Notes under the pieces: model-generated
Seen by the model: only the letters and a program-made list of their open reading frames with translations
Databases searched by the model: none
What the model was told of the DNA's origin: nothing
Shown here: one piece after another, positions 1 to 20,000 of the stretch
Layout: every line of letters starts with the position of its first letter
Numbering within the stretch: the stretch's first letter is position 1
Translations under genes and position numbers: made by a program
IMG/VR virus record: IMGVR_UViG_3300029705_003489
Origin: an uncultured virus (IMG/VR IMGVR_UViG_3300029705_003489)
Lineage: Duplodnaviria > Heunggongvirae > Uroviricota > Caudoviricetes
Direction: 5' to 3' (one strand)
Length of the DNA stretch: 20,000 bases

Positions 1-58
1 GGGAAAATTGAAGTCCGGTGTAGGTTGGATTTCTCTTGATCATGTAACCAAGATGTAA
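1..58 (+). CDS. 3' end of probable phage endolysin/amidase (SH3-like cell-wall-binding C-terminus), partial
   Basis: Frame 2 from base 2 reads GKLKSGVGWISLDHVTKM*, resembling the (W)GKLKSGAGWISLDY C-terminus of Clostridial phage lysins; followed by a terminator and then recombinase genes. Confidence 0.7.
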   Translation, partial: GKLKSGVGWISLDHVTKM

Positions 59-107
59 AGCATTTTACATTGAATTACAGTAAGACAATATGATATTGTT
101 AGGATGG

Positions 108-150
108 AACAAGGCTCAGTAGATAAAGATTTACTGGGTCTTGTTTTTTT
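108..150 (+). terminator. Rho-independent terminator after the lysin gene
   Basis: AACAAGGCTCAGTAGAT-AAAG-ATTTACTGGGTCTTGTT stem (with G:U pairs) followed by a T run. Confidence 0.8.
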
Positions 151-194
151 GACCATTTATTCCAAAGATTGTGCTTTGTACGGTCAGAAATGAC

Positions 195-223
195 TTGCTA
201 TCTTTGGAATAGTATTTTAATAT
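195..223 (+). promoter_or_regulatory. Putative sigma-A-type promoter for the LSR pair
   Basis: TTGCTA-N17-TAATAT upstream of the AGGAGG RBS at 241-246. Confidence 0.35.
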
Positions 224-254
224 GTCACTACCAAAAAGGAAGGAGGCAGATTGC

Positions 255-1745
255 ATGGAAATTCAAGTGATAAAACCGAGCCGGGATATTATAAAGAAGA
301 TGCGGGTATGCGCTTATGCAAGAGTATCCACATCTGATGATGAACAGGAAAATTCACTGGAGAACCAAATGGAACATTACATGGATTTAATTAAGAGCAA
401 TCCAATGTATGAGTATGTAAAAGTGTACTATGATTTTGGTATCTCCGGTTTTAAAGAAAAACGTTCCGGCTTCCAAGAAATGATGCAGGATGCACGGAAT
501 GGAAAAATAGATTTAATTATTGTAAAGTCCATATCGAGATTTGCACGAAATACCGTCACCGTTCTGAAGGCTGCACGAGAGCTTAAAGAACTGGGTGTCG
601 GTATTTTTTTTGAAATTCAAAACATCAATACACTGACAGAAGCAGGGGAATTGATGCTTACGATATTATCTGCATTTGCACAGGCAGAGAGTGACAACTA
701 CAGCCAACTGACTAGAATGGGTATTCAACGCAAGTATGAAAAGGGAGAACCGATTCGGAGGTTGGAACGCAGCTTTGGATACCGAAAGAATGAGTGTGGG
801 GAATATGAAAAAGAGCCTGCAGAGGCACGATGGATAAAGCGTATGTATGAAATGATTGCTGACGGGTATTCTCCGGCAGAAGTAAAACGCTATCTGAATG
901 ACAATGGAGTACGGACGGTTCAGGGAAAAGAATTCTTGGATTGTACGGTTATCCGCATTATTGAAAATGAAATTTACAAGGGTGATTTTGTTATGCATAA
1001 GCACTTTGTGAATGCAGACCGAAAAGAAGTGAGGAATAGGGGCGAAGTGGATTCTTGGTACATTCGTGATGACCATCAGCCTATCGTAAGCAGAAAACTT
1101 TGGCAGAAGGCACAGGATGCTTTGGCAGAGAAACGCGCCTATCTTGCGGAAGGCTCTGTGGTAGGAGAGAATACAGAAGAAATATACCCTTATAAAAATA
1201 AAATCTACTGCGCTACTTGTGGCCATCCGCTTTATCGCCGGGTGCATAGTTACGGAAACAGAGTAAATTGGGGATGCAGCGGGCAAAAGCGTTATAATAA
1301 AGAATTCTGTTCCGGCATTAACGTTCCGGATGCCGTTATCCGCTCTTGGGGAGAATTTGAAGGGAATATTTATATCAGCAAGGAAGAGGATTCTCTTGGG
1401 AAGGCTGAGTTTGCATTCCAAAAGGAAAGTGCATGGAAGAGGAAACACACCAAGAAAGAAATACCGGCCGTGCCTGCACTTAGCGAGGAGAATTATCCGT
1501 ATTGCAAGAAAATTTTTTGCAAGAAATGTGGCAGCAGACTTACCAGAACATTTAATACTTCGGGGCAAGTGAGATGGGCTTGCCTCGGTGCCACAAAAAA
1601 AGGAATTTCATTTTGCACCGGGGTGAGGGTTCCTGATGAAGTAGTCCGAACATGGAAATTTGAAACAGAAATACTAATTGAAGGAAAGGAAGAGAAAAAT
1701 GGCAAGAAAAGTTACAGTTATACCCGCAAAACAAGCCGGAAGTAA
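255..1745 (+). CDS. Large serine recombinase 1 (resolvase + recombinase domains + two tandem zinc ribbons)
   Basis: Catalytic YARVST motif, DFGISG, KSISRFARN, recombinase domain FGY...HQPIVS, and two CxxCG...WxC...C zinc ribbons. Start moved to ATG 255 because of the AGGAGG RBS. Confidence 0.93.
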   Translation: MEIQVIKPSRDIIKKMRVCAYARVSTSDDEQENSLENQMEHYMDLIKSNPMYEYVKVYYDFGISGFKEKRSGFQEMMQDARNGKIDLIIVKSISRFARNTVTVLKAARELKELGVGIFFEIQNINTLTEAGELMLTILSAFAQAESDNYSQLTRMGIQRKYEKGEPIRRLERSFGYRKNECGEYEKEPAEARWIKRMYEMIADGYSPAEVKRYLNDNGVRTVQGKEFLDCTVIRIIENEIYKGDFVMHKHFVNADRKEVRNRGEVDSWYIRDDHQPIVSRKLWQKAQDALAEKRAYLAEGSVVGENTEEIYPYKNKIYCATCGHPLYRRVHSYGNRVNWGCSGQKRYNKEFCSGINVPDAVIRSWGEFEGNIYISKEEDSLGKAEFAFQKESAWKRKHTKKEIPAVPALSEENYPYCKKIFCKKCGSRLTRTFNTSGQVRWACLGATKKGISFCTGVRVPDEVVRTWKFETEILIEGKEEKNGKKSYSYTRKTSRK

Positions 1746-3072
1746 AACTGGCAAGAAAGCAACTGAGGTAAGGAAAACCCGAGTGGCTGCATACTGTAGA
1801 GTCTCTACGGATGAGGATGAACAGTTAAATTCCTTTGAAAACCAAGTGGAATACTATACTCGATATATTACGGGAAATCCGGCATATGAATTGGTAGATA
1901 TTTATGCGGATGAAGGAATATCCGGTACGAACACAAGAAAGAGAAAAGAATTTCAACGCATGATTGCTGACTGCGAGGCGGGAAAAATTGATATGGTAAT
2001 TGTAAAATCGATTTCACGTTTTGCAAGAAACACGCAGGACTGCTTAATGTATTCACGACAGCTTAAAAATTTAGGAATAGGTATAATTTTTGAAAAGGAG
2101 AACATCAACACGCTAGATGCGAGTGGTGAACTCCTTTTTACTATTTTAAGCTCCCTCGCACAGGATGAGTCAAGAAACATTTCTGAAAACTGCAAGTGGG
2201 GAATCCGTAGCAAATTTCAAAAAGGAATACCGCACATCAATACCTTTAAATTCATGGGATATGACAAGGATAAAGAAGGGCGTTTGGTAATCAATGCAAA
2301 GGAAGCAAAATTGGTTAAAAGGATTTTTAAAGAATTTTTAGAGGGTTTCAATCCGGCAGATATAGCAAGGCGATTAAATGAAGAAGGAATTCCGGGAGTA
2401 ACCGGAAAGCCACAATGGAGCAGGCAGACGATACGTGGTATGCTGCAGCAGGAAAAATATATGGGTGACAGCATATTGCAGAAATGGGTAACCACGGATT
2501 ATCTGAACCATAGCCTACGGAAGAACAACGGAATAGTAGAGCAATATTATGTGGAAAAATCGCATCCAGCAATTATTGATAAGGAAACATGGACAGCGGT
2601 GCAGGAAGAATTTGAGCGCCGGGAGGCTTATTGCAAAGCTCATCATTTGGCTGCATACTCATACCGAGCTGACATAAATGCATTCAATAGCAAGGTTATT
2701 TGCGGAAAGTGCAATCTTGCCTTTGCTAGAAAATCATGGACCAGAAAAGGCTTTGTGGGATGGGAATGCAAGAGCGAGGATTTTGGCGGTTATGTAAAAG
2801 AAGAAACTTTAATGCAGGCTTTTATAATGGCATGGAATTATACCGTGAAAAACAGGGATAAATTCATGGGGCATTGGGAAGAACAGGCTGACGGAAAGGA
2901 ACCGCTTAAGAAAATCCGTGCAAAGCAGATGATGGAACTTACTAACGAAGGAACGATTACCACATTTTTGCCGGAACTGGTGCAGATGGTACTTGAGAAG
3001 GTTGTGGTGCATGGCAAGGAACACTTTACGGTTTGTTTCTTGGATGGCTCGGAAAGAGAAATTTTATTATAA
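1699..3072 (+). CDS. Large serine recombinase 2
   Basis: YCRVST, YADEGISGT, KSISRFARN, SLAQDESRNISEN, HPAII, shortened CGKC...WEC ribbon, C-terminal FLDGSE. ATG 1699 follows GAAAGGA and overlaps LSR1 by 47 nt. Confidence 0.93.
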   Translation: MARKVTVIPAKQAGSKTGKKATEVRKTRVAAYCRVSTDEDEQLNSFENQVEYYTRYITGNPAYELVDIYADEGISGTNTRKRKEFQRMIADCEAGKIDMVIVKSISRFARNTQDCLMYSRQLKNLGIGIIFEKENINTLDASGELLFTILSSLAQDESRNISENCKWGIRSKFQKGIPHINTFKFMGYDKDKEGRLVINAKEAKLVKRIFKEFLEGFNPADIARRLNEEGIPGVTGKPQWSRQTIRGMLQQEKYMGDSILQKWVTTDYLNHSLRKNNGIVEQYYVEKSHPAIIDKETWTAVQEEFERREAYCKAHHLAAYSYRADINAFNSKVICGKCNLAFARKSWTRKGFVGWECKSEDFGGYVKEETLMQAFIMAWNYTVKNRDKFMGHWEEQADGKEPLKKIRAKQMMELTNEGTITTFLPELVQMVLEKVVVHGKEHFTVCFLDGSEREILL

Positions 3073-3088
3073 GAGCGAGTGAACAAAA

Positions 3089-3130
3089 GGAAGGGTGCAG
3101 AGCAGGATTGTATTACTGTTGCACCCTTCC
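3089..3130. terminator. Stem-loop between convergent genes, probable bidirectional terminator
   Basis: Perfect 11-bp inverted repeat GGAAGGGTGCA ... TGCACCCTTCC between the stops at 3072 (+) and 3148 (-). Confidence 0.7.
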
Positions 3131-3147
3131 ATAAGATATATCATTTT

Positions 3148-4080
3148 TTATTCTGATGCAACGATTGAAGTCTCATCACTTTGGAACAGAGCAATCTGCT
3201 CGTTTTCATCCGGAATGGAGTCTGGCACTGGAACTTCTTCGACATCTTCTTTTTCTATTTTATCCTTTGCCTTTGCACCTTTATGGGAATACAATTTATT
3301 GAATTGGAGTGGTCGCTGGCATTTCTTGTTGTATGCGATGAGCATGGCTTCGGAATATCCGAGGGAGCCGGCACGGCGGTCTCTTGCAGTGCGGCTAAGT
3401 TCCTTTATGGAAAGGCGGCCAAGTTTTTCAATGAATGTACTGTCTTTTAACTCATCTCCGTAACAGTGAAGGAGTCTGGCAACACCGTTTATCATATTGG
3501 CACTGAAAGATTTCTGCTCACCTTCCCAAGTTCCGATGATAAGTCGAATGGAGTGATCAAGAATATGGTATCCATATTTTTCGTATACGCTTTCCAAAGT
3601 GGAAACCGCACAAATTCCACCGGGCTGAGCTTTGCCGGATACTACCATATCATAAGATTCGACCAGTGATTTTATAATAAGCTGTTTATTGTTTCCTGCT
3701 TCAATGTTTGCCATGAAAATCTCATATGGCTGTAGTGCTTTGGTATATTTCATCTGATTGGCAAAAATATCTGCTTCTTGCGTGTATTCCAAATCGTCAT
3801 AAATCATGCACCATACTGGGGTTTCACGAGAGCCGGATACTAATGCAATGATTTCTATGGTATGCTGTCCGTTAAATACATAGTTTACGTTATCTCTACG
3901 GCTGACCTTTACAGGATTGATTTGATATAAATCAAAATTGGCAGCAGCATTTTGTACGTGTTTTACGGAAACGTTACGCTGATAATCCTGATTGGACACA
4001 AGATTTTTAATGGGGATTAATTCATAATGTACTTGGGGGATAAATTGCTTTAAATATTCTTCATCTGTTGTTTCACTCAT
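3148..4080 (-). CDS. ParB/Srx-fold protein with DGQHR-like motif (DUF6551-like)
   Basis: N-terminal L...DYQR...NPVKVSRRDNVNYVFNGQHT matches the YQR...DGQH(R/T) pattern of ParB-like/DndB-type domains. GGAGG RBS before ATG 4080; start overlaps the upstream stop (ATGAGTGA). Confidence 0.7.
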   Translation of the reverse strand: MSETTDEEYLKQFIPQVHYELIPIKNLVSNQDYQRNVSVKHVQNAAANFDLYQINPVKVSRRDNVNYVFNGQHTIEIIALVSGSRETPVWCMIYDDLEYTQEADIFANQMKYTKALQPYEIFMANIEAGNNKQLIIKSLVESYDMVVSGKAQPGGICAVSTLESVYEKYGYHILDHSIRLIIGTWEGEQKSFSANMINGVARLLHCYGDELKDSTFIEKLGRLSIKELSRTARDRRAGSLGYSEAMLIAYNKKCQRPLQFNKLYSHKGAKAKDKIEKEDVEEVPVPDSIPDENEQIALFQSDETSIVASE

Positions 4081-5023
4081 GATATTCCTCCCGGATAATT
4101 TTTTGTAGTGTATTGATTTGATCTTCAAGTGCAGCTAATTGGTTATCTAATTTGTATAGGGCTTCTGTTGTAGCATCACCAAATTTTGCGAGTGACATGG
4201 TTCGTTTCATTGAACTAATCCACATCGGGATTGTTAAAGTGAGGCTAGATAATTCTGCATCAGGGTCATACTTTGGCATCTGCTTAATTACAGGCTTAGG
4301 TAAATTCCGGTTTTCCTTTTTGATACGTTCCTTATCTCGTTGTACGCTTTTCTGCATTTCAGTGGGAAGTAAGCGTTGCCCTTTGCCGTTTTTAAAACGT
4401 GTATGAATTACGCGGATTTCCTCGGCAGACAATTTACTTAGTTCCACAGTATTTGTATGCCGGATATGAAAATTTCCAAGTAAGATATCATCCACGATTT
4501 CTGGTGCTTTTTTATCGAGTTCATCCAGTGCTTCAGAATAAGTTTTATATTTACAGATAGAACCTTCGGACATAGGATAATACTTTTCGATTAGGGTAGC
4601 AGTAAGGTTTTTGGTGGATGTAAAATTAGGCCTGCGAAGTTCAGCAGGAGTATATTGATTCTGCACCGGGTATTTTTCATGAAATAACCGTTTTTGAGCA
4701 TTATATAATTTACCAACACAGTAATGCATTTGTTCTTCCACGAGTTCTGCATTTTTTAAGGACAATAGGCAAATGTGAGAGATGGCCTCATTACGGGAAA
4801 CAAAGTCTATTTCCTCGATGTGGAATGGTATGGATAACTTATGGTATAATCCGTAAAGCGTGAGTCCCTCAATAACAATTTTATTCCAAACAACGATAGG
4901 TTTTTGGTATGCTTCATATAGGATTTTACGCTCCAATTTTGCATATTCTTCCGGTGTGGCAGCAGGAGTAAGTTTGGCAAATTCTCTATCAATTATTAAG
5001 TTATAAAGATGTTTTTCATTCAT
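4073..5023 (-). CDS. Degenerate ParB-like N-terminal-domain protein
   Basis: IIDREFAKLTPAATPEEYAKLERKIL...KPIVVWNKIVIEGLTLY resembles IDPEF..L..EEY..LE..I...PIIVW...IDGHNRY, but the GHNR motif is replaced by GLTL. C-terminus looks coiled-coil. Confidence 0.6.
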   Translation of the reverse strand: MNEKHLYNLIIDREFAKLTPAATPEEYAKLERKILYEAYQKPIVVWNKIVIEGLTLYGLYHKLSIPFHIEEIDFVSRNEAISHICLLSLKNAELVEEQMHYCVGKLYNAQKRLFHEKYPVQNQYTPAELRRPNFTSTKNLTATLIEKYYPMSEGSICKYKTYSEALDELDKKAPEIVDDILLGNFHIRHTNTVELSKLSAEEIRVIHTRFKNGKGQRLLPTEMQKSVQRDKERIKKENRNLPKPVIKQMPKYDPDAELSSLTLTIPMWISSMKRTMSLAKFGDATTEALYKLDNQLAALEDQINTLQKIIREEYHE

Positions 5024-5026
5024 ATG

Positions 5027-5425
5027 TTATTCCTCAATATTTTCTTCTAGCAGAATGGAATCTGCCATACAAAATGTAACCAGTTTTTCAGCTTCTATTA
5101 AGCGTCCTTCGATGTGATAACAGTGTCCGTCCTTCCAGTTGAAACCATCGGCAATACTACGAAGTTTCAAGATAAGGTAGGTACTGTATAATTCACAGCA
5201 TTGTTTTCCACCGACCAATGACCACTTGATTTTTTCAGAATACATATCATTGGCACCGCAGCTCCGAAAGGCAAGAGTGGAAGTATTTGGGTTTACGAGA
5301 ATCTGTATGTATTTTGGATTGCCAAGGAGATGCAGTGTTGTTTTATGAATACGGATTCTGCATTTCTTTAGGTCCATTAGCAGAGAAGGACGGATTGAGG
5401 GTGAGTTGCTCATAAGGTTGTTCAT
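5027..5425 (-). CDS. Hypothetical protein, paralog of the LSR3 C-terminal domain
   Basis: YIQILVNP...LAFRSC...W....YHIEGRL...LVTF aligns by eye with 5343-6080 and the LSR3 C-terminus. GAGGA RBS before ATG 5425. Confidence 0.75.
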   Translation of the reverse strand: MNNLMSNSPSIRPSLLMDLKKCRIRIHKTTLHLLGNPKYIQILVNPNTSTLAFRSCGANDMYSEKIKWSLVGGKQCCELYSTYLILKLRSIADGFNWKDGHCYHIEGRLIEAEKLVTFCMADSILLEENIEE

Positions 5426-6080
5426 TGTTTGGTTCCTCACTTTCTGTTAGGGTGATTATTGCTTCTGGAGTGGTCTGTTGAGTATCAGCTTCTAAACCAA
5501 ATACAGCGTATCCATTAAAGAGATTAATCTGCATGGCGGCACGGTGTTCAGCCACTGGCACACCAAACTGATTTTTCCAATCCTCTGGATAGGCTGGGGT
5601 GCGGGCAGTGGATGTTTTTCCATCTTCTTTTACGGTACGTTTATAAATTTCCGGTGCATTTAAATCAAACACAAATAATAATTCATCACCGGACTTGATT
5701 AACTTACCCAATAATTTATAGCGGTAGTCAGGATTCCATTCCATAAGGGAAAGAACCTTTGCAAAAAACATTCTGCAAGTAATCTGCTTTGGAGAGCGTT
5801 TGTTGGTGGCAGAGCACCACCGGAAAGAATCTTTCTCATCTTCCTTACATGGACGAACGGCTAATTTCTTGTTTTCCGGGTTTACAAGAATCTGAACATA
5901 GTCAAATTCAGGAAGCTTTTTGATACATGCGGTGTTGACAGACACCTTGTAGTTATTAAAGGTAAATGATGGTTCATAAACATGTGCGAAAAATTCTCCT
6001 CGAACAACTTGGTAGCCTTCGTAGCTAAAGGCATCATCCTCGATGATTTCAATTTCATTTGTCATAGGGTCTCTACTCAT
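5343..6080 (-). CDS. Hypothetical recombinase-associated protein, paralog of the LSR3 C-terminal domain
   Basis: FSYEGYQVVRGEFF...YVQILVNPENKKLAVRPC...YRYKLLG...FVFDL...YPEDWKNQFG. GGAGG RBS before ATG 6080; start overlaps the LSR3 stop. Confidence 0.85.
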   Translation of the reverse strand: MSRDPMTNEIEIIEDDAFSYEGYQVVRGEFFAHVYEPSFTFNNYKVSVNTACIKKLPEFDYVQILVNPENKKLAVRPCKEDEKDSFRWCSATNKRSPKQITCRMFFAKVLSLMEWNPDYRYKLLGKLIKSGDELLFVFDLNAPEIYKRTVKEDGKTSTARTPAYPEDWKNQFGVPVAEHRAAMQINLFNGYAVFGLEADTQQTTPEAIITLTESEEPNNEQPYEQLTLNPSFSANGPKEMQNPYS

Positions 6081-7950
6081 TTTGTTCCTCCTGTCGTATT
6101 CCTTCAATTATGATTTCAATATTTCTTTCTAGTTCGTCCGGACTTGTGGTTTGGAGAGGATTTGGATTGAAGGTTGTTCCTTCATTTTGTGTATTCCAGT
6201 TTCCGGTTCTTGAAAATGTGGCTAATTCTTTGGCTTGAGACTGTCTGTAATAGTCATTGCCAAAGGAATGCATCCAGTTCTCAGGAAAAGCCCGGATGCT
6301 AGATTTTGTTCCTAGTGGCTTTATGTTTTCATCGAATGGTGGAAGAACAGTTTCTCCGTTTTCCTCCGTATCAATGGAAGTGTGGGGAATGAGAACTTCA
6401 ATGTCTGTTAAGTTAAAAACAATGACGGTTTCACCGGGACTCTGCATTTTGACTCCAATTATTCGGTATTTGCATTCGGTTTTCCAACCAAATAAATCGT
6501 ATAGATTCGGCAGAAAGGCCGCACCGGAAATTTGTCTTGGAATAAGTAAACCGTTGTGAAGTTTGGAACACTGGACAGCGTGCTTGTTTTCCTTCATGGA
6601 TGGTCGCAGAGCAAAAAAATGCTCACCGGGATGTACCAACATCTCAACATACTGGGTATCGAATTTTCTTACGCATTCGGTACTGAAATTGATGTGGTCA
6701 ATGGAAAAAGTGGCACATATTTTATTTGCAGTATCGAAGAATTGAGCTCTGGCAACTTCAAATCCACGTAAGTCAAAGTCACCAGTATTTCTTTCTACGG
6801 GTTTTAGCTTGGGCATCGCTAAGGCGTCATAAACACTTTCTGAGGCAAGCATATAATCACTGGCTTTAAAACCAGCCCAACGAGGATTGATGGAAACATA
6901 ACCTCGTAGGGCTCCCTGTGTAATAACATGGAGTTCAGGCAGCATTCCCTTGTTTCCATACTTCGCATTACTGATTAAGTGCTGCACGGCAATAAAATCA
7001 TCTCTGCTTATGATGGCCTCATGGTGATTACGCTGACGATATTGGTTACGGTCTTGACGGTTCTTTTTGGACTTATGGTCAAGGTAACTGGGAGTCCAAG
7101 TTTTACGTGCAAGTACATCACCACAATGTCTCTCATTTTGGAGGACACCAAGGACTGAACCGGGAGACCATTGCGTGTTTCCTTTCTTTGTTCTTCTGCC
7201 GAGTGTGGTCAGCGTATCTGCGATTTTTTGACAGGTATAACCGTATAGATACATGAAGAAGATGAGTCGGACGGTTTTTGCTTCCTCTTCATTGATAATC
7301 AAATTACCGTCTTCGTCTTGGTCATAACCAAGAAGTGGGGGAGTCAGAAAAATACCTCTACGAAAGCGCATCTCAACGGAAGCATTCATAATTTCACTTT
7401 TATTATGGCTTTCTTCCTGTGCCAAAGTAGAAATAAATGAGAGGCTCATTTCACTATTGGCATCTAATGTGTAGATGTTTTCCGTTTCAAAGAACACACC
7501 TATAGGTGGTTGCATGGCTGCAAGCTGTCGGACATATCCGATGCAGTCCAATACATTTCTTGCGAATCTTGACACACTCTTGGTAACGATTAAATCGATT
7601 TTTCCGGCACGGCAATCCGCAATCATGCGAACGAAAGAGTCCCGGTGCTGGAGGGATGTTCCAGAGATGCCTTCGTCTGCATAGATTTCAATAAGTTTCC
7701 ATCCGGGGTGTCGGCTGACAACATCTTGGTAGTGGTTCTTTTGAAGTTCGTAAGAGGAAGTCTGTCTTGGGTCATCGGTAGAAACTCTGGCATAGACTGC
7801 GACACGTTTCTCACGGTCATCTTCATAGAAATTGGTCTGGGGGAGAGCAGGAATGACATCCAACTCATCAGCATTTAGTCCCTTGTAACGTTCACGAATT
7901 TTTTCTTTTTGACTGGCTGCATTTCGAAGCTTTCCTTCATTCTCTTTCAT
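6073..7950 (-). CDS. Large serine recombinase 3 with atypical C-terminal domain (no zinc ribbon)
   Basis: YARVST, YADEGISGT, KSVSRFARN, LAQEESHNKS, LLGYD, HEAIIS. No CxxC ribbon follows; an unfamiliar ~250-aa C-terminal region takes its place. AGAAAGGAG RBS. Confidence 0.92.
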   Translation of the reverse strand: MKENEGKLRNAASQKEKIRERYKGLNADELDVIPALPQTNFYEDDREKRVAVYARVSTDDPRQTSSYELQKNHYQDVVSRHPGWKLIEIYADEGISGTSLQHRDSFVRMIADCRAGKIDLIVTKSVSRFARNVLDCIGYVRQLAAMQPPIGVFFETENIYTLDANSEMSLSFISTLAQEESHNKSEIMNASVEMRFRRGIFLTPPLLGYDQDEDGNLIINEEEAKTVRLIFFMYLYGYTCQKIADTLTTLGRRTKKGNTQWSPGSVLGVLQNERHCGDVLARKTWTPSYLDHKSKKNRQDRNQYRQRNHHEAIISRDDFIAVQHLISNAKYGNKGMLPELHVITQGALRGYVSINPRWAGFKASDYMLASESVYDALAMPKLKPVERNTGDFDLRGFEVARAQFFDTANKICATFSIDHINFSTECVRKFDTQYVEMLVHPGEHFFALRPSMKENKHAVQCSKLHNGLLIPRQISGAAFLPNLYDLFGWKTECKYRIIGVKMQSPGETVIVFNLTDIEVLIPHTSIDTEENGETVLPPFDENIKPLGTKSSIRAFPENWMHSFGNDYYRQSQAKELATFSRTGNWNTQNEGTTFNPNPLQTTSPDELERNIEIIIEGIRQEEQNE

Positions 7951-8027
7951 GCAGAATAACTCCTTTCTGCGGTGTTTCTATTACACCCTGACGTTATAAA
8001 AAATTATATTTGTCGAATAAATAAAAT

Positions 8028-8069
8028 AAAAGCGACTGTGGGTTTACCTATCAACCTACAGTCGCTTTT
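8028..8069 (-). terminator. Rho-independent terminator after minus-strand XRE gene
   Basis: AAAAGCGACTGTGGGTT...AACCTACAGTCGCTTTT inverted repeat, followed on the minus strand by a T-rich tail. Confidence 0.75.
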
Positions 8070-8100
8070 CAATGAAAAATATTTGTATTTAAATGAGTTA

Positions 8101-8445
8101 TTATTGTTCTTTTGCTTTTCGGAGAGCATCCTTCATATCACGAACCATTTTCGTGATGGCATGGGTTTCGTCAGCAGTGCAGTCAGATAATATATCGCTG
8201 ATTTCTCGACTTTGGATGGCACTCACTTGTGGAATATCTGTACGGAGCAACCAGTCAGCAGAAACTTGAAGCGCTTCTGTCAAGCGCATAAAGATATCTA
8301 AACCGATATTTGTTTTTCCGTTTTCAATATCGCTAATATGAGTAATGGAAACTTGGGCCTTTTCTGCCAAATCAGCTTGACTGAGCCTTTGTTGTTTTCT
8401 TGCTTCACGTATGCGATAACCAATGTCTTTTATTTTGCTGTCCAT
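8101..8445 (-). CDS. XRE-family helix-turn-helix regulator
   Basis: IGYRIREARKQQRLSQADLAEKAQVSITHISDIENG is an HTH_3-type pattern. GAGGTG RBS before ATG 8445. Confidence 0.9.
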   Translation of the reverse strand: MDSKIKDIGYRIREARKQQRLSQADLAEKAQVSITHISDIENGKTNIGLDIFMRLTEALQVSADWLLRTDIPQVSAIQSREISDILSDCTADETHAITKMVRDMKDALRKAKEQ

Positions 8446-8456
8446 AGAACACCTCA

Positions 8457-8539
8457 TCGTTTATCGTGTATGTTTTTTGTTATTTTATACACAATAGACG
8501 AAGAATAAAATAGTCTACGGTTGAAGTTATCGCCTATCG
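8457..8539. promoter_or_regulatory. Putative operator region between divergent XRE genes
   Basis: Imperfect inverted repeat TCGTTTATCGTGTAT (8457-8471) / ATACACAATAGACGA (8487-8501), plus related 9-mers AGTCTACGG (8512) and CGCCTATCG (8531). Confidence 0.5.
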
Positions 8540-8583
8540 GCTATATATTTAGCAAGAAAATTTTCAAAGGAGGTAACTTTTTT

Positions 8584-8946
8584 ATGTCAGTGAATTACAA
8601 AATCATTGGTAAACGAGTTAAGGAGGTGCGAAAAAGAAAACAGCTTTCACAGGCAGAATTAGCTGAAATGTCAAATTTATCTACACAATATGTAAGTCAG
8701 ATTGAGACGGCAAAAAAACAAGCCAGCCTGCAGTCGTTGGTAAGCATATCTAAAGCGTTGGAGATTTCACTTGATGAATTGCTGGCCGGTAATCAGATAA
8801 ATCGTCCTACAGAGTACATAAAGGAAGTAGATGATGTGTTCCGAGACTGCAGCAGATTTGAGAAAAGAGTCCTGTATGAAGTGATGAATGAAATCAAACG
8901 TATTTTACGTGAAAATGAAAGTCTGGTTGAGAAAAAAGAGTCATAA
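8584..8946 (+). CDS. XRE-family helix-turn-helix regulator
   Basis: IGKRVKEVRKRKQLSQAELAEMSNLSTQYVSQIETA. AAGGAGGT RBS before ATG 8584. Confidence 0.9.
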   Translation: MSVNYKIIGKRVKEVRKRKQLSQAELAEMSNLSTQYVSQIETAKKQASLQSLVSISKALEISLDELLAGNQINRPTEYIKEVDDVFRDCSRFEKRVLYEVMNEIKRILRENESLVEKKES

Positions 8947-8954
8947 TTGGTCTG

Positions 8955-8990
8955 GGTTGAAAAGATTGGTCACGCACAGTCTTTTCAACC
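8955..8990 (+). terminator. Stem-loop after XRE gene, probable terminator
   Basis: GGTTGAAAAGA...TCTTTTCAACC perfect 11-bp stem; weak U tail. Confidence 0.6.
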
Positions 8991-9031
8991 GTTTATGTAA
9001 TGAAATTAAGGGAAGAATTTGGCATTTTATC

Positions 9032-9060
9032 TTGCATAAGAAAGAAAATATTGTTATTCT
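9032..9060 (+). promoter_or_regulatory. Putative sigma-A promoter for the cargo cluster
   Basis: TTGCAT-N17-TATTCT with an extended -10 TG. Confidence 0.5.
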
Positions 9061-9094
9061 GTAAACAGATATTTTAATAACGTGGAGGACAGAT

Positions 9095-9793
9095 ATGAGC
9101 ATCGAGGAATTCGTAGAAAAATACAAAGATTTTTTTATGGCAACGGAGTTGGATGTAGCTAAATCAATTAAGGGAAAGTGGTATCTGTCTGCATATAACG
9201 AAGAATATTCTTATTACGATTGTTTTGTGGAATTTGAAACTGTGGAAGAACTTGTTGACTTAGTGACGAGAGAATGGGCATTCCTTGTGAATTGTGCCAT
9301 TGATTACGAAACGGATGTTCCAGTATTTGAAAAGAGTATTGTAGACCAGTTGGAATCCTATACGAAACCGAGTATTGAATATGAGGAATTGCTTTATAAC
9401 TTAAAAGCTATTGTGAATAGTGAACTTGGAAATATTGAAATGTTTAAATATTTGGATTCTTTTATTAAACTGAAGCAAAAATTGGGAAATTCAGCCTCAA
9501 AAACTTTTCATGATGAAAATGACGAAGCTTGCATTCGAGTCGGAGAAGAAAACGATGCAAAAGGTAGTGTGGTGTATTATTATTTGCCAGATATAGATGT
9601 TTTAGGTTTGATGATAGGTACAGTTAGTTACATTTATCGAAATGATGATATGTGGGAACCGGACTTTAATAACTGGATTCTTGACCGGATACATGGGTGT
9701 ATGGATTATGGAGCTGATGAAAAGTTGTTTAGGGCAGATCCGGTTAGCAAAGAAGAAGCTAAGAAAATCATGACTGAACTGAAAAATCGATAG
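9095..9793 (+). CDS. Hypothetical acidic protein, possibly two domains
   Basis: 232-aa ORF with GGAGG RBS; no family recognised with confidence. Confidence 0.7.
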   Translation: MSIEEFVEKYKDFFMATELDVAKSIKGKWYLSAYNEEYSYYDCFVEFETVEELVDLVTREWAFLVNCAIDYETDVPVFEKSIVDQLESYTKPSIEYEELLYNLKAIVNSELGNIEMFKYLDSFIKLKQKLGNSASKTFHDENDEACIRVGEENDAKGSVVYYYLPDIDVLGLMIGTVSYIYRNDDMWEPDFNNWILDRIHGCMDYGADEKLFRADPVSKEEAKKIMTELKNR

Positions 9794-9804
9794 AGAGGTA
9801 TAGC

Positions 9805-10416
9805 ATGGGATTAGTGTATACATTTTATTCTCCAAAGGAGGATTGGGAAACAATATCGTTGGTAAAAAATATAGTAAATGCCTTGGGAGGGAAAATAAAA
9901 AGCGAGAAAGGACATATTATTAAAGCATCATGGCGTAGTAAATGTTTTATTACTGTGTTTCCAACCAAGTATACATTTTACATCGGAAAAGATATGGTCA
10001 GGGTGGTTACAGGTAGTAGAAGTGCGGGAAACGGTACTATGCCGATTACCATGCAGGTTACAAATAAAGGTGTGCAGGCAATTTGGGAAGAATTTATTCT
10101 TAAGTTAAGTGAGATGTATCCGAGTGAAGAATTTTGTCTAAAACCGGGAATCGCAACAATTGATTCGATAAAACTGATGTCTGATGGTGTGGAAAAGGTT
10201 TATACTTCATCTACTTGGCACACTGGCACAATTGGAGTTGGTTCGTTGTTCTATGGAGGAGTATCTGTTGGAACTACATCTTCAGATTCGAAATTTTCTA
10301 ATAAGTTTTTAGCACAAGTCCGGTATACCAATGGCCTCACATATGAAGGTGAATTACATAAAAACAGTCCGGCCTATCATGAAATTATGGCAAATTTAAG
10401 TTTATACGAAAAATAG
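9805..10416 (+). CDS. Hypothetical protein
   Basis: 203-aa ORF with GAGG RBS, tightly packed in the operon; Gly-rich C-terminal segment. Confidence 0.7.
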   Translation: MGLVYTFYSPKEDWETISLVKNIVNALGGKIKSEKGHIIKASWRSKCFITVFPTKYTFYIGKDMVRVVTGSRSAGNGTMPITMQVTNKGVQAIWEEFILKLSEMYPSEEFCLKPGIATIDSIKLMSDGVEKVYTSSTWHTGTIGVGSLFYGGVSVGTTSSDSKFSNKFLAQVRYTNGLTYEGELHKNSPAYHEIMANLSLYEK

Positions 10417-10433
10417 ATTGATGGAGGCAATGT

Positions 10434-11780
10434 ATGATTGATTCTGATAAATTATATAAAATTGCGGCAGCAAACATAGCAAATCCATATGCGGATATAA
10501 TTCCATTTGCTCTGCAAGTGGGATATCCAATTATATATTACAGAGGCGTTGCTCTTCAGAAAGATGAAGTGATTTTGTATGTCTTACCGGCCAATGTTTA
10601 TGATGACAAAGAGAAGGTAGTCGGATATACAGGAAGTTCTGCCGGAGTTAGTGTGCGAGTTGCTAAGGGAGTAAGTGTAAGAACCGGAGCAAATAAGGGC
10701 AGACCAGTACGTGGAAATGTACGTGAGTATGCATCAGGTGATTTGGTAATTACAAATAAACGATTGATTTTTGTTGCCCAGAAAAAAGGATTCGATATTA
10801 GTGTTAGTAAAATAACGGCTGCAAAAATACTCGATAAGCAGAGCTTTATGGTACAGACAGGCGGCGTAGCAAAAAATATTATTGTTGATGAAGCATTGAC
10901 TGCATACGCATTGGCACTGATTGATCATGCTGTGAGTTCATATACTAACGGAAAAGATTTGTATAACGGTTATCAGCTTGTGCAAAATAATATGACGGTA
11001 GAGCAAAAGCAGATGTGTGCAGATGTGAAAAAAAGTGCAGAATCCGTAAAAATAAAAAAGAAGAGAGCAAAGAAGGGTGGTTGTTTAATTCCTGTACTGT
11101 GCGTTATTGCAATTTTTGCAGTATGCGTGGTTGTCGGTATTACTTCTTCATCTAAAAATAAAGAAAAGGAACAGCCAGAGGAATCTGTACAATTATCTGC
11201 CCGAACAGATGAGGAACTGATACTTTTGGAAAATCATCCAAGGATATGTGATGAGTTATCGGTGGCTAAGGAATTTGTGGACGGACTATGTGATGACCGA
11301 GTTTGTATTGTGTATACAGAGGCAGGAAAGACAGCGACCATTGATGAGGAAGAACCGTATGAGGATGCAGTTGTTACGTACCATAGAGATGCCTCAACAA
11401 ATAAACACATAGGTTGGTTCGAGATAGAAATAAAGGATAGTGAATTTGCAACTAATATGACTGTAGAGCAGGCAGTGGAAATTGCAATGTCATATTTACC
11501 AGAGAATTTTAAGGAAATTTATCAATGCGATGAATCATATATCCGAGATGGAGAAAAGTCGATTGTGTATACTTATGCCATGAGATTGCACCCTGCCGGA
11601 ATTGAATTTCATAATAACGGCAATCAGCATTATCCGAATTATTTGAGTTTTTATATTGTGGATTATACAGAAGAAAATAAGTGGACAATAAAATGTGACT
11701 TCAGTGCAAACGGTGGTAAAGGAATAGGTTGGATTGAAAAATATGCTGAACCGTGGAATATTACAATTATTGAAGAATAA
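10434..11780 (+). CDS. Single-pass membrane protein with N-terminal PH/GRAM-like domain
   Basis: LQKDEVILY...GSSAGVSVRVAKGVSVRTG...GDLVITNKRLIF is a PH-like pattern. A Lys-rich stretch precedes a TM segment (CLIPVLCVIAIFAVCVVVGI), followed by an acidic domain. GGAGG RBS. Confidence 0.7.
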   Translation: MIDSDKLYKIAAANIANPYADIIPFALQVGYPIIYYRGVALQKDEVILYVLPANVYDDKEKVVGYTGSSAGVSVRVAKGVSVRTGANKGRPVRGNVREYASGDLVITNKRLIFVAQKKGFDISVSKITAAKILDKQSFMVQTGGVAKNIIVDEALTAYALALIDHAVSSYTNGKDLYNGYQLVQNNMTVEQKQMCADVKKSAESVKIKKKRAKKGGCLIPVLCVIAIFAVCVVVGITSSSKNKEKEQPEESVQLSARTDEELILLENHPRICDELSVAKEFVDGLCDDRVCIVYTEAGKTATIDEEEPYEDAVVTYHRDASTNKHIGWFEIEIKDSEFATNMTVEQAVEIAMSYLPENFKEIYQCDESYIRDGEKSIVYTYAMRLHPAGIEFHNNGNQHYPNYLSFYIVDYTEENKWTIKCDFSANGGKGIGWIEKYAEPWNITIIEE

Positions 11781-11789
11781 GGAAAATGT

Positions 11790-12188
11790 ATGGAAAATAC
11801 GCAGATAAAATTAATAGGTTCATCTTTATCGACACGTACAGCGACTATTTTGTGGAGAAACGGAATCTCATATTTACATGAACTCACTAATTACTGTGAA
11901 GAAACATTAGTGGAGTTACGGAATATTGGTCCCAATGCAGTGGAAGAAATTAAGGAGTTTTGTTTCAAATATGGGGTACATATCTTTAACCGAGAAGCAC
12001 TACTTTGTGAGGAGATTGGAATTGAGTTGACTCCGGCAGAGTATGCAAAGGTCTTCAAGTATGGTATATCTGATAAACAGGATTTGTTTGATACAGATGG
12101 TGTTTTACTGGAACGCGAGTTTGGTGCAAATTCGGTTCTGTGCAAAAAACTAAAAAAAATAAAATTGCATATGTATGAAGGACTTTGA
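11790..12188 (+). CDS. Stand-alone RNA polymerase alpha-subunit C-terminal-domain-like (HhH) protein
   Basis: LSTRTATILWRNGISYLHELTNYCEETLVELRNIGPNAVEEIKE matches the alpha-CTD pattern LSVR..N.L.RAGI..V.EL.....E.L...RNLG.KSLEEIK. Confidence 0.75.
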   Translation: MENTQIKLIGSSLSTRTATILWRNGISYLHELTNYCEETLVELRNIGPNAVEEIKEFCFKYGVHIFNREALLCEEIGIELTPAEYAKVFKYGISDKQDLFDTDGVLLEREFGANSVLCKKLKKIKLHMYEGL

Positions 12189-12223
12189 AGTTAAATATTG
12201 AGAATAGGCGAGGAATATTGACA

Positions 12224-13132
12224 ATGAAAAACAAGATTAAAATTATAGCAGTTTCTGTGCTTTTTGTACTAGGATTAGTTGGAATGATAGCTTGCGGTAC
12301 TGATTCAAATAAAACACTACATAATATTGATTTTATTGAGGGCAAGTTGATTAACTACAATGATACGGAATATGCAGCAGCTTTCTTTAATTATACAAAT
12401 GCTAGTGAAGCAACTGCCATGCCTTGTGATTTTATTGATGTAAAGGCTTTCCAGAATGGTATTGAGCTTACAATTAACGTATATACTGGACAAAGGATAG
12501 AGGATGCTATCCAATGTGATACATCAGTCCAATCTGATACAACTGCAAAGGTAATATGGCTTTATGAAATTAGGGATTATTCTATAGTAACCTTAGAAAT
12601 TTCTGATGGAAGCACCTATACATTTGAACTGACGCAGCCGGAGCCAACGGAAATTCCTGTAGAGATAACAGAAGAACCAGAAGTAGACCCAGTTGTCGTA
12701 TTTATGGAAGAAATAGTTGCTGCATTTAATGCACAAGCAAATGAGCAATTAGTTTTTACGGAAGATTTTACACCGTCGGATAAAGAAAATGGGCATTACA
12801 GAACGGAATTTCGTTTAAATGCATATAAGGATGCTCTTGGCAAATCTTACCTTTTAGGGGATAAGGTGGTTGATTTTGTTGCCTCAAAGGATTTCTTTGG
12901 AGATATTTCTTTTAGGGTATATACAAATGATACATCTTGGGAGCAGGTTATATCACTTGTACAGATTATTTCTCCATTAGTAGATAAGGAACTTTCCGGT
13001 GAGGAACTGGAAGCAACGATAAATAAAATCACAGAAAGTAAGTCTGCGAATGGTTTATACTTTGGCAAACTTGGTATGGTTCTGTCTGGCAGTGATGATA
13101 AGGGATACGAATTAATGTTAAAGAACGATTAA
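12224..13132 (+). CDS. Lipoprotein with DUF5067-like Ig-fold domain
   Basis: Signal peptide with lipobox MIAC; FNYTN...VKAFQNGIEL motif; P/E-rich linker. GAGG RBS before ATG 12224. Confidence 0.7.
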   Translation: MKNKIKIIAVSVLFVLGLVGMIACGTDSNKTLHNIDFIEGKLINYNDTEYAAAFFNYTNASEATAMPCDFIDVKAFQNGIELTINVYTGQRIEDAIQCDTSVQSDTTAKVIWLYEIRDYSIVTLEISDGSTYTFELTQPEPTEIPVEITEEPEVDPVVVFMEEIVAAFNAQANEQLVFTEDFTPSDKENGHYRTEFRLNAYKDALGKSYLLGDKVVDFVASKDFFGDISFRVYTNDTSWEQVISLVQIISPLVDKELSGEELEATINKITESKSANGLYFGKLGMVLSGSDDKGYELMLKND

Positions 13133-13142
13133 GAGGCGGATT

Positions 13143-15275
13143 ATGAAAAAAGGAAAGAAACTTTGGTGGATATTATTTGGTTTTACAGCAGTAATGACAC
13201 TATTTTCATTTTCAATAACACCGGATTATGAGGCAAGTGCAAAGGATTTATTTTTGTATCGCTTTAGTGGCGCTCTTTTATTTGGTGTATTTGCAATAGC
13301 TTTTCTCATTCAGACCGATATAGGCGGAATAAAGCAAAAGTTAGGCTTAGAATCCATAAAGAAGAAAGTATTGTTTTGGATTGCTACGGTTGCAGTAAGC
13401 ATAACAGCTTTTGGCGTTGTTGATGGTATGACAAGTGAGGAATTTCGGAATGCAAGAATGTCGCTTACTGTTACGCCGGCTCCAACCGCTGAACCTACGA
13501 TTACAGAAATAGCAGTAAACGTTGATAAAGCGATGCCTACGGATGTTCCAGAACCTACAGGAACGGTAACACCAACGGAAGTTCCTACTCCGATTAGTGA
13601 GCCGACACCAACCAGTGTTGTGAAGGTTGCTACACCAACTCCGACACTTGCTCCGGAAGAGACCGATATTGATGGTTATGTCTTTAATTTTGATAATGCA
13701 GTATTCGAAGTAAACGGATTGGAAATTACTTTCTATTCTGTAGAATTTGAAAAAGAGCTTTCCGTGGGTGGCTATTCTACGATATTTGAATATTCTGTAA
13801 AGAATACTGGTACTACAGAAGCAACTTTAAAATTTGCTACTACAAATCAGTTATATTTTAGTGATGGGGATTTAGCAGTACTTGCAGTACAGGCAATAAA
13901 TTCTTCTAAGCAAGGATATGAAACCAGTTACCGTTTACAACCGGGAGAAGAAACAGAAAAGACTAAAATTCTTTTGACGGCAACTTCCAGTACTACGGAT
14001 GCACGCATTGATGGTATTGATTATCCTAAGATTACTATCGAAAATATTATGTCCACGGAGCCTGTAACGATAGGAATTACTTTTACAGGCTGGGTAAATG
14101 ATAATCAAGAATCTACAAAAGTAACTTTCAATGTCAATGGTGGAGTAGAAGTAAGTCCGATAGATACACCAACTCCTACACCGGAACCTACCAATACACC
14201 AACACCAATGCCAACGGTGGCTCCAACGAATACTCCGGTTCCAGAACCGGAAGTGTCATTAGAAGATAGCTGGTTCTCGGTTATATATTTTAATGTGGGC
14301 CAAGGAGATGCTGCATTGGTTGAATGTGACGGTCATTATATGTTAATTGATGGTGGAACTTCGTCATATTCCAGTACATTATATTCCTACTTGAAAGAAC
14401 AGAAAATTGATACTTTGGATATTGTGGTTGCGTCTCATGCACATAATGACCATGTAGGTGGACTTGCAGGTGCTTTAAATTATGCTAAGGCTGATTTGGT
14501 ATTGTGTCCGGTAACGGAATACGACACGGATGAGTTCCGAGCATTTAAGAAATATGCAGAGAAGAATGGTCCCGGTATTACAGTACCGGAAGTCGGAGAT
14601 ACATATCGGCTAAGTAATGCTACGGTTACAATCAATGGTGTAAATGCCGGTGCTGATAATGATACATCGATTGTTATGACTGTTGAATACAGAGGAGAAA
14701 AATTTGTATTCACAGGTGATGCAGAGTATGCTGCAGAAGTGGCTGCGGTAAAGAATATCGAAGGTCCTGTAATGGCATTAAAGGTAAGCCATCACGGAAG
14801 TGATACATCATCTACATATCAGTTTTTACGTGAAGTTGCTCCGATTTATGCTGTAATTTCATGTGGTTATGGAAATGAGTATGGCCATCCAACAGAAACG
14901 GTGTTGAGCCGACTTGATGATGCAGATGCTGAAATATTAAGAACTGATTTACAGGGAGATATTTATTTCGAATATACCGAAGGTGAGTGGTATTACGGAT
15001 ATGAAACGGAAGTGGATTATGCACTTATTTTAACACCGGGTAGTTCATTTGTGGCTGATACAGGAGACACTGATACAGAAACCACTGTCGATAGAAACAA
15101 CACATCTACTTCTGGTGCAGATTATATCGGCAATGCAAACAGTATGGTATTTCATTATCCGGGATGTTCCAGTGTAAAGCGGATGAAGGAATCTAATAAG
15201 CGCTATTACGAAAATGTAACAAGAGAAGATATGATAAATAAGGGTTATAAGCCATGTGGTAATTGTAATCCGTAA
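13143..15275 (+). CDS. Membrane-anchored ComEC/Rec2-type MBL-fold hydrolase with C-terminal Ada-like Zn-binding domain
   Basis: Three N-terminal TM segments and two PT-rich linkers. MBL motifs NVGQGD, IDGG, HAHNDH, TGD, HHGS, YGHP, RTD..G. C-terminal YIGN...FH.PGC...GYKPCGNCNP. Confidence 0.88.
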   Translation: MKKGKKLWWILFGFTAVMTLFSFSITPDYEASAKDLFLYRFSGALLFGVFAIAFLIQTDIGGIKQKLGLESIKKKVLFWIATVAVSITAFGVVDGMTSEEFRNARMSLTVTPAPTAEPTITEIAVNVDKAMPTDVPEPTGTVTPTEVPTPISEPTPTSVVKVATPTPTLAPEETDIDGYVFNFDNAVFEVNGLEITFYSVEFEKELSVGGYSTIFEYSVKNTGTTEATLKFATTNQLYFSDGDLAVLAVQAINSSKQGYETSYRLQPGEETEKTKILLTATSSTTDARIDGIDYPKITIENIMSTEPVTIGITFTGWVNDNQESTKVTFNVNGGVEVSPIDTPTPTPEPTNTPTPMPTVAPTNTPVPEPEVSLEDSWFSVIYFNVGQGDAALVECDGHYMLIDGGTSSYSSTLYSYLKEQKIDTLDIVVASHAHNDHVGGLAGALNYAKADLVLCPVTEYDTDEFRAFKKYAEKNGPGITVPEVGDTYRLSNATVTINGVNAGADNDTSIVMTVEYRGEKFVFTGDAEYAAEVAAVKNIEGPVMALKVSHHGSDTSSTYQFLREVAPIYAVISCGYGNEYGHPTETVLSRLDDADAEILRTDLQGDIYFEYTEGEWYYGYETEVDYALILTPGSSFVADTGDTDTETTVDRNNTSTSGADYIGNANSMVFHYPGCSSVKRMKESNKRYYENVTREDMINKGYKPCGNCNP
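14161..14250 (+). repeat. Pro/Thr-rich low-complexity linker (TPTPTPEPTNTPTP...); a second one lies at ~13470-13660
   Basis: Translated sequence shows degenerate PT repeats. Confidence 0.7.
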
Positions 15276-15298
15276 CTAACCAAGAGGGAGAAACAAAA

Positions 15299-15634
15299 AT
15301 GAAAAGAATTTATGTAATTTTAGTATCAGTATTATTAGTCATGACTTTGGTAGCGTGTGGAGGTCAGAAAATAACAGTGGATTTTGAAAATGAGGTGGAC
15401 TTCGAAGTTGCGCTTAATGCCGGAGAAGATGTAACTGGAAAAGTTGTGACATTTACTGTTAAGGAACTTGTACCCAATAGTGCATTTGGATATAATCTTC
15501 AAGCAGGAGAGCATTTGAATTTTTGCTCGGAAAAAAATCCAGGTGCAAAGGCGGGAGAGGTCGTAACAGCTAGGGTAACAGAGGTGTCATCTATGCTTGG
15601 TTCATACATAATTACATATGAAATAGTTGATTAA
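15299..15634 (+). CDS. Small lipoprotein, OB-fold-like
   Basis: Lipobox LVAC; GKVVTFTV...GEVVTARVTEV resembles an OB-fold. GAGGGAG RBS. Confidence 0.7.
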   Translation: MKRIYVILVSVLLVMTLVACGGQKITVDFENEVDFEVALNAGEDVTGKVVTFTVKELVPNSAFGYNLQAGEHLNFCSEKNPGAKAGEVVTARVTEVSSMLGSYIITYEIVD

Positions 15635-15725
15635 AAAGTGTTTTACTGCGAATATAACTTGATATTTTCGTTGGATTGAGCGTTACTATGAATACCTAAT
15701 GATAGGTAAGAAAGGAGTATGCTCT

Positions 15726-16151
15726 ATGACAGAAATTCAAGGAATGCAGATTTTGAGTTTACGCAAACAAGGACTTGGTTATAAGCAGATTGCTTCGATG
15801 GTTAGTGTCTCTCGTGATTCTGTTCGCAGTTATTGTAAATGCAGAGGATTGGGAGGATATCAGGCAGCAACACAAGTCAATATGAAAGAACTATTGAAGC
15901 GAGGCGAAGCCTGTAGTTTCTGTGGAGGGACTATCAAGAAAGCAACAACAGGCAGACCAAAGCGATTCTGCTGCGATGAATGCAGAATGAGATATTGGAA
16001 AGGACACCGAAGTGAAGTGAAAAGAAGTCCCAGTGCGATTTATATCCGGGAATGCCCTTACTGTAAGGAGATATTTGAAGTGTATGGTAATAAAACGCAG
16101 AAATATTGCTGCCATGACCATTATATAAAGGACAGATTTTATCAAGAATAA
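15726..16151 (+). CDS. HTH + zinc-finger protein (phage-associated family often labelled 'sigma-70-like')
   Basis: LRKQGLGYKQIASMVSVSRDSVRSYCK HTH, then CSFCG...RFCCDECR and CPYC...KYCCHDHY. AGAAAGGAG RBS before ATG 15726. Confidence 0.8.
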   Translation: MTEIQGMQILSLRKQGLGYKQIASMVSVSRDSVRSYCKCRGLGGYQAATQVNMKELLKRGEACSFCGGTIKKATTGRPKRFCCDECRMRYWKGHRSEVKRSPSAIYIRECPYCKEIFEVYGNKTQKYCCHDHYIKDRFYQE

Positions 16152-16174
16152 AACAGAATAATTCCAATTACGAG

Positions 16175-16224
16175 AAGATGGAACCCCCATTTTTGGGGGT
16201 ATCCATCTTTATCTTTATATCTTT
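16175..16224 (+). terminator. Rho-independent terminator near the element end
   Basis: AAGATGGAACCCCCA-TTTT-TGGGGGTATCCATCTT stem followed by a T-rich tract. Confidence 0.75.
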
Positions 16225-16309
16225 CGTTCTCAGGTGCATAATTCGGGGGAATGTTGTCATATGAACATATATTGCAGAATATCGGAGAAGTAAAAGGGTA
16301 AATATAAAG

Positions 16310-16325
16310 GAATTAGGCGGGCTTG
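16310..16325 (+). other. Predicted attachment-site junction within comEC
   Basis: In-frame TAG-GCG-GGC-TTG-CAT-ATT: a stop codon sits immediately before (A)GLHIS, where ComEC normally has HxxA(I/V)SGLH. Confidence 0.7.
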
Positions 16326-18026
16326 CATATTTCGATGCTGTGCATGGGATTGTTCCGGATGCTTCGGAAAATGACGGTACCGCTTCGGTTATCTGTGGCG
16401 ATAGCTTCGATATTTTTAATGTTCTATGTAATCTTCACCGGAGCAAGTACTTCGTCGGTCAGAGCGGCAATTATGTGCCTGGTTACTTTTGGTGCCGTGC
16501 TACTGCGAAGGAGCTACGATTTGCTTTCTTCTCTTTCTTTTGCTGCTATTGTAGTTACTGTGAGATGGCCTGCAGAAGTAGACTCAGCCGGCTTTCTTCT
16601 TTCTTTTGGGGCAGTGCTTGGGATAGCTTTGGCGCAGGAGATAGAATATGTGGTGCTTCAGACGCGGGAAGGAAAACGTCCGTGGTGGTGTATATTTTTG
16701 TTCAGCGGCATGATACAGTGTGTTACTATGCCGGTATCTCTTTGGTTTTTCTATGAATTATCGCCATACGGAATCTTCTTAAATCTTTTGGTAATCCCCT
16801 TGGTTTCCCTGATTATCGGCGGAGGTCTGATATCGGCAGTGTTGGGACTTTGGTGGCCGGTGCCTGCAAAGCTTCCGGTGGGCGGCACTTATCTTTTACT
16901 GGAATTTTATGAATGGCTGTGTGAGGTGACCCAGAAGCTTCCTTTTTCATTTGTATTGCTGGGGCAGCCGGCGGTGTGGCAGCTGGTGGTTTATTATGGC
17001 TTGTTGGCAGGGGTGCTTTGGTGTTTTTTCCGAAATGTCGCCGGAGAGAAGATATCCGGTTCTGCTACATCAGAGTCGTCTGTAACTGCTGTTCAAAAAA
17101 AGGAGGTTATACTGGCAGCCGGTCTGATTTGCACGATAGGAATATTATTTTTTCCGTCAAATAGGAACACAGAACTTTTATTTATGGACGTTTCCCAGGG
17201 AGATGGTGCGTTAATTACGACGCCAAACGGAACCGTGATTTTGTCGGACTGTGGCAGCAGCGATGTGCTTCAGTTGACAGAGTATCGTCTGTCTCCGGTG
17301 CTGAAATACAACGGAATTCTTCTTGTGGACATGGCGGTAGTTTCCCACCTGGATGCGGACCATATCAGTGGTATCAGGGAACTTTTACGTGCAATGCCGG
17401 TATACGAAGGAGAAGTTGTTTTTGCCACCGGATATGCGGGTGCTGTGGGTGTTAAAGAGCTTGTTTTACCAAAGGTTTCAGAAAAATCAGAAGCATATTT
17501 GGAATTGGAGGCTTTGGCAAGTTCAAAGAATGTGAATGTCCGTTATATAGAAGCAGGTGAGATGCTATACCGGGAAAAAGAATTTCTCATGGAATGTCTG
17601 CATCCGTATCACGCGAAGGAATCGGACAATGACGCATCTCTTGTATTTCTTTTGCAGACACCAAAGCTTGTTGCCTGGCTGACCGGGGATGCAGGTATTG
17701 CACCGGAGACAGAGATTATTTCACATTTGGGAGCGGTGAATATGTCTGCTTTGCGTAATGGAAAGCTTGTGTTGCTTAAGGTTGGTCATCATGGTTCAAA
17801 AACGTCCTCAAGCCGGGAATTTATTGAGTATGTACAGCCGGATGTAGCGGTCATTTCCTGTGGTTATCACAATTCCTACGGGCATCCTCATGCCGAAGTT
17901 GTGAATCGGCTTGCTGCCTCCGGTGCCGAGGTATTCCGTACGGATTTGCAAGGGGCAGTTCTTGTGGAGGAGAAAGAGCGCAGGGGTGTTGTGGTGCACG
18001 GATGGAGGAAACTTGTTCGGGAGTAG
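16317..18026 (+). pseudogene. comEC: 3' portion of interrupted DNA-uptake gene comEC (rest of Competence domain + MBL domain)
   Basis: GLHIS, SSVRAAIM, GFLLSFGAV, NLLVIP, DVSQGDG, HLDADH, TGD, GHHGS, YGHP, RTD..G. No upstream half of the Competence domain and no clear RBS; syntenic with holA. Confidence 0.88.
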
Positions 18027-18046
18027 AGCGCTATAAGGAGATACTG

Positions 18047-18127
18047 CTTATTTTTGGGTTGGATGCCCGACCAGGCGGTGAAAGTGTGGGCCTGGACGGG
18101 CAGAAATCCAACCAATTAGAAAATAAG
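18047..18127. other. GC-rich long stem-loop preceding the array
   Basis: CTTATTTT...TTGGGTTGGAT GCCCG A CCAGGC -loop- GCCTGG A CGGGC AGAA ATCCAACCAA...AAAATAAG. Confidence 0.65.
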
Positions 18128-18459
18128 AACATATAGTTGGGATGACGTTCAAAATCAAAAACCAATCAAACAAGAAAGTATGTAGGTAAATTGGATTTCG
18201 ATTTTTTGTAATTCCAATGAAATGAGGATAATTGCTGTTTTGTTGGCCTTACTTATTTTATAAAATACCAACAGAAGATGGAAAAAAAGACAAATATTGG
18301 TTTATGTAATTTTATAAAAACCAACAAAGTGAGAAAGAAAAGATTTAAGTTGGTTTTTTGAATTACAATGGAGACCAACTAATTTGAATAAAGTGAGAAT
18401 TTGTTGGTTAATAAAAATTTTATGTACCAATAATTTTATGGTAATAAGCAATAAGTTGG
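18108..18459. repeat. Cryptic periodic array of seven CCAA-N25-TTGG units (period 52-54 bp)
   Basis: CCAA at 18108, 18162, 18214, 18268, 18321, 18375, 18427. TTGG at 18137, 18191, 18243, 18297, 18350, 18404, 18456. The offset is exactly 29 in all seven. Confidence 0.9.
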
Positions 18460-18485
18460 ATTTTGGAAACAGAAAGGACTGTAGA

Positions 18486-19304
18486 ATGAAAAGATTAGAA
18501 TATATTTTGAAAGAAGAGTTAGCACAATTGAATCATGTAGTAGAAATGACTAAACAAAGGCTTAATCATGTGCCGGAAGGTCACCTGAGAGTCAGAGAAT
18601 GGAATGGTAAGACGGAATATTACTATAGAAATAGTGAGTCGAAAGATACCAATGAAAGCAGGAGTAATGGTAGATATTTAAGAAAGCAGGAAAAGGTATT
18701 GGCAAAAAGTATTGCACAGCGGGATTATGATACTATGGTGATGAATAAAGCAAAGGAAAGAATTTATGCGATTGAAAAATTTCTTAGAACGTATGAAAGA
18801 ACAAGTTTAAAACAATTATATCAAGATACAATTCCGGGACGGCGAAAACTAATTGAGGCAGAAATAATCTCCGATGAAGAATACATCAGACAATGGCAAG
18901 ATGTTAGTTACAAAGGGAAAAGTTTTGATGATGAGGAAAATGAAATTATAACAGAGCGAGGTGAACGTGTTCGTTCAAAATCGGAGAAAATTATTGCAGA
19001 TAAATTGCATGCATTGAGAATCCCGTATCGTTATGAATATCCGCTTACTCTGGTAGGAGGACTCAGGGTATATCCGGACTTTACAATTCTGAAAATGCCG
19101 GAGAAGGAAGAAGTATACTTGGAACATTTTGGTATGATGGATGATGCAGACTATGCGGAAAATGCCTTACATAAGCTAAATACATTTGAGAAAAACAAGA
19201 TATATCTGGGAGTGAATTTATTTATTACTCACGAAACAAGCAAAAATCCGCTGAATACCAGGGCATTGGATGGCATGCTGAGGAAATTATTTTGTGAGGA
19301 ATAG
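18486..19304 (+). CDS. Putative PD-(D/E)XK-superfamily (Vsr/DUF559-like) nuclease with N-terminal helical region
   Basis: C-terminal GERVRSKSEKIIADKL...IPYRYEYPL...YPDFTI...YLEHFGMMD. AGAAAGGA RBS before ATG 18486; the ORF-track start at 18384 lies inside the array. Confidence 0.75.
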   Translation: MKRLEYILKEELAQLNHVVEMTKQRLNHVPEGHLRVREWNGKTEYYYRNSESKDTNESRSNGRYLRKQEKVLAKSIAQRDYDTMVMNKAKERIYAIEKFLRTYERTSLKQLYQDTIPGRRKLIEAEIISDEEYIRQWQDVSYKGKSFDDEENEIITERGERVRSKSEKIIADKLHALRIPYRYEYPLTLVGGLRVYPDFTILKMPEKEEVYLEHFGMMDDADYAENALHKLNTFEKNKIYLGVNLFITHETSKNPLNTRALDGMLRKLFCEE

Positions 19305-19306
19305 CG

Positions 19307-19335
19307 TGTACATTTTTGTGAAAATGTGGTATTCT
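19307..19335 (+). promoter_or_regulatory. Putative holA promoter
   Basis: TGTACA-N17-TATTCT with an extended -10 TG. Confidence 0.45.
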
Positions 19336-19417
19336 AAAAATGAATCGTATTAATTATGTATTGTTCTTTTTCGAAAATTTTGAGTGACAAAGTGACTGTT
19401 TGTCAAGGAGCCATCCA

Positions 19418-20000
19418 ATGAAAACTATAAAGGAAGATATCAAAAATAGAGAGTTTAAGCGGGTTTACCTTCTGTACGGAACGGAAGAATACTTAAAACG
19501 CCTCTATAAAAACAAACTGAAAGAGGCGGTATTGCAGGATTCTGACGCCATGAATATGGCGGAGTATGCCGGTAAAGGCATTGATGAAAAAGAGGTAAGA
19601 GAGTTTGCTGATACATTGCCGTTTTTTGCGGACTATCATTTGCTGATTTTGGAGAATACCGGCTGGTTTAAGAACTCTACAGACTTTACGGACTATGTAC
19701 CGGAGCTTCCGGACACGGCAGTGCTTGTGTTTGTGGAAACCGAGGTAGATAAGCGGAGCCGTATGTATAAGGCGGTCAAGGAGCATGGCTACGTTTGTGA
19801 GATGAACGGTATGACCGAACAGGAACTGAAAATGTGGGTAGCTTCCCTGCTAAAGCGGGAAGAACGTAAAATTACGGAATCAACCATTGAATTCCTTTTG
19901 GAGCAGGTGGGCACCGATATGGCAAAGCTTCAGAATGAGCTGGAAAAGCTGGTGTGCTATACCATGGGCAGAGATGTAGTAACTGTAGAAGACATCAGAC
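19418..20000 (+). CDS. holA: DNA polymerase III subunit delta, partial (runs off the window)
   Basis: Own translation: MKTIKEDIKNREFKRVYLLYGTEEYLK...ADTLPFFADYHLLILE...VDKRSRMYK...GTDMAKLQNELEKLVCY. AAGGAG RBS; follows comEC as is usual in Firmicutes. Confidence 0.93.
   Translation, partial: MKTIKEDIKNREFKRVYLLYGTEEYLKRLYKNKLKEAVLQDSDAMNMAEYAGKGIDEKEVREFADTLPFFADYHLLILENTGWFKNSTDFTDYVPELPDTAVLVFVETEVDKRSRMYKAVKEHGYVCEMNGMTEQELKMWVASLLKREERKITESTIEFLLEQVGTDMAKLQNELEKLVCYTMGRDVVTVEDIR

Follow-up and report, generated by a model that had tools for sequence, protein, structure and literature searches.

Replacement of the zinc ribbon and coiled coil of a large serine recombinase by a domain with two free-standing paralogues in a Ca. 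Heliusvirales-type prophage

Introduction

Serine integrases rank among the principal tools for placing large DNA in genomes; the zinc ribbon and its coiled coil are, in the accepted view, what enables them to select their sites and to run the reaction one way. In canonical large serine recombinases (LSRs), these two elements recognize the outer portion of the att half-site and govern synapsis and directionality. A gene within the 20,000-nucleotide stretch analysed here (the window), which derives from an uncultured virus of the class Caudoviricetes, raises the question of how an LSR might operate without both. The explanation favoured in the following, at a probability a little short of even, is that this enzyme, LSR3, belongs to a multi-subunit serine integrase, in which an unrelated domain, termed X, together with free paralogues of X encoded by the adjacent ORF254 and ORF137, would replace the zinc ribbon and the coiled coil. 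It rests directly on homology and domain architecture, on conserved gene order and the position in the genome, and on a controlled in silico interface.

Domain architecture of LSR3

LSR3 (6073..7950, minus strand, as are all of its parts) is a 625-aa protein. A 49-residue conserved N-terminal extension precedes the Resolvase catalytic domain (PF00239; residues 50–199, 7354..7803; 8.9e-26), whose serine motif, RVSTDD, is nearly invariant in an alignment of 76 family members, and this is followed by the Recombinase domain (PF07508; residues 221–327, 6970..7290), matched over profile positions 1–100 of 102 at 4.2e-24. Pfam yields no other match, and the PHROG 95 integrase profile covers residues 42–330 (2.9e-89). 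The zinc ribbon, Zn_ribbon_recom (PF13408), was not found in LSR3 at E≤0.01, the same Pfam search detecting it in LSR1, encoded nearby, at 6.7e-13; nor does it occur in any of the 120 LSR3 family matches listed. Residues 328–625 hold four isolated cysteines and no CxxC pair. In the AlphaFold model of residues 325–625 (mean pLDDT 74.8) there is no long helical hairpin: the longest helix comprises 21 residues at the C-terminal end (model positions 280–300), and the rest are short. This amphipathic C-terminal helix (residues ~604–624, 6079..6141) shows a pattern conserved in the family alignment. The Pfam search and the model thus bear out the proposal of an earlier note on this DNA that LSR3 is devoid of both zinc ribbon and coiled coil.

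Two other elements occupy the region. Directly behind the Recombinase domain lies a hairpin-plus-helix motif of about 40 residues (~332–371, 6838..6957), in which the C-terminal alignment of 15 diverse members has thirteen invariant columns (from G8 to A45) and the model places strands 16–18 and 28–29 and helix 39–47 at pLDDT 79–90; the motif may have been left over from the beginning of a zinc ribbon domain. Then follows domain X (residues ~392–575, 6226..6777), which includes a conserved P-x-x-W-x-x-x-F-G motif and has no match in Pfam, NCBIfam, or PHROG. The C-terminal part of LSR3 is common to at least 290 clusters at 90% identity, most members measuring ~620–635 aa.

Three homologous copies of domain X

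ORF254 (minus strand) extends over 5343..6107 as an open reading frame and over 5343..6080 from its ATG (245 aa, database form P0001), its start overlapping the end of LSR3. It is a free-standing X domain (model pLDDT 85), with a basic X portion (residues ~18–185) and an acidic disordered tail. ORF137 (5027..5440, minus strand) represents a basic, minimal X core devoid of the N-terminal segment of X and of the PxxWxxxFG motif. Neither protein has a catalytic domain. That the three regions are homologous, as had been claimed from the letters of the sequence, holds in pairwise comparisons of both sequences and profiles. BLASTP aligns LSR3 392–564 with ORF254 27–182 (E 1e-18, 26% identity), LSR3 433–533 with ORF137 (E 2e-4), and ORF254 with ORF137 (E 3e-7); hhalign connects the ORF254 family with the LSR3 C-terminal family (probability 100%, E 1.4e-40, 192 columns) and with the ORF137 family (98.2%, E 3.9e-14, 108 columns), and the LSR3 C-terminus with ORF137 (98.0%, E 2.8e-13, 110 columns). 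In hhalign, the two halves of X show no mutual similarity, and no internal repeat is detected. The copies differ in charge: the family median pI of the X core is 9.07 for ORF254 and 9.07 for ORF137, against 6.4 for LSR3.

Neither ORF254 nor ORF137, nor the product of the following gene, ORF316, has a family match in Pfam, NCBIfam, PHROG, or PADLOC. A sequence search of the PDB with ORF254 returned chance-level matches only, the best being a protease at E 0.011, and the same database searched with the ORF254 family profile and with ORF316 gave no match. Small proteins of the ORF254 type form at least 1,518 clusters at 50% identity. Searched with ORF254, the ESM Atlas offers only clusters that are unnamed or called "putative integrase". 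An LSR-type and an ORF254-type X occur together within a single frame in a protein from the database (P0257). Apparent fusions of X to a tape-measure protein, GATase, CysS, or TPR (P0367, P0379, P0305, and P0039) were set aside as likely chimeras of gene calling or assembly; two Resolvase+X forms (P0371 and P0391; one member or contig each) look like deletion derivatives.

Gene order and co-occurrence

The order LSR3 – ORF254 – ORF137 – ORF316 – DUF6551 is almost invariant, and the first three genes abut or overlap on one strand. ORF254 lies directly downstream of LSR3 in 79/79 testable viral loci; conversely, LSR3 stands before ORF254 in 45 of 46 genome loci, with L047, a decayed copy, as the sole miss. 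The small genes accompany this type of LSR nearly always, with the qualification that the loci are mutually related and many near-identical, so that the counts overstate independence. The viral loci stem from an alignment-based contig scan, a single C-terminal sequence query having recovered the identical record only. ORF137 is present in 78/79 viral loci, and of 47 genome loci two, L044 and L048, genuinely lack it; locus L135 retains just LSR3 and ORF254.

The two genes farther downstream are comparably persistent. ORF316 (4073..5023, minus strand) occurs in 44/44 genome loci and 75/76 viral loci. Its product has no Pfam match and is probably a ParB N-terminal-like protein; 20 of 30 ESM Atlas feature neighbours carry ParB_N (PF02195), which serves as a lead only. 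The DUF6551 gene (3148..4128, minus strand; ParB/DGQHR-like; PF20188, 7.1e-33) is present in 38/38 genome loci and 72/73 viral loci. In a preprint, phage DUF6551 proteins are reported to have a ParB-CTPase fold and to bind NTP.

A predicted contact between ORF254 and LSR3

The earlier note had further suggested that the copies of X hetero-oligomerize. A model of LSR3 379–625 with ORF254 10–200 reached ipSAE values of 0.72, 0.76, and 0.77, the best of three controls scoring 0.00; contacts agree to at least 87%, and the partner pLDDT is at least 74. In calibration, this mark was reached by 116/157 solved complexes and by 2/215 mismatched pairs, figures that are approximate here since user-supplied alignments were employed. 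The predicted ORF254 interface on LSR3 comprises residues 392–407, 490–503, and 519–573, and on ORF254 it includes residues 63–87. The model supports docking of ORF254 on the X domain of LSR3, and to this extent the suggestion stands (ipSAE 0.76 versus a control value of 0.00); the chains being paralogues, the predicted contact may, however, reflect no more than a general X–X (homo)dimer.

A contact of this kind would also be expected if ORF254 and ORF137 were directionality factors or inhibitors that act by mimicry. X–X contacts between LSR3 subunits would then take over the role of the coiled coil, and free X would cap these surfaces, so switching or blocking the reaction. Truncated transposase fragments, which inhibit transposition, offer an analogue for such capping, and binding to the C-terminal part of the integrase is established for known directionality factors; SPbeta integrase–RDF structures are among the matches listed. 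The predicted placing of ORF254 on the X domain of LSR3 would fit this mechanism, as would the acidic disordered tail of ORF254, and given the paralogy the same surface could serve LSR3–LSR3 contacts. However, ORF254 and ORF137 overlap LSR3 and are co-oriented with it, so that the three proteins are probably made together, unlike a switch that appears upon induction only; the tightly packed, overlapping genes therefore argue against a separately expressed directionality switch. We consider capping by mimicry unlikely.

The fold of X and DNA binding

The first half of X adopts a beta-beta-alpha-beta-beta order in the models of both ORF254 and LSR3. It had been proposed that the domain is possibly an AbrB/MraZ-like beta-barrel. 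For either X model, MraZ (1n0e_A) indeed heads the ranking of 48,161 chains, with Z 3.6 for ORF254 (rmsd 3.5, 86 residues) and Z 2.5 for the LSR3 C-terminal model (rmsd 4.3, 96 residues), both values lying below the noise guide of the tool. Three plant B3 domains are found among the 34 fold matches of the ORF254 model (Z 2.2–2.6). In profile comparisons the resemblance disappears: hhalign of X, whole or in halves, against MraZ and AbrB alignments gives probabilities of 0.1–0.4%, a comparison of limited power, built from 19 MraZ and 19 AbrB-type sequences of related genomes, in which MraZ against AbrB, as a control, attains 31% (E 5e-4). X matches neither PF04014 nor PF02381 in Pfam, and Foldseek finds nothing in the PDB at E≤0.001; the sliding clamps in its top rows were discarded (TM ~0.1). 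Among chains with Z≥2 for the LSR3 C-terminal model no solved integrase is listed. X resembles the AbrB/MazE/MraZ barrels and the B3/EcoRII-N pseudobarrels in the order of elements of its first half and, weakly, in the fold ranking, and it differs from them in its low Z and in the absence of Pfam matches and profile similarity. The proposed barrel is weakly supported.

These weak neighbours bear on a third possibility, namely that the three copies arose by duplication as independent DNA-binding domains that do not touch one another, ORF254 and ORF137 being architectural or regulatory proteins of an Xis- or repressor-like kind. MraZ and plant B3 domains bind DNA, and the cores of ORF254 and ORF137 are basic. 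Small X-like proteins moreover stand alone in unrelated phages, including virulent ones, as seen in BFVD and exemplified by Gp105 of Lactococcus phage KSY1 (probability 1.00, TM 0.58 by target). On the other hand, the ORF254–LSR3 complex model passes its controls, the linkage of ORF254 and LSR3 is near-perfect in both directions, and the X domain of LSR3 is not basic. A set of non-contacting domains accordingly appears quite improbable. DNA binding by X or its paralogues would, at the same time, be an element of the multi-subunit integrase favoured here, to which the genomic position of LSR3 is also relevant.

The comEC prophage and related islands

The window represents a Ca. Heliusvirales-type prophage integrated in comEC. 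Sixteen PV0364xx GenBank records contain ORF254 relatives; the four inspected are labelled Ca. Heliusvirales, and all show LSR3 – X – X′ – ORF316 – DUF6551. In two of the four, DUF6551 is followed by an LSR pair and then an endolysin; the other two have extra genes before the LSR pair, and no endolysin is annotated in the stretch shown. The placing with Ca. Heliusvirales is thus suggested by the recombinase module and gene order; PMC11283538 uses a terminase tree for membership.

On the attR side, the prophage/comEC junction falls within the codons of the ComEC ISGLHIS motif (16312..16320), as seen in an alignment with the intact comEC of the nearest genome (G001; 845-aa frame, 95% identity); the opposite, left junction falls beyond the window. 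The severed 3′ part of comEC (16323..18026, plus strand) carries the Pfam domains Competence, whose match begins at profile position 31, and then Lactamase_B. In one contig of sequencing run X7, comEC is uninterrupted, and this contig diverges from the window ahead of position 16320. Neither an excision joint nor an attP joint was present in the sequencing-run contigs examined.

Within the prophage, LSR3 is found toward the comEC junction, and the end near the host junction is the usual place of a phage integrase. A divergent pair of HTH_3 regulators adjoins LSR3 (8101–8457, minus strand and co-oriented with LSR3; 8521–8946, plus strand; Pfam), with homologues upstream of LSR3 in most loci. 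In four relatives (L153, L158, L163, and L167) a comEC fragment is found 1.9–2.9 kb upstream of LSR3, and 21 viral contigs end 1.59–1.63 kb upstream of it. LSR3 may therefore be the enzyme that acts at comEC. In one genome (G028), the LSR3-type gene is the sole large serine recombinase found—there are two Resolvase matches genome-wide, the other measuring 204 aa—and the LSR3 unit is immediately adjacent to a site-specific insertion in a tadA/cpaF-like ATPase gene. In islands of this tadA type, ~460 bp separate the 3′ end of the LSR3 module from a precise junction that is identical in 21 loci across different species, and a Tn554-like block with three tyrosine recombinases is situated at the opposite end.

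These recombinases introduce another candidate for the integration reaction. LSR1 and LSR2 (222..3072, plus strand; 222–1745 and 1678–3072) are overlapping canonical LSRs that converge on the LSR3 operon; Zn_ribbon_recom covers two stretches of LSR1 and is weak in LSR2. This pair, which adjoins the module, could be the real comEC integrase, and the Tn554-like tyrosine recombinases could account for the insertion in the tadA gene. The ~7-kb block of HTH, LSR3, X, X′, and two ParB-fold genes would then be a separate module travelling inside other mobile elements, whether as a mobile unit nested in them, as a system for resolution or inversion, or for maintenance by way of the ParB-fold proteins. 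The block is always accompanied by other recombinases, namely the LSR pair in 12 of 14 testable phage loci (a pair found in only 6 of 34 genome loci) and the Tn554-like trio in the tadA-type islands; it is a discrete unit of 7.2–7.5 kb with a recurrent left edge (L011:4141), common to otherwise different islands; and the two ParB-fold genes belong to the operon. Against this speak the classical integrase position of LSR3, by the host junction and the HTH regulators, the constant distance of the module from the tadA-type junction, and the absence of candidate substrates: the window holds no inverted or direct repeats that might serve as such, the only repeats being the coding homology of LSR2 and LSR3. 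A module separate from the integration machinery thus seems rather unlikely.

A proposed multi-subunit serine integrase

The assumption of an integrase built from LSR3 and its free paralogues rests on several lines of evidence: the homology of X, together with the retained catalytic serine and Recombinase domain and the missing zinc ribbon and coiled coil; the overlapping genes, the reciprocal co-occurrence, the minimal pair of locus L135, and the single frame of P0257; the complex model and the contrast of basic ORF254 and ORF137 with a non-basic LSR3 X; and the position on the comEC side, as well as the genome in which the LSR3-type gene has no other LSR beside it. In the proposed mechanism, LSR3 would be the catalytic subunit, the beta-rich X standing where the zinc-ribbon domain and the coiled coil were. 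ORF254 and ORF137 would be co-produced with it from one tightly packed operon, of which ORF316 and the DUF6551 protein, as ParB-fold proteins, would be further members. Through X–X contacts, the basic ORF254 and ORF137 would dock on the near-neutral X of LSR3, where they might supply in trans extra DNA contacts at the att sites, provide protein–protein contacts that decide which sites pair, or both. X or its paralogues might also provide a different mechanism of targeting or directionality, as put forward in the earlier note. The stronger proposition, that att reading and synapsis control have moved from the enzyme to two free paralogues, making this a three-protein integrase with a solution to directionality not seen before, is conceivable and at present doubtful.

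Relation to known systems

As in the serine integrases of phiC31, Bxb1, A118/LI, SPbeta (SprA), and TP901-1, the catalytic serine domain of LSR3 is followed by a Recombinase domain, and the gene lies at a prophage end by regulators, a conserved host gene being interrupted. LSR3 departs from these canonical enzymes in that an unrelated domain of ~185 residues replaces the zinc ribbon and the coiled coil inserted therein. Recombination directionality factors (RDFs) such as gp3, gp47, SprB, and Orf7 are small phage proteins that bind the C-terminal part of the integrase, and ORF254 is predicted to do likewise. RDFs are not known to be paralogous to any part of the integrase on which they act, and their expression is usually separate from that of the integrase; ORF254 and ORF137, in contrast, are paralogues of an LSR3 domain, and their genes overlap LSR3. 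The CcrA/CcrB system of SCCmec resembles the LSR3 operon and the LSR1/LSR2 pair in its side-by-side genes and, if the proposal for LSR3 holds, in multi-product recombination. However, CcrA and CcrB are both full recombinases, whereas ORF254 and ORF137 have no catalytic domain. Searches of the freely accessible literature returned no description of the LSR3 architecture or module, and the words "recombinase" and "integrase" are absent from the available part of the Heliusvirales paper (PMC11283538).

A large natural clade that has neither zinc ribbon nor coiled coil, and in which free copies of X are a constant companion of the enzyme, would demonstrate a second solution to site choice and one-way recombination. 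If the stronger, three-protein proposition is true, this clade would be widespread in abundant human-gut phages, directionality would be achieved without a coiled coil or a classical RDF, and target choice might be changed by swapping small subunits. The analysis is also relevant to the entry of Ca. Heliusvirales phages into the competence gene comEC and their exit from it, and it provides a first clue to the function of a protein family that is very common, though unannotated, in phages of gut Lachnospiraceae. In some databases, proteins of this family are called "integrase", despite lacking any catalytic domain.

Homology of the LSR3 C-terminus with two downstream proteins

The C-terminal part of LSR3, a large serine recombinase (LSR) of 625 aa encoded on the minus strand at 6073–7950, is homologous to two proteins encoded directly downstream in the same orientation by overlapping genes. 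These are ORF254 (5343–6107, minus; the recorded form, P0001, is 245 aa long from the ATG at 6080), a free paralogue of the uncharacterised domain X of LSR3 (residues ~392–575), and ORF137 (5027–5440, minus), a minimal X core (X′). In BLASTP, LSR3 residues 392–564 align with ORF254 27–182 at E 1e-18, and ORF137 matches LSR3 at E 2e-4 and ORF254 at E 3e-7. Family alignments (56 sequences for ORF254, 111 for the LSR3 C-terminus and 25 for ORF137) were compared by hhalign, which joined the ORF254 and LSR3 C-terminal families over 192 columns (probability 100%, E 1.4e-40), the ORF254 and ORF137 families (98.2%, E 3.9e-14) and the LSR3 C-terminal and ORF137 families (98.0%, E 2.8e-13). Residues conserved across the ORF254 family, namely an N...C in the first helix, W115, Y121, G125 and a C-terminal F-G, are found again in LSR3; ORF137 has retained the W/Y/G triad but has neither the N-terminal segment nor the PxxWxxxFG motif.

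Pfam matches in LSR3 comprise Resolvase (residues 50–199) and Recombinase (221–327) only; Zn_ribbon_recom, detected in LSR1 at 6.7e-13 in the same scan, is absent. Residues 328–625 contain four scattered cysteines and no CxxC pair, and no coiled-coil hairpin was found in an AlphaFold model of residues 325–625 (76 aligned relatives, mean pLDDT 74.8). This model opens with a short, well-conserved hairpin and helix (~338–371) and closes with a 21-residue terminal helix. In between, a linker of low confidence leads into a beta-rich domain whose elements follow one another as in the ORF254 model, and the part between this domain and the terminal helix is poorly modelled. Since the three regions are homologous and LSR3 has no canonical C-terminal part, the earlier note was correct in describing an LSR whose zinc ribbon and coiled coil are replaced by a domain repeated in two downstream genes. 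LSR3 is thus a serine recombinase without two defining features of large-serine-integrase architecture, accompanied by paralogous partners. No account of this architecture or module was found in the freely accessible main-text literature, and the accessible portion of the Heliusvirales paper (PMC11283538) mentions neither recombinases nor integrases. As a separate feature, LSR3 residues 1–49 (7804–7950) form a conserved extension ahead of the catalytic domain, with a consensus that includes QKEKIRxRYKG...DELDVIPA.

Fold and predicted contacts of X

ORF254 was modelled confidently, at pLDDT 85 overall and above 90 over residues 11–180, but no solved structure resembles it convincingly. Foldseek returned nothing from the PDB for this model at E<=0.001. 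An exhaustive VIA search placed MraZ first among solved structures (1n0e_A, Z 3.6, rmsd 3.5 over 86 residues), followed by three plant B3 DNA-binding domains (Z 2.2–2.6); MraZ also ranked first for the independent LSR3 model (Z 2.5), one of only two chains at Z >=2. Both MraZ scores lie within noise by the tool's guide, and the repeated top rank says only that MraZ is the solved shape nearest to these models. Profile comparison of X with MraZ and AbrB-type alignments from related genomes gave probabilities of 0.1–0.4%, against 31% for the positive control, MraZ versus AbrB. In favour of the proposed AbrB/MraZ-like barrel stands the first rank of MraZ for both models, at Z scores within noise and with no profile similarity seen. 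In BFVD, Foldseek matches several small (112–146 aa) uncharacterised proteins of unrelated phages to the X core fold with probability 1.00, including Lactococcus phage KSY1 Gp105 (TM 0.58 by target) and proteins of Bacillus phage Mgbh1 and Klebsiella phage FBKp24; recombinase operons are therefore not the only setting of this fold.

In one controlled complex prediction, LSR3 379–625 and ORF254 10–200, each with its own alignment, gave ipSAE values of 0.72, 0.76 and 0.77, the best of three controls giving 0.00; at least 87% of contacts were common between runs, with partner pLDDT at 74 or higher. When the tool was calibrated, 116 of 157 solved complexes passed the ipSAE mark, as did 2 of 215 mismatched pairs; these figures hold only roughly here because our own alignments were supplied. 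The predicted interface involves the N-terminal segment of X (392–407) and the region round the PxxWxxxFG motif in LSR3, and the beta3-beta4 hairpin (63–87) and residues just past the core (183–198) in ORF254. Because the two chains are paralogues, the predicted contact may represent a general X–X dimer rather than a specific heterodimer. A single database protein, P0257, carries an LSR-type and an ORF254-type X within one reading frame, which fits a physical association of X proteins as far as one gene call goes.

The reading that we prefer, at somewhat short of even confidence, is that LSR3 is a serine integrase with X in place of the zinc ribbon and coiled coil and with docked, co-expressed paralogue subunits acting in trans. 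X would substitute for both canonical elements; ORF254, and usually ORF137 too, would dock on the X of LSR3 and supply in trans extra DNA contacts and/or subunit–subunit contacts governing synapsis. In charge, the free X cores are basic, with a family median pI of 9.07 for both ORF254 and ORF137, and ORF254 ends in an acidic disordered tail, whereas X of LSR3 has a near-neutral median of 6.4; this pattern suggests that the free paralogues, rather than X of LSR3, may touch DNA. That ORF254 and ORF137 regulate by mimicry is unlikely in our judgement, and that the X copies are simply independent DNA-binding paralogues is improbable.

A conserved gene module

Relatives of ORF254 number 1,888 among 90%-identity clusters of 139–445 aa and at least 1,518 among 50%-identity representatives of any length, 181 of which score below 1e-30; apart from odd chimeras, these representatives carry no precomputed Pfam domain. 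A few relatives are named "integrase" by their source despite having no catalytic domain. The LSR3 C-terminus has at least 290 relatives, most of ~620–635 aa with Resolvase and Recombinase only, and an ORF254-like X is also found in more distant LSRs (P0392, 602 aa).

ORF137 is followed in the same tight array by ORF316 (4073–5023), a probable ParB N-terminal-like protein, and by a DUF6551 protein (PF20188; 3148–4128). These two ParB-fold proteins are members of the LSR3 operon, the fold of ORF316 being a lead only; NTP binding is reported for phage DUF6551 proteins in a preprint (10.1101/2025.10.10.680097). Upstream of LSR3 lies a divergent pair of HTH_3 regulators (8101–8457, minus; 8521–8946, plus). 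The canonical LSR1 (222–1745) and LSR2 (1678–3072), overlapping by 68 bases, are convergent on the operon. PF13408 matches LSR1 in two separate stretches, seen close to the C-terminal end as a C...C motif region that is duplicated.

Linkage was surveyed in both directions, with reading frames sorted by HMMs, in 48 genome loci found via ORF254 and in the best 80 of 172 viral loci found via the LSR3 C-terminal alignment; the loci are related and many near-identical, so the counts are not independent. An LSR3-type gene lies directly upstream of ORF254 in 45 of 46 testable genome loci, and an ORF254-type gene directly downstream of LSR3 in 79/79 of these viral loci. The corresponding genome and viral figures are 43/47 (by a position rule) and 78/79 for ORF137, 44/44 and 75/76 for ORF316, and 38/38 and 72/73 for DUF6551. 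The sole genome locus missing LSR3 (L047) is a decayed copy with both genes frameshifted; ORF137 is truly missing from L044 and L048 only, L039 and L047 having the gene and failing the position rule. A single IMG/VR contig (L135, 4999–9761) accounts for the viral miss in each of ORF137, ORF316 and DUF6551: there, in a naturally minimal arrangement, the convergent LSR pair comes straight after LSR3 and an ORF254-type gene.

LSR3 as a candidate integrase

Several observations favour LSR3 as the integrase. It lies on the junction side in the same orientation as an HTH regulator; in four viral loci a comEC fragment with the same break point lies 1.9–2.9 kb upstream of it, and another 21 viral contigs stop 1.59–1.63 kb upstream. 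The window differs in having 8 kb of extra genes intercalated between the LSR3 side and the comEC junction. In 26 genome loci from Blautia, Dorea, Coprococcus, Anaerostipes and others (L009–L034; for example L011:4141–11400), a block of 7.2–7.5 kb is 87–99% identical. It runs from ~1.9 kb upstream of LSR3 to ~0.45 kb past DUF6551, comprises two or three small regulators, LSR3, X, X′, ORF316 and DUF6551, and always stops at one and the same position in a tadA/cpaF-like pilus ATPase gene that is itself just 55–77% identical between hosts. In one such genome (G028) the other Resolvase-domain match is one 204-aa frame only. Against this role, LSR1/LSR2 are nearly always present in the phages too (12 of 14 testable), and the other end of the tadA-type islands holds a Tn554-like block (TnpV, DUF6262 and three tyrosine recombinases). 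With these alternative recombinases in the same elements, the LSR3 block could be a module with no part in integration, carried along by other elements, which we regard as unlikely. The tadA-type islands span ~20 kb (G028, C1:457485–477000) with variable cargo, including an MmeI-type restriction-modification gene in L011.

The comEC prophage

ORF254 relatives are encoded in 19 GenBank phage records, of which 16 belong to the PV0364xx series. All four inspected PV0364xx records are filed as Ca. Heliusvirales and have the order LSR3–X–X′–ORF316–DUF6551. In PV036411 and PV036442 a convergent LSR pair and then an endolysin come straight after DUF6551, and PV036411 in full continues with tail, head and replication genes; the other two have extra genes ahead of "DNA invertase"/"integrase" genes, with no endolysin annotated in the stretch shown. 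Just upstream of LSR1, a gene ends at position 57, where the counterparts in L035 are a holin and an amidase.

The right side of the window carries comEC without its 5′ part. The nearest genome compared (G001, L108) has it intact as an 845-aa frame at 95% identity, and alignment with this allele places the junction at 16312–16320, in codons for the conserved ISGLHIS, the interrupted gene extending to 18026. A contig of sequencing run X7 has uninterrupted comEC and departs from the window just before 16320, and the break point recurs in L035–L038 and in viral loci L153, L158, L163 and L167. Given the truncated comEC and these intact alleles, the window holds the right-hand 16 kb of a comEC prophage whose left junction lies outside it.

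Three further features were seen. A 132-aa phage protein (11790–12188) matches the RNA polymerase alpha subunit C-terminal domain (PF03118, 1.4e-07). Within the 8-kb block between the regulators and the comEC junction, a 710-aa protein (13143–15275) has a metallo-beta-lactamase domain at residues 385–575 that matches the corresponding parts of the PADLOC defence proteins LmuA (1.1e-20) and Avs1a (2.3e-16); it is possibly the product of a defence or moron gene carried by the prophage. In contigs of runs X1 and X3, summed word depth, which is no measure of copy number, is ~18–25 over the phage part (1–16000), falling to ~15 near the junction, and ~6–15, mostly 6–12, over the host flank (16676–20000); the excess over the phage part is a possible sign of phage that is free or spread over several hosts.

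Follow-up and report, generated by a model that had tools for sequence, protein, structure and literature searches.

REP/BIME elements are short intergenic palindromes that occur dispersed and often in tandem, and RAYT (TnpA-REP) genes are found beside copies of their own palindrome. Phased sites near the gene of the binding protein are also known from the 43-bp repeats of F sopC, from R1 parC, from plasmid iterons and from the heptad arrays of the omega protein. TIGR-Tas systems encode, beside the array, a Tas protein that carries a Nop domain of box C/D snoRNP-like type, and in CRISPR loci repeats of 23-50 bp alternate with unique spacers. I-Bth0305I is described as a multidomain homodimer with a footprint of ~60 bp and a pseudo-palindromic target (PMC3239194), and type III toxin-antitoxin loci (ToxIN, CptIN, TenpIN) are reported to be present also in Lachnospiraceae (PMC3401426).

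The locus analysed here lies near the end of the window (the whole stretch of DNA that was analysed, 20,000 nt) and consists of a palindrome array followed by a nuclease gene, whose product we call P0001. Its features are listed below; the array and its palindromes are given without strand.

16323..18026, + strand: comEC, upstream neighbour (Pfam Competence E 4e-43, and Lactamase_B)
~18057..18113, + strand: GC-rich stem-loop 3' of comEC, from an RNA fold of 18040-18500
18108..18459: array of seven CCAA-N25-TTGG units (33 bp each) with a period of 52-54 bp
18108..18140: palindrome, unit 1
18162..18194: palindrome, unit 2
18214..18246: palindrome, unit 3
18268..18300: palindrome, unit 4
18321..18353: palindrome, unit 5, with arms reaching AAAAACCAAC/GTTGGTTTTT
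18375..18407: palindrome, unit 6
18427..18459: palindrome, unit 7
18472..18478, + strand: ribosome-binding site GAAAGGA, read off the sequence
18486..19304, + strand: P0001 gene, 272 aa, with an N-terminal helical hairpin and beta-hairpin and a C-terminal nuclease domain
18936..19292, + strand: PD-(D/E)XK (Vsr/EDxHD-like) nuclease domain, residues 151-269, from profile and fold matches
19400..19999, + strand: holA, downstream neighbour, running beyond the end of the window (Pfam DNA_pol3_delta E 1e-11)

The first-pass annotation had described the seven units, and its coordinates and linkers were all right. CCAA starts at 18108, 18162, 18214, 18268, 18321, 18375 and 18427 and TTGG at 18137, 18191, 18243, 18297, 18350, 18404 and 18456, which leaves a gap of 25 nt in 7/7 units and linkers of 21/19/21/20/21/19 nt. 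Besides these, CCAA occurs once more in the gap region (at 18112) and TTGG three times more (at 18054, 18059 and 18463). Merely 4-6 bp per unit end are shared between the units, and Tandem Repeats Finder and Rfam reported nothing at the array, as had been anticipated for repeat finders. From the end of the array it is 12 nt to the ribosome-binding site (~11 nt had been estimated) and 26 bp to the start codon, and no terminator was found between array and gene. The GC-rich stem-loop noted before the array was recovered by RNA folding; its base (GGTTGGAT...ATCCAACC) overlaps array unit 1. The stem-loop lacks a T-run on its 3' side and went uncalled in the terminator scan. The promoter/terminator scan as a whole was uninformative, with 5 sites versus 5.3 expected.

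Chance occurrence was assessed with 3000 first-order Markov simulations of 18027-18485 in which A/T homopolymer words were barred. The best count of a word-N(g)-reverse-complement pattern was 7 in the observed sequence and at most 4 in the simulations, and regularly spaced chains reached 7 and at most 3, respectively. Barring homopolymer words matters, because a version allowing them reached at least 7 in 18/2000 simulations. The two-unit pattern was detected in one of 151 genus-sampled genomes of the family, namely in the one that has the P0001 gene, and its reversed control gave one match in these 151 genomes. An identical array is present in L001, a locus of a 99% identical strain, and no copy-number variation was seen across contigs from 4 studies, the number of units being unchanged. 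Among 4 strains, 3/11 array substitutions fell into the cores (~1.7 expected); cores were thus hit no less often than the rest of the array, and strain-level purifying selection on every core is not evident.

The P0001 gene encodes the RSKSE, PDF and EHFG motifs that had been read from it. An AlphaFold2 model (mean pLDDT 91.2) confirmed the proposed PD-(D/E)XK-like fold: residues 154-272 matched the catalytic domain of I-Bth0305I (3r3p) with Z 8.8, rmsd 3.0 and 92/98 residues aligned, and weak Foldseek rows (E 5e-3 to 0.2) comprised the nuclease domains of DrdV, Bax1, R2 and Hjc. Comparison of the nuclease domain with PADLOC profiles revealed similarity to the C-terminus of PDC-S68 (E 5e-27) and to HEAT_CxxC_PD-DEXK (E 3e-9). 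Residues R163, S164, K165, E184, D198 (within PDF), E213 and H214 do not vary among 32 diverse members with identities down to 30%, and E167 is nearly invariant. K165, E184, D198, E213, H214 and E167 are predicted from this conservation to be catalytic-type residues. By fold and conserved residues, P0001 belongs to the Vsr/EDxHD-like branch of the PD-(D/E)XK superfamily. Searches of annotated families gave no further assignment: Pfam showed no match for P0001 or the 32 relatives, NCBIfam had no family for P0001, a PDB sequence search returned merely chance-level thioredoxin reductase rows, PHROGs matches were at E 0.1 or worse, and the Atlas clusters are all named 'hypothetical protein'.

P0001 thus resembles I-Bth0305I in its C-terminal catalytic fold and its multidomain build, the EDxHD likeness being one of fold. 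In contrast to I-Bth0305I, the gene lies outside an intron or phage, the N-terminal domain is unlike, and the presumed target is present in multiple copies beside the gene itself and not in an empty allele.

At the 50% cluster level 5946 relatives of P0001 were found. The family is common in gut Lachnospiraceae and also occurs in Treponema and Fibrobacter; its distribution is patchy (48/151 genomes, 1-7 copies each). All of the nearest orthologues of the nuclease gene are flanked by comEC and holA, in genomes whose ComEC is merely ~30% identical. Analysis of the flanking genes of 36 loci showed cassettes 3' of housekeeping genes in many different contexts, which fits free-standing homing as in EDxHD enzymes. 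The cassette is a single gene, and no partner genes were found. A viral origin was set aside, as the viral contig collection held merely one partial match to the family.

This distribution bears on a possible role in defence or addiction, in which the chromosome-borne arrays would act as a DNA 'sponge' storing an inactive nuclease filament, and infection or loss of the array would free the nuclease. The candidate phage-defence proteins PDC-S68, PDC-S69 and HEAT_CxxC_PD-DEXK of PADLOC are the closest to the nuclease domain, and a patchy family with several paralogues that is nearly absent from viral contigs would suit such a device. However, the neighbours are housekeeping genes and not defence islands, and partner genes were not found. 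We regard this role as improbable.

The annotation's proposal of an undescribed array-nuclease system is upheld and applies to thousands of relatives as well. Upstream arrays in homologues, on which that proposal had been made to depend, were present: with a threshold of at least 0.55 for tandem periodicity in the 700 bp upstream of the gene, a tandem array was found directly upstream in 67/119 non-redundant homologous loci versus 0/119 gene-body or downstream controls, although the loci share kinship and the statistics therefore overstate their independence. Regularly spaced inverted repeats were detected in 64 arrays, and in 42/119 loci neither detection method showed an array. The palindromes span 17-52 bp per unit (median 36). 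A literature search outside subscription journals found no prior description of such arrays. For a family of ~5,900 clusters that is without annotation, the helically phased, locus-specific palindrome arrays represent a testable partner.

The unit lengths of the arrays follow the helical repeat of DNA. Class means were 42.7, 52.8, 63.3, 73.8, 84.4 and 95 bp, corresponding to n x 10.55 bp (10.67, 10.55, 10.55, 10.54, 10.55 and 10.56 when divided by n), and 81/84 unit lengths deviated by no more than 1.5 bp from a multiple of 10.55 bp, compared with 28% expected. Regression of unit lengths gave a slope of 10.49 and an intercept of 0.48, and the resultant length was 0.905, whereas 2000 null trials reached 0.403 at most. 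The half-site centres within a unit of the window are 29 bp apart, i.e. 2.75 turns and no exact multiple. Since the total period is quantised and the palindrome span is variable, the palindrome stays within a continuous helix. Mismatches in the arms comprised 43 G:T, 40 A:C and 57 transversions among 2234 Watson-Crick pairs, with no excess of G:T. Quantisation and the lack of a G:T excess together suggest double-stranded DNA sites and not RNA, which favours one of the three options raised at first pass, a phased DNA array of dimer sites. As a genomic read-out of the DNA helical repeat, the n x 10.55 bp rule is unusually clean, and it predicts face-specific cooperative binding.

Another of these options was a transcribed array cut into hairpin plus 25-nt units by which the nuclease is guided or inhibited, much as in type III toxin-antitoxin, CRISPR or TIGR systems; titration of the nuclease by such units was considered as well. 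Directly adjoining the ribosome-binding site, the array is probably at least in part contained in the 5' leader, the region folds better than shuffled sequences (z -4.5 for the + strand, -8.3 for the - strand), and in one Treponema relative a terminator-like hairpin separates array and gene. The stronger folding of the antisense strand is, however, what mere DNA palindromes would give, the G:U excess of an RNA element is absent, and unit lengths that track the B-DNA repeat would be meaningless for RNA. A stem of 4 bp closing a loop of 25 nt is unstable and no credible RNA hairpin, Rfam has no match, and arrays that lack an adjacent nuclease gene can sit between convergent genes. In relatives, whole units are duplicated nearly identically with their centres included, so that the 25-nt segments are not acquired spacers. 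We consider an RNA element very improbable, and this part of the first-pass annotation was not upheld.

Type III toxin-antitoxin loci likewise have tandem repeats directly 5' of a potentially toxic nuclease gene, but P0001 has a PD-(D/E)XK fold without Pfam or PADLOC matches to ToxN/AbiQ, CptN or TenpN, its units have internal palindromes and DNA helical repeat lengths, the window is without an array-gene terminator, and the repeats are not conserved in sequence. Conserved and variable segments alternate regularly as in CRISPR and TIGR arrays; in contrast to CRISPR repeats and spacers, the units share 4-6 bp ends and have copied centres, the neighbours are comEC and holA, and neither Pfam nor NCBIfam links P0001 to a Cas family. 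No cas or tas (Nop-domain) gene is present, in line with the lack of Pfam matches in P0001 and the 32 relatives. Genes, fold, copied centres and DNA phasing thus rule out an identity with CRISPR, TIGR or type III toxin-antitoxin systems.

The reading we prefer, with a probability of about one half, is that the array provides phased sites for the adjacent nuclease, acting as a dimer, for autoregulation or sequestration, with a dispersal like that of REP/RAYT. The 33-bp unit would be a pseudo-palindrome whose outer 4-6 bp (aCCAAc / gTTGGt) form a pair of half-sites for a homodimer. DNA binding and pairing may fall to the helical hairpin and beta-hairpin of the N-terminus, and the C-terminal domain is predicted to be an intact Vsr/EDxHD-type PD-(D/E)XK nuclease. 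Because the unit comprises whole turns (5 x 10.55 for 53 bp), dimers bound along the array would all lie on the same side of the helix. Touching dimers could then build a one-sided nucleoprotein filament ending 26 bp 5' of the start codon, and its likeliest local effect would be that a potentially toxic nuclease regulates its own gene or is sequestered. The array, its phasing, its link with the gene across the family, the motifs particular to each locus and the arrays without an adjacent gene are observations, and binding by P0001, formation of dimers and filaments, repression and any cleavage are inferred. Points that count against this reading are the half-site centres at 2.75 turns, the 42 loci that showed no array, the substitutions in the cores, the arrays without an adjacent gene and the unconfirmed link between a protein residue and the half-site base. 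As in centromeres, iterons and operators, tandem, helically phased, palindromic sites adjoin the gene of the presumed binder, and autoregulation is a likely outcome. Unlike those, the cassette has no ParA/ParM partner or replication gene, it is chromosomal and located 3' of housekeeping genes, its protein has an intact nuclease domain, and its periods amount to 4-9 turns versus 1-4.

The linkage of gene and array speaks to the question of which protein binds. Most arrays are upstream of and co-oriented with the gene at a median distance of 86 bp from the start codon, and the period class is retained in 16/16 protein pairs with at least 70% identity versus 24% of distant pairs. One genome, G103, carries 7 paralogues with 7 different palindromes and periods of 52, 62, 63.5, 73, 74, 74 and 85, which excludes a single host factor. 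It is conceivable, though we think it has little chance of being right, that the arrays bind another factor or act by DNA shape and that the nuclease gene tends to land beside them, e.g. by homing into them. Such a reading would accommodate arrays that occur away from the gene, the arrays that two loci have also downstream of the gene, and the fact that no clear specificity-determining residue was confirmed, but it would need seven unlinked factors for the seven motifs in one genome, and it is opposed by the upstream, co-oriented placement and the retained period class.

Arrays are not exclusive to the nuclease gene and exist without an adjacent gene. In G001, a 99% identical strain used for a same-genome search, three CCAA-N25-TTGG arrays were found, one adjoining the gene and two elsewhere, and for two of the G103 motifs 2 and 3-4 further arrays, respectively, had the same motif and period; reversed-pattern controls for further arrays gave 0 matches. 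In both genomes, cognate palindromes are therefore dispersed with the gene adjoining copies. These orphan arrays share arms and period with the cognate array, have different centres and lie at other intergenic sites. The units of the window array and of both G001 orphan arrays have diverged almost to saturation while cores, the exact N25 and the period were kept, which suggests selection in place. Under the preferred reading, other arrays of the same motif could be further targets, or non-autonomous copies that the enzyme spread and resized as in REP/RAYT.

As for RAYT genes, the nuclease gene is found beside its own palindromes, and different paralogues have different palindrome classes. It differs in encoding a Vsr/EDxHD-like PD-(D/E)XK protein and not an HUH Y1 transposase (no Y1_Tnp match), in arrays of direct tandem units with whole-helical-turn periods, in having the array on one side of the gene in 22/29 loci, and in few copies per genome. 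If the enzyme does spread or resize arrays, REP/RAYT would have a second counterpart that works by a different mechanism. A broader version of the preferred reading, in our view possible but doubtful, is a new class of prokaryotic system in which a sequence-specific nuclease polymerises along one face of chromosomal strips of its own palindromes at whole-turn spacing. The code would be private to each paralogue and shared by several strips per genome. The strips would store, silence or position the nuclease as a DNA-based antidote or sensor, and the nuclease would copy and resize them. Such a system would not be guided by RNA, nor would it be a classical toxin-antitoxin, partition or transposon system.

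Dispersal alone would also be expected of selfish repeats, REP/BIME-like junk that is cut and spread by the nuclease and changes size by slippage, with binding for mobilisation only and no regulation. The orphan arrays, the cassettes 3' of many different housekeeping genes, the patchy family with 1-7 copies in 48/151 genomes, the near-identical units of many arrays, which imply recent expansion, and the frequent contig ends within arrays are all in line with this. On the other hand, the near-saturated units of the window and of the G001 orphan arrays keep cores, N25 and period, mobilisation of single palindromes needs no whole-turn quantisation, and the closest orthologues keep the comEC-holA locus despite a ComEC identity of ~30%. 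We judge purely selfish repeats unlikely. The annotation's third option, sites of a mobile nuclease cassette, stands as to the many contexts and the arrays of the same motif elsewhere. The idea of transposon ends was rejected, as arm words were absent downstream of the gene in 22/29 loci tested.

Co-variation of array and protein, which had also been raised at first pass, is seen for the period class. At half-site position 3 all four complementary pairs occur among orthologous arrays, and a rule linking residue 37 to this base (R with A; S or T with G; A, M or V with T; K with C) was not confirmed by two new loci, L193 with 8 CCTA...TCGG units and L191 with arms of mixed sequence. Residue 37 may tentatively be taken as a lead to specificity. 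An inner half-site CTAA(A) next to a variable outer part is common to several distant subfamilies, as expected of protein contacts, and the many natural protein-palindrome pairs represent a recognition code to decipher.

Two further ideas were discarded. The unit of L014 can be read as a ribosome-binding site and a 12-codon ORF, but the window, L008, L191 and L193 do not retain this arrangement. Purine-rich centres as a strand signal were dismissed, since the purine fraction of the array equals that of the gene body (0.587 vs 0.591) and therefore reflects general skew only. Finally, contigs frequently terminate inside the arrays, and the arrays account for the frequent breaks seen in gut metagenome-assembled genomes.

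The gap between comEC and the gene for P0001, a 272-aa nuclease-like protein, spans 459 bp with a GC content of 34%. CCAA and TTGG each occur seven times in it, every CCAA is followed by its TTGG after exactly 25 nt, and the linkers measure 21/19/21/20/21/19 nt, all exactly as the first-pass annotation had described.

Features of the array region in the window
16323-18026: comEC, upstream neighbour of the array gap
18108-18459: array of seven CCAA-N25-TTGG units
18486-19304, + strand: gene for P0001 (272 codons), downstream neighbour of the array gap

Searches with Tandem Repeats Finder and Rfam revealed no match at the array, in line with the expectation that repeat finders would miss it. Chance is a poor explanation: with the test limited to non-homopolymer words (a variant admitting A/T homopolymer words is misleading), 3000 composition-matched simulations reached at most 4 word-gap-reverse-complement occurrences and regularly spaced chains of at most 3, against 7 observed for both. 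Even two units of the CCAA-N25-TTGG pattern were found in only one of 151 genus-sampled genomes of the taxonomic family, and that genome carries the P0001 gene. All seven units are kept in contigs from four studies; 3 of the 11 array substitutions among these contigs hit cores, so constraint on every core at strain level is unsupported. The window array is old and has diverged, retaining only cores, spacing and period.

Arrays upstream of homologous genes, which the annotation had proposed to look for, proved to be a family trait. We fetched 160 homologous loci, of which 119 were non-redundant with at least 350 bp upstream. By motif-free autocorrelation, 67 of these 119 have an upstream tandem periodicity that reaches 0.55 or more, compared with 0/119 for equal-length control stretches from the gene and downstream. 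A motif-agnostic inverted-repeat scan revealed 64 arrays of 3-11 units; counts are lower bounds, because many contigs terminate inside arrays. Each unit holds a palindrome whose arms measure 4-12 bp and whose outer span has a median of 36 bp (quartiles 33-38), and the last palindrome lies a median of 86 bp before the start codon. Arm sequences vary from locus to locus. In some relatives (L008, L014, L017) the units are almost identical copies including their centres. Duplication is therefore how arrays grow, the 25-nt segments are not spacers that were acquired, and the proposal that they are guide-like units is not supported.

Some loci showed additional features. Each 53-bp unit of L014 (L014:2500-2950, upstream of the nuclease gene) can be read as AAAGGAGG followed, after a spacer, by ATG and an ORF of 12 codons finishing in the palindrome arm (MKNWYARPAGYQ*); this mini-ORF is not shared by the window or other relatives and is probably a coincidence. 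In L073 and L080 the cognate arm word occurs 19 and 11 times, respectively, in the 1.5 kb after the nuclease gene, which thus has an array on both sides. Upstream of a 32% paralogue in G001, a strain 99% identical to the window source, a long GC-rich palindrome (CCGGGATGGCTATTTT...AAAATAGCCATCCCGG) and a 41-bp direct repeat (TTTGGATGGCATGCAG...) precede three TTGGG-N27-CCCAA units (L002:860-1010, L002:1100-1190); contig C8 carries this entire locus twice, in inverted copies.

Unit lengths are quantised. Between 38 and 100 bp, the range tested, they fall into classes of 41-44 bp (3 arrays), 51-54 (31), 62-64 (22), 73-75 (20), 84-85 (7) and 95 (1), whose means divided by n are 10.67, 10.55, 10.55, 10.54, 10.55 and 10.56. 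Regression gave a slope of 10.49 and an intercept of 0.48; the best-fitting repeat of 10.55 bp had a resultant length of 0.905 (null maximum 0.403), and 81/84 lengths lay within 1.5 bp of a multiple, compared with 28% expected. Three arrays depart from this rule: L138 and L160, each at 51 bp, and L054 at 44 bp. Single loci at 27, 106 and 128 bp lie outside the range, and L002 (71 bp) was left out for having three units only. A repeat of 10.55 bp is the helical repeat of B-DNA. It is the full period that is quantised, not the span of the palindrome, which varies; the palindrome therefore belongs to a continuous helix and is not an extruded cruciform.

Arm mismatches comprise 43 G:T, 40 A:C and 57 transversions, against 2234 Watson-Crick pairs, whereas an RNA hairpin from whichever strand would favour one transition type. 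Together, quantised lengths, varying palindrome span and mismatch profile point to units acting as double-stranded DNA. RNA folds of the window region are better than shuffles, with the antisense strand stronger, as expected of mere DNA palindromes; with unit lengths tracking the DNA helix and mismatches favouring neither transition type, an RNA element is the least probable account we considered. Purine-rich unit centres were rejected as a message (purine fraction 0.587 vs 0.591 in the gene body). Of the phased array of dimer-binding sites proposed earlier, the phasing is borne out; protein binding and oligomerisation we infer. In the Treponema relative L048 (2860-2960), the 95-bp-period array is separated from the gene by a terminator-like hairpin (AAAACACACAAAAAAA...TTTTTTTGTGTGTTTT), which is missing from the window and from most loci.

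P0001 had no match in Pfam or NCBIfam and no useful one in PHROGs. Its residues 151-269 resemble the C-terminus of the PADLOC candidate-defence proteins PDC-S68 (E 5e-27) and HEAT_CxxC_PD-DEXK. The AlphaFold2 model (mean pLDDT 91.2) has two parts: a predicted N-terminal helical hairpin (residues 2-26 and 67-105) bearing a beta-hairpin (33-48), and a C-terminal alpha/beta domain aligning to the catalytic domain of the homing endonuclease I-Bth0305I (3r3p; Z 8.8, rmsd 3.0, 92 aligned), with weaker matches to DrdV, Bax1 and R2 nuclease domains. Both similarities uphold the PD-(D/E)XK-like assignment. The catalytic domain is related to EDxHD homing endonucleases (PMC3239194). No variation was seen at R163, S164, K165, E184, D198, E213 or H214 among 32 members with identities as low as 30%, and the nuclease site is therefore probably active. 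A defence or addiction device, with the nuclease stored on the chromosome, seems quite improbable to us.

The family comprises 3749 matches in 90% clusters and 5946 clusters at 50% identity. Its gene occurs in 48 of the 151 genomes (1-7 copies each) and also in Treponema and Fibrobacter; viral contigs nearly lack it, with one partial match. In G112:C13:69374-69742, G051:C1:955689-956057 and G122:C6:156028-156390 the nuclease domain terminates open frames of 1112-1245 aa, which fit the PDC-S68 architecture, a fused form among candidate defence proteins.

Period class follows protein identity: it is kept in 16/16 protein pairs of at least 70% identity, 27/35 at 55-70% and 24% of distant pairs, and unit sequence is common to pairs only above about 70%. 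In G103, all seven paralogues have arrays, with seven different palindromes and periods of 52, 62, 63.5, 73, 74, 74 and 85. A single host factor cannot serve all of these, so that another binder, or DNA shape, is an improbable basis for the arrays; the adjacent protein is the sole locus-specific product. The inner half-site CTAA(A) is common to several distant subfamilies, and the part outside it is variable. In comEC-linked orthologues the half-site is CC-N-A, where N takes all four bases, mostly matched across both arms. The base at N goes together with the identity of residues 33, 37 and 39 in the predicted beta-strand. This rule is a lead only, since two extra loci, L193 (eight CCTA...TCGG units) and L191 (mixed arms), did not confirm it; the fixed arm asymmetry of L193 indicates that pairing at N is dispensable.

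Arrays of the same motif also occur without an adjacent nuclease gene. G001 has two more CCAA-N25-TTGG arrays of 6-7 units on other contigs, upstream of genes which we take, from translations read by eye, to be deaminase-like and methyltransferase-like. Two paralogue palindromes of G103 turn up again on other contigs. That of the C5 paralogue is found in arrays on C13 and C22, again at a 74-bp period; that of the C17 paralogue is found in arrays on C21, C23 and C50, where the period is likewise 52 bp, and as a single copy on C31. An array at the C44 end probably continues into C17. Reversed-pattern controls in G103 gave 0 matches. These orphan arrays sit between co-oriented or convergent genes. 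The single C31 copy (L190:2346-2382; TACGGCTG...CAGCCGTA) forms part of a longer, near-perfect hairpin of 36 bp and is placed, in the manner of a bidirectional terminator, between convergent genes; it may be an array seed or remnant. Nuclease cassettes lie just 3' of housekeeping genes, mostly in the same orientation: guaA (3 loci), tuf (2), pckA (2), dprA (2), tpiA, rpsI, metA and carB. For all of the closest orthologues the flanking genes are comEC and holA, yet their ComEC identity is only about 30%.

We favour, with a probability of about 0.5, a reading in which each unit would bind a homodimer of the adjacent protein. Phasing would place all dimers on one DNA face, where they could contact each other; the array beside the gene would serve autoregulation, by putative repression, or sequestration of a potentially harmful nuclease, and arrays elsewhere would be further targets or non-autonomous copies spread and resized by the enzyme. 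Any cleavage is likewise putative. In working, such a locus comes closest to cognate-site arrays of the sopC/parC/iteron type combined with REP/RAYT-like dispersal. It lacks the HUH enzyme of REP/RAYT and the partner functions of partition and iteron systems, and a purely selfish REP-like repeat family is an unlikely explanation. The suggested likeness to CRISPR, TIGR and type III toxin-antitoxin did not hold: repeat-spacer structure and cas genes are absent, as is a Nop-domain protein (TIGR-Tas), and, unlike type III loci, this one has another toxin fold, no terminator and repeats on DNA periodicity. A full-text literature search found no description of such arrays; that the locus is a new class of system is less likely than not, but a serious possibility.

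About a quarter of gene-carrying contigs end within 600 bp upstream of the nuclease gene, and contig ends also coincide with several orphan arrays; it seems that these arrays systematically break short-read assemblies of gut bacteria. Another IMG/VR 'virus' record, the linear 11-kb G002 (19% complete), contains 39% of the window's sampled words and lacks the nuclease gene. Window positions 13143-15275 encode a 710-aa ORF with a metallo-beta-lactamase domain and a C-terminal Ada-type zinc-binding domain, followed by two small ORFs, one with a weak HTH match.
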